NCBI GenBank assembly: GCA_049617695.1
Contig: JBMZJT010000004.1
Span: 1-57,249, forward strand
Reading direction: 5' to 3'
From: Thermoplasmatota archaeon
Lineage (GTDB): Archaea > Thermoplasmatota > E2 > JACPAO01 > JAHFTW01
DNA length: 57,249 bases
Part shown: positions 1 through 57,249 of the stretch, piece after piece
Layout of the letters: every line of letters begins with the position of its first letter
Position numbering within the stretch: position 1 is the first letter of the stretch
The notes under the pieces: model-generated
The model's input: the letters and a program-made list of their open reading frames with translations, nothing else
What the model was told of the DNA's origin: nothing
The model's database searches: none
Made by a program: the position numbers and the translations under genes

Positions 1-1106
1 TGGAAGACACCGGGGTGGGCCAGGGCACCACCGGAGGGGCTGCTGACCGGGCCGTTGAAGACAACCCAGGCCTTGTTGCTACCAACGTTGGTAAAGACGC
101 CTGCAACGAAGTCGTTGGAGACGCTGATGTCACTAATTTCGCGCGTCACGGTCGCGCTGCTGGGCAGACCGTTGCCGGCGCTGTCTTCGAGCGCAATTTC
201 ACCGCAATCCGCACCACCCAACTTGTCTCGATTGCCAAAGCCAACAGAGGCACCACCATTGATGTCGGAGGCGCTCAGGGCATCCTCGTCAAGGCCGCCG
301 ACGCCGGTCACCGTCACGGTGATGACGCCAGAGGCGTGGGATGCAGAGTCGACCTGTTGGTCGTTGGGGGCGCCGCCACCTGCATCCGTGTAGCACACAT
401 CATCTCCATCGATCGCGGTGTCCCCATCGAGTGTTTCATCAATGTTAACGAGCGGCTCGGTGAAGTGGGTCTTGAAGGAGCCATCGCCGGCTTGGCCGTA
501 GGCGGCCGTGAAGACAGGTGCCGCGGCATCGATTTCGATGACGCTGCTGTCGGCCGGCATGGCGTCGCCATCCAAATCCACCAGGGTGCCCGGCGTGTAG
601 CTCACGGCGGGCAGGGTGCGGCCCGTTTCATAGGTCAGGGCCTCTTCAAGAATGAGCGTGACGGTAAACAGGGGATCCGTGTCGCCGTCGGCATCATGGT
701 CCTCGTAGGACTTGTCGCAGTCAATGCCGGGGTTGTCGACGGTCGCTACACAACCCTTGATTTTGTGGCCCGCGACGGTGAAGTCCTGGGGACGAATCGT
801 TTCCACGACCGGTTCACGGTCGTCATCTTCGCCATCGTTGTTCGAATGAGACGTGTCAATGGCAAAGTGCAGCTGCACGTGGTCAAAACGACCATTCGTG
901 TCCAAATCCTGGAAGGTTGCGGCAATCAGATCCGGTTTCAGGCCCGTCTCCTCTTGCAGACCACCACCATCAGTCGTGGTGTCGCCAAGGTTGGCGGCGA
1001 GTGCTCCAGGCGCGAAGGCAAACGCAGACAGCAGCAGCATCGTGATGACTGCCTTGGCGCGCAAGCGCGGTCGGAGGGTGTTGCCATTGGAATTGGACCG
1101 GTTCAT
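1..1106 (-). CDS. secreted protein, hypothetical; 3' end cut by window edge
   Basis: Absent from ORF track (no stop in window). Reverse complement from ATG 1106..1104 reads MNRSNSNGNTLRPRLRAKAVITMLLLSAFAFAPGALAANLGDTTTDGGG..., a signal peptide followed by acidic D/T/G-rich sequence, open to position 1. Plus-strand ORF 15..1232 is its antisense shadow. Confidence 0.6.
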   Translation of the reverse strand, partial: MNRSNSNGNTLRPRLRAKAVITMLLLSAFAFAPGALAANLGDTTTDGGGLQEETGLKPDLIAATFQDLDTNGRFDHVQLHFAIDTSHSNNDGEDDDREPVVETIRPQDFTVAGHKIKGCVATVDNPGIDCDKSYEDHDADGDTDPLFTVTLILEEALTYETGRTLPAVSYTPGTLVDLDGDAMPADSSVIEIDAAAPVFTAAYGQAGDGSFKTHFTEPLVNIDETLDGDTAIDGDDVCYTDAGGGAPNDQQVDSASHASGVITVTVTGVGGLDEDALSASDINGGASVGFGNRDKLGGADCGEIALEDSAGNGLPSSATVTREISDISVSNDFVAGVFTNVGSNKAWVVFNGPVSSPSGGALAHPGVF

Positions 1107-1163
1107 ACGAGGACCTCGGCGCAGGGCGGAGCCTACGCTTCTGCCGACTCCATTCCGGCGGCT

Positions 1164-1173
1164 TCATATAACC
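1164..1173 (-). promoter_or_regulatory. TATA-like box (GGTTATATGA on minus strand)
   Basis: AT-rich element in GC-rich DNA about 60 nt upstream of ATG 1106. The same GGTTATAT core lies upstream of tRNA-Ser (16806..16813). Confidence 0.3.
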
Positions 1174-1195
1174 GCATCGAACGCGTTTGGCGTTT

Positions 1196-1214
1196 CCAAA
1201 ACCGCAAAAAACGG
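1196..1214 (-). terminator. oligo-T tract terminator candidate
   Basis: Minus strand reads CCGTTTTTTGCGGTTTTGG, 67-85 nt past the stop of 1281..1535. Archaeal intrinsic termination uses oligo-T runs. Confidence 0.35.
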
Positions 1215-1228
1215 CGATTCAACAGGAG

Positions 1229-1248
1229 ATAACTACGAATAACTACGA
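1229..1248. repeat. exact tandem repeat ATAACTACGA x2
   Basis: Read directly: ataactacga|ataactacga, in an AT-rich island between two minus-strand genes. Confidence 0.8.
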
Positions 1249-1280
1249 TGTCAATTTGGGGCGTTTTCGCGTCGTAACCA

Positions 1281-1535
1281 TCAACCCTTGCGTAGCAAGT
1301 TCCGACGCTTCGAAACGGACTTCGGCGCCCGGAACTCGACCAGCTTCTCGACAGGATCCTCGGCCGCTGGCTCGGGAGGCGCCGCCAGTTGCTCCACGTA
1401 ACGTGCACGGATCTCATCCGGCGACGCCCCATCCAGCAACAACCCCACGAGGGCGTCGAACGTCAGACCTGGCACCTTGTAGGATGCGAGCCGCTCATAC
1501 GTCTCCGGTTTGACGTTGACCGTCCGGTAAGCCAC
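1281..1535 (-). CDS. small hypothetical protein (84 aa, GTG start)
   Basis: ORF track. Protein-like composition (VAYRTVNVKPETYERLASYKVPGLTFDALVGLLLDG...) and a basic C-terminus. No family recognised. Confidence 0.5.
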   Translation of the reverse strand: MAYRTVNVKPETYERLASYKVPGLTFDALVGLLLDGASPDEIRARYVEQLAAPPEPAAEDPVEKLVEFRAPKSVSKRRNLLRKG

Positions 1536-1576
1536 AGGCTGGAACCAGGGCCGCAGTTTGAAAGCGGTTCGGGGGC

Positions 1577-3295
1577 CTAACGGCGGCGTCGAGCAGCCAG
1601 CGCCAGGAGACCAACGACGGCCAGCAAACCAATTCCGGGGCTCTCCTCAACAGGGGCCTCGTCTTGATCGGCAGGTAGTTGGCCGGAAGGCCGGCTGTTG
1701 AAGTCGGCGCCGTTGAAGCCGGACGAAGACTCCTGCGAGTCAAGGATGCCATCGCCATCGTCGTCCGGATCCGCGTTGTCACCGATGCCGTCGTGATCCG
1801 TGTCCGTTGTCTCATTGGGATCACGTGGGAAGGCGTCAAAGGCGTCGGGGACGCCGTCACCGTCTTGATCGCCATCGCACAAGTCGCCGATGCCATCACC
1901 GTCGATGTCGCTTTGATCCGCATTGTCCTGGAACGGGCAATTGTCATTCACATCCAGGATGCCATCGCCGTCGTCGTCCGCATCGCACACGTCGCCGCGG
2001 CCGTCGTGGTCATTGTCTTCTTGCTCCGGATTGGCGGTCAAGCTGCAGTTGTCCACGGCGTCCCGAATCTGGTCATTGTCGTCATCCGGGTCGCAGGCAT
2101 CGCCACGGCCATCGTTGTCCGTGTCCACCTGGTCGTTGGCGACGTTTGGACAATTGTCGGCTTCGTTCAGGAAGCCGTCGTCGTCCGCGTCAGGGTTGTT
2201 GGGGTCAACCACATCGACAAAGGTCGTGGCCGTCTTGTTCGCAGAACCTCGATCCACGCGGACGGACAACGTGTAGCCCCCTTCCTGATCGCTCGAGAAG
2301 GTCGCCTCGCAAACGGATGGGTCCGCGATGCCGATGCCACTCCAGGCACAGGTGGGCTCGACACTTGCGTCGCCACCCGAAATGAACGGTGCAAGGGTCA
2401 GGTTCTCGCCGAGGTTGACGAGGTACGGGCCGCCGAGGCGGGCCTTGAACGGAGGTGCAAAGTCGAGGGGCAACGTTTGGGTGACCTCGACGCCCCCATC
2501 GTCAATGACGTGAAGGACCGCATCGCCCGTGAAACCAGCCGTGTAGGTGAAGGGAACTTGGATGCCACCAGGCGGCAACGTCGAACCGAGTTGCTCGAAG
2601 GCGCCATCGCCGTTGGCGTCAAAGGTGTAGACGTACTCGCCATCATCTTGAATGTCGAGATCGAAGACGACGTCAATTGGCGCTGTGCCGCTTGTGACAT
2701 CCGCTGTAAGGGTCGCAACGGGAGGACGGTTGCCAGATTCAACAAGAATGCCGCTTGGATAATCCACGGAATCATACAGCAGGAACATGTCGACCTGGTT
2801 CGTGTAAACCTCCGCGATGGATACCTGGATTGGACCTTCACCATCGACGCCCTCGAAGGTCGCCGAGAGTTGGACGGGCGTGGTTGCAGGGAACGTATCG
2901 TCGGCAATAACCTGCGTGTAGGATTCTGTGCCAACGGCCACCGTAATTTCCCATTCAGGGAGGAAAATGGTGCCATCAATCACGGCGTATTGCGCAAACC
3001 AGGTGACTTCGACAACTCCCCCGCCCAACGCGTAATCGCTTGCGGTGGCAAACATCGCGTCACTCGTTGTATACACGCCATCAACGCCCCCAGTTAGGCC
3101 AGGAACGAGATGGAATGCCTTCGGCGTGTCTTCGGTCGGCACCACACCATCCATCGGAAGGGGCTGCGGATCCGAGTTTCCGAACGGCAAATCCCCATGG
3201 AAGTACAACTGCTCAGCAGCCTGCACTGTGGCTCCCAAAGCCAATACGGCGCCAAGCACAATGGCGATTCGCAGGGCTGTTCGAAAGACACGCAT
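1577..3295 (-). CDS. secreted thrombospondin type-3 (Ca-binding) repeat protein with PGF-CTERM-like tail
   Basis: Signal peptide MRVFRTALRIAIVLGAVLALGATVQA. Repeated DxDxDGxxDxCD units (DTDNDGRGDACDPDDDND, DNDHDGRGDVCDADDDGDGILD, DIDGDGIGDLCDGDQDGDGVPD). C-terminus SPGIGLLAVVGLLALAARRRR. ATG at 3295; the track start 3298 is TTG. Confidence 0.85.
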   Translation of the reverse strand: MRVFRTALRIAIVLGAVLALGATVQAAEQLYFHGDLPFGNSDPQPLPMDGVVPTEDTPKAFHLVPGLTGGVDGVYTTSDAMFATASDYALGGGVVEVTWFAQYAVIDGTIFLPEWEITVAVGTESYTQVIADDTFPATTPVQLSATFEGVDGEGPIQVSIAEVYTNQVDMFLLYDSVDYPSGILVESGNRPPVATLTADVTSGTAPIDVVFDLDIQDDGEYVYTFDANGDGAFEQLGSTLPPGGIQVPFTYTAGFTGDAVLHVIDDGGVEVTQTLPLDFAPPFKARLGGPYLVNLGENLTLAPFISGGDASVEPTCAWSGIGIADPSVCEATFSSDQEGGYTLSVRVDRGSANKTATTFVDVVDPNNPDADDDGFLNEADNCPNVANDQVDTDNDGRGDACDPDDDNDQIRDAVDNCSLTANPEQEDNDHDGRGDVCDADDDGDGILDVNDNCPFQDNADQSDIDGDGIGDLCDGDQDGDGVPDAFDAFPRDPNETTDTDHDGIGDNADPDDDGDGILDSQESSSGFNGADFNSRPSGQLPADQDEAPVEESPGIGLLAVVGLLALAARRRR

Positions 3296-3319
3296 CAACC
3301 CCCCGTCCTTTTCGTACTT

Positions 3320-3329
3320 GATAAACTTT
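3320..3329 (-). promoter_or_regulatory. TATA-like box (AAAGTTTATC on minus strand)
   Basis: Centred about 29 nt upstream of ATG 3295, consistent with a leaderless or short-leader archaeal promoter. Confidence 0.4.
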
Positions 3330-3336
3330 GACGGTT

Positions 3337-4914
3337 TTATCCCTGGAATTGTGCGACCGCGTTGCCTTCTTCGATTTCATAGGCTTGACCATAGATTTGG
3401 AAGCTGACGAAGTCAGGGGCGACGGCGCTGGCAAAGGGCACGGCGACGGTGGCGTCAATGTCCGTGCCGGGGCCGGCGGCGACGACGTCGATGCCGTAAT
3501 CCATGGTGCGCTCGGTTTGCAGCACGAAATCGAAGTAGGGGCCGCTGCAGTTGGGGGACAAGTGCCGGTGTAGGGTGTCTGGGTCGAAGCAGAGGCGGCC
3601 ATCTTGGCTGGTTTCGTCCAGAATCTGCTTCTCGAATTGGATGTCTGGCTCGCCGCTGCTTTCCGGGTAGCTGTACTGGACACTCAGCGCCGTGCTCCAC
3701 CCTTCCGGCTCGGGACTGGGCACTTCGCGCAGGGGCAAGTATTCGGGCAAGGCGATTGCGAAGCTGGTCATGGCCGTGAGGAGGCCGTGGGGCAGGCCAT
3801 CGCGGTCGTCCCCCCACATGCCATCCATGGGACTTACATCGACGGGCATCCAGGGGCTTGGGTTGCCGGGGTGATCGCCGACGTACACTTCTGCCCATGC
3901 GTGGAATCCATTCACCTCTCCAGCCAAGTAGCCACTGACGAGGCGCGCCGGAACGCCCGCGGCGCGCAGGAGACTCACGTAGGCGCCAGCTAGGTCACGG
4001 CAAACGCCGCCGCCTTGGGCAATCGTGTCTTCCGGCTCCAGCAAGTCGTCGGCGCTGAGCCGGGCTTCATCGTATTCGAGGGAATCGAACATCCAGCGGT
4101 ACAGGTTCCAGGCAATGTCCATGGTCGAGTCGCCCGGCTGGACGACGTCATCGACGACTTCCTGGACGGCCGGGTGATCCGGCGTGACACCAAACCCAGC
4201 GCCAAGCCATCCAGGTGCTTGGGCTGCGGCTTGGCTTGGCTGCAAGTAGGCATCCATGTCCTTCAGGTCCCAAACGCGTGCACTGTTGGTGTACGTGGCG
4301 ACGACCCCGAAATCCCATTGTCCCTCCGGCAAGAACGCGCCGTCGCCGCTGCGCGCTTGCACGGTATAGGTCCGTTCGTTGCCTGCGGGATCGGTCACGA
4401 CGACGAGCAGGCTCGTGATGCCATCGTCGACGGAAACCGTCGCCGGAAGTCCTTGGGCGACCACGTTGCCACCTTGCAAAATCACGACGTCATCGCCGGG
4501 GGCGACCACGGCATCGGCGCCGACGGTGTAGCTGCCGCCAACGGCGTCGCCGGAACGAGCCAACCCTTCAATCGTAGGCGGCGTGCTGTCAAACCGGACG
4601 CCCTTGAAGCTCTCCCATGGATGATTGGCGACGGTGTAGGCAATGTCCCACGTGCCATCCGGCAGCATGGCCTCAATGGCGTTCTGGGAATCACTGACGC
4701 CGTCCCAGACGAGTTCTTCCCCGCCAGATCTGGCCGTGATCACGACCATCTGCGGCACCACGTCGTCGACGAGCACCACGAAGCGAGGGTCCGTGTTCCA
4801 GCCATCGACATCCAGAGGCGTCCGCTGGACGGGAATGTCTGGGCGGGTCCATTCATCCCAGAATCCGAGGCAGCCACTCAATGACGTCAGCACCAGAAGC
4901 AGGGCAACACGCAC
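3337..4914 (-). CDS. transglutaminase-like (cysteine protease fold) lipoprotein
   Basis: Lipobox LTSLSGC. Core GGGVCRDLAGAYVSLLRAAGVPARLVSGYLAGEVNGFHAWAEVYVGD matches the Cys-His-Asp transglutaminase core. Confidence 0.85.
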   Translation of the reverse strand: MRVALLLVLTSLSGCLGFWDEWTRPDIPVQRTPLDVDGWNTDPRFVVLVDDVVPQMVVITARSGGEELVWDGVSDSQNAIEAMLPDGTWDIAYTVANHPWESFKGVRFDSTPPTIEGLARSGDAVGGSYTVGADAVVAPGDDVVILQGGNVVAQGLPATVSVDDGITSLLVVVTDPAGNERTYTVQARSGDGAFLPEGQWDFGVVATYTNSARVWDLKDMDAYLQPSQAAAQAPGWLGAGFGVTPDHPAVQEVVDDVVQPGDSTMDIAWNLYRWMFDSLEYDEARLSADDLLEPEDTIAQGGGVCRDLAGAYVSLLRAAGVPARLVSGYLAGEVNGFHAWAEVYVGDHPGNPSPWMPVDVSPMDGMWGDDRDGLPHGLLTAMTSFAIALPEYLPLREVPSPEPEGWSTALSVQYSYPESSGEPDIQFEKQILDETSQDGRLCFDPDTLHRHLSPNCSGPYFDFVLQTERTMDYGIDVVAAGPGTDIDATVAVPFASAVAPDFVSFQIYGQAYEIEEGNAVAQFQG

Positions 4915-4935
4915 AGGTTGGTATCGCGCCAGGCG

Positions 4936-5811
4936 TTATGCCTTTTCTGCCAGGCGGCCGACGCCCCAGCCAAGCAATCCGCCAAGCGCCGCCGCCACGA
5001 GAATTGCCCCAAGACCGTCGACGACGGGCCAGGCAGGACTGCCGGCGGCGAACGCGGCTTCCGTGCGCCAAGGCCACAGGCGACCAATGCTGCCAATCAG
5101 CAAGCCGACCATGGCGGCGTGGGTTTCCGGACCGCGCGCATCAAGCAATCGGCGCAGCACGTGACTGAACAACAGCAAGCCGACGATGGCGCCGAGGCCC
5201 ACGAGACCGACAATGAGGACGTCCAGTTCATGCACCGCGCCGAGGATCAATTCGTACGCACCTAGGAGGAGCAGGAGGTAGGATCCACTGATGCCCGGCA
5301 GAATCATCGCGCACGCCGCGAAGGCGCCAAGCAGCGGCAGCACCCAAAGTGAAGGCTCCGAAGCCACGGCCGGAAGCATGGTGAACGTGAAGGCAAGCAA
5401 CGCCGCGCCGCAGCCCGTCGCCCAGTTTCGCAGGCGACCATCGGTGTGCGCCAACGGGCCACGCAAACTCGCCAAAATCAGGGCCAGGAACGCAGCCGCC
5501 ATTTCGCGGGGCCGTTCCGCCAACAGGGTCACGAGGAGACTCGCGCCCGTGTAGAGCCCAGTCACCAAACCAAGACCGAGCAGCAGCAAAAACGGCGTGT
5601 CCTCGGCCACGAGCGTCCGCCACGCGCGCGTCCGTGTCTCAGGTGAAGCCAATTGAGCAGCGCTGCCCAGGAGTCCAGGCCGCAAATTGCTGATGGCGCC
5701 GACCAGGCGCGGATGAATGCCAAGCAGCAGCGCAATGGTGCCGCCGCTGACGCCGGGCACCGCGTCGGCCAATCCCATCAAGAAGCCGCGTGCCGGCGTT
5801 TTGGGGTCCAT
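4936..5811 (-). CDS. DUF368-family polytopic membrane protein
   Basis: GLADAVPGVSGGTIALLLG motif typical of DUF368, with multiple TM helices. ATG 5811 shares one nt with the trpS stop (alternative GTG at 5814). Confidence 0.8.
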   Translation of the reverse strand: MDPKTPARGFLMGLADAVPGVSGGTIALLLGIHPRLVGAISNLRPGLLGSAAQLASPETRTRAWRTLVAEDTPFLLLLGLGLVTGLYTGASLLVTLLAERPREMAAAFLALILASLRGPLAHTDGRLRNWATGCGAALLAFTFTMLPAVASEPSLWVLPLLGAFAACAMILPGISGSYLLLLLGAYELILGAVHELDVLIVGLVGLGAIVGLLLFSHVLRRLLDARGPETHAAMVGLLIGSIGRLWPWRTEAAFAAGSPAWPVVDGLGAILVAAALGGLLGWGVGRLAEKA

Positions 5812-7142
5812 CACTGGGCCTGGACGATTTCGTCGACGAGGTGGGCAGTCTGGTCTCGCTTTTCCTGGTGCTCGGAAAGCATCTGGACGAGGAGTTCGGC
5901 GGCTTCTTTCTTACAGCCCCCACAAAGGCGTTCGCCACCCGTGCATTCATCGTGCACTTGTTGCAAGTGGTTGTCGTCCTGAGCAAGATGGTACAGGAAC
6001 ATCTCGTAGACGGGGCATTTGCTCGGATCGGCGCCGTCGCGTTCTTGCTCCTCGCGGGTCGCCTTGCCCCCGGTGACCGAGCGCATGAGTTTCTTCTTGG
6101 CAGCCGCGGGCTCATCCGTCAGGAAGATGCTGCTGTCTGGGTCGCTGCTGCTCATCTTGTCGCCGGTCAAGCCCGTCATGAAGCGATGGAACGTGGCACT
6201 GGGCCGCAAAAGGCCCAAGTCACCCTTCTTGGCCTCCGCACGGGCCAAGGCCAGATCCAATGCACGAATGTCGCGGCGACTGCACTGCTTGCCCAACTCA
6301 ATCTGACCATGACGGTCGTTGCGCTTGCGATCCGTCCGGGTGCCCATGCCAAGGGCATCCAGCGTCGCATCGGCCACATCGAGCCAACGCTGCTTGTCCT
6401 CGCCCTTGACCGCGAGAATCCAAGTGCCGGACTTGTCTTTCAGGATGTTGTAGCGACGCCATTGCTGTGCAATGTCGCGCGTCAAGCGAATGTGTGGATC
6501 TTGGTCGACGCCGACAGGCACCAGGACAGGGCGCGGGCCGCCAAACTCATCGCGTTGCACATGCAGGATGTCCGCTGCTTGGACGATCGGCGCATTGACG
6601 TGCGCGATGCTGGTCTCGCCGCCAAATCCGTACATGGATTGCATTTGGCCGAACTTGATCTTGGTCGCAAACTGGTCTGCCAAATCTTTGACGCGGTGGC
6701 GTCGCGTCTGGAAGTAAACCTCCGCGTGATTCGGATCGAGGCCGAGCGCGAGGTGGTTGGCCACGTATTGATCCAAAGCGATCTCGCGGGCTTTTTCCAA
6801 CGTGAAACCTCGGGCCGCGACCACTTCAAAGTCGGCGACGGCGATGTGGACATCTGCACCAGCATCTTGGTGCGCAATGCACTGATCCATGAGCATTTTG
6901 TGACCAAAGTGCATGTTGCCACTCGGCATGAGACCCGTCATGACCGCCCATGGGTCGCGGCCTTGCACGGCATCGCGGATTCTTTGGAAATCACGGTGTC
7001 CAAACACAACGCCTCGCCGCAGCAGCATGTGCGGTTGATCGAAGACTTGCCATTCCTGCGGCGTGAATTCCTCGATGCCGAATTCGGCGCGCAGGCGCCC
7101 GTAGTCCTGGTATTGGCTCTTGCCCCAGGGATCAATCTGCAC
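5811..7142 (-). CDS. trpS: tryptophanyl-tRNA synthetase (archaeal/eukaryotic type)
   Basis: HIGH-type motif NMHFGH and KMSKS-type motif KMSSSDP. N-terminus VQIDPWGKSQ is typical of archaeal TrpRS. I place the start at GTG 7142, since the upstream gene stops at 7165; the track maximum is 7235. Confidence 0.9.
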   Translation of the reverse strand: MQIDPWGKSQYQDYGRLRAEFGIEEFTPQEWQVFDQPHMLLRRGVVFGHRDFQRIRDAVQGRDPWAVMTGLMPSGNMHFGHKMLMDQCIAHQDAGADVHIAVADFEVVAARGFTLEKAREIALDQYVANHLALGLDPNHAEVYFQTRRHRVKDLADQFATKIKFGQMQSMYGFGGETSIAHVNAPIVQAADILHVQRDEFGGPRPVLVPVGVDQDPHIRLTRDIAQQWRRYNILKDKSGTWILAVKGEDKQRWLDVADATLDALGMGTRTDRKRNDRHGQIELGKQCSRRDIRALDLALARAEAKKGDLGLLRPSATFHRFMTGLTGDKMSSSDPDSSIFLTDEPAAAKKKLMRSVTGGKATREEQERDGADPSKCPVYEMFLYHLAQDDNHLQQVHDECTGGERLCGGCKKEAAELLVQMLSEHQEKRDQTAHLVDEIVQAQ

Positions 7143-7164
7143 GCGTCGTCCAGTCGGGGATGCT

Positions 7165-7527
7165 TCAAGGGTTCTTCGACGGCCACAGCCAGAGCACGGC
7201 CGCCATGGCGAGGATGGCTGCCGGTGCCCAGGCAATCGATGTGCGGGGCTCGGGCGGAGGCTCGTAGCGCGCCGTCCAGGCCTCCACGTAGGTGACGCCA
7301 GGGCCAGCGGGCTCCGGCCTCGCCAGGACTTGCCATTCCTGGTCGTCGGGGCCGATTGCCCAGAGTTCGTGATGGCCTGCCTCCAGATCGACCAGGAGCG
7401 GTGCCGTGCCGTTGGATTGACCCAGCGTGTGCCCGTCTTGGATCCACGTCACCTCCGTGGTGCTGGCAAGGCGCATCGTGTCAGCATGCACGAGGATTGG
7501 AATCAAGAGGACCGCGGCCACCGTCAC
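7165..7527 (-). CDS. small membrane-anchored protein, hypothetical
   Basis: GTG 7527 overlaps the stop of the upstream gene (GTGA). N-terminal hydrophobic VTVAAVLLIPILVHA and C-terminal TM IAWAPAAILAMAAVLWLW. Confidence 0.5.
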   Translation of the reverse strand: MTVAAVLLIPILVHADTMRLASTTEVTWIQDGHTLGQSNGTAPLLVDLEAGHHELWAIGPDDQEWQVLARPEPAGPGVTYVEAWTARYEPPPEPRTSIAWAPAAILAMAAVLWLWPSKNP

Positions 7528-8588
7528 GTGACCACCGAAAAGCTGGTACCGTAATCGCCGGCGGCCAGCGGCGCCGGGACATCGGCGAGGCGAAGCCAGA
7601 CGTCCGTGGGACCGGGCGGCAGCTGCGGCAGTTGCGTGAGAGGGCCATCGTAGGCGGTCCACGTGCCACTGATCCCGATTTCCAGCCTGCCCGTGACGGG
7701 CAGCGCGTCGGGCCCTTGGAAGTCACTGAAGTCGATCCTGGCAACCATTGGCTTGTCGCCGTGGTTCATGATCGTGAACGGCGCCGTCGCCGTGAGATTC
7801 CTAGCGCCAGGAATCAATTCAGGAAAATGAAGGCCTTCGGCGGGGACTTGGACGGCGAGCAGGGGAGGTGCCAGTGCGATGAGGTGCTCGACGGATTGGT
7901 TTCCCGCGACGAGGCGAAGCGAGCTTGGTTGCTGCACGTCGAGGGTATGGTTGTGCGTGAAGGCCCCGGTGCCGTTGGCGACCATGACACCGTCGACCTG
8001 AGCGGTCCAGGCAAACGCATCCCCGTTGCCATCTTCGCCACCAAATTGGATGAACGTGGGGCCGCGAGCTTGCTCAGGCGCATCAATCCAAAGGGACGGC
8101 GGGACATCAGGTACGGTTCCAGCGACTTGACCTCCTTGACTGCCTGGTGCGCGTCCAGGAGTTGGGTCGCCCGTTGTCCAGCCGTCGCCCCACACGTAGG
8201 CCTGGCCGCGCGCCGCACGTTCGGCGACTGGGTAGGTGAAGCTGGCGACGAGGTTGTCCTGTGCATCACGTAGGTAGGCCGTATCGCCTGCATTGTTCCA
8301 AACGGATACCATGGACCAGGCCGGTCCTTCAGGCGTGGCGGCGCCACCACCCCAAACCACGATGCGACCGCCTGCGCTGATTTGTTGGTCCGTGAACGTG
8401 AACCGGTTGCCAGCGGCGTCTGCGATGGACCAACCGGTCAAATCGATGGTAGGGCCCGTGTTTTCGAGTTCGATGAATTCACGCGTGCCATCGGGTTCGG
8501 CAAGCAATTCGACGATCTGGATCGCGCCGTCTTGGGCCGGAATCAAGGGGACGCTCAGCAAGGCGACGGCCAATGCAAGGGAACGCAT
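7524..8588 (-). CDS. secreted lamin-tail-domain (LTD) protein
   Basis: Signal peptide MRSLALAVALLSVPLIPA, then IVELLAEPDGTREFIELENTGPTIDLTGWSIADAAGNRFTF, an LTD signature. Confidence 0.8.
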   Translation of the reverse strand: MRSLALAVALLSVPLIPAQDGAIQIVELLAEPDGTREFIELENTGPTIDLTGWSIADAAGNRFTFTDQQISAGGRIVVWGGGAATPEGPAWSMVSVWNNAGDTAYLRDAQDNLVASFTYPVAERAARGQAYVWGDGWTTGDPTPGRAPGSQGGQVAGTVPDVPPSLWIDAPEQARGPTFIQFGGEDGNGDAFAWTAQVDGVMVANGTGAFTHNHTLDVQQPSSLRLVAGNQSVEHLIALAPPLLAVQVPAEGLHFPELIPGARNLTATAPFTIMNHGDKPMVARIDFSDFQGPDALPVTGRLEIGISGTWTAYDGPLTQLPQLPPGPTDVWLRLADVPAPLAAGDYGTSFSVVT

Positions 8589-8642
8589 GGCGGGGCATGT
8601 TCGTGCGGGACTTGGTGGTCGCCGCTTGTGCCAAGTTGTGTG

Positions 8643-9560
8643 CTACGGACGGAACCAGCGCAGGGCGCGGTACTGGCCGCCGTCAGCGAGCAGGAACGTC
8701 TTGCGCACGCCGTGGGCCAAGCGGACGGCGCGGCTGATTTCGCTCCAGTGAAGCTCGTCGTTGGCGTCAACACATTGGATGAGCCATTCAGCGTGGCAGG
8801 CATCCGGGTCGCGCGGATAGGCACGCAAGTGGGTGCCGAATCGGAAGCCGCTGCGGGCCACGGCGCCGCGGGCGCGCAGGTCGAGGTACACTGGCAGGGT
8901 CCGCGTGAAGTGCAATTGGCGAGCCGCGGCCGTGGCTTCGAGCGGCTCAATGTCCAAGACGCCTCGTTGCCGCAGCGCTTCGGCTTCGGTGAAGCTGAGA
9001 ACCGTCTGGTCCCCATGGGGCGTCCCGACGAATTCGGCCGCAAACGGTTGCCCCGGAACGACGACACGGTCTGCCAGCACCGTGCCTTGCACTTGGGGCA
9101 AATCGACGGCCATGACCGTGCCTTCGGGACGCACGGTTTCGGTTTCGTAGTGGGTCACGACGCCGTCTTCATCGACGACCCCGATGACACCGTCAATGTC
9201 CGCAAATCGCAGGGGATCGCGTTCACTGCGCGCCTGGAAACGGAACCATGGATCTTGTTTCGGCCCTTCGCCTCGCGGCCATACGTCGAACCCGCCTTCG
9301 GGGTGGTGCCGTACCACGAGGCCTCGGTCGCGCAGATCCGCGTACGCCAGGTAGGCCACCTCGTCGTCGAGCAGCTCGGTCCACGGCACGCCGACATCGA
9401 GGCGGTTTTGGTGCACCAGGTAGGCCGCTTCGGTGCGACTGAGTCGGAGGCTGTTGCCCGATTGCGGATCTCCGAAGGCGCCCTTGCTGTGGATGCGATT
9501 GGCTTGGGCCGGTGCGTCGACGATGACGGCGTCTGCTTCGAGCCGGCCCTGCGCAATCAT
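8643..9560 (-). CDS. endA: tRNA-splicing endonuclease, duplicated-domain form
   Basis: C-terminal catalytic block GFRFGTHLRAYPRDPDACHAEWLIQC...VRKTFLLA (Tyr/His/Lys). The N-terminal half repeats the fold (NSLRLSRTEAAYLV). Confidence 0.8.
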   Translation of the reverse strand: MIAQGRLEADAVIVDAPAQANRIHSKGAFGDPQSGNSLRLSRTEAAYLVHQNRLDVGVPWTELLDDEVAYLAYADLRDRGLVVRHHPEGGFDVWPRGEGPKQDPWFRFQARSERDPLRFADIDGVIGVVDEDGVVTHYETETVRPEGTVMAVDLPQVQGTVLADRVVVPGQPFAAEFVGTPHGDQTVLSFTEAEALRQRGVLDIEPLEATAAARQLHFTRTLPVYLDLRARGAVARSGFRFGTHLRAYPRDPDACHAEWLIQCVDANDELHWSEISRAVRLAHGVRKTFLLADGGQYRALRWFRP

Positions 9561-10585
9561 CGGTTCTCGAGTTCCTCGACGGCAGCCTTCGCGATTTCGG
9601 TGACACGAGGCACGCGCCCACGCAGGAAAATGTAGCTCCAGAAGCCGGCGCCTTTGAGACCGAGTGCGCCGCCGCTGGCGTTGACGTGGCCGCCGCCGTC
9701 GAAGCGCTTCGCGACGAGTTGACAGACGTCGGCGCCCTTGTTGCTTCGGAGGCTCATGAAGCCGTTGGGGCGGACATTGATGGCGACCTGGATGTTGTCT
9801 TGTTGCAGCAATTCATGGAGCCCGACATTGCGCGGCAGCCATCCGTAGACCACGGCGACTTGTTCGCCAGTGCTCGCCGTCCAGGTTCGGGTGTTCTTGA
9901 GGATCTTGGCGCCGGCGGCGTTGACCGTGCGTTGGTGGGCATCGCAGGCGGCCTGGATCACGGGGTCCACAACCTCTTCCTCTTCGGACTTGGGGACTTG
10001 GTGGTCGATGTATTCCTTCCAGCCCATCTCTTGAATTGCAAACTCCAGGATTTCGCCTTCGGGGGTCTCGTTGAGCCACAAGTCACGGTCGCGGTGGACC
10101 GCGGCGAGGCGCTTGGCGAAGTCGTCCTTGGGCAGCAGGGCTTGTTGTTGCATGCTGGCACCCGATTCCGTGTTGGGACTGATTTCCAGGGTGTGCACGG
10201 CGGCCTTGAGGGGCTTCAGGTCGACGCCTTCCCATTGCTTGTGATGATGGTCGCGCCAGTGGATTTCCCAGCCAGCGGAGCGCAGGCGGGCGCAGGCGGC
10301 GACGACGCCGTCGTAGTGATCGGGATTCAACGAGAGGTCGGTGATTTCCATGATGCGGCCGTTGACCGGGTACTTGCCGTAGAATTCCAGCACGCGCTTC
10401 ATGTCGCCGGGTTGGACGCCCACGATGCCGACGCCCTCGCCGTAGTGGCGCACCGTCATGATGGCGGAGCCGGCACCATCCAGGCAGCCGTTGTGCGTGA
10501 TTTGGAGGACCTTGCTGGCCGCTGCTTCGGCGCGTTCGAGTTTGGCTTCGAAGCGCTTCTGCTTGGCCTCCTTGGAGCGGAACAT
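9557..10585 (-). CDS. DHH/DHHA1-family phosphoesterase
   Basis: Motifs THNGCLDGAGSA, WRDHHHK and FDGGGHVNASG. Start ATG 10585; the rest of the 748-aa track ORF is antisense to cysS. ATGA overlap with endA. Confidence 0.8.
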   Translation of the reverse strand: MFRSKEAKQKRFEAKLERAEAAASKVLQITHNGCLDGAGSAIMTVRHYGEGVGIVGVQPGDMKRVLEFYGKYPVNGRIMEITDLSLNPDHYDGVVAACARLRSAGWEIHWRDHHHKQWEGVDLKPLKAAVHTLEISPNTESGASMQQQALLPKDDFAKRLAAVHRDRDLWLNETPEGEILEFAIQEMGWKEYIDHQVPKSEEEEVVDPVIQAACDAHQRTVNAAGAKILKNTRTWTASTGEQVAVVYGWLPRNVGLHELLQQDNIQVAINVRPNGFMSLRSNKGADVCQLVAKRFDGGGHVNASGGALGLKGAGFWSYIFLRGRVPRVTEIAKAAVEELENR

Positions 10586-10687
10586 GGAGCGCTTGGGCCA
10601 GTAGAGGTTCACAAGCGGTGGTGTCCGTCGGTCGATATGGGGGTTGCGGCCCGAACCGTTGAAAGGCTTCGGCCGCGTGGCGTCGCC

Positions 10688-12136
10688 GTGGCCCTGACGC
10701 TTTACAACGTCCGCACCCGCCAGAAGGAACCCTTCACGCCGCGCCAGCCTGGCAAGGTCGGCGTGTACCTGTGCGGCTTGACGGTGTACGATCACATGCA
10801 CATCGGCCACGCGCGCACGGCGGTCAGTTTCGAAGTGGTGCGCCGCTGGCTCGAGCACCACTACGACGAAGTCACCTTCAGTCAGAACGTGACGGACGTG
10901 GATGACAAGATCATTGCCCGGGCCCAGGAACTTGGCGTCAGCCCCTTGGAACACGCAGACACATGGGACAAGGAGTGCCAGAAACAGAGCGCCCGTCTCG
11001 GCGTGCGCGCCCCGGACATCGCGCCCCATGCGACGACCAGCATGGACGGCATCATCGCCTACATCGAAGGCATTCTCGAACGCGGATTCGCCTACGCCAC
11101 GGACGCCGGTAACGTCTACTTCGACGTGCCCAAGTACGACGCCTACGCCCAGGAGCACTTCCCCGAACAAGGCTACGGAAGTCTGAGCAACCGCGACTAC
11201 CGCGAAATGGCTGCAGGCACCCGGAAGGACGTCGAGTCGGACAAGCAACACCCCGCCGATTTCGCGTTGTGGAAAGCGGCAAAGGAGGACGAGCCAGCCG
11301 ACGCCCAATGGGACAGTCCGTGGGGCAAGGGACGCCCTGGTTGGCACATTGAATGCAGCCACATGTCCACGCACACCCTCGGCGCTGAGCAGATCGACAT
11401 CCACGGCGGCGGCCAGGACTTGATCTTCCCACACCACGAAAACGAGATCGCGCAAACGCAGGCCAAGACCGGCAAGGCGCCATTCGTCAATGTCTGGATG
11501 CACAGCGGCTTCCTCAACGTGGAGGGCGTCAAGATGAGCAAGAGCCTGGGCAATTTCATCACCCTCAAGGACGCACTCGACGACTTGGAAGACAAGGAAT
11601 GGGACCCCGAAGTCTTGCGATTCTACTTCGTCCAGACGCACTACCGCTCGAAGATTGACTTTAGCCGCAAAGGCCTGGATGAGGCCGCCACGGCCGTGGA
11701 ACGCCTGCGCAGGACCCGGGTGGCGCTCGCGCGCGCGACGGGCGAACCGAGCAGCGACGCGGGACTTGGCGAAGCGGCCGCGAAACTCATCGCCGATGCC
11801 CACGCGGCCCTAGACGATGACATCCACACGCCTGGCGCGGTTGCCGCGTTGTTCGATTTCACCAAGGCCGCCAACAAGGCGTTGGATGCGGGCGCCGGCG
11901 GCACCGACGCAAGTCAGGCGCTCGCGGCGTTCGAATCGGTTGCACGCCTGCTGACACTGTTCGACGACGTGATTGTCGAGGATGCTTTGCCCGATTTCGA
12001 GGCACTCCTGACCCAGCGTGAAGCAGCCCGCGCAGCCAAAGATTGGGGCACGGCAGATCGCATCCGTGACGAAATCCAAGCCGCAGGCTACCGCATTGAA
12101 GATACGCCCAACGGCGCAAGGGTTGTCAAGAGCTAG
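10688..12136 (+). CDS. cysS: cysteinyl-tRNA synthetase
   Basis: VALTLYNVRTRQKEPF aligns to the canonical CysRS N-terminus. HIGH motif HMHIGH and KMSKS motif present. GTG 10688 is preferred, with TTGAAAGG about 28 nt upstream; an in-frame ATG at 10637 is the alternative. Confidence 0.9.
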   Translation: MALTLYNVRTRQKEPFTPRQPGKVGVYLCGLTVYDHMHIGHARTAVSFEVVRRWLEHHYDEVTFSQNVTDVDDKIIARAQELGVSPLEHADTWDKECQKQSARLGVRAPDIAPHATTSMDGIIAYIEGILERGFAYATDAGNVYFDVPKYDAYAQEHFPEQGYGSLSNRDYREMAAGTRKDVESDKQHPADFALWKAAKEDEPADAQWDSPWGKGRPGWHIECSHMSTHTLGAEQIDIHGGGQDLIFPHHENEIAQTQAKTGKAPFVNVWMHSGFLNVEGVKMSKSLGNFITLKDALDDLEDKEWDPEVLRFYFVQTHYRSKIDFSRKGLDEAATAVERLRRTRVALARATGEPSSDAGLGEAAAKLIADAHAALDDDIHTPGAVAALFDFTKAANKALDAGAGGTDASQALAAFESVARLLTLFDDVIVEDALPDFEALLTQREAARAAKDWGTADRIRDEIQAAGYRIEDTPNGARVVKS

Positions 12137-12231
12137 GCAGCGCGGCTGAGCCAAGCGAACGCGCGCCCGGGTTTTCGAAAGGGGCGGCAGCCCCTTCGGA
12201 AGATACGCCCAACGGCGCGCGAGTTGTCAAG
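12098..12231 (+). repeat. direct repeat: last 33 nt of cysS coding (12098..12130) copied at 12199..12231
   Basis: gaagatacgcccaacggcgcaagggttgtcaag vs gaagatacgcccaacggcgcgcgagttgtcaag (30/33). Both are followed one codon later by a stop (EDTPNGARVVKS-TAG vs EDTPNGARVVKA-TAA). Period 101 nt. Confidence 0.85.
12172..12196 (+). terminator. oligo-T plus hairpin (AAGGGGC-ggca-GCCCCTT)
   Basis: TTTT at 12172..12175 and a 7-bp stem at 12179..12196, between the convergent cysS and helicase genes. Confidence 0.35.
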
Positions 12232-12240
12232 GCCTAACGC

Positions 12241-13512
12241 CTAGTTGCGGCTTTGTTGGCGGCGCGGGCCGCGGCGTTGGCCGTTGCGACCTTTGCCATT
12301 GTTGCCGCCTTGCTGCGCCTTGGGGCGCGGGTTGCTGCCCCGGTTCTGCTGAGGTTGACCTTGGATGCCTGCCGGCTTGTCCGGTCCGCGCTCGGTGCTG
12401 GTGGTCTGCACGGTCGTGGTGGGAACTTGGGTGCCGGCGCGCTTCTGGATGATGCCCCAGTCCTTGGCTTGCGCCTTTTCGACGAAGGTGAAGCTACGGC
12501 CGGTCTGCCCATTGCGGCCGGTGCGGCCAACGCGGTGGACGTATTGTTCCGGTTCGTGGGGGATGTCCACGTTGATGACGTGGCTCACGTCGGGCACGTC
12601 GAGGCCGCGCGCCGCGACGTCCGTGGCCACCAGGATGCGGGCCTTGCCGTCGCGGAAGGCCGCCATGGCTTTCTCGCGTTGGTTCTGGGTCATGTTGCCC
12701 TGCAAGGCGACGGCGGACCAGCCGGTCTTGTCGAGCTTCTGGGCCATGCGCTTGGCTTGGTGTTTCGTGCGCATGAAGACGACCGCCTTCTGAGGTACTT
12801 CTTGGTGCAGGAGGTGCACCAGCGTCTGCGCCTTGTCGTTCTTTTCGACGGCGACGTGGAATTGCTCGGTGAGCTCGATGGTCTCGGTTTCTGCCTCGAC
12901 TTCCACGGTCACGGCGTTGCGCGTGAAATCCTTGGCCAAGTTCTGGACGCGGGCATCGAGGGTCGCACTGAAGAGAGCGTTTTGGCGCTCGGCGGGGATG
13001 AGTTTGAGGATGCGCCGCATGTCATGGATGAAGCCCATGTCGAGCATGCGGTCCGCTTCATCGAGCACGAGGAAACTGACGCTGGACAAGTCGATGTCGC
13101 CGCGTTGGTGCAGATCCAGCAAGCGGCCGGGACAGGCCACAACTACCAGCGGCGCCTTCTGGCGCAAGCCGTCGAGTTGCTTCTGGAAACCGGCGCCGCC
13201 GTAGACCGGGACGACCTTAATCGGGCTGGCGCGGGCAACGTCGGTCATGACTTCGGTCACCTGCAAGGCGAGCTCTCGCGTCGGGCACAGCACAAGCGCT
13301 TGGACGCCATGGCGGGCGCCGGCGAGGTGCTCGATGACGGGGATGCCGAAGGCAGCCGTCTTGCCGGTGCCGGTCTGGGCCTTGCCGATGACATCGGTGC
13401 CTTCGAGCAGGACCGGGATCGTGCGTTCTTGGATGGGCGTCGCGTTTTCGTAGCCCATGGCGGCGACGGCGTCCTTCGTGCCGTCGCTGATGGGGAGGGA
13501 GTTGAATTCCAT
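12241..13512 (-). CDS. DEAD-box ATP-dependent RNA helicase with RG-rich tail
   Basis: Motifs AQTGTGKTAAF, PTRELA, DEAD, SAT and HRVGRTGR. Confidence 0.92.
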   Translation of the reverse strand: MEFNSLPISDGTKDAVAAMGYENATPIQERTIPVLLEGTDVIGKAQTGTGKTAAFGIPVIEHLAGARHGVQALVLCPTRELALQVTEVMTDVARASPIKVVPVYGGAGFQKQLDGLRQKAPLVVVACPGRLLDLHQRGDIDLSSVSFLVLDEADRMLDMGFIHDMRRILKLIPAERQNALFSATLDARVQNLAKDFTRNAVTVEVEAETETIELTEQFHVAVEKNDKAQTLVHLLHQEVPQKAVVFMRTKHQAKRMAQKLDKTGWSAVALQGNMTQNQREKAMAAFRDGKARILVATDVAARGLDVPDVSHVINVDIPHEPEQYVHRVGRTGRNGQTGRSFTFVEKAQAKDWGIIQKRAGTQVPTTTVQTTSTERGPDKPAGIQGQPQQNRGSNPRPKAQQGGNNGKGRNGQRRGPRRQQSRN

Positions 13513-13680
13513 TGGATGTTCCTGGACAGGGTGCCGGCTCCGTCCAGGAAAGGACGTACAAAGCGGGGAATCTCGGCGTGCCCCCGCGAGCAGAACTGCC
13601 TATGGCGCCCGTCGACGGCGGGTGCAATAAGGCTTGGGGTCGGGCCGGGACGTTGAAATCAGGGCCCTCGATGGACATGC

Positions 13681-14229
13681 GTGGCGATGCGTAAGGCAAG
13701 GCAGGGGACCTTTGACGGTCCGTTCATCCGTGTCGCCAAGTGGCTGCTGGAGCGGGGCGTCCACCCCAATCACTTGACCTTCGCGCAGATTCCGGTCTTC
13801 GCCGTGGAAGTGTGGGCAGCGCAGAACGGGCATGCATGGATTTTCATCAGCAGCATCCTGTTGGTGATTGCCCTCGATGGCGGCGACGGCATTCTGGCAC
13901 GCACGGGGAACTTGCAGAGTCGCAAAGGCGCGATTCTGGACAGCACCTTCGACACGGTCGGCATTGCGATCATCATGTGGGGTGCGGCGCAGTTCTTCCC
14001 GGAAGCCGAATCCTGGTTCCTCTGGCTGTTCGTCGGCAACGCCGTCGTCTACCTGCAAAACGCGCTCCTGGATGAGAAAATGGTCACCTACCTGCGCGGC
14101 CCGACACTCATCGCAATTGCGTGGCCCAATTTCCTGCCCGGCGCACTCCTGGCCTCGAGTTTCGTCGTGATTTGGATTTGCGGCATGCGGCTGCCTCGGA
14201 CATTCCGAGCCCTGGGCGAGCTGGATTAG
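13681..14229 (+). CDS. CDP-alcohol phosphatidyltransferase family protein
   Basis: LDGGDGILARTGNLQSRKGAILDSTFDTVG fits D-x2-DG-x2-AR-x8-G-x3-D-x3-D. Multi-TM protein. GTG 13681 or ATG 13687. Confidence 0.75.
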   Translation: MAMRKARQGTFDGPFIRVAKWLLERGVHPNHLTFAQIPVFAVEVWAAQNGHAWIFISSILLVIALDGGDGILARTGNLQSRKGAILDSTFDTVGIAIIMWGAAQFFPEAESWFLWLFVGNAVVYLQNALLDEKMVTYLRGPTLIAIAWPNFLPGALLASSFVVIWICGMRLPRTFRALGELD

Positions 14230-14798
14230 GCCAGTCGCCAGACCATGGCTTGGCGCGCCACATCCATGTCGCTTCGCACGATGCCATCCTTGGACATCTG
14301 GGCGAGGATGCGGGCCGGCGCGTCGGGCCATTCGATGGCTTCTGCTTCGGCCATGGCGACCACTTGCGCCGTGGTCCAACCTTGGCCGTTTCCAAGAATG
14401 CGGCGGACGAAGCTGCGCGCGCCATCCAAGTCAATTCCATCGGGCGCTTGACGCGCAGGTCGAGGGTTGAGGGCAGCAACCATGGCATCGATGGCGAGGC
14501 GAGTCAGGTACCGATGGCGTTGGGGCAGATCGGGCAGGCACTCCATGATGCAGTCCGCGCCGGGCAGGTCATCCGTTCGCCTGCCGACGAGACAATCGCA
14601 GAGGATGTCGGCAACGGCCAACCCGTAGGCGCTGCCCAGGGAATCAAATCCCGCGGCAGTGACCTGGCCGTCTTCGACGCGCAAGTGCAAGCTCAGCACG
14701 TCGCCGCAAGCCGGGTTGCCCACAGATCCTTGGTGAGTCGATCCTGCCGGCGGCCCCAAGTGGAGGGGCTGGCGCATGCGCTCTTGGAGCAGACTCAC
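14226..14798 (-). CDS. IscU/NifU-N-like domain protein with extra C-terminal domain
   Basis: GSVGNPACGDVLSLHLRVEDGQVTAAGFDSLG resembles the IscU/SufU N-terminus, but only the first ligand Cys is present. Alternative ATG at 14777. Confidence 0.6.
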   Translation of the reverse strand: MSLLQERMRQPLHLGPPAGSTHQGSVGNPACGDVLSLHLRVEDGQVTAAGFDSLGSAYGLAVADILCDCLVGRRTDDLPGADCIMECLPDLPQRHRYLTRLAIDAMVAALNPRPARQAPDGIDLDGARSFVRRILGNGQGWTTAQVVAMAEAEAIEWPDAPARILAQMSKDGIVRSDMDVARQAMVWRLA

Positions 14799-14822
14799 GG
14801 GCTGTCAGAATCGCACGGGGAC

Positions 14823-15791
14823 TTAGTTTTCGTCGAGGATGCTGTATCCTTCGGGGGCGGGCTCCACGTAGAATGTCGTGACGTAGAGATCATACGTCAC
14901 GTCGACGCCAACGCCGACGCCGAGGAATCCGACGCCTGCTGGATGGTAGCCGTGGCCGTGGGGGAAGGACTCAATCGTGTACGCCGTGGTGTCAGCCGGA
15001 ATGGGGCCGCTGCCGTCTTCGTATTCGCCACCTGGAGCGATGTGAACCGTGTAGGACTGGCTGCCGTAGAAGCGGCCGTATTGTTCGTAGCTGCCCAAGT
15101 CGTTGCTGTCCCCGCCGCCGCGCAGGGACAAGCGGATGCCGTCGAGTAGGGGTTGATCGGCTTGGTCGAAGACGACATCGATGACCATGGTTTGCCAACC
15201 GATTTCCGTCGTGTAGTCGAACACATTGTCGGCTTGGACGACGCTGGGGCCACCGACGAAGGTGACGGCGGAGTCGCAGCTGGGGCTGATGATGAATGCC
15301 TCCAAGGCACATTCGAGGGTGCCTTCGAATTGGACGACCGTCGTGTATGGCTCTTGGGGTGCGACGAACACGAGCTGCATGCGGAAGCTCTGGGTGGTCG
15401 GACCGAACGTGTCGTTGGCTCCCTGGTAGCCAGCGGCTTCTGCCTGAATCGGGTAGAATCCTTGCGGCACCCAGCCGAAGTCAAAGGAGCCGTCCGCAGC
15501 CGTTTCTTGGACCAAGTCGAGCGTGACGGCACGGACTGTGGCGCCGGAGATGGGCATGCCATCGTCATCTAGGATGACGCCGCGCAGGTGGATTTGATCA
15601 TCACCTGCGGCCGCCGTCGGCGCCGTTGTTGGGCGTGGCGCTTGGCTGGTGTCGGCGCCGGCTCCGGCGACTTCGGGAGTTCCGGGTTCGATCAAGGCCC
15701 GCGGGTCGACACCGTCGTCGGTGCATCCGGCAAACAGGATGGTGACGAGCAACATCGCAAGAACCGGTCCAATGGACTTCCCATTCGGCAT
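14823..15791 (-). CDS. lipoprotein with carboxypeptidase-regulatory-like beta-sandwich domain
   Basis: MPNGKSIGPVLAMLLVTILFAGC lipobox. IHLRGVILDDDGMPISGATVRAV...DGSFDFGWVPQGFYPIQAEAAGY is CarboxypepD_reg-like. Alternative ATG at 15851. Confidence 0.7.
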   Translation of the reverse strand: MPNGKSIGPVLAMLLVTILFAGCTDDGVDPRALIEPGTPEVAGAGADTSQAPRPTTAPTAAAGDDQIHLRGVILDDDGMPISGATVRAVTLDLVQETAADGSFDFGWVPQGFYPIQAEAAGYQGANDTFGPTTQSFRMQLVFVAPQEPYTTVVQFEGTLECALEAFIISPSCDSAVTFVGGPSVVQADNVFDYTTEIGWQTMVIDVVFDQADQPLLDGIRLSLRGGGDSNDLGSYEQYGRFYGSQSYTVHIAPGGEYEDGSGPIPADTTAYTIESFPHGHGYHPAGVGFLGVGVGVDVTYDLYVTTFYVEPAPEGYSILDEN

Positions 15792-15887
15792 GGTTTCAGG
15801 CCGTCGAAAAATGGAGCCTACTTGAGGTTTCGGCGAGGCGAAACTTGACATGTCGCCCGCAAACAGCCAGGGCCGGACATGTCCAAG

Positions 15888-16391
15888 CTACAGGACGGCC
15901 TCAATCTCCATGCGCAGCGTGTCGAAGCCGCTACCACGCAGACCCCGCTCCGCCGACCACGTCGGCTCACCCGAACGGTCAAACAACATGTAGCCCGGCT
16001 GATAGTCGCGCAAACCGAGATCCTCCGGCGCGCTGCGGCTCCAGTAGGCAGGGAAAGCCCAATCCTGGGATTCAGCATAATCCAGGGCCGCGCTGCGACT
16101 CGATTCACGGCTCACCGCCATGATCTCGAAGCCCTGCGGTGCATACTCGGCGTGAATTTCACGCAGCGTCGGCTCATCCGCCTTGCAGACACCGCACCAG
16201 GAGGCCCAAATGAAAACCAACGTCGCGTTGCCTTCCAGCGCGGTCAGATTCTTGCCATGCCCCGTCAAGGGCTCCGGCGCAAACGCGGCATACGCTTCGC
16301 GCTCCGCTTGGGAAATCCCATCCGACAACGGATCCTGAGGCGACGCACAGCCAGCCAAGGTCGCAGCCAACAGCAAAACGACAACGCGCAT
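15888..16391 (-). CDS. TlpA/redoxin-like thiol-disulfide oxidoreductase lipoprotein
   Basis: MRVVVLLLAATLAGC lipobox and a WCGVC active site in FIWASWCGVCKADEP. Confidence 0.8.
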   Translation of the reverse strand: MRVVVLLLAATLAGCASPQDPLSDGISQAEREAYAAFAPEPLTGHGKNLTALEGNATLVFIWASWCGVCKADEPTLREIHAEYAPQGFEIMAVSRESSRSAALDYAESQDWAFPAYWSRSAPEDLGLRDYQPGYMLFDRSGEPTWSAERGLRGSGFDTLRMEIEAVL

Positions 16392-16446
16392 ACCGGGAGG
16401 TCGACGCCCTGCTACATTCATGTTTTCCCGAATGGGCACAAGCGGC

Positions 16447-16562
16447 GCGAGGAGCAGGATCGCTTGCGCTGGCCGAAGGTCAGCGCAAGTGCGGGCGCAA
16501 CGCGCCCGAAGACTGCTCCGCGCACGAGCGAGGCGAAGCCGAGAGAGTGCGAGGAGCAGGAT
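16447..16562 (-). repeat. direct repeat: last 14 nt of tRNA-Leu (16549..16562) copied at 16447..16460
   Basis: gcgaggagcaggat is exact at both sites (tRNA sense ATCCTGCTCCTCGC). Period 102 nt. The spacer holds a 9-bp hairpin CTTGCGCTG-n9-CAGCGCAAG (16463..16489) and GGGCGC-aac-GCGCCC. Confidence 0.7.
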
Positions 16563-16629
16563 TTGAACCTGCGAACCACTAAGGACCAGCCCCTCAAGCT
16601 GGCGTCGTTGGCCGCTTGACTATCCTCGC
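16548..16629 (-). tRNA. tRNA-Leu (anticodon GAG), class II long variable arm, CCA not encoded
   Basis: Hand fold: acceptor GCGAGGA/TCCTCGC, anticodon stem CCAGC/GCTGG with loop TTGAGGG, variable arm TCCTTAGTGGTTC, T-arm GCAGG-TTCAAAT-CCTGC, discriminator A. Confidence 0.9.
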
Positions 16630-16665
16630 ATGCGTTTGAGAAGAAGGCCCCAACAGGAAACGTAG

Positions 16666-16749
16666 CGCGACGAGGGCGATTTGAACGCCCGTGGGAAGAA
16701 TCCCAGAGGCTTAGCAGGCCCCCGCAATACCGAGCTATGCGATCGTCGC
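16666..16749 (-). tRNA. tRNA-Ser (anticodon GCT), class II, CCA not encoded
   Basis: Hand fold: acceptor GCGACGA/TCGTCGC, anticodon stem GGGGC/GCCTC with loop CTGCTAA, long variable arm, T-arm GGGCG-TTCAAAT-CGCCC, discriminator G. Confidence 0.88.
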
Positions 16750-16805
16750 GTATGGGTGCGAACACCCGACGTCCCCTGTTGGGGAGGCGGCCGACATGGG
16801 TCGCC

Positions 16806-16813
16806 GATATAAC
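16806..16813 (-). promoter_or_regulatory. TATA-like box (GGTTATATCGG on minus strand) upstream of the tRNA-Ser/tRNA-Leu pair
   Basis: The only AT-rich element upstream of the tRNA pair, about 60 nt from the tRNA-Ser 5' end. Confidence 0.3.
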
Positions 16814-16821
16814 CGTGACGT

Positions 16822-18108
16822 TCACCAATCGGCTTGGAAGGCGATGCGGTACGTCGCTTCCACGAGGGTGCGGGGCGTGATGTTGCTCCATTGCGGAGTC
16901 AGTGCCGTGAGGTGCGCATGGTGCTCCGGGGTGAGGATGGCCTCCTGCCCCTCGTGGACGATGAGGCCATCTTGATCGACGAGGCGGACTTGGCCACTCG
17001 TGTGGACGCGGTAATCGACGAACGACCATCCGGGCTGCAGCTTGAAGGTTGGGCCCGAACACCAGCCATCGACCATCGGCCCACATTGCCATGCGTGCTC
17101 GCCGACGTCGTCGACGCTGAAGGTATAGCCTTGTGAGACATTCAGGGCACCTCGCAGCTGCATCTCCAGGCGGTATTGGCCGGGTGCTTCGATCTGAGCC
17201 ATGATGGAGGGGCCGTCCTGCATGTAGAATGACGAAGCGCCGCGTTGCTGGAATCTCCATTCGATGGCTTCGACAAGGCGCCAGGGGTCGTTCCAGGGCA
17301 CATAGGCGAAGATGCGCCCTGGGACGCGGATGTCACCGTAGGCGCTGAACCAGCCGAATTCGACGTCGCCTTCGATGCTACGATTGTGCGCGACAATGTG
17401 CGTGGGCTCATCCACCGCGACGACGTCCATCGGTGCGGGGCGTTGATCTCGAGATTCCAGGATCCAGTGGCGCGTCCATTCGGTACTTTGGTAAGCTTCC
17501 GACTCCCAGATTGTGGTGCGCCAGGCCACGACGAGCTGGAGGCCCATGTCGTATCGCATCGTATCTCGTCGCTCAAGGACGCCATCCTTGCGGTGTTCTG
17601 TCTCGATGATGTGGACGTCGCGCTCGACACCGAGCACCTCTTGCGTTTCGACGTTGACGACGCGGCTTGTGATGTCCGTGTCCCGTTGGAGCAGGGGGCC
17701 AGAACCTGTGGTCCAACTGGCGCCGGGCCGCATGTCGTCTTGCGTCCACGGATGGGCTTCGCCACTGCGGGTCAAATCACGAAGCGTCATGCGCGTCCAC
17801 AGTTCGCGGGCGTCGCCGTCGAGTTCGTCCCAGGAGCGTTGCAAGAGCACCGTAGCCACGCCGTTGGTGACATCCGTGACGTACCAATCCAGGACGACCG
17901 GCCCCGTTGGGTACGGTTGGATGCCTTCGACCGTGTGGTCCGTGCGTTCGATGAGTTCCGTATAGCGAAGATGATCGCCGGCAGCCCACATGGGCGTCGT
18001 CTCGATGAGTTGGGCTTGCTCCGGCCCGGTTTGGACGGAGCCGCCGGCAAAGAAGTAGGCCGCGGCTCCGGACAGGAGAAGCACTGCGACACCCACCGCC
18101 ACCTTCAC
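16822..18108 (-). CDS. exported or membrane-anchored hypothetical protein (428 aa, GTG start)
   Basis: N-terminal hydrophobic KVAVGVAVLLLSGAAAYFFAGG followed by W/D/E-rich soluble sequence. No family recognised. Confidence 0.65.
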   Translation of the reverse strand: MKVAVGVAVLLLSGAAAYFFAGGSVQTGPEQAQLIETTPMWAAGDHLRYTELIERTDHTVEGIQPYPTGPVVLDWYVTDVTNGVATVLLQRSWDELDGDARELWTRMTLRDLTRSGEAHPWTQDDMRPGASWTTGSGPLLQRDTDITSRVVNVETQEVLGVERDVHIIETEHRKDGVLERRDTMRYDMGLQLVVAWRTTIWESEAYQSTEWTRHWILESRDQRPAPMDVVAVDEPTHIVAHNRSIEGDVEFGWFSAYGDIRVPGRIFAYVPWNDPWRLVEAIEWRFQQRGASSFYMQDGPSIMAQIEAPGQYRLEMQLRGALNVSQGYTFSVDDVGEHAWQCGPMVDGWCSGPTFKLQPGWSFVDYRVHTSGQVRLVDQDGLIVHEGQEAILTPEHHAHLTALTPQWSNITPRTLVEATYRIAFQADW

Positions 18109-18161
18109 AACCGTGAGCCCGTTGGAGCTGCCTTGAAGCTACCGGCTGCGACGGTGAAGCT

Positions 18162-19142
18162 TCAGTTGTGAATCTTGCGCCGGGCTTCCGTGACGACCTT
18201 GAGCATGCGTTGGTCGTCGACCTCGAAGTGCTTGTAGAGCTCCTCGGGGGTGCCACTGGTGGTGAAGCGGCTGACACCGATGCGGCGCAGGGGTGCGGGA
18301 ATGCCACTGTCAGCGATGCATTCAGCGACGGCGGTGCCGAGGCCGTTGTTGCGGAAGTGGTCTTCGGCGGTGACGACGTAGCCACAGTGGCGGGCCATCT
18401 TCTGGACCAGGTGTTCGTCAATGGGTTTGACGCTGGCCATGTTGATGACGGCGACGCTGAGGTCTTGCTTGGCGGCTTCGGCGGCGACTTCCAAGGCGAT
18501 GTTGACGTGGGGGCCGTTGGCAATCAGGGCCACGTCGTCGCCGTCGCGCATGATCTCGCCCTTGCCCCATTCGAAGGTGTAGTCTTCATCGTGGAGCACG
18601 GGCACAGCGGCGCGGGTGCTGCGCATGTAGGCGGGGCCTTGGTGTTGGTACATGGCAAAGACCGCGCCGGCGGCTTCGACGGCGTCGCCGGGGACGACGA
18701 CGTTCATGTTGGGCAGGGTGCGCATGACGCCGACGTCTTCGAGGGCGTGGGCGCTGCTGCCGTCTTGACCGGTCATGAGGCCGCCGTGGCTGCCGCAGAA
18801 CTTGACGTTCAGGTTCTGGCGGGCCACACAGTTGCGAATCTGTTCCCAGCCGCGTTGCAGGAACGTGGCGAAGGTGGATGCGAAGGGGACTTTGCCCATG
18901 TGGGCCATGCCGGCGGCCGTGACGACCATGTCTTGCTCGGCGATGCCCATCTGGACGAAGCGGTCGGGGTACTTGTCCTGGAACCAGTTGCTGCGGGTGC
19001 TGCCGGCCAGGTCGGCGTCCAGGGCGACGACATCGTCGAATTGTTCGCCCACGGCGAGTAGGCCTTTGCCGTAACCGTCGCGGATGGCGATCTTGTCGCC
19101 GACTTTCCAGCCTTCTTTGGTGAGTTGTGTTGCGACGCCCAT
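18162..19142 (-). CDS. transketolase, C-terminal (pyrimidine-binding) subunit
   Basis: Typical split archaeal transketolase: FQDKYPDRFVQMGIAEQDMV and GSHGGLMTGQDGSSAHALEDV. Confidence 0.92.
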   Translation of the reverse strand: MGVATQLTKEGWKVGDKIAIRDGYGKGLLAVGEQFDDVVALDADLAGSTRSNWFQDKYPDRFVQMGIAEQDMVVTAAGMAHMGKVPFASTFATFLQRGWEQIRNCVARQNLNVKFCGSHGGLMTGQDGSSAHALEDVGVMRTLPNMNVVVPGDAVEAAGAVFAMYQHQGPAYMRSTRAAVPVLHDEDYTFEWGKGEIMRDGDDVALIANGPHVNIALEVAAEAAKQDLSVAVINMASVKPIDEHLVQKMARHCGYVVTAEDHFRNNGLGTAVAECIADSGIPAPLRRIGVSRFTTSGTPEELYKHFEVDDQRMLKVVTEARRKIHN

Positions 19143-20050
19143 TAGGCTGCCTCCCAGGTTTCTCCGAGTTCTTCCATGGCGAGCTTCATTTCGTCGGGCT
19201 TGAGGGCGCGACCGTGGAAGTCTGCCTTGCCTTCCATGAAGCTGACGCCGCCGCCTTTCTTGGTGTCAAAGACGATGCAGACGGGCTTGCCGGTGACTTG
19301 GGCGGCTTCGTCGTAGGCGGCTTCAATGGCATTCATGTCGTGGCCGTCGGCGCTGATGACGTGCCAGCCGAACGCGGCGAATTTGTCTGCGACGGGTTCG
19401 ATGTTCTTGACGTCCGTGCAGGGGCCGTCGATTTGGACCTTGTTCCAGTCAACGATGCACCAGACGTTGTCGAGCTTGTAGTGGGGCGCCGTCATGGCAG
19501 ACTCCCAGATGTTGCCTTCTTGCAATTCGCCGTCGCCCAGGACGCAGATGGCGCGGCCTTTGCGTCCATCCATGCGCTTGGCCAGGGCGCAGCCAATGGC
19601 ATAGCCAAGGCCCATGCCGAGGCTGCCCGTGCTCATCTCGATTCCGGGGATCTTGCGGTCCACGTGGCCTTGCAGGAGGCCGCCGAGGCGGCGCAGGCGA
19701 CGGAACTCCTTCTTGTCGTAGTAGCCCAGTTCGCCCAGAATGGCGTACAGGCCGGGGGCGCAGTGGCCCTTGCTCAAGACGAAGACGTCACGATCCGGGT
19801 CGTCGACACGCTCCGGACTCATGGCGAGATGGTTGTGGTACAGGCTCACCAGGAAGTCCTGCATGCTGAAGCTGCCACCGGGGTGGCCACTGCCGGCATC
19901 GTAGGTCATGTTCAGGACCGCCACGCGGGCTTTGCGGGCGATCTCCTGGAGTTCCTCGACGGGCTTTCGTTGGACGGTGACCCCGGTCACGTGGCGGCCG
20001 ACCCCAGGCGGCATCAAAACCCCTTGGGCGCCAAGGGCCTCGATGTGCAT
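19142..20050 (-). CDS. transketolase, N-terminal (TPP-binding) subunit
   Basis: SGHPGGSFS and GDGELQEGNIWE motifs. Stop TAA shares one nt with the ATG of the C-terminal subunit. Confidence 0.92.
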   Translation of the reverse strand: MHIEALGAQGVLMPPGVGRHVTGVTVQRKPVEELQEIARKARVAVLNMTYDAGSGHPGGSFSMQDFLVSLYHNHLAMSPERVDDPDRDVFVLSKGHCAPGLYAILGELGYYDKKEFRRLRRLGGLLQGHVDRKIPGIEMSTGSLGMGLGYAIGCALAKRMDGRKGRAICVLGDGELQEGNIWESAMTAPHYKLDNVWCIVDWNKVQIDGPCTDVKNIEPVADKFAAFGWHVISADGHDMNAIEAAYDEAAQVTGKPVCIVFDTKKGGGVSFMEGKADFHGRALKPDEMKLAMEELGETWEAA

Positions 20051-20094
20051 GCTGCGGCGAAAAAACCCTTAAGGCTCCAGCCCACCCGCACATC

Positions 20095-20913
20095 ATGGAC
20101 CTCCGCATGATGACCGGGCTGCTCCTTCTGAGCGTGGCCCTGGCCGGCTGCAGCGGCGACGACGACAAAGGACCCTCCGCCGAGGAGCAGTGCGCCATCG
20201 ATGCGCGCCTCTGGACCGGCACGGAGTGCATCGACCACACCGAACCCCACATGATGGTCGATGGGCTGCCCGAAACGGCGTCTGCTTTCCTGACCTACAA
20301 CTTCAACTGGACCCTGGACAACGGCACGTATCCGAGTGGCAACGGCGAAGTCCACTCCATGTACAGCACCCTCATCGGTGTCACCGACGGCACCGTGCCC
20401 GACAACACCACCGACGCCGAAACCGCCGGCATTGGCACCGAATTGGTCACCAAGACCCACCAGAACCTCCCCGTGGACCTCGCGGGCGAATTCTCCTGGG
20501 ACGTCGCGGACGAAACCGTCGCGGTTTGGGGCTACATGCGCATCGACGGAGAACACGTCTGGGAACTCATCCAGGAAGTCTCCGTCATCACCCCGCCATC
20601 CACCGGCGAGACGACGACCGTGGCCATCAGCCTCGATCCCGCTGCAGGCGGCATCGTCCATGACGGTGGCGAAGTGGCGATTGGCCTTGGCGACGGTGTC
20701 GCGTTCAACAACGGCGCGGCCTACGAGTACGTCATCGACCTGAGCGACTGCGGCGCCGGCACCATCACCGTGGCGGCCTCCAGCACGAGCAACCCCATCG
20801 AATTCTTCGAACCCCAGAACTGCGACTGGACCGGATCCAGCCCGCTCGGCGCCAACGGTGCCCCGGCCGACCCCGGCGAAATCAGCGGTTCCATCCGCGT
20901 TCGGGCCGAGTGA
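20095..20913 (+). CDS. lipoprotein, hypothetical
   Basis: MDLRMMTGLLLLSVALAGCSGDDD lipobox and an acidic T/D/G-rich body. The minus ORF 20014..20925 is its shadow. Confidence 0.7.
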   Translation: MDLRMMTGLLLLSVALAGCSGDDDKGPSAEEQCAIDARLWTGTECIDHTEPHMMVDGLPETASAFLTYNFNWTLDNGTYPSGNGEVHSMYSTLIGVTDGTVPDNTTDAETAGIGTELVTKTHQNLPVDLAGEFSWDVADETVAVWGYMRIDGEHVWELIQEVSVITPPSTGETTTVAISLDPAAGGIVHDGGEVAIGLGDGVAFNNGAAYEYVIDLSDCGAGTITVAASSTSNPIEFFEPQNCDWTGSSPLGANGAPADPGEISGSIRVRAE

Positions 20914-21725
20914 TGTACCACGCACCGCTGGTCTCCTGCGAGACGCTCTTTGAGAACCTCGACGACCCGCGGTGGGTCATCTTCGACTGCCGACACGACT
21001 TGATGGACGCCGATGCTGGCCCGACGGCCTTCGGCAAGGGCCACATCCCCGGCGCCCATCATGCCCACATCGACCGCGACCTGGCAGGGCCGGTTGGCAA
21101 CGGCAGCAAAGGCCGCCACCCCCTGCCGATTCCCGGTGCCTTCCTGCGCTTCCTACGCACCCATGGCGTCAACCAAGACAGCCAAGTCGTGTGCTACGAC
21201 GACGCAGGCGGCATGTGGGCGGGGCGACTCTGGTGGCTGCTACGGCATTATGGCCACCCCAATGTGGCCGTCCTGGATGGCGGCTTGACCCGCTGGCGCC
21301 AACTCGATTTGCCGCTCAGCACCCAACACACGGCAACCAGGGAAGGCGACTTTGCCGGCGAGCCCGGCCACATGCCGACCCGCAGCGCGGACGATTTGCT
21401 TGATGCACCCGCAATCGTCGACAGCCGCGCTGCCGAGCGATTCCAAGGAGAGGAGCCGATCGACCCCGTCGGCGGCCACGTGCCTGGCGCCGTCAATCTG
21501 CCCTTTGGCGCGAATCTGCTCGACGGCATGTTCCTGAGCCCCGATGAATTGGCGGCGCGCTTCCAGGATGTCCCGGACGAGGCCGCATTCTACTGTGGCA
21601 GCGGTGTCACGGCCGCACACAACGTCTTGGCCATGGAAGTGGCGGGCCGTGAAACGCCGGCGCTCTATCCTGGCAGCTGGTCGGAGTGGTGCCAGCCGGC
21701 AGCGGGACGCCCCATCGAGCGCTAG
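20913..21725 (+). CDS. sseA: 3-mercaptopyruvate/thiosulfate sulfurtransferase (tandem rhodanese)
   Basis: Two rhodanese domains with active-site loop CGSGVTAAH. Alternative GTG 20910 (GTGA overlap). Confidence 0.88.
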   Translation: MYHAPLVSCETLFENLDDPRWVIFDCRHDLMDADAGPTAFGKGHIPGAHHAHIDRDLAGPVGNGSKGRHPLPIPGAFLRFLRTHGVNQDSQVVCYDDAGGMWAGRLWWLLRHYGHPNVAVLDGGLTRWRQLDLPLSTQHTATREGDFAGEPGHMPTRSADDLLDAPAIVDSRAAERFQGEEPIDPVGGHVPGAVNLPFGANLLDGMFLSPDELAARFQDVPDEAAFYCGSGVTAAHNVLAMEVAGRETPALYPGSWSEWCQPAAGRPIER

Positions 21726-22273
21726 AATCCAGCGCCTTCGAGCAAGTTGCCCACGCCGGCGAGCGCCATGATGACCAGGATGAACCAGGCGGCCTGGAAA
21801 ATGGCACCCAGCACAATGCCGGTGATGGCCATGCCTTTGCCCTTGAGATCGGGTTTGTCATCCCGGTTCTTGGATTCCTTGATCTGACCCAGGCCGATGA
21901 GGCCGAACATGATGGCGACGATGCCGGCCGGCGGCACAAAAAACGCCAGGCCCAACACGAGGGCGGCAATGGCGCTGCGACTGGTCTCGGATTCCAATTC
22001 TTGCCCCGGTTCCGCGATGCGTTCTTGGTACGGGGTGAAACTGCCCTGCGAGGCTTGCACTTGGCGAACTGGCGCCACGCCGGGCACGCGACCGCCGTGG
22101 AAACCGCAGGCCGGACAGGACACAATGGAGCCTGGCTGGCCGTCGAACGCCGTGGTGCAATCGGGACAGATGAGCTGGACCAACGACCGGCTGACGGCGC
22201 CGGGGCTTTGAAGGCGCTTCGGTGAACGCGTCGAATCGTTCAAGCAATGCAGCCTAAACGGTTTAGAGGGCAC
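21722..22273 (-). CDS. zinc-ribbon plus DUF4190-like membrane protein
   Basis: CPDC...CPAC ribbon, then two glycine-rich TM helices (IAALVLGLAFFV..., ITGIVLGAIFQAAWFILVIMAL). Start uncertain: GTG 22273, or TTG 22183 giving (M)VQLICPDC. Confidence 0.65.
   Translation of the reverse strand: MPSKPFRLHCLNDSTRSPKRLQSPGAVSRSLVQLICPDCTTAFDGQPGSIVSCPACGFHGGRVPGVAPVRQVQASQGSFTPYQERIAEPGQELESETSRSAIAALVLGLAFFVPPAGIVAIMFGLIGLGQIKESKNRDDKPDLKGKGMAITGIVLGAIFQAAWFILVIMALAGVGNLLEGAGF
22254..22266. promoter_or_regulatory. 13-nt palindrome CTAAACGGTTTAG, possible bidirectional TATA or operator
   Basis: Perfect palindrome and the only AT-rich patch between divergent genes. The GTTTAG arm is centred about 30 nt upstream of ATG 22294. 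Confidence 0.35.
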
Positions 22274-22293
22274 CCCGGGGTCATCGCGGTGCT

Positions 22294-23655
22294 ATGGGTT
22301 CGGCGCCTGCATCACCGGGAGGAAAAGGGTGGATCACCGCCCGACCTCCGATGGACGGCCCGACCCGTCTGCGCATCTTCCTTGGGAGCTTCCTGATCCT
22401 GTTTGCCCTCGTGGCGAGCATGGCGTTGGTGAGCCTGATGGTGGTGGACCCCGAAAGTCGGGAAACCGGCGAAGGCGGCAACGCCCCGGGCCAGATTTTC
22501 CAACCAACGGACAACCCGCAGCCGACGGACGGCAATTCGACGCAGGAAGAAGACGGCGAAGAAGAACAGAAGCGCAATCCCTGCAAGACGGGGCGATCAA
22601 TCACGAAGAGCAGCGCCATCGTGACGACCATCATGTCACTGCTGTTGTGGATTCTCGCCGTCTGGTGGCGCCAGGCGCGTCAGACGCGGGCGTTCAATGG
22701 TTGGGCCATCGCAGCCATCGTGTTCACGCTGCTGGCAATCACCCTGTTCTTTGCATGGTACATCGTTGACAAGATCTGCAGCCTCCGGGTGACGGACCTG
22801 GATACGTGTCGCGAGATTGCCAGCAACCTCTTGGCGACCTTCATTGGCTTCCTCATACCGACCATTGGTCTGCTCGCATTTGCCATCGTGCGCAAGCGCC
22901 AGGGACATCCGTTCTTGGGGCTGTGGTCCGGCGCCGGCTTCGTGTTCCTGTACATCACTGTCATGGCGTTGGCCGGCCATCTTGTGGCGGACGACATCTG
23001 TGACAAATACTTCCGGCAACCCGACATTGACCTCGGCGGCAATGGCGGCGATGACCCCGGAGATCCGGGGGACCCAGGCTCTGGCGATCCAGGCGACCCC
23101 GGGCAACCCAGCCCAACGAATGGGCCAACCAGTGGACCATCGGGTCCAAGTGATCCCGGCAGAGGCGGCGGATCGACCGCCAGCCCGGGCGGCAACCAAG
23201 GGGGCGGACCCCAGCTCGTCGGCGTGCCCCAGATCAGCCCCGTCGCGCTCCTTGTCATCATGGCCGTCGCGGCCGTCGTCGTCATCATCGTGCTGGCCCT
23301 GCGAGGTGGCCCCGGCGCTGGCGGCATGGGCCGCGCCGCCGTGCCCGCCGTCGAAGACCGCGCCCAACTGCTGGCCTTGATGGGTCGCACCGATCTCAAG
23401 AGCCGCGACAAAGTCGTCGCTGCGTACCGCACGTTCCTGAGTTGGAGTGCCATGCGTGGCATCGAAAAGCAGCCCACAGAAACGCCTCATGAACACGCCC
23501 GTCGGGCGGTTTCCGAATTGGGCCTCCCCGCCGATGACACCATGGCACTGGCCAATGCGTACAGCCAAACCCGCCTCGGCGACGTGGAGCCACCAACCAG
23601 CCTGCGCCAACGCGTCATCAACTGGGTCCGTGGCATCGACCGGAGGGCCCCGTGA
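22294..23655 (+). CDS. polytopic membrane protein with C-terminal DUF4129-like domain
   Basis: About 6 TM helices, a (GDP)n/PSG low-complexity linker, and a C-terminus KVVAAYRTFLSWSAMRGIEKQPTETPHEHARRAV...ANAYSQTRLGD resembling DUF4129. Confidence 0.72.
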   Translation: MGSAPASPGGKGWITARPPMDGPTRLRIFLGSFLILFALVASMALVSLMVVDPESRETGEGGNAPGQIFQPTDNPQPTDGNSTQEEDGEEEQKRNPCKTGRSITKSSAIVTTIMSLLLWILAVWWRQARQTRAFNGWAIAAIVFTLLAITLFFAWYIVDKICSLRVTDLDTCREIASNLLATFIGFLIPTIGLLAFAIVRKRQGHPFLGLWSGAGFVFLYITVMALAGHLVADDICDKYFRQPDIDLGGNGGDDPGDPGDPGSGDPGDPGQPSPTNGPTSGPSGPSDPGRGGGSTASPGGNQGGGPQLVGVPQISPVALLVIMAVAAVVVIIVLALRGGPGAGGMGRAAVPAVEDRAQLLALMGRTDLKSRDKVVAAYRTFLSWSAMRGIEKQPTETPHEHARRAVSELGLPADDTMALANAYSQTRLGDVEPPTSLRQRVINWVRGIDRRAP

Positions 23656-24161
23656 GCGCCCTGGCCGCCACCCTGATCGGCATCGCCACGGGCGTCGTCG
23701 TGCTCGTCGTCTGGCGCAAAGTCGGCAAGGACGACGTCGGCACCCCACCCCTGCGACCCAGTCCCGACGGCGTCCAAGGCAAGGTGGCCTACTGGCTCGA
23801 CGAAACCGCCCCGCTGCGTGCACCCCGCCCGCCAAACAAGCCCCGCAAGCGTGGCAAAGCCGACCCGGAGTCTCCTGCCGGCCGCGCCTTGGCCGCGATG
23901 CTGCGCGCCGAAATGGTGCGCCATCGCATGGGCCCCGAAGCCGCCCACGAACACCTTCTGGCGCGCAGCCCAGGACCCGTCAGCCACGCCTTCCTGACCG
24001 GCCGCATGCGCCGCGCCATGATCCTCCACACCCGTAGCCAATACGCCGGGCCGCCGGCGCTCTTTTGGCCGTGGTTTGCTCTCATCGCGATGGTGCGCTT
24101 TGGCCGCCGTCGCCTCTACCTTGATACTGTCACACACGCCGTGAAAGAGATGCGCTCATGA
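23652..24161 (+). CDS. single-pass membrane protein, hypothetical
   Basis: GTG start overlapping the previous stop (GTGA). TM helix ALAATLIGIATGVVVLVVW and a basic cytoplasmic part. Confidence 0.55.
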   Translation: MSALAATLIGIATGVVVLVVWRKVGKDDVGTPPLRPSPDGVQGKVAYWLDETAPLRAPRPPNKPRKRGKADPESPAGRALAAMLRAEMVRHRMGPEAAHEHLLARSPGPVSHAFLTGRMRRAMILHTRSQYAGPPALFWPWFALIAMVRFGRRRLYLDTVTHAVKEMRS

Positions 24162-25132
24162 CCCTGACCAAGACCCAGACCCAGAATGCTGCCAAGGTGG
24201 CCACCGCCATCCTCGATGAGACCCAGAAAGTCATCGTGGGCAAGACCGAGAGCATCAAGCATGCCACCTACGGCCTCCTGGCCGGCGGCCACTGCATCTT
24301 CGAGGACGTGCCCGGCTTGGCCAAAACGATGCTCGTCAAGACCTTGGCACGTGTCACGGGCTTGGATTTCCATCGCATCCAGTTCACGCCCGACTTGCTC
24401 CCCGCCGACATCTCCGGCTCCTACATTTACAACATGAAGGACCAGAAATTCGAGCTGCGCAAGGGCCCGATTTTTGCCCAAATTGTCCTGGCCGACGAGC
24501 TGAACCGCGCGCCGCCCAAGACGCAAAGTGCGCTGCTCGAAGCGATGCAGGAAAAGCAGGTTACCTTGGAAGGCACGACCCACAAGCTGCCGCAGCCGTT
24601 CTTCGTCTACGCCACGCAGAACCCCATCGAAAGCGAAGGTGTCTACAGCCTCCCGGAAGCCGAACTGGACCGGTTCATGATGCGCATCAGCATGGGCTAC
24701 CCCAGCGTCGACGAGGAAGTGCATGTCCTGGATCGCATTGAGAACTGGGACGGCAGCGATCCGCAAATCAAGGCCGTCGCGACGCCCACCAAGCTGCGCG
24801 ACGTCCAGAAAACGGTCCGCCACGTCTTCGTTCACCCCGACTTGAAGCAATACATCGTCCAGATCGTCCACGCCACCCGTGCCGACGCACGCGTCCTGCA
24901 CGGCAGCAGCCCCCGTGGCAGCATCGCCGTCATGGCCCTGTGCAAGGCCGCCGCCATCATGGACGGCCGCAGTCACGCCATCGACGATGACGTCAAAGAA
25001 GTGGCCAAGATTGCCTTGTCCCACCGCATCATCCTGCGCCCCGAAGCCCAGGCCCGCGGCGCCACGCCTGAAGAAGTCGTGGATCAAGCCCTGGCCACCG
25101 TGCCCACGCCCAAGGTACCCCGCGTCGGCTGA
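24158..25132 (+). CDS. MoxR-family AAA+ ATPase
   Basis: Walker A-region LLAGGHCIFEDVPGLAKT, Walker B ILADELNRAPPKTQSALLEAMQE, and RFMMRISMGYP. ATGA overlap upstream. Confidence 0.93.
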   Translation: MTLTKTQTQNAAKVATAILDETQKVIVGKTESIKHATYGLLAGGHCIFEDVPGLAKTMLVKTLARVTGLDFHRIQFTPDLLPADISGSYIYNMKDQKFELRKGPIFAQIVLADELNRAPPKTQSALLEAMQEKQVTLEGTTHKLPQPFFVYATQNPIESEGVYSLPEAELDRFMMRISMGYPSVDEEVHVLDRIENWDGSDPQIKAVATPTKLRDVQKTVRHVFVHPDLKQYIVQIVHATRADARVLHGSSPRGSIAVMALCKAAAIMDGRSHAIDDDVKEVAKIALSHRIILRPEAQARGATPEEVVDQALATVPTPKVPRVG

Positions 25133-26406
25133 TGGCACTCATTGCGACGCGCCGCACCCTCCACGTCCTGCTCCTGATGGGACTCGCCGCAACGGCAGCG
25201 GTCAGCGTCGCCTCTTGGGTGCCCGCCACGGCACTCATTCCGCTGCTGGGCATGGTGCTCTTTGGCCTGCTCGAAGTGCTGCTTCCCATGCCGACATGGG
25301 CCGTGCGCCACGTCGGGGGCAGCGGCATCATGCTGCGCAAGGACGAGAACGACGTCGAAGTCCACCTCGGCTTCTGCGTCATGCCTTACAACCTCACGAT
25401 CAAGGAGGATTTGCCCGACGGCCTGGAGGTCAAGCCGCACAGCCAGAAGCCGGTGCGCATCGTCAAAGAAAGTCTGCGCGACGGCAAATACACCATGATG
25501 CACGGCGGCTACACGTTGCAAGCGATTCGCCGTGGCGACTGGGATTTGGGCCCCTGCCGGGTTGTGCGCACGAGCATCCTCGGCCTCTTCGAGCGCCGCG
25601 TCGATCTGCCCACCAGCACCCGCGCTATGGTCATGCCCGTCACGGCGGACCAACACGGCATGCGGCTCAAGGCGCGGCCCTTGATTCCGGAAGGCGTTCC
25701 AACGCATACCAAGCGACGCGGCGCCGGCGACACGTTCTACGCGCTGCGTGAATTCATGGCCGGCGATAGCCTGAGCGACGTGAACTGGAAGGCCACGCCG
25801 ATTGCCAACGAATTCCTGCCCGACGAACCGGCGCGCTACCTCATCTACCTCGATTGCCGCGAATTTGGCGCCGAGAAGGGCAAGGAAGACGCCTTCGAGC
25901 GGACGCTGGAACTTGGCGGCGCCCTCGTGGAGGGATTGTTCGGCGCCCACGCGCACGTCGGCCTCGTGCTCTTGGCTTACAAGACGGAATTCAAGGTGCC
26001 CGCCGGCGGCCTGGTCCATCAAGGCAAGGTCCAACAAATGATTCTCGGCGCCGAACCCGGCAAAGAAGCGCCGCTGCTGCCGATGGTCGAAGCGGGCGCA
26101 CCTCACTTACCACGGCGTTGCGGCGCCATTCTCGTCACGCCGAATCTGTACGAGCCGACCCTGCAGCAGACCCTCACGTTCCTGCGTGCCCACCACGGCC
26201 ACGTCATGCTCTTGGTGCCTGGATTCCCAGAGCCCATCGAGGAGAAGCGTGCAGCCGAACGCACAGCAGGCACCCTGCTCAACGCCGATCAAGCCGCCGT
26301 GCTGGCCGACCTGGTGCCCTACACCCAAGGCGCCGCCCAATGGACGCCCGACTCGGACATCGCGACCACGCTCAGTGAACTGGGCCTCGTCGGAGGCGGC
26401 CGATGA
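25132..26406 (+). CDS. DUF58 domain protein (MoxR partner)
   Basis: N-terminal TM pair and LREFMAGDSLSDVNWKATP, the DUF58 signature. TGATG overlap with MoxR. Confidence 0.85.
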   Translation: MALIATRRTLHVLLLMGLAATAAVSVASWVPATALIPLLGMVLFGLLEVLLPMPTWAVRHVGGSGIMLRKDENDVEVHLGFCVMPYNLTIKEDLPDGLEVKPHSQKPVRIVKESLRDGKYTMMHGGYTLQAIRRGDWDLGPCRVVRTSILGLFERRVDLPTSTRAMVMPVTADQHGMRLKARPLIPEGVPTHTKRRGAGDTFYALREFMAGDSLSDVNWKATPIANEFLPDEPARYLIYLDCREFGAEKGKEDAFERTLELGGALVEGLFGAHAHVGLVLLAYKTEFKVPAGGLVHQGKVQQMILGAEPGKEAPLLPMVEAGAPHLPRRCGAILVTPNLYEPTLQQTLTFLRAHHGHVMLLVPGFPEPIEEKRAAERTAGTLLNADQAAVLADLVPYTQGAAQWTPDSDIATTLSELGLVGGGR

Positions 26407-27314
26407 AGGAGAAAGGCTTGCCCCCCGGCATGCTTCGGCGCCTCGGAACGATGTTCTGGTTCACCCTCGCCTTGGGCTTCACCGGATTTGGCAATGCCAC
26501 GGAGCTGATCACCATGCCCGGCTTCGGATGGATTGGCGTCGCCATCGCCATGGGCATGTTCCTCTTGTGGCGCGACCGGACCCGCCCCCGTGCCAATGGA
26601 TTCTGGATTCTGATGGGCATCATTTGGTTCGCCTTCGTGCTGATCCCCATCCGACCCTACCTGGGCATCGTCGCCGCCCTACCCGTGGCCTTGCTGTGGC
26701 TCCACGACAGCCCCGCGACGCCAAGCGCCATGCTGACATGGGGCCTGGTCGCGGTCTTGGCTCAGGACCCCGTCGTCTGGGAATTGGCAGACGTGGACAC
26801 GGCGTTCTACGTCATCCTCGCCATGACGTTCGTCATCGGCGCCGCGCAATCCGAGCGGGAGCGGTTGGCGACACAGTATGCACCGACAAGTCGGGTCTGG
26901 ATGCTGGCGCGTTTGGCGGCCCTGCTGATGTGGAGTCTGACCTTGCTGGCGGCTCGCGACAACCTCACGGCGATCAATTTGTTCACGTACCTCGGCTTCG
27001 ACCTCTCCGGCGTCGCTGGCAAGGCCACGGTGCTGTTGCTGATGCTTTTGGCATTGGCCAGCGCGGCGCTCTTGTTCCGCGTGCGGCCCGTCAAGCAAGT
27101 TGACCCATTCGCGCAGCCCCGAGACAAGCAAGGCCGGCGCGTGGCGCGTGAACTCAAAGAAGCGGATTTCGACGCGGCCCCCAAACGGGAAAAGCGCCAG
27201 AAATCCACGCCGACCGCCCCGGATGCGAATGTCCGTCCCAGTCCGGCGACGCCCAAGGCCCCCAAGCCAAAACCGGCGGGTGCGCTCAAGCCTGGAGAGA
27301 TCGACTTCGACTGA
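26403..27314 (+). CDS. polytopic membrane protein with K/P-rich tail, hypothetical
   Basis: ATGA overlap with the DUF58 gene. About 6 TM helices and a basic tail PATPKAPKPKPAGALKPGE. Confidence 0.62.
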   Translation: MKEKGLPPGMLRRLGTMFWFTLALGFTGFGNATELITMPGFGWIGVAIAMGMFLLWRDRTRPRANGFWILMGIIWFAFVLIPIRPYLGIVAALPVALLWLHDSPATPSAMLTWGLVAVLAQDPVVWELADVDTAFYVILAMTFVIGAAQSERERLATQYAPTSRVWMLARLAALLMWSLTLLAARDNLTAINLFTYLGFDLSGVAGKATVLLLMLLALASAALLFRVRPVKQVDPFAQPRDKQGRRVARELKEADFDAAPKREKRQKSTPTAPDANVRPSPATPKAPKPKPAGALKPGEIDFD

Positions 27315-27789
27315 GCAGCCACGCACCCACCAGGCCGAGCAGGCTCATGCCGACGAGCACGTATTGCGCCAGGGGCGTCCCGTCGTTCCATGCGATGAAT
27401 GCCCCGAGATCTAGCAGGGCAAGGGCCACGAGCACGGCGCCGAGCCGTTGCGCCGCCTTGGTGATGGTAGAGCGGCTGGCCCAATGGACGCCGCCAGAAA
27501 GCGCGAGGCCGGCGATGAGCAACGTGATGCCGAGGCCCAGGGCGATCCCGCCCGCGAGATCCGCCCAACCATCGGACGTGTCTTGCAGGAGGATGCTGGC
27601 GCCCACGAAGATGCCGATGGCGGCCAACCCGAGCAGGCCGATGCTGCCCACTCCAAGGAGGCGCAAGGGCCAGCGCAGCTCCGGGATGTGCGGGTGAATC
27701 CAAGCAAAGGGCCAACGAGCCACAAGCCCGATGGGTCCCTCCTTGGCTTGGACTTGTCGCACGATACGCTCAAGAACAAGCGCCGGCAC
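27286..27789 (-). CDS. membrane protein, hypothetical (start uncertain)
   Basis: 4 predicted TM helices. GTG start lies only 8 nt from the divergent aguB ATG, so the true start may be further downstream. Confidence 0.55.
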   Translation of the reverse strand: MPALVLERIVRQVQAKEGPIGLVARWPFAWIHPHIPELRWPLRLLGVGSIGLLGLAAIGIFVGASILLQDTSDGWADLAGGIALGLGITLLIAGLALSGGVHWASRSTITKAAQRLGAVLVALALLDLGAFIAWNDGTPLAQYVLVGMSLLGLVGAWLLSRSRSLQA

Positions 27790-27797
27790 GACCCATC

Positions 27798-28682
27798 ATG
27801 GTCCGGGTCGCCTTGGTCCAGACGCACGCCGATGCCAGCCGCGAGGCCAACCTAGAGCGCACGCTGGCATTGATCGATCAAGCGGCGGCCGACGGCGCCC
27901 AGATTGTCTGCTTGCAGGAGCTGTTTCTTGGCCCGTACTTTTGCCAGGAAGAAGACCACAGCGAGTTCGACCGCGCGGAGGCCATTCCAGGCCCGGCCAC
28001 CGACGTCCTCGGCCAGAAAGCGGCAGAACACGAAGTCGTGATTCTTGCAAGCCTGTTCGAAAAGCGAGCCCGCGGCTTGTACCACAACACCCTGGCCGTG
28101 CTGGATGCCGACGGGAGCTACTTGGGCAAGTATCGCAAGATGCACATTCCCGACGACCCGCGATTCTACGAGAAGTTCTACTTCACGCCGGGCGACGTGG
28201 CCCCGATTGAAGGCGCCGCTGCGACGGAGAATGGGTTCGCTGCCTGGGACACGGCATACGGCCGCATCGGCGCCCTGGTGTGCTGGGACCAATGGTACCC
28301 AGAAGCTGCCCGCGCAACGGCCCTGCTGGGCGCGGACATTCTGTTCTATCCGACGGCCATCGGCACGTGGCATGGCGAAATGGAGCTGAAGGAAGAGCAG
28401 CTGCGTGCTTGGCAAGGCGTCCAACGAGGCCACGCCATTGCCAACGGCGTCTACACGGTGGCCGTCAACCGCGTCGGCACCGAGGATGAACTGGAATTCT
28501 GGGGGCACAGCTTCTGCTTCGGCCCCGCCGGCGAGACCATCTGCGAGTTGGGCGAAAGCGAGGAGGTCCGCGTGGTGGATTTGGACCTGGACCGCATCGA
28601 GACCCAGCGGCGCGGCTGGCCTTTCCTGCGCGATCGTCGCATCGACGCCTATGGCGCGATCACGCGTCGTTTTGGCTCCTGA
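27798..28682 (+). CDS. aguB: N-carbamoylputrescine amidase (CN-hydrolase family)
   Basis: VALVQ...QIVCLQELF, KMHIPDD and LVCWDQWYPE carry the Glu-Lys-Cys triad context. Agmatine deiminase is encoded nearby. Confidence 0.86.
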   Translation: MVRVALVQTHADASREANLERTLALIDQAAADGAQIVCLQELFLGPYFCQEEDHSEFDRAEAIPGPATDVLGQKAAEHEVVILASLFEKRARGLYHNTLAVLDADGSYLGKYRKMHIPDDPRFYEKFYFTPGDVAPIEGAAATENGFAAWDTAYGRIGALVCWDQWYPEAARATALLGADILFYPTAIGTWHGEMELKEEQLRAWQGVQRGHAIANGVYTVAVNRVGTEDELEFWGHSFCFGPAGETICELGESEEVRVVDLDLDRIETQRRGWPFLRDRRIDAYGAITRRFGS

Positions 28683-29034
28683 GCGACCGCCACGCGCCGA
28701 AAGCGGCCACCCCGTGAACGATGGCGAGCAGGCCGACGACGAAGCCTTCGAGGCCCCATCCACCATCCAGCACGTTGAGCAGAATCAGCGCCACGAGGAG
28801 GCCGGATTGGATGGCGAAGAAGCCCCAAAACCAGCGCACGACGCGACCTGCGCCACGATGAACCGCCCGTGCACACAGGGCTTGAATGACCACGATGCTC
28901 AAGCTCAAGCCGAAAATCAGGATGCCCAAACCGGACGCGCCATCGTCGGGCAGGGTTTGCAGCACCGCCGCTGCAATGGCGATCCAGGCCAGGCTGGTGA
29001 TGAGCGTCCAACGGAACGTCCAAGCGGCGTTCAT
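28660..29034 (-). CDS. small 4-TM membrane protein, hypothetical
   Basis: ATG 29034 overlaps the stop of the TfoX-like gene (ATGA). MNAAWTFRWTLITSLAWIAIAAAVL... Confidence 0.55.
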   Translation of the reverse strand: MNAAWTFRWTLITSLAWIAIAAAVLQTLPDDGASGLGILIFGLSLSIVVIQALCARAVHRGAGRVVRWFWGFFAIQSGLLVALILLNVLDGGWGLEGFVVGLLAIVHGVAAFGAWRSLRSQNDA

Positions 29035-29345
29035 TTGGGCGGCAGGGTCGCGGCGAAGCCATGGGCTCGGCCGAGCCATTCGACGAGTTCAGCGTCTTCG
29101 GCGATGTCGTCCTGGGCCGCGAGATACCAGCCTTTCATCGGCTTGCCCTTGCCCATCGGATCGAAGGGCGTGGTCCCAGGCGCTTGTTCGGCAGGGTCGA
29201 GTCGGACCAACAAGTCGTCGCCGCTGACGCCGTAGGCCATGTTGCCATCGAGGACCCAGCATCTGGCGCCAAAGACGTTCTTCTCGTGCATGTCCGGCGA
29301 TGCCAAACCTCGCACGCGTTCGACCAGGACCTCGTCATAGGCCAT
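29031..29345 (-). CDS. TfoX N-terminal domain-like protein
   Basis: MAYDEVLVERVRGL...MHEKNVFGARCWVLDGNMAYGV...LVRL resembles TfoX_N. ATG 29345 preferred over 29363. Confidence 0.7.
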   Translation of the reverse strand: MAYDEVLVERVRGLASPDMHEKNVFGARCWVLDGNMAYGVSGDDLLVRLDPAEQAPGTTPFDPMGKGKPMKGWYLAAQDDIAEDAELVEWLGRAHGFAATLPPK

Positions 29346-29396
29346 GCAACTGCACGTTGGCATAGCCTTGTAAGTCCGGCGGCAGGGTCACGGAAT

Positions 29397-29915
29397 GTGC
29401 AAGCGACCCTTGGCGGCGGCTGTTTCTGGTGCATTGAAGCGGCCCTGAAGGACATTCGTGGCGTGGAACGCGTGGTCAGCGGCTATGCCGGTGGCCACGT
29501 CGACAACCCATCCTATGAGGCCGTATGTGGCGGCCAAACCGGCCATGCGGAAGTGGTGCAAGTGGACTTCGACGAGACCGAATTGCCCTTCGCTGATCTG
29601 CTGCGGATTTTCTTCAGCATCCATGATCCCACCACCCTGAATCGGCAAGGTGCCGATGTCGGCACCCAGTACCGCAGCGCCATTTTCACCCATGATGCCA
29701 GCCAAGCGGAGACAGCGCGCGCGGTCATCGTCGAGGTGCAGGAGCATTTCGACGACAGCATCGTGACCCAAGTGGCACCCCTGGACCGGTTCTGGCCAGC
29801 CGAGGACGACCACCAGGATTACTACGCCCGCAATCCGCGGCAAGGCTACTGCGCCGCCGTCATCAGCCCGAAGCTAGCCAAGTTGCGCCAGACCTGGGCG
29901 CACCGGCTCAAGTAG
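29397..29915 (+). CDS. msrA: peptide-methionine (S)-S-oxide reductase
   Basis: GTG 29397 gives VQATLGGGCFWCIEAAL, containing the GCFWC active site, plus HAEVVQVDFD and YHQDYY-like HQDYY. Confidence 0.9.
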   Translation: MQATLGGGCFWCIEAALKDIRGVERVVSGYAGGHVDNPSYEAVCGGQTGHAEVVQVDFDETELPFADLLRIFFSIHDPTTLNRQGADVGTQYRSAIFTHDASQAETARAVIVEVQEHFDDSIVTQVAPLDRFWPAEDDHQDYYARNPRQGYCAAVISPKLAKLRQTWAHRLK

Positions 29916-29929
29916 GACTTCGCCTTGGC

Positions 29930-30958
29930 GTGGCCGTGACCTGGCGTCTGCCGGCAGAATGGGAACCGCAAGAGCGCATCTGGCTCGTCTGGCCTCGTGA
30001 CGAGACGACATGGCCTGGCGACCACTTGGCCAGCGCCCGACGCGCCTTCGTCCACGCGATGCAAGAACTCGCGCCGCAGCCCGTGTCGCTTCTGGCCCAT
30101 CCAGAAACCGCGTCCGGCGCCCGCGACGCCATCCAGCACCTCGACCATGTCACGTTGGTGGAAGCCGAGCACGTGGACTCCTGGATTCGCGACTACGGAC
30201 CCCTGACCCTGCTGAGCGAGGACAAAACCCGCACCCTGAAGTTCCGCTTCGACGCGTGGGGCGAAAAATACGAGACGCTCATGGCGGATGATTCCGTCGT
30301 CGAGCGCCTTGCCGCCGCCGGGCATATGCCGGCGCCCGAAACCATCGACTTCGTCCTCGAAGGCGGCGCCGTGGAAACTGACGGCCAAGGCACGTTCCTC
30401 GCCACTGAATCCGTCGCCGCAGGACGCGGCCAAAGTCTTGAGGAACACCACGAAGCTCTGCACCGGCACCTCGGCGCCCAGCATGTCATTTGGCTTGGCG
30501 ACGGCATCCAGGGCGACGACACCGACGGCCACATCGACACCATCACGAGATTCGTCGGACCGGCGACCGTGGTCACGACCGTTGCACCCAAAGGCCACCC
30601 CGATGAGCCTGCTTTGACGGCCAACTTGCGGCGCCTGCGCGGTGCCACGGATGCAGCAGGCCACGCCTTGACCATCCACACCTTGCCCGTGCCCGACGCC
30701 ATCACGACGGACGATGGCGAACCCCTACCTGCCGGCCACGCTAACTTCCTGATTGGCAACCACGCCGTGCTGGTGCCGACCTATGGCGGCAGCTCCGACG
30801 CCGAGGCCTTGGACGTCCTGGGCCGATGCTTCCCGGACTGGCGCGTCGTCGGCATCGACCACCGCGACTTGATCTGGGGCTTTGGCGGCATCCATTGTCT
30901 GTCCATGCAGATTCCCGCGTCGCCACGCGCCGCAGCCAGCGACGCCATGCAGGGTTGA
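29930..30958 (+). CDS. aguA: agmatine deiminase
   Basis: LPAEWEPQERIWLVWP, DSWIRDYGP and GGIHCLSMQIP (catalytic Cys). Confidence 0.9.
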   Translation: MAVTWRLPAEWEPQERIWLVWPRDETTWPGDHLASARRAFVHAMQELAPQPVSLLAHPETASGARDAIQHLDHVTLVEAEHVDSWIRDYGPLTLLSEDKTRTLKFRFDAWGEKYETLMADDSVVERLAAAGHMPAPETIDFVLEGGAVETDGQGTFLATESVAAGRGQSLEEHHEALHRHLGAQHVIWLGDGIQGDDTDGHIDTITRFVGPATVVTTVAPKGHPDEPALTANLRRLRGATDAAGHALTIHTLPVPDAITTDDGEPLPAGHANFLIGNHAVLVPTYGGSSDAEALDVLGRCFPDWRVVGIDHRDLIWGFGGIHCLSMQIPASPRAAASDAMQG

Positions 30959-31009
30959 CGGGTTCACATTGGGTCGGATTCATCAAGGGTCGTCGCGTCC
31001 CTTGGGTTC

Positions 31010-32569
31010 ATGCCCCACTTGAGCGCGTCCTATGCAGTGACGGTGCGCCTAGAGATCTCCAACAAGCCCGGCATGCTGGGCAAAATCGCCACGCAGATTG
31101 GCGAAGACGGCGGCAGCATCGGCGCCATTGACACCGTCCGCATCGAAGGCGCGAACCTTGTGCGCGACTTGACCATCAACTGCATGGATGTCGCCCATGA
31201 GAAGCGCATCGTCAAGGGCCTCGAGAAGCTTGAAGGCGTCGTCGTCGTGGCGCGCAGTGACCGCACTTTCCTGACCCACTTGGGCGGCAAAATCGAGGTC
31301 AAGAGCAAGCTTCCCCTGAAGACCCGTGACGACCTCTCGATGGCCTACACGCCTGGCGTGGCCCGCGTTTGCATGGAGATCGCTGAGAAGCCCGACGCGT
31401 CGTTCAACCTCACCATCCGCAAGAACACAGTTGCCGTCGTCAGCAACGGCACGGCCGTACTTGGCCTTGGCAACATCGGTCCCGAAGCGGCCATGCCCGT
31501 CATGGAGGGCAAGGCGCAGTTGTTCAAGGAATTCGGCGACGTCAACGCATTCCCCCTCTGCGTGGACCTGAAGGACGCCGACGACATCGTCGCCTTCGTC
31601 AAGGCCGTTGCACCCACGTTTGGCGGCATCAACCTCGAAGACATCGCCGCGCCGACCTGCTTCGAAGTCGAACAACGCCTCAAGGAAGAACTGGACATTC
31701 CGGTCTTCCACGACGACCAGCACGGCACCGCCGTCGTCATGATGGCCGGCCTCATCAATGCCCTCAAAGTCGTCGACAAGAAGATCGAAGACTGCAAGAT
31801 TGTCGTCAGCGGCGTCGGTGCCGCCGGCGTGGCCTGCACGAAATTGATGCTGGACTACGGCGCCACCAACATCATCGGCTGCGACTCCAAGGGCGCCGTC
31901 CACCGCGGCCGCTCGGATCTGAACAGCAGCAAGCAAGAATACGCCGAGCTGACCAATCCTGACAACTTCCAGGGGACGCTCAAGGAAGCGCTGGCCGGCG
32001 CCGACATCTTCATCGGCCTCAGCGCCCCCAACCTGTTTGGTCGCAAGGAAGTCGAGACCATGGCCGACAAGCCAATTCTGTTTGCCATGAGCAACCCCGA
32101 CCCGGAAATCACGCCGGAAGAAGCCGGCGACGTCGGCGTCATGGCCACCGGTCGCAGCGACTACCCCAACCAAATCAACAACGTCCTGGCATTCCCCGGC
32201 ATCTTCGCCGGCGCCTTGCGCGCAGGCGCCAAGGAAATCAACGACGCGATGAACCTAGCTGCCGCTGAAGCAATTGCCAGCCTCGTCGCGCCGGAAGAAC
32301 TCCGGGCAGACTACATCATTCCCAGCGTGTTCCACCCGCGCGTTGGCAAGGTCGTGGCCCGCGCCGTGCGTGCTGCAGCCAATGACACCGGCGTCTGCCG
32401 GCGCAACGTGCGCTTGCCCGCGCTCGGCTCAACTCCTGAGTGTTTGCCTCAGTGCTTCTTAGGCGCCCATGGCCCGCAGCATCCAGGCGGTCTTCTCATG
32501 CACCGAGAGCCGCTGGGTCAGAATGTCGAGGGTACCCTGGTCGTTGGCGGCTTCCGCCGTCGCCCATAG
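31010..32569 (+). CDS. NAD(P)-dependent malic enzyme with N-terminal ACT domain
   Basis: ACT-like SYAVTVRLEISNKPGMLGKI, then LSMAYTPGVARVC, GTAVLGLGNIGPEAAMPVMEGKA and VSGVGAAGVA. The C-terminal 37 codons overlap dps on the other strand (see findings). Confidence 0.88.
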   Translation: MPHLSASYAVTVRLEISNKPGMLGKIATQIGEDGGSIGAIDTVRIEGANLVRDLTINCMDVAHEKRIVKGLEKLEGVVVVARSDRTFLTHLGGKIEVKSKLPLKTRDDLSMAYTPGVARVCMEIAEKPDASFNLTIRKNTVAVVSNGTAVLGLGNIGPEAAMPVMEGKAQLFKEFGDVNAFPLCVDLKDADDIVAFVKAVAPTFGGINLEDIAAPTCFEVEQRLKEELDIPVFHDDQHGTAVVMMAGLINALKVVDKKIEDCKIVVSGVGAAGVACTKLMLDYGATNIIGCDSKGAVHRGRSDLNSSKQEYAELTNPDNFQGTLKEALAGADIFIGLSAPNLFGRKEVETMADKPILFAMSNPDPEITPEEAGDVGVMATGRSDYPNQINNVLAFPGIFAGALRAGAKEINDAMNLAAAEAIASLVAPEELRADYIIPSVFHPRVGKVVARAVRAAANDTGVCRRNVRLPALGSTPECLPQCFLGAHGPQHPGGLLMHREPLGQNVEGTLVVGGFRRRP

Positions 32570-32932
32570 GCCGCGAATGGTTCGTGCCACGGTTTCGTGG
32601 CCCTTGACCAGGTCCGCGACCATGGCCATGGCGTCGCCGTCCGTGTCCGGTCCAATGGACGTGCGCTCGGAGAACGCGGCGTAGCCTGCCGGCGCAGGGT
32701 GGCCCAAGCTGCGGATACGCTCGGCGATGTCGTCGACAGCCGTCCAGAGCTCATTGTAGTGCTCCTCGAAGAGGACATGGAGCGTCTGGAACATCGGACC
32801 CGTGACATTCCAATGGTAGCCGTGGGTCTTCAGGTACAGCGTGTACGTGTCGGCCAAGACATGGCCCAGGCCTTCGGAAATGGTCTTGCGTGCATCGTCG
32901 GGGATGCCTAGGTCGATGGTTTGGGCTTGCAT
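32459..32932 (-). CDS. dps: Dps-family DNA-protection / ferritin-like protein
   Basis: From ATG 32932: MQAQTIDLGIPDDARKTISEGLGHVLADTYTLYLKTHGYHWNVTGPMFQTLHVLFEEHY, classic Dps. Confidence 0.9.
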   Translation of the reverse strand: MQAQTIDLGIPDDARKTISEGLGHVLADTYTLYLKTHGYHWNVTGPMFQTLHVLFEEHYNELWTAVDDIAERIRSLGHPAPAGYAAFSERTSIGPDTDGDAMAMVADLVKGHETVARTIRGLWATAEAANDQGTLDILTQRLSVHEKTAWMLRAMGA

Positions 32933-33002
32933 CACGTGGCGATTCGGGGGCGTGGCTAAGAGGTTGCGGCCTGGGCGACTGTTCGACGCGTGTCCGGCCG
33001 CG

Positions 33003-33010
33003 TTTATATC
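33003..33010 (+). promoter_or_regulatory. TATA box TTTATATC
   Basis: Centred 27-28 nt upstream of ATG 33034, implying a leaderless transcript. Confidence 0.45.
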
Positions 33011-33033
33011 TGCTGGCCGCGCCATTCCCTTGT

Positions 33034-34092
33034 ATGAAGGGCGCAAGTTGGGTTCTCGTCCTCCTTCTGGCCTTTTCGCCCGTGGCGGCGCAGCCGGAGG
33101 GCCAAGGGCAGGATCCGGATCGTGGGGACGCCCGGGACGGACGCGCATCTGCCGACGATCGCCGGATGCAGACCCGAGACGACGTGGGCGACGGATTCGA
33201 CGGCCGCTGGGTCGATTTCACGAGAACGCCGGCAGGCCTGACGGACTTCACGGTCCACGAGATCCTCATCATCGAGGCCTTGACGTTCTCGGCAACATTC
33301 GACGAGCTCGAACGGAAGGGCAATCGCGTTGTCTTCGAAGGCCCGGATGGTCGCCTGACATTGAGTGACAGCCGCACCGGCCACCTTGCATTCCAACTTC
33401 CTGGCGGCGCCGAACTGACATTCAGCGAGGAAACCACGTTCACCGCGCGGGGTGACCATGTCGAAGCATCCGGACCGGGATTCCGGGCGTTTCTGAAGGG
33501 CAATCTGGACATCAACGGCACGACCGTGACCGCGACGGAGTTGGCCTTTCACGTGATCCCCGGGGACGCTCGCTCCGATCGGCCTGAAGTCGCGCAAGCC
33601 ATTGAGGCGCGCCGCGTGGCAGGGGAGATTCGCATCCGCGACACACCCGAAGTGCTGGTCTACGACGACGTGGACATCACGGTCGACGAGAGCGACGACG
33701 GCCTCCGGGTCGTGTTTGACGCCGAATTGGACGCTGGGCGGACGTTCGTCGTCGACGTCGATCCCAGTCGCCTGCGCGGCCCCGACCTTCAGCTGCGCTA
33801 CTTTGACGTCCACGAAGCCGGCGAAACCGAAGTGGTGTTTTCCCAAGCATCGAGCCTGGACGACATCCTGGACCCCGATGACGATGGGGGGCAGCCAGAA
33901 TACTGGGTCGTGCGTGACGCCGACGGCCTGCAAGTGATGGTCAGCGTGCCCCATTGGAGCGTCCATGCCATCACGATTCAGTCCATCGGCGCCTTCGTGT
34001 CCCAGCCAAGCGTCCTCGTCGGCATCGCAGCCGGAATCGGTGGCGTCGGTGTGGCGGCCTTGCTGTTGCTTCGACCTCGGCGCGACATCTAG
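33034..34092 (+). CDS. exported protein with C-terminal TM anchor, hypothetical
   Basis: Signal peptide MKGASWVLVLLLAFSPVAAQP and C-terminal VLVGIAAGIGGVGVAALLLLRPRRDI. Confidence 0.65.
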   Translation: MKGASWVLVLLLAFSPVAAQPEGQGQDPDRGDARDGRASADDRRMQTRDDVGDGFDGRWVDFTRTPAGLTDFTVHEILIIEALTFSATFDELERKGNRVVFEGPDGRLTLSDSRTGHLAFQLPGGAELTFSEETTFTARGDHVEASGPGFRAFLKGNLDINGTTVTATELAFHVIPGDARSDRPEVAQAIEARRVAGEIRIRDTPEVLVYDDVDITVDESDDGLRVVFDAELDAGRTFVVDVDPSRLRGPDLQLRYFDVHEAGETEVVFSQASSLDDILDPDDDGGQPEYWVVRDADGLQVMVSVPHWSVHAITIQSIGAFVSQPSVLVGIAAGIGGVGVAALLLLRPRRDI

Positions 34093-34625
34093 CGCAGCGA
34101 CATCCAGGTTTTGGCGAACCGATCGACGGCCGAGTCCAGGAAACTCTCCCGGTAGGTGACGAGCACATTGGCGACGCGCTCCGCATCGAGAAGACGGATA
34201 TGCTTGGTGCGGCCAGCGGGCAACTCTTCGATGATGCCGGCAAGCCGGAGTTTCTTGAGATGAAAGCTTAGGGTCGCCGCACTGACCCCGGCGACGGCGC
34301 GCAATTGCTTGGGCGTGCAATCCGGATGCAGGGCCAAGTGGGCACAGATGCGTCGCACGACGTCTTGGCGGACCAAGGCCAGGATGTCTTTGTCGCGCCG
34401 ATCCAGGCCATCGGCGGGAAAGAACGCCTTGTGGCCCCCGACGTCGCGGGCGACCAAGTGCTCCGTGCGCAGCAAGTGGTAGCAATGGTACTCGAGGCTG
34501 CTCACGGCGAGACCCAAATGCTGGGCCAAGGCACGCAAATGCAAGCCAGGATTCTCGGCGACCGCATCCACGATCTTGCGCCGCATGGGCAAGTCAAGGA
34601 TGTTGTCGCGCGTCGGCGGCGGCAT
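34089..34625 (-). CDS. transcriptional regulator with two winged-helix (ArsR-like) domains
   Basis: ATG 34625 shares one nt with the upstream stop (TGATG). RRKIVDAVAENPGLHLRALAQHLGLAVSSLEYHCYHLLRTEHL and VRRICAHLALHPDCTPKQLRAVAGVSAATLSFHLKKLRLAGII. Confidence 0.75.
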   Translation of the reverse strand: MPPPTRDNILDLPMRRKIVDAVAENPGLHLRALAQHLGLAVSSLEYHCYHLLRTEHLVARDVGGHKAFFPADGLDRRDKDILALVRQDVVRRICAHLALHPDCTPKQLRAVAGVSAATLSFHLKKLRLAGIIEELPAGRTKHIRLLDAERVANVLVTYRESFLDSAVDRFAKTWMSLR

Positions 34626-34912
34626 CAGTCCTTCAGCACCGCAAGGTACAGGGCCAAAATGATGCCCAAATCCATGACTGCGAGGGACGCCGTTGGACTC
34701 CAACCGGCGGCGACGTCACCGCGCGCTTGGTACAAAGCCCACGTCAACCAAGCGCCTTTCAAGGCAAACGCGGCAAAGGCAATGGCCAGCCACAGAAAGC
34801 GCCCATGACCCATGCGCCGATGCGCCACCGCGGCCACGCCTGCAAGCAAGCATGCAAGTCCAGTCAGCAGGATCGCAGCGGCGACGGCGATGTTGGCGGG
34901 CAGGGCACCCAT
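34625..34912 (-). CDS. 3-TM small membrane protein, hypothetical
   Basis: 95 aa, hydrophobic throughout, translationally coupled to the regulator. Confidence 0.55.
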   Translation of the reverse strand: MGALPANIAVAAAILLTGLACLLAGVAAVAHRRMGHGRFLWLAIAFAAFALKGAWLTWALYQARGDVAAGWSPTASLAVMDLGIILALYLAVLKD

Positions 34913-34936
34913 CGATGCGCCATCACGGTTCGTCCG

Positions 34937-35362
34937 TTAAGCCGTGTCGCGTGCGTCCCGTTCGGCCATGAGGCGCTCGGCCAGCCGCCGGGTGGCGTCG
35001 TCCATGGATCGCGGCAAGCGAAAGCCGTCCGTGTGGGGGCAATAGTCGGCATCCAGGGTGGCGCGGCGCAGGCCTTCATCCCAGACGGCGGGATAGAGAC
35101 GGCAACCAGCGGGTCGGTCCGCCCAGACACTGCATCGGCCTTCGACCAGGAACCAACAAGGCCGAGGCCCGTCGGCGTCGCGGCCCTGCAATTGCAGAAA
35201 TCCATCGTCGGCTTGGAACCAGAACGCCTCGCCAGGGCGGAGTCGTTGCAACCGGGCCAGGTCGGCTTCTGTGAGCAGCATCTCGATGTCGTGGCAGCAA
35301 TCGCTGCATCCGTGCTGTTCGCAGGGCGACCCTGCCACCGTCGGCAACGCGGGCAGGCTCAC
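34937..35362 (-). CDS. YkgJ-family (UPF0153) cysteine-cluster protein
   Basis: GTG 35362 overlaps the dcd stop (GTGA). CEQHGCSDCC and CWFLVEGRCSVWADRPAGCRLYP motifs. Confidence 0.72.
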   Translation of the reverse strand: MSLPALPTVAGSPCEQHGCSDCCHDIEMLLTEADLARLQRLRPGEAFWFQADDGFLQLQGRDADGPRPCWFLVEGRCSVWADRPAGCRLYPAVWDEGLRRATLDADYCPHTDGFRLPRSMDDATRRLAERLMAERDARDTA

Positions 35363-35841
35363 TTGGCCAGCGTGACGCCGGTTTGGCCCTGGTAGTTGCC
35401 CGATTTTTCGGCGTACGCCGCTTGAGGCGGCGATTTCAGGTCTTCCATGACGATCTGGCAGAACCGGTCGCCGATGGGAATCTCGATGGCTTCGTGGCTG
35501 GCGTTGAAGCAGCCGACGGTGAGGTTGCCATGGAAGCCGGCGTCGACCTTGCCAAAGGAGGCCAAGACGCCGCGGCGGGCGTAGCTGCTGCGAATCCAGA
35601 GACTGCCCACGGCGTCGACGGGCATTTCGAGGAACGCTTCCGTGCCTAGGACGAACCGTTCGCCTGGCGGGATCGTGACGGTGCCTTGGGTGATGGGTTC
35701 GGCGTCGCGGCCCAGGACTTGGACGTGGCTGAGGCGCAAGTCGAGGCCGTTGGGCGTCAAATCGTCCGGTCGCCAGGGCGTCGCTTTGAAGTGGCCGCCT
35801 TCGACGGCTGCCAAGAAGTCCGTGTCGCTCCAGATGCTCAT
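35359..35841 (-). CDS. dcd: dCTP deaminase / dUTPase-superfamily protein
   Basis: NGLDLRL, SSYARRGV, VDAGFHGNLT and RFCQIV motifs. Confidence 0.82.
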   Translation of the reverse strand: MSIWSDTDFLAAVEGGHFKATPWRPDDLTPNGLDLRLSHVQVLGRDAEPITQGTVTIPPGERFVLGTEAFLEMPVDAVGSLWIRSSYARRGVLASFGKVDAGFHGNLTVGCFNASHEAIEIPIGDRFCQIVMEDLKSPPQAAYAEKSGNYQGQTGVTLAK

Positions 35842-35971
35842 GGCGTTGCATCCAGGGCGGTCACTTCAAATGGGGGGTCGAAGTCGCGCGCCCTGAACCG
35901 GCCCCTTGATGCACTTCGTGCGCCAAGGTCCGCGCTTCGCGCTGCCTTCTGGCTTGCTTCGCAACCCACAA

Positions 35972-36044
35972 GGCCCCATGGGGTAGTTTGGTATCCTCTG
36001 GCGTTTGGGACGCTATGACTCCAGTTCAAATCTGGATGGGGCCA
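35972..36044 (+). tRNA. tRNA-Pro (anticodon TGG), CCA not encoded
   Basis: Hand fold: acceptor GGCCCCA/TGGGGCC, anticodon stem TGGCG/CGCTA with loop TTTGGGA, T-arm TCCAG-TTCAAAT-CTGGA, discriminator A. Confidence 0.9.
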
Positions 36045-36167
36045 CTTGTCGACCACGGATGATGCGTGGTCGAGCGAAGCGAGCGCCACGCTCCGAATGC
36101 AAACGTGGGCGTTTGCGTTCACATCTGAATGGGGCCACTTGTCGATCACGCACCGTGCGTGGTCGAG
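36024..36167 (+). repeat. 51-nt direct repeat: tRNA-Pro 3' part plus downstream hairpin (36024..36074) copied at 36117..36167
   Basis: gttcaaatctggatggggccacttgtcgaccacggatgatgcgtggtcgag vs gttcacatctgaatggggccacttgtcgatcacgcaccgtgcgtggtcgag (44/51). Hairpins at 36050..36072, 36099..36116 and 36143..36165. Confidence 0.9.
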
Positions 36168-36169
36168 TG

Positions 36170-36874
36170 CTAGAGATCCGTGACCCGGCCCAAGGACCAG
36201 GCCGGACGCTCCAGTTTCTCACCGGCGCGCACGGCCACGTCAAGTGGCGGCTCCAAGGCCAGGGGGCAATTCCAGTCCGGGCTGCGCGCGCAGCTCGGGT
36301 GGTATGCGAAATTCAGATCGAGCCGGAGTTTGCCATTGCTGGCGCCGAGCCAGGCGCCTTTGGGGCCGTCCAGCACGTAGCGGCCGCCACCGTAGGTTTC
36401 GTGTCCATTGGTGGCGTCCTTGAAGGCGACGAAGAGGCCGCCGCCGTACTGAATCATCCACATGGCGTAGATTTGGCCAATGGGTGTGTCCAGTACGGCT
36501 GCGGGGAAGACCTCGCCCCAGGGACCTTTGTGGCCGGTGAGCACGACGGTATCGGTCGGCTCGTCACGGCCTTCGAGGGGGGCCTGGGCGTCGAAGGGGA
36601 CCTCGTAGGCGAACTTGGGGTCGTAGTCCCAGTATTGCAGGCCTTGCCAGTCGTCCCGTTGGTCCACGGGAACGGGGCTTGCGTCGTGGGTGCGCCACAG
36701 TTCGTCGCGACGTTCCCGCCAGATGCGGTGGGCGTCGCGTGGGTCGCCTTCGTCGAGGCGGGCGCGGACATCGTGGTAGATGCGCGCCACGTCATTGCGG
36801 TAGTCGCTGAGGGCCAGAAGCTCGTTCACGGTCAGGAGGTGAGCACGCGGGGTGCCTCTTGGCCCTGCCGGCAT
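36170..36874 (-). CDS. DUF1684 domain protein
   Basis: GHETYGGGRYVLDG...LDLNFAYHPSCARSPDWNCPLALEPPLDVAVRAGEK matches the DUF1684 C-terminal signature. Confidence 0.82.
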   Translation of the reverse strand: MPAGPRGTPRAHLLTVNELLALSDYRNDVARIYHDVRARLDEGDPRDAHRIWRERRDELWRTHDASPVPVDQRDDWQGLQYWDYDPKFAYEVPFDAQAPLEGRDEPTDTVVLTGHKGPWGEVFPAAVLDTPIGQIYAMWMIQYGGGLFVAFKDATNGHETYGGGRYVLDGPKGAWLGASNGKLRLDLNFAYHPSCARSPDWNCPLALEPPLDVAVRAGEKLERPAWSLGRVTDL

Positions 36875-37077
36875 CAGTGCGCCGCCGTGTACAGGTGTCG
36901 GCGCATGTCCCGCAGGTCGGGGTGGCGGCGCAGTGCGCCTTCGGCGACCAGCTCTTGCAGCACGGTGTACAATCCGCGGCGGGAGCAGGACAGGCGTTCC
37001 AGCAAGTCCATGTTGTTGAGGGGCCCGTTCGCCCGGATTTGTTCGTAGGCCTTCTTTGCGAGGGGGGTCCAGTTCAT
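36874..37077 (-). CDS. small winged-helix DNA-binding protein
   Basis: 67 aa, LNNMDLLERLSCSRRGLYTVLQELVAEGALRR. Stop shares one nt with the downstream ATG. Confidence 0.6.
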   Translation of the reverse strand: MNWTPLAKKAYEQIRANGPLNNMDLLERLSCSRRGLYTVLQELVAEGALRRHPDLRDMRRHLYTAAH

Positions 37078-37125
37078 GGTTTTCTCTCCTGTTTGTGGTG
37101 GGATGAAGGAAGAGGGTTGATCGTC

Positions 37126-37545
37126 TTAGTAGCGGGCGGTGAAGCCGGCGACGAGGGCCCAGAGGCCCAGGACGACGTGGACGAGGTTTTCGCCGAGTTC
37201 GAGGCCGATGATGCCGAACAGTTCGGTGGTCATGCCCATGGCGAGGCCAAGGACGCCAAGACCGAGGTAGACGAAACCGAAGACGATGGCGAAGATCTTG
37301 GAGACCTGGCCGGGGATGTTGCCAAAGCCGAAGACGAAGGCGGCGGCAGCCAGGACGACGTGCAGGATGTTGTGGGCCCAGTCGAACTCAAGGAAGCCGG
37401 AGATGCCGGCGACTTCGCCGGTGACGGCGTTGATGATGATGCCCAGAAGCGCGACGGCGGTGAGCGCGAAGGCGCTGACCCTCCAGTACGTTCGGGGGTT
37501 CAGCATGGGGTTGGTGGTGTTGGTGGGGGTCGCGTATTCGGACAT
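37126..37545 (-). CDS. DUF4383-like membrane protein
   Basis: FLEFDWAHNILHVVLAAAAF... with 4 TM helices. ATG 37545 preferred; the track GTG 37572 is the alternative. Confidence 0.72.
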   Translation of the reverse strand: MSEYATPTNTTNPMLNPRTYWRVSAFALTAVALLGIIINAVTGEVAGISGFLEFDWAHNILHVVLAAAAFVFGFGNIPGQVSKIFAIVFGFVYLGLGVLGLAMGMTTELFGIIGLELGENLVHVVLGLWALVAGFTARY

Positions 37546-37604
37546 GGTGGTTGTCACCAATTCCGTGTACACGCAGGTCGTTAATGAACGTTCTGTACGT
37601 GTTT

Positions 37605-38375
37605 TTACGAACGATTTGGTGCCAAGAGGAAGGCATCACCCTCAACGGACGACGTCAACACCACGTCGGCCAACCCTGTTGCCTGGGCTGCTCCTGTTGC
37701 AAAAGCCGCCAAAAGGACCCCCATGCGCGCAGCATCCACCTGCGAAACGGCTGGCCCAGGCAGGCACCTGAAGGCCATTCCCTCGAAATCTAGCTGGAGG
37801 TGCTGCGCCAATCGTTCTTCCTCAACGAAACGAGTCAACGCGTGTGCAAAGCCGGTCGCATCCGTGCTTGCCAAACGAGACGCGTAACGCGCCCCGAGGG
37901 CCCGCGCCTGCTGATCCATCACCGTGTGCGCCTCCAGGGGAGCCGCCGCCAACACCTGAAAGACCGTGGCCAGATTGATACCCCCCGTCGGCGCCGGCCG
38001 CGTCGGCAAGGACCGCATTTCCGGCATGCGCCCCGACTCCGAGGCCTTCATGGGACGACCCACGAGCCGGTAGATCTTGCGGCGGCTGTCGCTCGGATGC
38101 GGCAGTTCCTCCACCAGCTCCCGGCGCAGCAATTCCCGCACATGGATGCTCGACAGCGTCGATTTGGCCTTCCCCGTCAGCTCGACGAGGTCCGGCAACT
38201 GCAAATCGTTCTGTCCCAAGGCCTCCAAGATCTGGCGCTGGACGGGATTCGTGACCGCGGTCACACCGACCCGACTCTGGTAGATGTCGAATTGTCCTGC
38301 CCCGGAGGCCACGCCCCGAGGACCACCCAAGAGGCATAAACCGTTCGTGTACGGGTGAACAATGCGCAATGCCAT
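37605..38375 (-). CDS. winged-helix transcriptional regulator with C-terminal ligand-type domain
   Basis: NPVQRQILEALGQNDLQLPDLVELTGKAKSTLSSIHVRELLRRELVEE (ArsR/TrmB-like wHTH). The roughly 130-aa C-terminal domain is unassigned, possibly V4R-like. Confidence 0.7.
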   Translation of the reverse strand: MALRIVHPYTNGLCLLGGPRGVASGAGQFDIYQSRVGVTAVTNPVQRQILEALGQNDLQLPDLVELTGKAKSTLSSIHVRELLRRELVEELPHPSDSRRKIYRLVGRPMKASESGRMPEMRSLPTRPAPTGGINLATVFQVLAAAPLEAHTVMDQQARALGARYASRLASTDATGFAHALTRFVEEERLAQHLQLDFEGMAFRCLPGPAVSQVDAARMGVLLAAFATGAAQATGLADVVLTSSVEGDAFLLAPNRS

Positions 38376-38436
38376 GCACCGTGGAGGTTATGCGTGGCGC
38401 CTTGTCATCCCCGCCGTGGAGTACCGGGTGACCCGC

Positions 38437-38796
38437 ATGCTGGCGATTGCCGCCGAATTCCAGCCAAGCATCCTGGAAGAGGTCACAGGACATCTGGGCG
38501 ACGCGGCCATCAGTGTCAAGGCCATTGCCGCCGACGCCAGCGGCCTGCGCGTGTTCCCCGTAGACGTCGAACGCGCCAAGGAAGTCCTCACCGATGCCGG
38601 TTATTTCTGCCAAGTCGTCGAAGTGCTCCACATCAAGGTCGCCAACCAAGCCGGCACATTCCACGAGGCCATGAAGCGCCTGCGCATGGCCGAAGCCAAA
38701 ATCATCAGCAGTTTCGGAATGGGTATCGGCGACGAAGGCGCCATTTACGTCCGCGTGGACGACTTGGAGCGCGCCAAGGCCGCCTTGGACGACTGA
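38437..38796 (+). CDS. ACT-domain protein
   Basis: ATG 38437 avoids overlap with the divergent regulator. Two beta-alpha-beta-beta-alpha-beta-like halves ending YVRVDDLERAKAAL. Confidence 0.6.
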   Translation: MLAIAAEFQPSILEEVTGHLGDAAISVKAIAADASGLRVFPVDVERAKEVLTDAGYFCQVVEVLHIKVANQAGTFHEAMKRLRMAEAKIISSFGMGIGDEGAIYVRVDDLERAKAALDD

Positions 38797-38827
38797 ACCT
38801 TAGAAGTGCGCGGCACCTAGCCCGCCC

Positions 38828-39394
38828 GTGAGCGACGTCGACATCGCGGACGCAGCCGTCAAGAAAGCCACCGGCGCCGATTGGGCGACCTGGATGGAAC
38901 GCTTGCAACCCCATCACGACCTGGACCACACGGCGCGGGTCAAGGCGCTCGTGGCCCAGTGGCCCGACGTGGACCTCTGGTGGGCGCAAATGGTGACCGT
39001 GGAATACGAGCGGCGCCACGGCTTGCGCGTCGTCGGACAGACCTGCGCCGGCGATTTCCAAGTCAGTTGCTCCAAAACCATGCCTTGGGACGCTGCTGAA
39101 TGCCTGGAACGGATTGTCACGACGCCTTTCCTGCCCGGGGCCGATTGGACCGAGGGCGCCGTTTGGGAAGCGGATGGTGCCAAGGTCCAGGTGCGTCGCG
39201 TCGACGAGAAGGTCGTGCGCTGGTTCTGGTTCGACGATGACGGCAAGAGCACCGTCACTGTTGGCACGTGGCCAAGCAAGACCGGCGACAAGACCCAGAT
39301 CACCTTCCATCACAGCGAATTGGCCAGTCTGGAAGCTCGCGAGCACTACCGCGCCAAATGGAAGGCAGCTCTGGCGATGATTTGCAATGCATGA
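38828..39394 (+). CDS. DUF4287-like plus SRPBCC-like protein
   Basis: KKATGADWATWMERL...WWAQMVTVEYERRHG resembles DUF4287. The C-terminal half looks like an Aha1/SRPBCC fold. Confidence 0.65.
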   Translation: MSDVDIADAAVKKATGADWATWMERLQPHHDLDHTARVKALVAQWPDVDLWWAQMVTVEYERRHGLRVVGQTCAGDFQVSCSKTMPWDAAECLERIVTTPFLPGADWTEGAVWEADGAKVQVRRVDEKVVRWFWFDDDGKSTVTVGTWPSKTGDKTQITFHHSELASLEAREHYRAKWKAALAMICNA

Positions 39395-39749
39395 ACGCAT
39401 CCAATGGACGCCGGCCGAAGCCAAGCTCGTCGAAGCCGTCCGAAAGCGCTGCCTCGCCTTTCCCGAAGCCCATGAAGTGGAACAATTCGGCCATCCCTGG
39501 TTCAAGGCGGGCAAGCGACCGTTCTGCATCGCCGGCCGCGACGAGACCGTCACCTTGTCGTTCAGCACGCCCAAGACCGACCAGGACACCCTATGCAACA
39601 TGGGCCTGCGTCCGACACCCTACATGCACCAGCACGGATGGGTGACCTTGGATGTCGATGCGCCCGATTGGGGCCTCATCGACGATTTGCTTGACAGTGC
39701 CTACCGAAACGTGGCATTGAAGCGCATGTTGAACGCGCTGGACGGTTGA
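39387..39749 (+). CDS. MmcQ/YjbR-family protein
   Basis: 120 aa, CLAFPEAHEVEQFGHPWFKAGKRPFC...YMHQHGWVTLDV. Confidence 0.75.
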   Translation: MHERIQWTPAEAKLVEAVRKRCLAFPEAHEVEQFGHPWFKAGKRPFCIAGRDETVTLSFSTPKTDQDTLCNMGLRPTPYMHQHGWVTLDVDAPDWGLIDDLLDSAYRNVALKRMLNALDG

Positions 39750-39796
39750 GAATCGTCCCATGCCGTACCCCATTGGTTGATTTTCGTCCCAACCTC

Positions 39797-39805
39797 TTCA
39801 TATGG
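39797..39805 (+). promoter_or_regulatory. TATA-like box TTCATATGG
   Basis: Centred 27 nt upstream of ATG 39828, implying a leaderless transcript. Confidence 0.4.
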
Positions 39806-39827
39806 CCAGCACCGTCGTACAAGCGCC

Positions 39828-42080
39828 ATGAAGATGAAGCGCACCCTCGTGTCCTTCCTGCTCTTCGTGGTCTTGTTTGCTGGCCTTGCAGCGGCCGCCG
39901 GAATCGGCACGCAGACCACCTCTGATTTGCCCAGCGAATGGACATTGCCGGCGACGCAACCGGGCGACCGAGGCACCTACGTGGCATTCCAGATGGCGGG
40001 CGAGGAGGTCTACGGCCCCGTGCCGTACCTTCAATGGGAGCGCCTTCCGCGAGACACCTTGCATGACCGAGAAGGCATCAGCCGGGTGGTTGACGGCCTT
40101 CGATGGACGCAAGCCAGCTGGCACAGCGAAACAGCCAATACGTGGGAATACGGCATGGGCGCTGCGTCGGTGTCCTACCGTGACCCAGCGAACCAAGACG
40201 TCATCGCGATGGACCTCGAATTGCTCGACCTCACGATGGCCGACGCCGCAACGAGCCCCGACGGCCTCGGACTCATCCAGCAGCGAGCAGGCGGCGACGC
40301 ACAATTCCAGATCCGACAATTCCTGGACCCCGGCGACCCCCTGCGCGATGTACGCAGCTGCATGACAGATTCTGCAGCAGCCGGGACCACATTTTCGCTG
40401 GAGGAACCCGTGGTGATCTTTGATCGCTGCATCCTTCCAAATCTGCCGCTCAAGCAAGGAATCGCGCGCGTCGACGATGCGACGCCAGACGACATGGCCC
40501 ACCTGTTGTCGGCGCCGGTTCATCCCGTAGTGTCCCAGCGAACGTTTGCACCTCTTGGCCTGTCACCACAAGGTGAGCTTGTACTCGAACAAATCGAAGG
40601 AGCCCCAATTCGCGTGTGGTTGTCCCAGGAAATTCCCTACCCCGTGCGCTTGGCGATTCCTGGACCAAACGATGCATGGGACGTGTTTGACCTCACCGAG
40701 TTCCAGCCTGGCACGGCGGCAGATCGCACGGCAGTTCCTGGTGCCGACATTGATCTTGCCACACGCACGGGCATCGAGCCGTACGGCCTTCCCGATGCCG
40801 GCATGGACCATCCATTCCGCCCTTCGGAGGCCTACGCCATGGCGCGGGCCGACGATGAATCCGGACCCTGGCTCGAAACCAACCCCAATGCCCGTCTTGT
40901 GACGCTGTCCGGGCACCACATGCGTGCGACCGAGCGCGACGATCGGATTTCTTGGTGGTTCCAATTCGCCACCGCCGATGAGACCCTCACCGTGCACGTG
41001 GCGCGCGACATGAGCACGGCAGCACGCACCACGGCCCCGACCACATCCATCCTGCTGCCCGACGGCGAGGTCACCTTGGCCGCGACATCCCCCGGATCCC
41101 TCTTCCCAGGAGACCTCCTCGCCGCCCCGCTCACGGCAGCACCCCACGCAGTGGATTTGATGCGCATTTTCTACGACTACGCAGGCAACGCCAGAGGCAC
41201 CCAAGTGTGGAGCTTGATGTTGACGTGCATCGACGGGAACACGACCTGCGAACAAGCAGCATGGGCAGCCACGGCCGGGGTCGCAAAAACCTCCATTGAT
41301 CCTGCTGTGTACCAGGATCCCGCCATCGGGTTCGAAATCGAACTCTTGGACCACGGGATGCGGTTCTCCCCATACGACGGCCAACCCACGTCGCTGCATG
41401 AGGTTCATATCGCGGCCGCTTCGACCACCGGCGCAGGTACGCCGGACGCGCAGGCACCACCGACCGACGTCGAACCCGCCAGCACGGACGTTTCCTGGGA
41501 TGTCCCTAGCACGACGCGCCTCGTCCAGACGGGTGCAGCTGCGGCGCTGCTCGCCGTGTTGTATTTCCTTTGGCCCATGTTGAAATCGGTTGGATTTGGC
41601 CTGTTTTCACGGATTCACGGCGACGCAGCCTTGGACCATCCAGCCCGTGCCGATTTGCACGCGGCCATCGAGCAAGAACCGGGGATCCATTTCCAGGAAT
41701 TGGCCCGACGCACGCGCCTTGGCCACGGCGCCACGGACCACCATCTTCGCAAGCTGGTCGAAGCCCGCCGCGTGGTGCGCCACGAGGCCAACGGTTACGC
41801 CTGCTACTTCCCCATGGCAACGGATCGGCGCGTCATGGCCGCGGCGCCAGCGCTTCGCAGCAACACGGCCCGGCGGACGCTAGAAGCGATCATCGATCGG
41901 CCGGGCCTGAACGGGGGCGAGCTTGCCCAAGTTCTGGGTGCCAACCGAGGCACGGTCAACCATCACGTGAAGCGGTTGGTCGATGCAGGGGTCCTGACAG
42001 CCACACGCCATGGCCGAACCGTAGCGTATGAGGTCACGCAACTCGGCCTCCAAGTGGCCGGAGGGCGCGTCGCCGCCTAG
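39828..42080 (+). CDS. membrane-tethered regulator: signal peptide, ~560-aa extracytoplasmic region, TM helix, two winged-helix domains
   Basis: MKMKRTLVSFLLFVVLFAGLAAAAG. TM helix GAAAALLAVLYFLWPML. C-terminus LHAAIEQEPGIHFQELARRTRLGHGATDHHLRKLVEARRV...YFP...RRTLEAIIDRPGLNGGELAQVLGANRGTVNHHVKRLVDAGVL. Confidence 0.75.
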   Translation: MKMKRTLVSFLLFVVLFAGLAAAAGIGTQTTSDLPSEWTLPATQPGDRGTYVAFQMAGEEVYGPVPYLQWERLPRDTLHDREGISRVVDGLRWTQASWHSETANTWEYGMGAASVSYRDPANQDVIAMDLELLDLTMADAATSPDGLGLIQQRAGGDAQFQIRQFLDPGDPLRDVRSCMTDSAAAGTTFSLEEPVVIFDRCILPNLPLKQGIARVDDATPDDMAHLLSAPVHPVVSQRTFAPLGLSPQGELVLEQIEGAPIRVWLSQEIPYPVRLAIPGPNDAWDVFDLTEFQPGTAADRTAVPGADIDLATRTGIEPYGLPDAGMDHPFRPSEAYAMARADDESGPWLETNPNARLVTLSGHHMRATERDDRISWWFQFATADETLTVHVARDMSTAARTTAPTTSILLPDGEVTLAATSPGSLFPGDLLAAPLTAAPHAVDLMRIFYDYAGNARGTQVWSLMLTCIDGNTTCEQAAWAATAGVAKTSIDPAVYQDPAIGFEIELLDHGMRFSPYDGQPTSLHEVHIAAASTTGAGTPDAQAPPTDVEPASTDVSWDVPSTTRLVQTGAAAALLAVLYFLWPMLKSVGFGLFSRIHGDAALDHPARADLHAAIEQEPGIHFQELARRTRLGHGATDHHLRKLVEARRVVRHEANGYACYFPMATDRRVMAAAPALRSNTARRTLEAIIDRPGLNGGELAQVLGANRGTVNHHVKRLVDAGVLTATRHGRTVAYEVTQLGLQVAGGRVAA

Positions 42081-42937
42081 ATGTCCCAAACGGCTTCGAA
42101 CACTTCGTCCTGCAACGCCTCGTCTTGGGCATGCATGAAGACCTCTGCCGGGCCGGGCGCGCCGCGCCATTCACGGAAGCCACGGGGCCCCCAGTAGCTG
42201 CCGCCAGGAACATCCTGCGTGGCCGCGTACAACGTCGGAAGGGCACCACGGGCGGCTGATTGCAGGAATGGCACGTAGGCCAACATGGCGAGCTTGAACT
42301 TCAGCGGCATGTCGCGAGACAAGCGTGTGAGACTGACCCCCGGATGGGCAGCGATGCTGCGACGGCCATCGCCCAGGCGCCGGTCGAGGGCTTGGGCGAA
42401 CAGGAGGTTGCCCAGTTTACTTTGGCTGTAGGCCCACCAAGGCTGGTAGCGGTCCAGGCTGCGCCAACTCTCCGGCACGATGCGACCGCGCTGGTGGGCG
42501 ATGCTGCTGATGGTGACGACCCGATCCGTGATGCGGTCCAACAGGTGCTTGGTCAATTGCGCGTGCCCGACGACATTGACGCCCCATTGGGCTTCGTAAC
42601 CTTGCTTCGTCGTCCACGGCGGCGTCATCATGATGCCGGCGTTGTTGATCAGCACGTCCACCGATTCGGGGGCGGCTTCGGCAAACCGTGCCACGTCGTC
42701 CAGGTCGCCAAGGTCCAGCCGATGAAACTGGGCTTGGCCGCCGTGTTTTTGGATGCGCTTCACCGCAGCTTCGCCTCGCGCGGCGTCGCGGGCCGCGATG
42801 TGGACCTCGGCGCCTTTCTTGGCCAATTCCAGGGCCGTTGGATAGCCGATGCCACTGTTGCCACCGGTAATGACGACGGTGCGTCCGCTCTGGTCGGGGA
42901 TGTCCTTGGCGCTCCAGCTCACACGCGGCAGCGGCAT
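42077..42937 (-). CDS. short-chain dehydrogenase/reductase (SDR)
   Basis: VVITGGNSGIGYPTA (TGxxxGxG), NNAG and YSQSK (YxxxK). Confidence 0.9.
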   Translation of the reverse strand: MPLPRVSWSAKDIPDQSGRTVVITGGNSGIGYPTALELAKKGAEVHIAARDAARGEAAVKRIQKHGGQAQFHRLDLGDLDDVARFAEAAPESVDVLINNAGIMMTPPWTTKQGYEAQWGVNVVGHAQLTKHLLDRITDRVVTISSIAHQRGRIVPESWRSLDRYQPWWAYSQSKLGNLLFAQALDRRLGDGRRSIAAHPGVSLTRLSRDMPLKFKLAMLAYVPFLQSAARGALPTLYAATQDVPGGSYWGPRGFREWRGAPGPAEVFMHAQDEALQDEVFEAVWDI

Positions 42938-42966
42938 TCAGCCTACTTGATGATGCAGGAACCGGT

Positions 42967-43016
42967 CACTCGATGGCGAGAATGCGGAGGCACTCGGCGA
43001 GGATTGTGATCTCGCC
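42967..43016 (-). pseudogene. relic copy of the E1-beta C-terminus with its own stop
   Basis: Reverse complement reads GEITILAECLRILAIE-TGA versus the resident gene end DEIKILAECRRILSL-TAA. Same strand, 127 nt downstream. Many differences are synonymous. Confidence 0.75.
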
Positions 43017-43093
43017 AACTGTACTGTCCGAGGCTTCGCCTCGAACAGCACGCGCGACGAAACAACCTCCTTCGCTTGCCTAGGCCCTTCGCC

Positions 43094-44176
43094 TTACAGG
43101 CTCAGGATCCTGCGGCATTCGGCCAGGATCTTGATTTCGTCAGGCATGTACCAGTGTTCGCGGGCCAAGAGCGGCGTGTGGACATCGGGCGCACAGACGA
43201 GGCCGACAGGGGCTTCGAGGGCGTAGAACGCGTCGCTCTCGTTGATGCGGCGAGTGATCTCGCTGCCCCAGCCGCCGGAGCGAGGGGCTTCCTGGACGAT
43301 GACCACGCGGCCGGTCTTCTTGACGGACTTGAGGATGGTCTCGCTGTCCATGGGGCTCACGGTCTGGAGGTCCAACAGTTCGACGCTGACGCCGTCCTGT
43401 TCCAGTTGGTTGACCGCCTTGTCCGTGAACCAGCGCATGGCACCCCAAGTCACGATGGTGAGGTCCGTGCCTTCCTGGACGACTTCGGTTTTGCGCAGTT
43501 CGGCGACTTCTTCGTCAAGGGGCACAGGTTCGCGGTACTTGCGGTACAGGAACTTGGGCTCCATGAAGATGACCGGTTCATCGCTCTGGATGGCGGCCTT
43601 CAGGAGACTGCGGGCGTTGCGGGGCGTGCTGGGCATGACGACGGTCAGGCCGGGCGTGTGCGCGAAGTAGGTCTCGCGGCTCTCGGAGTGGTGCTCGAGG
43701 GCACGCACGCCGGCGCCGTAGGGCATGTGGATGACCAGGGGGACCTTGTGGCGGCCGTTGCTGCGCTTGTAGAGGCGGGCAATCTGGGATTCGTAGTGGT
43801 GCATCGCTTGGTAGCTGAAGCCACTGAACTGCATCTCGCCGATGGCGCGGTAGCCGGCCATGGCGAGACCCGTGCAGGCGCCGGCGATGCCCATTTCGCT
43901 GATCGGCGTGTCCACGACGCGGTGCTTGCCGTGCTTGTCCATCAGGCCGTCGGTGAGGCGGAAGATGCCGCCGTCGCGGCCGACGTCCTCGCCCATGATG
44001 AGGACCTTTTCGTCGTTGCTCATTTCCTCGTCGAAGGCCATGTTCATGGCTTCAATGAGGTTCAGTTCGACGTAGCCGGTCTTGTCGCATTCTTCCTTCT
44101 TGCGCTCATACTGGAGCTCCCAGGTCGGGCGGCTGAAGAAGGGGTCTTCGCGGTCCGTCATCATCATTTCACCCAT
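43094..44176 (-). CDS. 2-oxoacid (pyruvate/branched-chain) dehydrogenase E1 component, beta subunit
   Basis: From ATG 44176: MGEMMMTDRE...LNLIEAMNMAFDEEMSNDEKVLIMGEDVG...DTPISEMGIAGA. Confidence 0.92.
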   Translation of the reverse strand: MGEMMMTDREDPFFSRPTWELQYERKKEECDKTGYVELNLIEAMNMAFDEEMSNDEKVLIMGEDVGRDGGIFRLTDGLMDKHGKHRVVDTPISEMGIAGACTGLAMAGYRAIGEMQFSGFSYQAMHHYESQIARLYKRSNGRHKVPLVIHMPYGAGVRALEHHSESRETYFAHTPGLTVVMPSTPRNARSLLKAAIQSDEPVIFMEPKFLYRKYREPVPLDEEVAELRKTEVVQEGTDLTIVTWGAMRWFTDKAVNQLEQDGVSVELLDLQTVSPMDSETILKSVKKTGRVVIVQEAPRSGGWGSEITRRINESDAFYALEAPVGLVCAPDVHTPLLAREHWYMPDEIKILAECRRILSL

Positions 44177-44177
44177 C

Positions 44178-45323
44178 TTAGTGACCTCCCTCGGGCAGGC
44201 CGTGTTCTTCGAAGTGGGCCAGGAGTTGCTCCTTTTGCCATTCGAGGTAAGGCGGGTTTTCGATGAATGCGTTGGCGAACATGTAGTCGGGGGTGCTGAG
44301 TTCCTTGGCGCGGACTTCGAAGCGTTCGACGGCTTCGTCGATTTGCGCCTTGACACGCTCCTGGAGTTCCGCTTCCTTGGTCTTGTTCCAGATGCGCTTC
44401 TTGGTGAGGTAGGTGCGGAAGCGCGTGATGGGGTCCTTGGCTTCCCAGGCTTCTTCCTCTTCCTTGGGCCGGTACTTCTTGGGGTCGTCCGCGGTGGTGT
44501 GGACGTTCATCCGGTACGTGATGCACTCGATGAGCACCGGGCGGCCCTTGCGGGCAGATTCAACGGCCTTGCGGGCGGCGTAGACGACGGCGAGGATGTC
44601 GTTGCCGTCGACTTGGATGCCTTCCATGCCGTAGGCGATGGCCTTCTGGGCGATGGTTTCGCTGCGGGTTTGGACGCTGCGGGGGGTGCTGATGGCCCAC
44701 TGGTTGTTCTGGATGACGAAGACGACGCCGACGTCTTGGACGCTGGCGAAGTTGATGGCTTCGTGGAAGTCGCCTTCGCTGGTGCTGCCGTCGCCGCCGT
44801 AGGTGATGGCGATGTTGTTGGTGCCGTCCAGCTTTTCGGCCCACGCAGTGCCCAGGGCGTGGGTGTACTGGGTGCCGATGGGGATGGCGATGGGCGTGAT
44901 CTTGGCGCCCTCGGGGATGTTCATGCCTTCTTCGAAGCCGGCGCAGTAGAGCAGGTCGTCGGTGAGGTCGGCGCCGAGCCAGATGTTGCAGACGCTTTCG
45001 CGGAAGGCCGGGCAGAACCAGTCATCCGTGGTGACTTGGCTGATCGTGCCGACTTGACAGGCTTCTTGGCCGTGGGCGGGGGCGAAGGTGCCGATGCGGC
45101 CTTGGCGTTGCAGCTTGAGGCGGCGGTGGTCGAATTCGCGGCTCAGGACCATGGTCTCGTACATGCGCACGAGATCTTCCTTGGCAATCTTGGGTTCGAG
45201 GTCCTTGTCGACGTTGCCGTCTTGGTCCAGGATGCTGACGTAGGGAATCTCCTGCGTCTTGTAGGCGGTCGTGATGGGCATGGTGTTCGGGCCGGCCCAG
45301 CCGAGGGCCGATTTAAGGCTCAC
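44178..45323 (-). CDS. 2-oxoacid dehydrogenase E1 component, alpha subunit (TPP-binding)
   Basis: GQEACQVG, YGGDGSTSEGDFHEAINFA and YRMNVHTTADDPKKYR. GTG start. Confidence 0.92.
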   Translation of the reverse strand: MSLKSALGWAGPNTMPITTAYKTQEIPYVSILDQDGNVDKDLEPKIAKEDLVRMYETMVLSREFDHRRLKLQRQGRIGTFAPAHGQEACQVGTISQVTTDDWFCPAFRESVCNIWLGADLTDDLLYCAGFEEGMNIPEGAKITPIAIPIGTQYTHALGTAWAEKLDGTNNIAITYGGDGSTSEGDFHEAINFASVQDVGVVFVIQNNQWAISTPRSVQTRSETIAQKAIAYGMEGIQVDGNDILAVVYAARKAVESARKGRPVLIECITYRMNVHTTADDPKKYRPKEEEEAWEAKDPITRFRTYLTKKRIWNKTKEAELQERVKAQIDEAVERFEVRAKELSTPDYMFANAFIENPPYLEWQKEQLLAHFEEHGLPEGGH

Positions 45324-45345
45324 CTGTGTGGGTCCATGTCGAGTC

Positions 45346-45400
45346 GAACATGTTCACCACATACTGCACAAAAGTGGACAATCTATGAACGATGGTTCAT
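45346..45400. promoter_or_regulatory. paired GAAC/GTTC palindromes upstream of the E1 operon
   Basis: GAACATGTTC (45346..45355, perfect 10-nt palindrome) and ATGAAC-gatg-GTTCAT (45385..45400), 23-77 nt upstream of the E1-alpha start. Confidence 0.35.
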
Positions 45401-45855
45401 GCTTTGCTGGTGGTGCGCGTCGCCTGGCCCAAGGCGACCGCCGTGCCCGCGGCGCCCAGCAGAACCAGCACATGGCCGACGACCGTGTCATGACGCAGCA
45501 ACGAACCGACCATCGCAACGAGGCCAGACACCGCCCCAAGCGGCCGTCCGGAGGCCACGCCACTGCCAAAGTACACGAAGCCCGGACCGATCACTTCCAA
45601 GGCATCACGAAACAGGAAATGGCCCACCAAGACACTAAGCAGCGCGACCAAACTGAGGCCATATTCCCCATCCTTGCGGCTGCCCCAAGCCACCATGAGA
45701 ATCCCAGGCAACGCCAGCGCACCCGTGATGCCTGTCACGGGGCCGAGGCCCGGAATCTCGCCAGGATCATTCCCCATGGCCGCCAGCAAGGCACGCAAAG
45801 CAAAGACAACGGAGGCCGGCACGAGCAGCCAACGACCAAGGCGGCGCAGATCCAT
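45397..45855 (-). CDS. membrane protein, hypothetical (start uncertain)
   Basis: From ATG 45855: MDLRRLGRWLLVPASVVFALRALLAAM... with 4-5 TM helices. The track start 46002 would run into the divergent gene. Confidence 0.5.
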   Translation of the reverse strand: MDLRRLGRWLLVPASVVFALRALLAAMGNDPGEIPGLGPVTGITGALALPGILMVAWGSRKDGEYGLSLVALLSVLVGHFLFRDALEVIGPGFVYFGSGVASGRPLGAVSGLVAMVGSLLRHDTVVGHVLVLLGAAGTAVALGQATRTTSKA

Positions 45856-45937
45856 GCTGCGGCCAAGCCCAACCCCCATTTGGTCGATTCCAACAGCCGT
45901 CCCAATGCCCTTTTCAAAGCTGAACCGAGATGGAGCC

Positions 45938-46951
45938 ATGATGCGTGCTGTTTGGCTTGCCCTCTTGTTCGTGATTCCCGGCGCGGTCGCGCAAAGCGGC
46001 AACCCGGATGACTACAATTGGAGCAACGACTTTGGTTGCGGCGGAGGGGTTGCCTTTGAAGACGTCGACAGCAAGAGCGCAAGCTACAGCAGCTGCTCCT
46101 TTTCCGGAGGGCCCGGCGGCGGCAGCGTCGAAGTCATGGAGATGTTCGTCTCGGTCACCAGCACGGCGCGACTCCACATGGAAGGGTTCAGCGCCAGGGG
46201 AAGCCAATCCGGCGGCAGCGCCACCGCATTCGAAATGGAGCTCGACATCCTCCAAGTCGTCGAATTCGTCGATGATGGCGACGGCAAGTTCGTCCCCGAG
46301 AACGATGAGATCGTGCGACAGCACAGTCTCAATGGCGGATGGAGCAACATCCGAACGAGCCAACCCAGCGAAGGCGGCATCCGCTTCGAAGCCGACCATG
46401 ACATCGGCAGTGGCACCTTCACGCTGGCCGGCGTGGCACGCGGCGCCAACTTCAACGCCGGCGGCATCCAAGTCCGCCCCTTGGACACCAAGATCGACTT
46501 CATCTTCACAGACTACACGTACGAGCACCCGGAGAGCCAGCTGGCCTTGGTGCTCTTCGTTTCGTCCGAAGGCTTCAGTGCCAAGGGCAGCAGTTTCAAC
46601 ACAGGCGGCGCCGTCGTCCAGAGCCGAGAATCCGGCGTGGTCGGCAGCCAAGGCGCCACATCCCTCTACTTCACCTGGGCCAAGACCGCCGACGTCGACG
46701 GAACATCCCGTGCAGTCGGCAGCCACGTGGACATCGTCGACAGCGATTCCATGGATGCCAGCCAAGGTGGAAGTCAGGCGACGGTGAGCGAAATCCATGC
46801 CGGCGTGACTCTCGCTTACGCCCGTGGCCAGGACATTGTCCACGATCCGCGCCTCGGCGTGCAATTCAATGTGCAGAAGGACAGCCCCGGCCTCCCCATG
46901 GCGGCGGTTTTGCTCGCGCTGGCGGCATTGGCCGCCGTCAAGCGCCGGTGA
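45938..46951 (+). CDS. secreted protein with PGF-CTERM-like tail, hypothetical
   Basis: MMRAVWLALLFVIPGAVAQ signal peptide. C-terminus DSPGLPMAAVLLALAALAAVKRR. Confidence 0.7.
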   Translation: MMRAVWLALLFVIPGAVAQSGNPDDYNWSNDFGCGGGVAFEDVDSKSASYSSCSFSGGPGGGSVEVMEMFVSVTSTARLHMEGFSARGSQSGGSATAFEMELDILQVVEFVDDGDGKFVPENDEIVRQHSLNGGWSNIRTSQPSEGGIRFEADHDIGSGTFTLAGVARGANFNAGGIQVRPLDTKIDFIFTDYTYEHPESQLALVLFVSSEGFSAKGSSFNTGGAVVQSRESGVVGSQGATSLYFTWAKTADVDGTSRAVGSHVDIVDSDSMDASQGGSQATVSEIHAGVTLAYARGQDIVHDPRLGVQFNVQKDSPGLPMAAVLLALAALAAVKRR

Positions 46952-48260
46952 CCTGATCCTCAATCTGCGCGGCGGCCGCCAAATCAATGCCGAGCCGGTC
47001 GCGTAGATTGCGCAGGATGGCGCGCTCTTTCGTCCCAATCGTCCCGTCCTGCCATGCCAATTCGACTTGATCACGGTACAACGCGACGCGCTGTTGGGGA
47101 CCCAAGTTTTCCATGGGCCCACCCGCCGGTAGCGCTTGCTTGGCCACGCGTTCGGCAAATGCTTGTAGTGGCCGCATGATGAAGAACATCAGGCCGACGG
47201 CCACCGCGCCGAGCGTGTAGCCGAATTGATCGATCAAGAACTCCGACGCGCCGGCACTCACGATGAAGAAAACGGCAAGGAAGATGCTGGCCAGGGTGCC
47301 CTGCTGGATGGTCCAGCGCAGGCGCACGTCCAAATCAAAGAGCGTGTGGCGCAGCAACGCGTAGGTCGCGAATGCGGGAAGAATCAGCCAAGAAATGCCT
47401 TGGAAGACGGTCGCCCAACCGGCCACGGAAGTAGGCCCCCATCCCTCCAACAACGCCCCCACGAAGGGAATCACCAGCACAGATGCGGCCGGCGGCCAAC
47501 CGTCGCGACGCAGCACGGCAAAACCCAGAACCGCGAACACCACCAAAGCAAGGAACGCCAGCAGGTCTGTGGCCAACTGGAACGCCAGAAATGCGTTGGA
47601 CGGATACGTGATGGCGCCGCGCATCAAATCCCAGATCAAACGGGGAGCCTGGGCGCCGTAGAACAGGGCTTGGGCACCGAATCCCAAGACGAAGACGCCG
47701 ACCACGCGGCGGCGGGCACCCGGCGGTTCTTGCCAGTAGATCCAGAGAAACCAGGCAGCCAAGGCAGCTTCCAAGGCGGCACCCGCGACCAAGAGCACTG
47801 CAAGCGGGCCCAAAGCTTCCGCACTCCATTGCCCTTGGCTCAGCACAAGATGCTCCACAGAGGCCGGCCAAGCCAGGTACACGAGCCAGGAAATCAGCCC
47901 AACCGCAGCGAGCATGAAGAGCCCGAGGGGCCGGGAAAAGACGCCCCGTTGGCGTGGATAATTGGCGGCCAAAGCCAGCAGCAGAAACGGCGTCGCCAAG
48001 AGGCCCAAGACGCGCACATGAAGGAACGCGTATTGGCCGGCGATGTCACCGGCTTGGCCGGCCATGATGGCCAAGCTGACGCTCGCATCAGCAACGGATC
48101 GCAAAAGGAGGTAGAAGCCGAAGATGCGGGCAGACCTGCGCGATCCCTGCAGCACCAGAAGCAAGACGCCGAGGATCAAGGCGAGCACGTTGGCCACCAA
48201 GAAGGGTACTTCGGTGGCAACCAGGCGCAGTTCCACGGCGCGGGCAGACGCGTGGCTCAA
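46938..48260 (-). CDS. polytopic (~10 TM) membrane protein with soluble C-terminal domain, hypothetical
   Basis: Hydrophobic throughout. C-terminal roughly 70 aa are soluble (QRVALYRDQVELAWQDGTIGTKERAILRNLRDRLGID). TTG start in the track. Confidence 0.65.
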   Translation of the reverse strand: MSHASARAVELRLVATEVPFLVANVLALILGVLLLVLQGSRRSARIFGFYLLLRSVADASVSLAIMAGQAGDIAGQYAFLHVRVLGLLATPFLLLALAANYPRQRGVFSRPLGLFMLAAVGLISWLVYLAWPASVEHLVLSQGQWSAEALGPLAVLLVAGAALEAALAAWFLWIYWQEPPGARRRVVGVFVLGFGAQALFYGAQAPRLIWDLMRGAITYPSNAFLAFQLATDLLAFLALVVFAVLGFAVLRRDGWPPAASVLVIPFVGALLEGWGPTSVAGWATVFQGISWLILPAFATYALLRHTLFDLDVRLRWTIQQGTLASIFLAVFFIVSAGASEFLIDQFGYTLGAVAVGLMFFIMRPLQAFAERVAKQALPAGGPMENLGPQQRVALYRDQVELAWQDGTIGTKERAILRNLRDRLGIDLAAAAQIEDQVTGA

Positions 48261-48298
48261 TAAACGCGCAACGGTCGCCTCGTCGGCGCTTGATTCGC

Positions 48299-49501
48299 TT
48301 AGCCGTGCAGGGTTTCACGAGCCGTGTACAAGGCCCCCATGTACGTCACGGCTGCGTCGGGCTTGGCCGGCGCCGGTTCGACGAAGAAGTGGTCGATCGT
48401 CGCATTGGCGACGAGGCCGTCGTAGAAGCCCCAACCCCATTGGACCCAAGGCGCGACGGGATTGAGCGGCAATTCGCCGGTGCCGGCACCCGGGTACTGG
48501 TTTTCGGGCTCGTAGCTGGCCGTGCGGAACACGGCTTCCTTCAGTTCGTCCACGCTGATGCCGGCGACCGGATCGACGAGATCGTCGACGGTGGTGCCTG
48601 TGTAGCCACTCGCTTCGCGAATGGCGAGGACGACCTTGCTGATGCCACCCGCCGTGGTCGGCGTGGCAAAGCTGGTGCCACAGTAACTTGGCCGCATCTC
48701 TTCGAGGCTCATCGTCTGGGCAGTGGGCCGGCAGAAGTAGGACACGACATCGCCTTGCTGTCCAGCCAAGGGCTCCTGGGTGTTGTCGCCGTAGGCGCCG
48801 CCGACGGTGATGGCGCGTGTGCTGCCGGCCCAGGAGTCAAGCAGGACGCTGCGAGGATCATTGCCCGCGGCCAGGATGTAAATGGGACTGTAGACGCGGC
48901 CAAAGACCTCCTGACCTCCGACCGGAATGGGCACGATGGTGCCCCAGGAGACGCTGAAGATGTCGACGGGGATCCCACTGTTGAGAATCGGTTCGATGCT
49001 GGAGCCGCCTTCCTTGAAGACAATCAAGGCATCGGGATTCTCGCTGAGCACACTGCTGGTGGTGCCCGTGCCATGCATGTTGGTGTCATCCAAGATGCAG
49101 ATGCCCGTGCTGTCGAACAGCGACTCGCAAATCGCCCCGATGAACACAGTCTGGGGAATCCAGTACACATCACCAGGTTGCACCGATTCCCAGGTGGCAC
49201 GGTCCGCTTCGAATCGCTCTTCCCACGTCAGATCCACATCGCGACTCACGGTGAGATTCAGCGCAGGAATGTCACATGGGAACGCTTCGATGTACGTGCA
49301 GGGATGGTCAACACGGTCTGGCCGGTAGAACTGCTCATGGTAGGGATTGATGCCACTGTCTGGCACGCCGACGATGACATGCGGCTCAAAGCCGCCAGAC
49401 GGATCGGCAGGAGGCAACGCGGTGGTCGGTTCGGGGTCGTCACTGTCCACGCAACCGGCAAAGGCCGTCGCCGCGAGGATCATGATGAGCAGGAATCGCA
49501 T
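48299..49501 (-). CDS. subtilisin-family (S8) serine protease lipoprotein
   Basis: MRFLLIMILAATAFAGC lipobox. Catalytic Asp VGVPDSGI, His NMHGTGTTS and Ser CGTSFATPTTAG. Confidence 0.88.
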   Translation of the reverse strand: MRFLLIMILAATAFAGCVDSDDPEPTTALPPADPSGGFEPHVIVGVPDSGINPYHEQFYRPDRVDHPCTYIEAFPCDIPALNLTVSRDVDLTWEERFEADRATWESVQPGDVYWIPQTVFIGAICESLFDSTGICILDDTNMHGTGTTSSVLSENPDALIVFKEGGSSIEPILNSGIPVDIFSVSWGTIVPIPVGGQEVFGRVYSPIYILAAGNDPRSVLLDSWAGSTRAITVGGAYGDNTQEPLAGQQGDVVSYFCRPTAQTMSLEEMRPSYCGTSFATPTTAGGISKVVLAIREASGYTGTTVDDLVDPVAGISVDELKEAVFRTASYEPENQYPGAGTGELPLNPVAPWVQWGWGFYDGLVANATIDHFFVEPAPAKPDAAVTYMGALYTARETLHG

Positions 49502-49537
49502 AAGCAAACCTCGTCGCCAAGCGACTTCAGGCTTGTG

Positions 49538-49565
49538 GCGTTGGACACAACGGGTACGCCAACGC
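49538..49565. promoter_or_regulatory. inverted repeat GCGTTGG-n14-CCAACGC between divergent protease genes
   Basis: 7-bp perfect arms read directly, located between the S8 gene (minus) and the first metzincin gene (plus). Confidence 0.3.
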
Positions 49566-49597
49566 AGGTTCTAGTGGCCCAGGCGTTTGTCCCGTTG

Positions 49598-50461
49598 ATG
49601 ATTGGACGATTTGCAACCATCACGTTGGCCCTGGCCGTCGCACTCGCTGGCACCGGCGCCGCCAACTTCAACGACAACCAATACCACGAATACATCCTCT
49701 ACGAAGTGGACACTTCCAAGATTGATGTCCTGATTGTGCCCTCGGCAAGTCCCTACGCCCTGCGCGACAACACGATTCTGCGCCAAGGTGTCGATGCTTG
49801 GGACGCCGGCATCGATGATCTGGCCGACGCGTGGCTTGCCAATGGCATCGAAATTCGCACCTACGTCCTGGGCGAAGACATCCCGCCAGCAGAGGCCCTA
49901 TTCGACCCTGAAATCATCATTGTCAGTGCCGAGTACAATCCCGTCCTGCTCTTTGGCATCGGCTTGCAAGTTCCCATCAGTTGGTGCCACAACATCGGCC
50001 CCGGCGGCGGCAACATCGACTGGCGCGAGGAACTGATTGCCAGCCCTGACTTCCACAGCCACGGCGGCTCCTGGGGCATGCTTCAGGCCCAATGCGCGGA
50101 CGGCGGGAAGCAATGCATCGTGCTCAACACCAACTTCCTGTGGCTGCCCGACGCGGACAACCGCCGCAACATGTACGACCTCAACACCCACGAAGTCGGC
50201 CACTGCCTCGGCATCGGCCACGTCGGCGACGCCCTGGACTTCACGGCCCGCAACTTCCCCCAGACCGACATCATGAGCTACCAACATGGCAACCACGTCC
50301 ACTGCGTCAGCACCCTGAATGTCAAGGCGCTGGAAGCGGTCTACGGCGGCCTGCTGGGCAAGCCCGGCCTCGCCCAATCTGCGGGCACGTTCGTTCACAT
50401 GAACCCGGCGGACTACGACCAGCACGACTGCGACGAACCCACCGCCGGCCTGTTCGGCTAG
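49598..50461 (+). CDS. metzincin-type zinc metallopeptidase (pappalysin/ulilysin-like motif)
   Basis: MIGRFATITLALAVALAGTGAA signal. HEVGHCLGIGHVGD (HExxHxxGxxH) and Met-turn DIMSY. The upstream part of the 723-aa track ORF is antisense to the S8 gene. Confidence 0.8.
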   Translation: MIGRFATITLALAVALAGTGAANFNDNQYHEYILYEVDTSKIDVLIVPSASPYALRDNTILRQGVDAWDAGIDDLADAWLANGIEIRTYVLGEDIPPAEALFDPEIIIVSAEYNPVLLFGIGLQVPISWCHNIGPGGGNIDWREELIASPDFHSHGGSWGMLQAQCADGGKQCIVLNTNFLWLPDADNRRNMYDLNTHEVGHCLGIGHVGDALDFTARNFPQTDIMSYQHGNHVHCVSTLNVKALEAVYGGLLGKPGLAQSAGTFVHMNPADYDQHDCDEPTAGLFG

Positions 50462-50530
50462 TCCGCACGACGCCTCCTTTTCCCGCTCTACCACCACAAG
50501 GTTCATGCGACGCCGATTCGCCACAGGGCT

Positions 50531-51529
50531 ATGCGTCTCCTAGCCGTCCTGTTCATCGCACTCAGCTTCGCCGGCTGCCTCGACAGCGGCGACGTGCCCG
50601 AGCCCGTCGCCCAGCCCGAAGCCGAAGCGGACCCCAAGTCCGATTGGCCGTTCGAAGGCATGACCGAATACTGCCTCAACAATGAGACCTGTGATTTCTG
50701 GGATCATCAATTCCATGAAGGCGCTGTGTACCAGCTAGACACATTGACCATGGACGCGCTTGTGCTGCCCGTGCCCGGCGTTGATCCGCAAGCGGCCACC
50801 GAATCCGCGCGCATGGCCACGGCGGTGTGGGCTCGCGTGACCGAATTGGCCGAGCCCTGGTTCGCCGAGAATTTCACCCTCAACACCTACGCCGTCGGCA
50901 TTGATGTGCCTTCGGCGGACGCCGTCACGGACCCTGAAATCGTCGTGGTCAGTGAATCCGGTCAACGCAGCACCAGCATTGGTCTCAACGCAGAACAGGT
51001 GGCTTGCACGGTCTTTGGCGGCCTCGACGAACTGAGCGCGGACTTCGTTCCCGGCACCCTCGCCCACCACGTCTACCCTGTGCACGAGCACGATGGCATG
51101 GCCATCTTCGCCGCCGATTGTGTCACGGGCGGCTTCCGCTGCGTCGCACTCAACTTCGCCAGCGCCCTGGGCGGCAGCAACCCGCTCTACGACCTCGTCG
51201 CCCACGAAGTCGGCCACTGCCTGGGAACCAGCCACGTTGGCGACGCCCTGGATTTCAATGCCCGCTACGTGCCAGAAGCAGACATCATGGCCTACGCGGA
51301 CAACCCGAGTCGCGTCAGCTGCCCCAGCAGCCTCAACGCGCGTGTCATGGAAGGCATCTATGCCCATTTGGCCCAGCAACCGGTGCCGGCTTGGTTCAGC
51401 AGTGGCGGCTACTACGCCATGGACCCGTGGGATTACGAGCAAGTCGAGTGCCCCCTGCCGCCGCAGGGCCCCCTGAGCCACGTGCACGCCGGCGCCGCGT
51501 ATCCCGTGACGCCCTTCCAGCTGCGCTGA
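50531..51529 (+). CDS. metzincin-type zinc metallopeptidase lipoprotein (tandem paralog)
   Basis: MRLLAVLFIALSFAGC lipobox. HEVGHCLGTSHVGD and DIMAY. Confidence 0.8.
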   Translation: MRLLAVLFIALSFAGCLDSGDVPEPVAQPEAEADPKSDWPFEGMTEYCLNNETCDFWDHQFHEGAVYQLDTLTMDALVLPVPGVDPQAATESARMATAVWARVTELAEPWFAENFTLNTYAVGIDVPSADAVTDPEIVVVSESGQRSTSIGLNAEQVACTVFGGLDELSADFVPGTLAHHVYPVHEHDGMAIFAADCVTGGFRCVALNFASALGGSNPLYDLVAHEVGHCLGTSHVGDALDFNARYVPEADIMAYADNPSRVSCPSSLNARVMEGIYAHLAQQPVPAWFSSGGYYAMDPWDYEQVECPLPPQGPLSHVHAGAAYPVTPFQLR

Positions 51530-51583
51530 AGCCCAACTGGATTCAGTCCATGCCACGCCATCCAGCGTAGCCAAGATCAAGAC

Positions 51584-51611
51584 AAAGAGAGGAAAAGGAA
51601 GGAAAAGGGGG
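51584..51611 (-). terminator. 28-nt homopyrimidine tract with two TTTT runs (minus strand CCCCCTTTTCCTTCCTTTTCCTCTCTTT)
   Basis: Uninterrupted purine run on the plus strand, read directly, 116-143 nt past the atpB stop. Candidate terminator of the atp operon. Confidence 0.4.
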
Positions 51612-51654
51612 TCGGGCGAAGCGCGCCTTCGCTCGGACTTGGGAAGGGCTCCTC

Positions 51655-57249: not shown

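Follow-up and report, generated by a model that had tools for sequence, protein, structure and literature searches.

How a functional tRNA gene comes to be followed, a short distance downstream, by a second and displaced copy of its own 3' end is the question raised by a tRNA-Pro(UGG) locus of an uncultured Thermoplasmatota archaeon. The locus lies in a stretch of 57,249 nucleotides, which was analysed as a whole and is referred to here as the window. An earlier note on this DNA, made from the sequence alone, had brought up tRNA 3' ends as integration sites, had kept a simple local tandem duplication as the alternative and had suggested that a hairpin in the repeat is under selection. Considering the repeat, its flanking genes and the corresponding loci of relatives together, we find the duplication to be real and non-random, and it is best read as a small site-specific insertion scar at a tRNA hot spot.

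Gene order and sequence support at the tRNA-Pro(UGG) locus

The functional tRNA-Pro(UGG) gene, one of three tRNA genes in the window, lies on the forward strand and spans 35972..36044 with the Rfam tRNA model (RF00005) and 35972-36045 in the ARAGORN call for tRNA-Pro(tgg). It has a G1-C72 pair and A73, and the CCA is not encoded. The whole-window Rfam scan at the gathering threshold missed this genuine tRNA because of its speed filters, and a local scan scored it at 52.1 bits against a cut-off of 29 bits. The left neighbour, used as a synteny anchor, is a dCTP deaminase (DCD) gene on the reverse strand (35359..35841; Logan gene call, PF22769/PF00692), whose product shares 79-88% amino-acid identity with its homologues in Thermoplasmatota MAGs. 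On the right lies a convergent DUF1684 gene (36170..36874, reverse strand, stop codon at 36170-36172; Pfam PF07920, 4.9e-25), the protein of which has an exact match on one Logan contig.

The open reading frames of the window are those of housekeeping genes, including aminoacyl-tRNA synthetases, transketolase, the A-type ATP synthase and malic enzyme. The cysteinyl-tRNA synthetase ORF (9686-12136) encodes 816 aa with the catalytic domain from residue 350 only; either its N-terminal stretch of about 340 residues is devoid of a Pfam match or its start codon has been over-extended. Homologues of the DUF1684 protein are 64-85% identical in a dozen uncultured relatives, the next-best matches lie at 51% and below, and the named homologues (44-48%) come mostly from Actinomycetota. 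The neighbourhoods of this gene differ in other members of the clade (Rhomboid, MFS), and horizontal acquisition and mobility of the DUF1684 block could have taken place. The segment from DUF1684 to YjbR was considered as an island and rejected, given that the sister species described below has the same block and no duplication.

A displaced copy of the tRNA 3' end

A repeat search of the window returned the duplication described in the earlier note: a direct repeat of 51 nt with its units at 36024-36074 and 36117-36167, spaced 93 nt apart and identical at 44 of 51 positions (86%). Unit 1 comprises the last 21 nt of tRNA-Pro (nt 53-73) and a 30-nt trailer that contains CTTG followed by a palindrome, H1 (36049-36073). 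Unit 2, a displaced and non-functional copy on the same forward strand, repeats this order, with tRNA nt 53-73 at 36117-36137, CTTG and the palindrome H3 (36142-36166). The mismatches between the units fall at 36029, 36035, 36053, 36058, 36060, 36061 and 36062. Their shared 21-mer occurs in two exact copies in the 57-kb window, with 0.00 expected from 100 shuffles, and no third copy of the repeat above chance was found in the window. Candidates for a degenerate third copy bounding a larger island scored 31-32, against 29 or less in shuffles, and were rejected as chance; both lie inside housekeeping genes (CysRS and CDP-alcohol phosphatidyltransferase).

Each unit is present, with 100% identity, on one of two independent Logan contigs from run SRR27204715, which share a 24-nt overlap within the spacer; the duplication is therefore not an artefact of a single assembly. 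Both of these contigs end within the spacer hairpin. Contig ends at 0-112 nt from the tRNA-Pro 3' end were also seen in independent assemblies (our handles L083, L089/L257, L290, L276 and L082/L081), and breaks at this place may reflect strain heterogeneity or a hairpin-related loss of coverage.

The hairpins of the earlier note are present and extend further than it had described. H1 and H3 are near-perfect 25-bp palindromes with 12-1-12 arms. The 42-nt spacer between the units (36075..36116, forward strand), resolved from the sequence and an inverted-repeat search, contains two hairpins, GAGCG-CCA-CGCTC at 36081-36093 and H2, GAATGCAAACG-TGGG-CGTTTGCGTTC, at 36095-36120, the latter with a stem of 11 bp that reaches 4 nt into unit 2. 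No source for the spacer was found in the window, among the collected tRNA-Pro loci or in public collections. As the host is a Thermoplasmatota archaeon, the logic of bacterial terminators is not applicable to these hairpins; among Rfam families, only tRNA gave a match.

Four of the seven mismatches fall within the seven central positions of the palindrome (hypergeometric P=0.004, post hoc), which agrees with their earlier assignment to the hairpin loop, and the C-to-T change in the stem, at 36053, does face a G. The earlier note had seen in these changes the sign of a structure under selection. The clustering in the palindrome centre upholds part of that argument; the single compensatory pair is not significant by our own estimate. 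Selection on the hairpin is thus weakly supported, because palindrome arms can stay alike through DNA-level processes and because unit 2 has, in its tRNA part, acquired changes at positions under functional constraint. There, the invariant A58 has been lost (A58 to C), and a change of G64 to A gives a C50-A64 mismatch in the T-stem, which is perfect in unit 1.

Unit 2 does abut the convergent gene, as had been noted, with a gap of 2 nt before the DUF1684 stop codon. The stretch 3' of it (36168-36209) codes for DUF1684 and shows no relation to the spacer, and the pattern is therefore A-B-A and not A-B-A-B. TRF reported nothing at a score of 30 or more, and there are no head-to-tail copies of the whole period, so the simple tandem duplication offered earlier as the alternative is not supported. 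A second tRNA or a tandem tRNA pseudogene was rejected as well: between 35800 and 36400 there is no second RF00005 match at E ≤ 10 and none by ARAGORN, and unit 2 itself is called as a tRNA by neither program, even at that permissive threshold.

An empty site in a sister species and similar duplications in relatives

A protein search with DUF1684 identified a sister species (L243-L246), present in many assemblies, in which dCTP deaminase, tRNA-Pro and the convergent DUF1684 gene follow one another as in the window. The gene order is the same over more than 12 kb, and the DUF1684 and DCD proteins are 85% and 84% identical, respectively. Only 6 nt separate the end of its tRNA-Pro from the DUF1684 stop, the tRNA being followed by CTTTATC and then that stop. 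Given this empty site in a syntenic sister species, the 119 extra nt of the window constitute an insertion. In a second relative the trailer measures 55 nt and has a single, unrelated hairpin, and no duplicate is present. Relatives in the JGI metagenomes did not exceed 67%. Within the DCD gene, from position 7206, one ENA scaffold of the sister species (L245) loses all similarity to the others; either a rearrangement or a chimeric assembly is responsible, and the tRNA site is not involved.

Loci with tRNA-Pro(UGG) were gathered through the DCD neighbour and a pattern of the 5' half of the tRNA, which yielded about 48 loci, and each tRNA end was aligned against its own flanks and scored by local alignment. 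The 3' end gave scores of 37-46 against the downstream sequence in 4/46 non-redundant loci (the window, L253, L258 and L096). Control comparisons reached 20 at most and the remaining loci 21 at most, except for two that owe a score of 24 to a neighbouring tRNA. L289 was added later as a fifth case. The tRNA-Pro genes of these relatives are followed by a copy of their own 3' end at 409-486 (L253), 2774-2872 (L289), 3766-3875 (L096) and 7277-7393 (L258). The earlier suggestion of an integration site is strengthened accordingly: relatives vary at this position, the sister species is empty and four relatives have independent 3'-end copies.

The five cases share a common layout, in which the copy matches the cognate tRNA and lies 78-116 nt downstream, with GC-rich hairpins in between. 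The copies, 17-51 nt long, begin 15-21 nt before the tRNA end, at positions 53, 53, 59, 56 and 57, all in the T-loop (G53/T54 in the window), and they extend beyond the tRNA by 0-5 nt in the four relatives and by 30 nt in the window. In L253, L289 and L258 they show no difference from the cognate 3' end from the T-stem on. Rfam found no second tRNA-like signal at E ≤ 1 in L253 or L289. At distances of 130-4000 nt, copies of the tRNA 3' end are lacking from all loci with the exception of L260 at +724, where a match with 3 mismatches is presumed to be another tRNA; the two other tRNAs of the window show no such duplication. L088/L277 was considered as a sixth case and set aside as a mere possibility, its degenerate copy scoring 17, not above controls.

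The order of events can be read from the flanks. After unit 2, L253 continues with CTGTCGA..., which on visual comparison of the first ~7-12 nt is similar both to the window trailer and to the only trailer of L085; what follows its unit 1 is new sequence. Unit 2, the downstream copy, is therefore the one that keeps the native flank, and the upstream copy and the hairpin DNA arrived together. The spacers of L096 and L258 contain an inverted copy of the tRNA 3' end, 13 nt long in the L096 filler, and the downstream copy consequently lies in a long stem.

Other irregularities were met among the collected loci. In L284 (DCD 91%) and L285 (DCD 89%), the closest relatives by DCD, a protein-coding gene and not tRNA-Pro lies upstream of DCD, so that these loci offered no comparison and the adjacency of tRNA-Pro and DCD is unstable even in near relatives. 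An ARAGORN 'tmRNA' call in L086 (3820-4183), which overlaps an archaeal tRNA-Pro and the start of DCD, is almost certainly a false positive.

Extra DNA on the 5' side of the gene

Upstream of the gene, on the forward strand, lies a promoter-like module (35864..35887) made up of CTTCAAATG (35864-35872) and AGTCGC (35882-35887). The same architecture, box-N9-AGTCGC-N9-14-tRNA, occurs in L083, L289, L243, L094, L096, L092 and others, from which we infer that the module is a promoter. In the window the tRNA starts 84 nt after the last base of the module (35887), versus 9-14 nt in relatives. At the position where the tRNA starts in the sister species, 12 nt after AGTCGC, the window has the segment 35900..35916 (GGCCCCTTGATGCACTT against GGCCCCATGGGGTAGTT, 12/17 bases, forward strand), which is tentatively regarded, from its sequence, as the probable relic of an older tRNA-Pro 5' end. 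A match of 12/17 to the tRNA 5' end is reached at 1.8e-4 of window positions; free local alignment did not detect the segment. It is followed by a 55-nt leader insert (35917..35971, forward strand) that is absent from the sister species in the alignment. Three mini-hairpins with TTC loops occur at 35911-35921, 35932-35942 and 35954-35964. If the promoter reading is right, the pre-tRNA would carry a structured leader of 72 nt. An 11-nt inverted repeat flanking the tRNA (35952-35962 / 36074-36084) was rejected, about 0.4 such pairs being expected by chance in a region of this extent according to our own estimate.

Two relatives also have additional DNA on this side. About 60 extra nt separate the box-AGTCGC module from the tRNA in L253, and L098 (3570-3821) has, 189 nt upstream, a second copy of a 61-nt segment that consists of the upstream/promoter region and tRNA-Pro nt 1-24; by eye the copies differ at two positions, and four GC-rich hairpins separate them. 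The functional tRNA-Pro of the window thus seems, on present comparison, to be nested between relics of older ends. Across the five 3' and three 5' events, eight in six loci, the inserts measure about 55-130 nt and none is kilobase-sized.

The duplication as a proposed att-like insertion scar

The explanation that we favour, at a little less than an even chance, is that the 3' duplication is the attL/attR-like scar of a site-specific insertion into tRNA-Pro. The 93 nt at 36024-36116 would have entered the resident gene in the part that extends from the T-loop to the 3' end. The incoming DNA would have supplied a replacement for tRNA nt 53-73 with its trailer (unit 1) and the 42 nt of hairpin DNA, and the original 3' end with its trailer (unit 2) would have been displaced downstream to the DUF1684 stop, to decay there outside any tRNA. 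The proposed reaction, of which this geometry is the known outcome, is recombination of the tyrosine-integrase type between a chromosomal attB and an attP mimicking the tRNA 3' end, in which case unit 1 would correspond to attL and unit 2 to attR. What remains would be a scar devoid of genes, probably formed by the two arm stubs of an element that has lost its interior. The repeat, the empty site, the decay of unit 2 and the recurrence of T-loop-bounded duplications in relatives are observed; from them we infer the action of a recombinase at the junctions and the former presence of a larger element.

Several properties of the locus are those of an att pair, namely a direct repeat that includes an intact tRNA 3' part, its extent from the T-loop start to the 3' end, and the empty site. 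The T-loop is reportedly among the usual crossover sites of integrases. The att sites of crenarchaea measure 29-69 bp, a range that includes the 51 nt of the window repeat, and recombination is typically 3'-distal, 5'-distal integration being rarer (PMC6563490). Partial tRNA genes left behind by integration are pervasive in archaea (PMC9897764). The mirror-image 5' duplication of L098, together with the probable 5' relic of the window, also suggests integration.

A Pfam search of the 37 larger ORFs of the window found no integrase, transposase or Cas1 domains; very divergent integrases could escape such a search. No contig with the repeat plus trailer or with the spacer was found in genome, metagenome and viral contigs, phages or plasmids, and exact scans with the repeat core, the tRNA 3' end, the spacer hairpin and hypothetical attP junctions produced no relevant contig matches, the three viral matches to CAAATCCGGGCGGGCCCAC being tRNA-Met genes of AT-rich phages. 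A matching attP was found neither in viral, genome and metagenome contigs (exact matches only) nor in phages and plasmids (BLAST, mismatches allowed); since the contig scans were limited to exact matches, this absence is weak evidence.

The BLAST search of phages and plasmids returned a single 25-nt coliphage match besides weaker ones at chance level. It is an exact match of 36021-36045, the T-arm and acceptor 3' strand of tRNA-Pro, to an unannotated stretch of the T4-like Escherichia phage vB_EcoM_RZ (79052-79076), and probably represents a phage tRNA that shares the same 3' end. The earlier note had proposed that integration would be refuted if no related genome varied at this site and the trailer was on no mobile element. 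The second part agrees with our searches, which found no element with the trailer; the first does not, as relatives do vary.

Other observations count against an att scar. Only 42 nt lie between the repeats, which bears out the earlier remark that nothing element-sized separates them. Uniformly small inserts are odd for the random decay of kilobase elements, and copies identical from the T-stem, as in three relatives, would follow automatically from the copying of host sequence. Moreover, short direct repeats around hairpins should delete easily, and their persistence needs explaining. Considering the eight small events and the lack of an integrase, element-sized DNA or attP, we speak of an att-like scar and not of an integrated element. 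The small and similar sizes might be accounted for if arm stubs were kept for the 3'-end structures that they provide to the tRNA and the convergent gene, if site pairs became trapped once too close to recombine, or if the inserts were truly a miniature class.

Alternative explanations

The last of these options would make the insert complete: a member of a gene-less, hairpin-rich family of miniature inserts (about 55-130 bp) that enter tRNA-Pro at its ends through a site-specific process provided in trans and rebuild the gene end on each occasion. We regard this as unlikely, and hold the same doubt about its extended form, in which undescribed miniature inserts enter either end of tRNA-Pro, always regenerate that end, leave nested relics and hitch-hike on a tRNA-Pro-specific recombinase. 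The uniformly small size of the eight events in six loci speaks for such a family, as does the occurrence of inserts on both sides of the tRNA in the window and in L253. These two loci also have in common the T-loop change TTCACA and a hairpin abutting unit 2, GCAAACG-TGGG-CGTTTGC in the window and GCAACG-AGCC-CGTTGC in L253, which differ by a paired indel; CCTCCGC lies just upstream of the copy in L258, L289 and L088. However, the similarity of the spacers is not significant when taken alone (P=0.06 for the window and L253, P=0.04 for L096 and L258, P>0.29 across these groups), no second copy of any insert was found elsewhere, and terminal inverted repeats or shared end motifs are absent. Circles of about 100 bp would, in addition, be physically hard to recombine.

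An error of replication or repair at a heavily transcribed tRNA, in which the nascent strand leaves the template past the gene end, acquires filler by folding back and re-enters at the T-loop, is likewise improbable in our judgement. It would readily produce the copies of L253, L289 and L258, identical to the cognate 3' end from the T-stem, and the fillers, which are almost all hairpin (fold z-scores of -4.8 in the window, -6.7 in L258 and -3.8 in L253); the 13-nt inverted copy in the L096 filler would also be accounted for. If such switches were random, though, entry points clustered at 53-59 and exit points at 0-5 nt in the four other cases (+30 in the window) would not be expected. Apart from L096, the fillers have no templated origin in the flanks, and the two other tRNAs of the window escaped duplication.

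A function of the trailer itself, as a selected RNA or DNA structure, seems to us rather more doubtful; the candidates are a bidirectional 3'-end or termination signal or an insulator lying between the convergent tRNA and DUF1684 genes, and a protein-binding palindrome. The region folds far better than shuffled sequence on both strands (z = -4.8 and -4.1), the unit mismatches avoid the palindrome arms (P=0.004), and the window is without the T-run that follows tRNA-Pro in most relatives. By inspection, the three imperfect stem pairs of the window and L253 are G-T on the tRNA strand and would be A-C on the opposite one, but three wobble pairs give P=0.125 only. Moreover, the nearest relative with shared synteny and most of the clade lack the module, hairpin sequence is not maintained from one case to another, and changes have accumulated in the tRNA portion of unit 2. 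Hairpins occur in all cases, with sequences too divergent and too few for covariation.

A target-site duplication of the casposon or Cas1 type, from integration or excision at a target like the tRNA-Pro of Aciduliprofundum boonei, was rejected as very improbable. The organism belongs to the same phylum-level group and the tRNA is the same, but the geometry does not fit: the copies of 17-51 nt start 15-21 nt before the tRNA end, whereas the known duplication is always 15 bp long and shares 5 bp with the tRNA; terminal inverted repeats are absent, and neither Cas1 nor PolB was found in the window. Least credible of all is an assembly artefact joining two strain variants, to which the halt of both Logan contigs inside the spacer hairpin might point, considering that each contig has the spacer and one unit at full identity with the overlap in a unique 24-mer, that the adjacency of DCD, tRNA and DUF1684 is confirmed in the sister species, and that the same layout occurs in five other loci from unrelated assemblies.

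Comparison with known systems

Read as an integration scar, the duplication has mainly annotation value, in that the stranded 21-nt fragment and the palindromes should not be taken for a gene or a regulatory element. It would also identify tRNA-Pro(UGG) as a hot spot of recombination in a lineage of uncultured archaea without characterised mobile elements. The regular spacing of 78-116 nt in the five clear T-loop-bounded cases, with hairpin DNA only between the copies, together with the mirror events on the 5' side, is not what random erosion of kilobase proviruses predicts, and this regularity could expose either a size limit that traps pairs of att sites or a very small class of insert.

The att-like scar resembles the attL/attR pairs left in archaea by tyrosine integrases of the SSV, pNOB8 and pTN3 types, in which a functional tRNA 3' end is likewise accompanied by a stranded partial copy downstream. 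The repeat runs from inside the tRNA to or past its 3' end, its length is within the reported range and a relative has the empty site. In contrast to these pairs, no integrase, element or attP was found here, and five to six lineages are involved with inserts of about 100 nt or less. Known tRNA-integrated cases enclose 9-23 kb or more, including the integrase (PMC9897764). In PYG1 of Pyrococcus yayanosii (tRNA-Gln), 44-bp repeats flank an island of 21.4 kb, whereas the copies in the window are 42 nt apart.

The casposon of A. boonei shares with the window the tRNA-Pro target in a related archaeal group, the T-loop within the target and a target duplicated around the insert, and differs in its terminal inverted repeats, Cas1 and PolB. 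Its duplication is a fixed 15 bp (14-15) overlapping the last 5 bp of tRNA-Pro (PMC5137440), and its casposase, which is able to insert short DNA, recognises the T-psi-C-loop segment of tRNA-Pro (PMC5137440, PMC9939771). In Caldiarchaeum subterraneum, a fragment of tRNA-Thr was stranded by a recombinase-bearing insertion of 1.8 kb (Sugahara et al. 2012, PMC3293823). As in the window, a partial tRNA copy stands beside an intact gene in a natural archaeal population and is attributed to mobile DNA; the Caldiarchaeum fragment is from the 5' end and lies 1.8 kb away with a recombinase in between, whereas the present inserts span 42-128 nt and are gene-less. The scar itself is therefore a variant of a well-known feature, and the curious part is the recurrence of hairpin-only inserts of about 100 nt.

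Follow-up and report, generated by a model that had tools for sequence, protein, structure and literature searches.

Beyond the stop codon of the gene for a 2-oxoacid dehydrogenase E1 beta subunit (E1-beta), a 57,249-nt stretch of DNA from a Thermoplasmatota archaeon, referred to below as the window, carries a relic of the last 16 codons (51 nt) of a pyruvate-dehydrogenase-type E1-beta gene. To judge from its sequence, the relic is an untranslated vestige, because it lacks a start codon and its frame is not that of E1-beta. On balance, it is probably the former 3′ end of E1-beta, which a module of ~128 nt would have displaced through out-of-register recombination between alleles. Relic tails, one to three at each locus, were found at 14 of the 21 related Thermoplasmatota E1-beta loci that had sufficient downstream sequence (related loci are designated here by L numbers).

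In an ungapped BLOSUM62 comparison, the relic and the resident tail of E1-beta score 47. Among 15-mers from the whole 57-kb window translated in six frames, the runner-up scored 22, and 1500 shuffles of the 156-nt intergenic region gave a mean of 8.2 (s.d. 4.2) and a maximum of 27. The tail copy postulated in a preliminary description of this DNA therefore exists, with both peptides on the minus strand and a similarity that is significant against the shuffled null. The peptides themselves had been given correctly, while the relic start was off by one base (it lies at 42966) and the resident range was two bases too long. The same description called the relic in-frame and placed it 127 nt past the real stop. 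The stop-to-stop offset is in fact 128 nt, which puts the relic in frame +2, and the spacer between the resident stop and the relic measures 77 nt (43017..43093). The two tails agree at 10 of 15 residues and at 30 of 45 nucleotides (67%). At four of the 12 core codons the amino acid differs. AAG/ACA, which had been counted as synonymous, is Lys to Thr; for the remaining core differences the earlier reading as synonymous codon changes stands. The relic frame, closed upstream by a TAG, has no ATG, GTG or TTG in the window; L008 likewise has none, and a stop 12 nt past that of the gene closes the frame. An assembly artefact is excluded by the agreement of four independent public runs, whose contigs show zero differences, and by identical arrays in four assemblies of L021-24.

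Table 1. Window coordinates of the features at the E1-beta locus, with the lengths of the four gene-end duplications
Feature	Position	Strand	Remarks
Short-chain dehydrogenase (SDR) gene	42077..42937	minus	start 29 nt past relic stop
Relic tail A′	42966..43016	minus	GEITILAECLRILAIE + TGA, reading (V)GEITILAECLRILAIE-TGA with the preceding residue; probable displaced former 3′ end of E1-beta, untranslated as judged from sequence
Central 14-bp hairpin	43021..43051	minus	GUGCUGUUCGAGGC-GAA-GCCUCGGACAGUAC; includes CGAGGC-ttc-GCCTCG
Inverted arm A*	43055..43093	minus	imperfect reverse complement of the tail, with which it pairs; carries GGCCTAGGCAAGCGAAGGA
Resident (translated) tail A	43094..43141	minus	DEIKILAECRRILSL + TAA; 5′ arm of long hairpin
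E1-beta (2-oxoacid dehydrogenase E1, beta subunit)	43094..44176	minus	360 aa; Pfam Transket_pyr + Transketolase_C
E1-alpha, operon partner upstream of E1-beta	44178..45323	minus	Pfam E1_dh
E1-beta 3′-end duplication			about 48 nt, spacer 77 nt
CysRS 3′-end duplication			39 nt, spacer 62 nt
tRNA-Pro 3′-end duplication			51 nt, spacer 42 nt
tRNA-Leu 3′-end duplication			14 nt, copies 102 nt apart

The resident tail and the inverted arm that follows it are predicted to fold into an imperfect hairpin of ~45 bp with the stop codon at its apex. The RNA fold of this region has a z-score of -4.5, the tail/arm duplex reaches -49.3 kcal/mol against -37.5 kcal/mol for shuffles, and among 13 spacers the best partner of the window's tail is its own. 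Pairing of the arm with the relic is marginal in the window (z = -2.2). The hairpin CGAGGC-ttc-GCCTCG noted earlier at 43029..43043 is real, but it is the tip of the longer, 14-bp central hairpin, which is 97.5% identical to that of L019 over 41 nt and shows compensatory changes in L010. In every lineage the long hairpin suits the tail of that lineage, and the sense strand gives the better fold; on these modelled structures the hairpin is probably an mRNA 3′-end structure, a transcript stabiliser or a terminator, and the relic itself appears to be without function. Rfam 15 covariance models gave nothing near threshold over 42700..43400, and over 35900..36300 the tRNA was the sole match. Judged by eye, the predicted hairpin lacks the two 3-nt bulges 4 bp apart of a bulge-helix-bulge intron, and its base lacks the GTTRRRY / RYYYAAC boxes of an integron attC site; both candidates were rejected. 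So was a diversity-generating retroelement, since the mismatches are not adenine-specific and involve all four bases in both directions (CTG/CTC, CGC/CTC, ATC/ATT). Pfam assigned the immediate neighbours to SDR, an HTH protein, E1-alpha and a DUF1684 protein, with no reverse transcriptase among them.

Across the related loci, whose E1-beta homologues range from 98 to 63% identity, the architecture recurs. Upstream of each relic stands a module of resident tail, stop codon, inverted arm pairing with the tail and short hairpin, with spacers of 35-110 nt. All tails are variants of one peptide, K[IV][LV].E[CV].R[IV]L.., and each relic resembles the tail type of its own genome. Of 13 arrays, 10 have a significant inverted arm, versus none of five array-free loci; tails pair with cognate arms at a mean of -47.5 kcal/mol versus -32.1 kcal/mol for non-cognate ones, and the hairpin is more stable on the sense strand in 12 of the 13 arrays. 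The frame of the relic relative to E1-beta differs by lineage (+1, +2 or 0), nine of the 14 relics retain a stop codon at the homologous position, and that of L019 has decayed, with its stop lost and two non-synonymous changes. Array units have been gained and lost over time: L012 carries a 232-nt tandem duplication, L028 has a clean 124-nt period, and the arrays of the window and L019 differ in register. Counting against displacement as the explanation, the history of this last pair needs an ancestor with three units or, failing that, two distinct events. In L015 the working tail equals its own relic and has lost its fit to its own inverted arm; a relic can thus overwrite the working tail. 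The two copies in L003 are identical over 41 nt, which points to recent duplication or conversion and not to a foreign allele. Neither the inverted arm nor the clade-wide arrays, nor the spacer motif and the similar duplications at other genes that are described below, figured in the preliminary description.

How relics differ from working tails was assessed in 13 relic/resident pairs from 11 lineages. The proportion of synonymous differences (pS) was 0.60 and that of non-synonymous ones (pN) 0.15, a ratio of 0.25. Amino-acid differences numbered 29 against 73.8 expected with random placement, a value as low as 29 being reached in none of 5000 simulations, and the differences were spread over the codon positions as 29/19/74, the third position thus accounting for 74 of 122. 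In sequence terms, relic and working tails are therefore shown to differ as two functional alleles do, and the suggestion of evolution as coding sequence prior to displacement is borne out. The relics are further supported as native ends of E1-beta by their nearness to working tails of sister lineages and by retention of the ancestral terminator: the relic of L007 has its nearest neighbours in the working tails of L004 and L011, two array-free sisters, the relic of L019 is only 3 nt from the window's working tail, and in L010 and L039 a terminator region of the type found at the array-free reference locus L005 follows the relic (P<0.001) and not the working stop. Where at least one of two genomes has an array, divergence of the working tail runs 3-5 times faster than in the 240 nt of gene body next to it; the array-free pair L004/L011 shows no such faster tail divergence.

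The genes themselves have travelled between lineages. Comparison of the window with L019 gave dS values of 0.25 for E1-alpha and 0.36 for the body of E1-beta (low values that could partly reflect codon bias), 1.26 for the tail, and 1.04 and 0.73 for the housekeeping genes of CysRS and the DEAD helicase, with 1.89 for the HTH gene in the flank. Nucleotide identity is 90-99% over the E1-alpha/beta operon versus 65-80% in flanks on the same contig. It rises from about 66-74% to at least 90% at the start of E1-alpha, and on the right the step in identity and dS falls at the tail array, where the pattern is mosaic (body ~95%, hairpin interior 55-60%, central hairpin 97%). On this sequence evidence, the operon is shown to have been exchanged between lineages far more recently than its flanks diverged. 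The earlier proposal that incoming DNA brought its own version of the gene end, or that the copy is the last remnant of a second E1-beta gene, agrees with this exchange and with the relics being native ends. No donor genome was found for any working tail, which counts against displacement by incoming alleles.

In the mechanism that we propose, incoming E1-alpha/beta alleles would cross over on the left within the gene and on the right out of register, in the tail or in the hairpin repeats, since lineages share no synteny in the DNA past E1-beta; the SDR gene beyond the array is present in L003 and L010 and absent in L019. A crossover of this kind would shunt the resident tail downstream instead of replacing it, leaving between the gene body and the old end the ~128-nt module, made up of a working tail with its stop, the inverted arm and a second short hairpin. 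Unequal recombination would afterwards expand or trim the array. A look at the literature on homology-facilitated illegitimate recombination found nothing specific. Should displacement by recombination be correct, the relics would be a recurrent footprint of the replacement of a core metabolic operon between archaeal species, in which the old gene end, shunted downstream and not erased, leaves a readable record of past alleles. The hairpin with a stop codon in its loop is a testable candidate for an archaeal mRNA 3′-end signal, a class of signals that is poorly understood.

E1-beta is one of four genes whose 3′ end is duplicated within the same 57-kb window, along with those for CysRS, tRNA-Pro and tRNA-Leu. 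Within the lineage the two CysRS copies are each other's sisters, their first 18 nt being identical to each other and unlike the outgroup, and all changes cluster in the last seven codons of the working copy; on sequence, duplication or insertion in place accounts for this pattern better than an imported allele does. The CysRS relic occupies the native position. The closest relative has no spacer at CysRS, where the stop overlaps that of the neighbouring gene, so the 62 nt are an insertion. At tRNA-Pro the duplication junction lies in the T-loop and the repeat runs 29 nt past the tRNA. The spacers of E1-beta, CysRS and tRNA-Pro have a GCGAAG-rich hairpin motif in common. With up to three mismatches, the 19-mer GGCTGAGCGAAGCGAACGC matches only the CysRS and tRNA-Pro spacers (0.07 matches expected), and GGCCTAGGCAAGCGAAGGA in the inverted arm of E1-beta shares 14 of 19 positions with the CysRS motif and lies at an equal offset from the stop. 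The density of GCGAA[GC] is 11.0/kb in spacers versus 1.02/kb in the background (p = 3e-13), on one strand only, and related motifs occur in the spacers of L021, L026, L015 and L003. In two metagenomes the tRNA-Pro spacer has 40-50 times the depth of its flanks, on many contigs with differing flanks. Part of this depth may be sequence conserved across many organisms; tRNA 3′ halves behave alike. Other contigs carry the CysRS hairpin as well. A CRISPR repeat is excluded as the source of the high-copy tRNA-Pro spacer, its matches of 52-62 nt being single within contigs of 1-3 kb. In viral contigs, the 16-mer and 19-mer spacer motifs matched at chance level or in unrelated coding sequence.

A motif common to three spacers, together with the high copy number of the tRNA-Pro spacer, points to an element-driven process beyond plain recombination and so counts against our main explanation. 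The relic could accordingly be the footprint of a mobile double-hairpin element of ~60-80 nt, rich in GCGAAG, that inserts at the ends of protein and tRNA genes and duplicates 14-51 nt of the gene end, the old end being a long target-site duplication and later allele exchange and unequal recombination giving the divergence and the arrays. We regard this as possible though unlikely. The four duplications in one window, the sequence matches and strand-specific enrichment in the spacers, the depth of the tRNA-Pro spacer, the spread of the CysRS hairpin, the CysRS insertion and the identical copies in L003 all speak for it. The E1-beta spacer, however, is locus-specific and confined to a single locus, and searches by blastn and nhmmer for further family members in the window and about 250 kb of related loci returned the seed sequences only. 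No terminal inverted repeats, transposase or integrase were seen, and the length of the duplication is not fixed (14, 39, about 48 and 51 nt); to our knowledge, lengths of 14-51 nt match no known transposition chemistry. The coding-type divergence, moreover, would still require allele exchange besides. The broader statement that Thermoplasmatota of this clade carry an undescribed family of such elements, inserting exactly at the 3′ ends of genes, is one that we would make very tentatively. If it were true, each insertion would regenerate the gene end by duplicating 14-51 nt, and the hairpins would serve both as mRNA 3′-end structures and as reusable junctions for operon swaps between species, leaving strings of displaced usable tails from which the gene could be converted again. 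Were the hairpin module an active element or a dedicated recombination junction, it would amount to a new mode of harmless DNA insertion at gene ends and would explain why metagenomic assemblies break just past such genes in these archaea.

The order of tail, inverted tail and tail might also have arisen in place, by a tandem inversion duplication in which replication switched template at a palindrome at the stop codon, the hairpins being kept as mRNA 3′-end stabilisers or terminators and gene conversion keeping the relics tail-like. Besides the direct/inverted/direct order itself, this is suggested by the small palindrome that encloses the stop codon (often C-GUAA-G, with an outgroup already having ACGCG-TGA-CGCGT), by the relic units of L028, L012 and L021 that have their own inverted arms, by the conversion of relic into gene in L015 and by the sister CysRS copies. 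Yet copies identical at birth, with neutral drift of the relic, cannot yield a pN/pS of 0.25 at a pS of 0.6, and if conversion were so frequent as to protect the relic, it would erase synonymous differences too. Exchange between lineages is evident from the mosaic identity and from the step in dS, and neither CysRS nor tRNA-Pro has a significant inverted arm; we consider such an origin improbable. Still less credence is due to an attachment-site scar, that is, to an element with a tyrosine integrase that entered the 3′ ends of E1-beta, tRNA-Pro and CysRS with its own copy of the gene end and was later almost wholly deleted, leaving attL and attR close together. Repeats of 39-51 nt are like archaeal att cores, for which tRNA genes entered by SSV-type elements offer examples. 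A tRNA gene (with its junction in the T-loop) and conserved genes are the targets, each at the 3′ end, and the proximal copy is the newer, as an element-supplied end should be. But none of the 14 lineages has an integrase or an element body in spacers of merely 35-110 nt, and independent deletions would not recurrently leave one tiny structured remainder. The tRNA-Pro repeat extends past the tRNA, the E1-beta tail has no match in viral contigs, and the core is not identical in both repeats except in L003, all of which makes a scar very improbable. A function of the relic, whether as a translated sequence (small ORF, read-through, frameshift or ribosome bypass) or as the third segment of an RNA switch, might be read from its conservation at the peptide level, from the retained stops and from L007, where minimum-energy and centroid folds differ by whether the arm pairs with the tail or with the relic. 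The missing start codon, the early stop that closes the frame and a frame that varies by lineage largely rule out a small ORF, read-through and frameshift, and the relic of L019 is decaying. A three-segment switch was rejected on arm/relic pairing that is no better than shuffled in nine of 12 arrays, so that a function for the relic is hardly to be believed.

Displacement of gene ends has precedents. At rhs loci, homologous recombination brings in alternative C-terminal ends and pushes the incumbent ones downstream; the tips there are long and non-homologous, and specify different toxins along with their immunity genes (Jackson et al. 2009, PMC2935791). As there, an intact gene is followed here by strings of its own displaced 3′ ends in the same orientation (14 of 21 lineages, up to three relics), the distal fragment is the former incumbent and the proximal end the newcomer, and the attached end varies between relatives. 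Unlike rhs tips, the ends described here are 12-20 codons of a housekeeping enzyme and essentially one peptide. Diversity is the point of the rhs system, whereas the E1-beta ends are not functionally different; they are also split by hairpin spacers of 35-110 nt, and the working ends pair with an inverted arm. Orphan cdiA-CT modules are likewise displaced gene ends. In xenologous displacement in operons and homology-facilitated illegitimate recombination, a resident gene is replaced and fragments of the old one may remain. The likeness lies in recombination that is anchored in conserved sequence and replaces a gene or operon by a relative's homologue, but the usual scars are sporadic, whereas here one junction with a defined hairpin architecture has been reused in most lineages of the clade.

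Other known systems resemble the arrays in form. SSV-type integration in archaeal tRNA genes duplicates the 3′ end of the gene as attL and attR, and the window shares with it direct repeats of 40-50 nt of tRNA and protein-gene 3′ ends, the proximal new and the distal original; it differs in that no element body or integrase separates the repeats, that these have diverged and that they form arrays with homologous spacers. In Salmonella, tandem inversion duplications reportedly arise by snap-back template switching at short palindromes (work of Kugelberg, Roth and colleagues). They have in common with the E1-beta arrays the direct/inverted/direct order, junctions at short palindromes and later remodelling by deletion. 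The Salmonella units, however, span kilobases, are under selection for gene dosage and do not last, while those of E1-beta are ~125 nt, persist across genera and diverge like functional alleles. REP and BIME sequences are short extragenic palindromes at gene 3′ ends that have been linked to mRNA 3′-end stability and to join points for recombination. Short hairpins just past stop codons, sometimes clustered, are found here too, and the tRNA-Pro spacer looks multi-copy. REPs, in contrast, are near-identical dispersed copies that do not duplicate the neighbouring gene end, whereas the E1-beta spacer belongs to its own locus and has one arm derived from the tail of the gene.

The E1-beta gene ends in DEIKILAECRRILSL-TAA, and an untranslated copy of this end, hereafter the relic, lies downstream of the stop codon beyond a 77-nt spacer. 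The observation is real: relic and resident tail are identical at 10 of 15 residues and 30 of 45 nucleotides, and their ungapped BLOSUM62 score of 47 compares with 22 for the next-best 15-mer in a six-frame translation of the entire window and with a top score of 27 (mean 8.2, s.d. 4.2) in 1,500 shuffles of the intergenic region, which bears out the similarity claimed in the preliminary description. Its label 'in-frame' was wrong, as the two stops are 128 nt apart and the relic lies in a different frame from E1-beta. The relic frame contains no start codon, and a TAG 12 nt past the E1-beta stop closes it; the region matched no Rfam family and was free of differences in contigs of four independent public runs. 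The interest lies not in the relic, an inert vestige, but in the recurrent architecture that gave rise to it.

Coordinates of the 3'-end duplications and neighbouring genes in the window
Feature	Position	Strand	Remarks
CysRS tail	ends 12136 (site spans 12098..12237)	+	...EDTPNGARVVKS-stop
CysRS relic	12199..12237	+	EDTPNGARVVKA-stop; last 12 codons and stop, 87% nucleotide identity
tRNA-Leu(GAG), last 14 nt	16447..16460 and 16549..16562	minus	ATCCTGCTCCTCGC; recurs 102 nt downstream
tRNA-Pro(TGG) gene	35972..36045	+	
tRNA-Pro repeat	36024..36074, again 36117..36167	+	last 22 nt of tRNA and 29-nt hairpin, 86% identical
Short-chain dehydrogenase (SDR) gene	42077..42937	minus	after E1-beta
Relic tail	42966..43016	minus	reads GEITILAECLRILAIE-TGA
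Central 14-bp hairpin	43021..43051	minus	second part of spacer; includes CGAGGC-ttc-GCCTCG
E1-beta gene	43094..44176	minus	Pfam Transket_pyr and Transketolase_C
E1-alpha	44178..45323	minus	directly before E1-beta

Genome and metagenome scans and protein-anchored look-ups gathered 42 related loci (numbered with the prefix L) from Thermoplasmatota MAGs and metagenomes, with E1-beta proteins 63–98% identical to that of the window. Among the 21 distinct lineages with sufficient downstream sequence, the layout of tail, spacer and relic (the array) was present in 14 (the window, L003, L006, L007, L008, L010, L012, L015, L016, L019, L021, L026, L028 and L039) and absent from 7 (L001, L004, L005, L011, L029, L036 and L042); L025, whose contig ends too soon to count, probably carries it too. 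The contigs of L002, L025 and L027 all terminate 26–61 nt past the E1-beta stop, suggesting that short-read assemblies break at the tail repeat. Two relic tails are found in each of L021 and L028, and three in L012. In L028 (3584..3830) the units repeat cleanly in tandem every 124 nt, and L012 (4450..4860) contains a recent, near-perfect 232-nt tandem duplication; in both, as in L021 (4069..4330), every relic tail has its own inverted arm, the part of the spacer that pairs with the tail. Each relic peptide resembles the kind of tail found in its lineage (KIVAEV, KILREC, KVLRAV, among others), and in the loci scanned the opposite strand encodes no tail-like peptide. At window positions 43095..43200, the public metagenome runs X2 and X5 hold co-occurring strains with other tail alleles (...ERILSF-stop, ...SECKRILSL-stop) and an L019-type arrangement; tail variants therefore coexist within single samples.

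The relics have diverged in the manner of coding sequence. Over 12 core codons in each of 13 relic/resident pairs, pS was 0.60 and pN 0.15, with 29, 19 and 74 differences at codon positions 1, 2 and 3, respectively. Amino-acid differences numbered 29, against 73.8 expected if an equal number of nucleotide changes were placed randomly, and none of 5,000 simulations got down to this value. Judged by these counts, neutral drift beside a constrained gene cannot give such a pattern, and gene conversion frequent enough to guard the relic would wipe out the synonymous differences; each relic was therefore a working tail for most of its divergence time.

Comparison among relatives casts the relic as the native gene end and the proximal tail as the newcomer. 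The L007 relic is 6–7 nt from the working tails of L004 and L011, sister lineages that have no array, with L007's own working tail lying farther away, while the L019 relic differs by 3 nt from the working tail of the window and the L008 relic by 1 nt from that of L015. Downstream of the relic stops of L010 and L039 lies sequence homologous to the T/C-rich terminator found past the working stop of the array-free L005 (P<0.001); the working stops of L010 and L039 themselves are followed by no such homology. The proposal in the preliminary description that the relic is displaced coding sequence is thus supported in substance, by both the substitution pattern and its status as native end. Once freshly displaced, relics decay: in that of L019 the stop is gone (TAA to TAC) and there are two non-synonymous changes. 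The working tail of L015 is almost identical to the L015 relic and misfits its own inverted arm, so a relic can evidently convert the gene.

L019 is the locus closest to the window at E1-beta (98% protein identity), and the operon pair (window 43094..45323, L019 1854..4083) is 90–99% identical in nucleotides. Along one contig, identity climbs from 65–80% in the upstream genes and flanks to 90–99% where E1-alpha begins, holds there up to the tail, drops to 55–60% in the tail and as far as the midpoint of the inverted arm, returns to 97% over the arm base and central hairpin, and falls once more at the relic. Between the same two genomes dS is 0.25 for E1-alpha, 0.36 for the E1-beta body, 1.26 for the E1-beta tail and 1.89 for the adjacent HTH gene; the values for DEAD helicase (0.73) and CysRS (1.04) come from a contig other than that of the L019 operon, assigned to its organism solely because both proteins are recorded on one 447,243-nt contig. 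Such a step in identity and dS indicates that a segment the size of the operon was recently exchanged between species. In pairs with an array in one or both genomes, the working tail has diverged 3–5 times as much as the preceding 240 nt (0.389 against 0.079 for window/L019, 0.306 against 0.075 for L004/L007 and 0.278 against 0.108 for L008/L015), compared with 0.028 against 0.075 in the array-free pair L004/L011. Depending on the lineage, E1-beta is followed by SDR, an HTH protein, a citrate-synthase-like gene, a membrane protein or convergent genes, and therefore sits at a synteny breakpoint. The window, L003 and L010 have the SDR gene after the array; L019 lacks it (L019 4084..4224 against window 42077..43093), and there the relic adjoins the end of a convergent HTH gene. 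A 750-residue protein encoded at window 39828..42080 (+) combines a membrane segment with HVO_0163-type and winged-helix HTH domains at the C terminus; its N-terminal part is long and non-conserved, and the corresponding protein of the closest relative shares just 43% identity with it (dS 1.89).

We propose that related lineages repeatedly swap the E1-alpha/beta operon by homologous recombination, and that the right-hand crossover would fall in the tail and hairpin repeats, the sole shared sequence, because there is no homology beyond E1-beta. A crossover out of register would push the resident tail downstream instead of replacing it, and unequal recombination could later gain or lose units. 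In rhs genes, incoming C-terminal tips have been proposed to displace the incumbents, which pile up as dissociated fragments (PMC2935791). The E1-beta arrays would resemble them in that incumbent ends are displaced by incoming ones and kept downstream; unlike in rhs, the gene concerned encodes a housekeeping enzyme, and all of its displaced ends specify one and the same peptide.

The main rival, which we consider unlikely, holds that a small hairpin element inserts at gene ends and duplicates them. In its favour, searching the window for direct repeats, and all its long ORFs for a second copy of the tail further downstream, yielded additional 3'-end duplications, at CysRS, at tRNA-Pro and possibly, as a fourth, at tRNA-Leu, where the spacer is rich in C-UUCG-G hairpins. 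The CysRS tail and relic are separated by a 62-nt hairpin spacer, which is lacking in the closest relative (L030), where the CysRS stop overlaps that of a convergent DEAD helicase; the relic occupies exactly the native stop position of L030, which makes the 62 nt an insertion and the relic the native end. Also favouring an element, the two CysRS copies are sisters within the window's lineage, and every change between them lies in the final seven codons of the working copy. The tRNA-Pro copies have a 42-nt spacer between them and no integrase nearby. By their sequence, the E1-beta, CysRS and tRNA-Pro spacers look related: the 19-mer GGCTGAGCGAAGCGAACGC (up to 3 mismatches) matches the CysRS and tRNA-Pro spacers only (0.07 expected), the E1-beta spacer shares 14 of 19 positions with the CysRS motif, at an equal offset from the stop, variants occur in the E1-beta spacers of L021, L026, L015 and L003, and the spacers show an 11-fold enrichment of GCGAA[GC] on just one strand (p = 3e-13). 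The tRNA-Pro spacer (TGCGTGGTCGAGCGAAGCGAGCGCCACGCTCCGAATGCAAACGTGGGCGTTTGCGTTC, about 36063..36120) is absent from Rfam and looks like a dispersed short repeat, with contig depth 40–50x that of its flanks in two metagenomes and matches on many contigs with varied flanks, also in runs without this organism. The CysRS hairpin, too, is found on a few other contigs; in the public contigs the E1-beta spacer is not multi-copy, its surplus depth reflecting allelic variants in co-occurring strains.

The first ~40 nt of the spacer past the E1-beta stop form an imperfect inverted copy of the tail, and tail and inverted arm are predicted to fold into a long RNA hairpin with the stop codon at its tip; beyond it lies the 14-bp hairpin, inside which the CGAGGC-ttc-GCCTCG stem of the preliminary description is indeed present. 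The RNA fold of the entire tail/spacer region has z = -4.5, and a significant inverted arm is present in 10 of 13 arrays as against 0 of 5 array-free loci. A three-segment RNA switch is unlikely, because in 9 of 12 arrays the pairing of arm and relic does not exceed chance. When every tail was paired with every spacer, the mean duplex energy was -47.5 kcal/mol for cognate and -32.1 kcal/mol for non-cognate pairs; a tail ranked its own spacer first of 13 in 8 loci, and a spacer its own tail first in 9. We infer that the long hairpin may act at the RNA level on the operon transcript, affecting stability or termination at its 3' end. The sense-strand fold beats the antisense one in 12 of 13 loci, and the tip is frequently C-GUAA-G, a GNRA-type loop that holds the stop codon.
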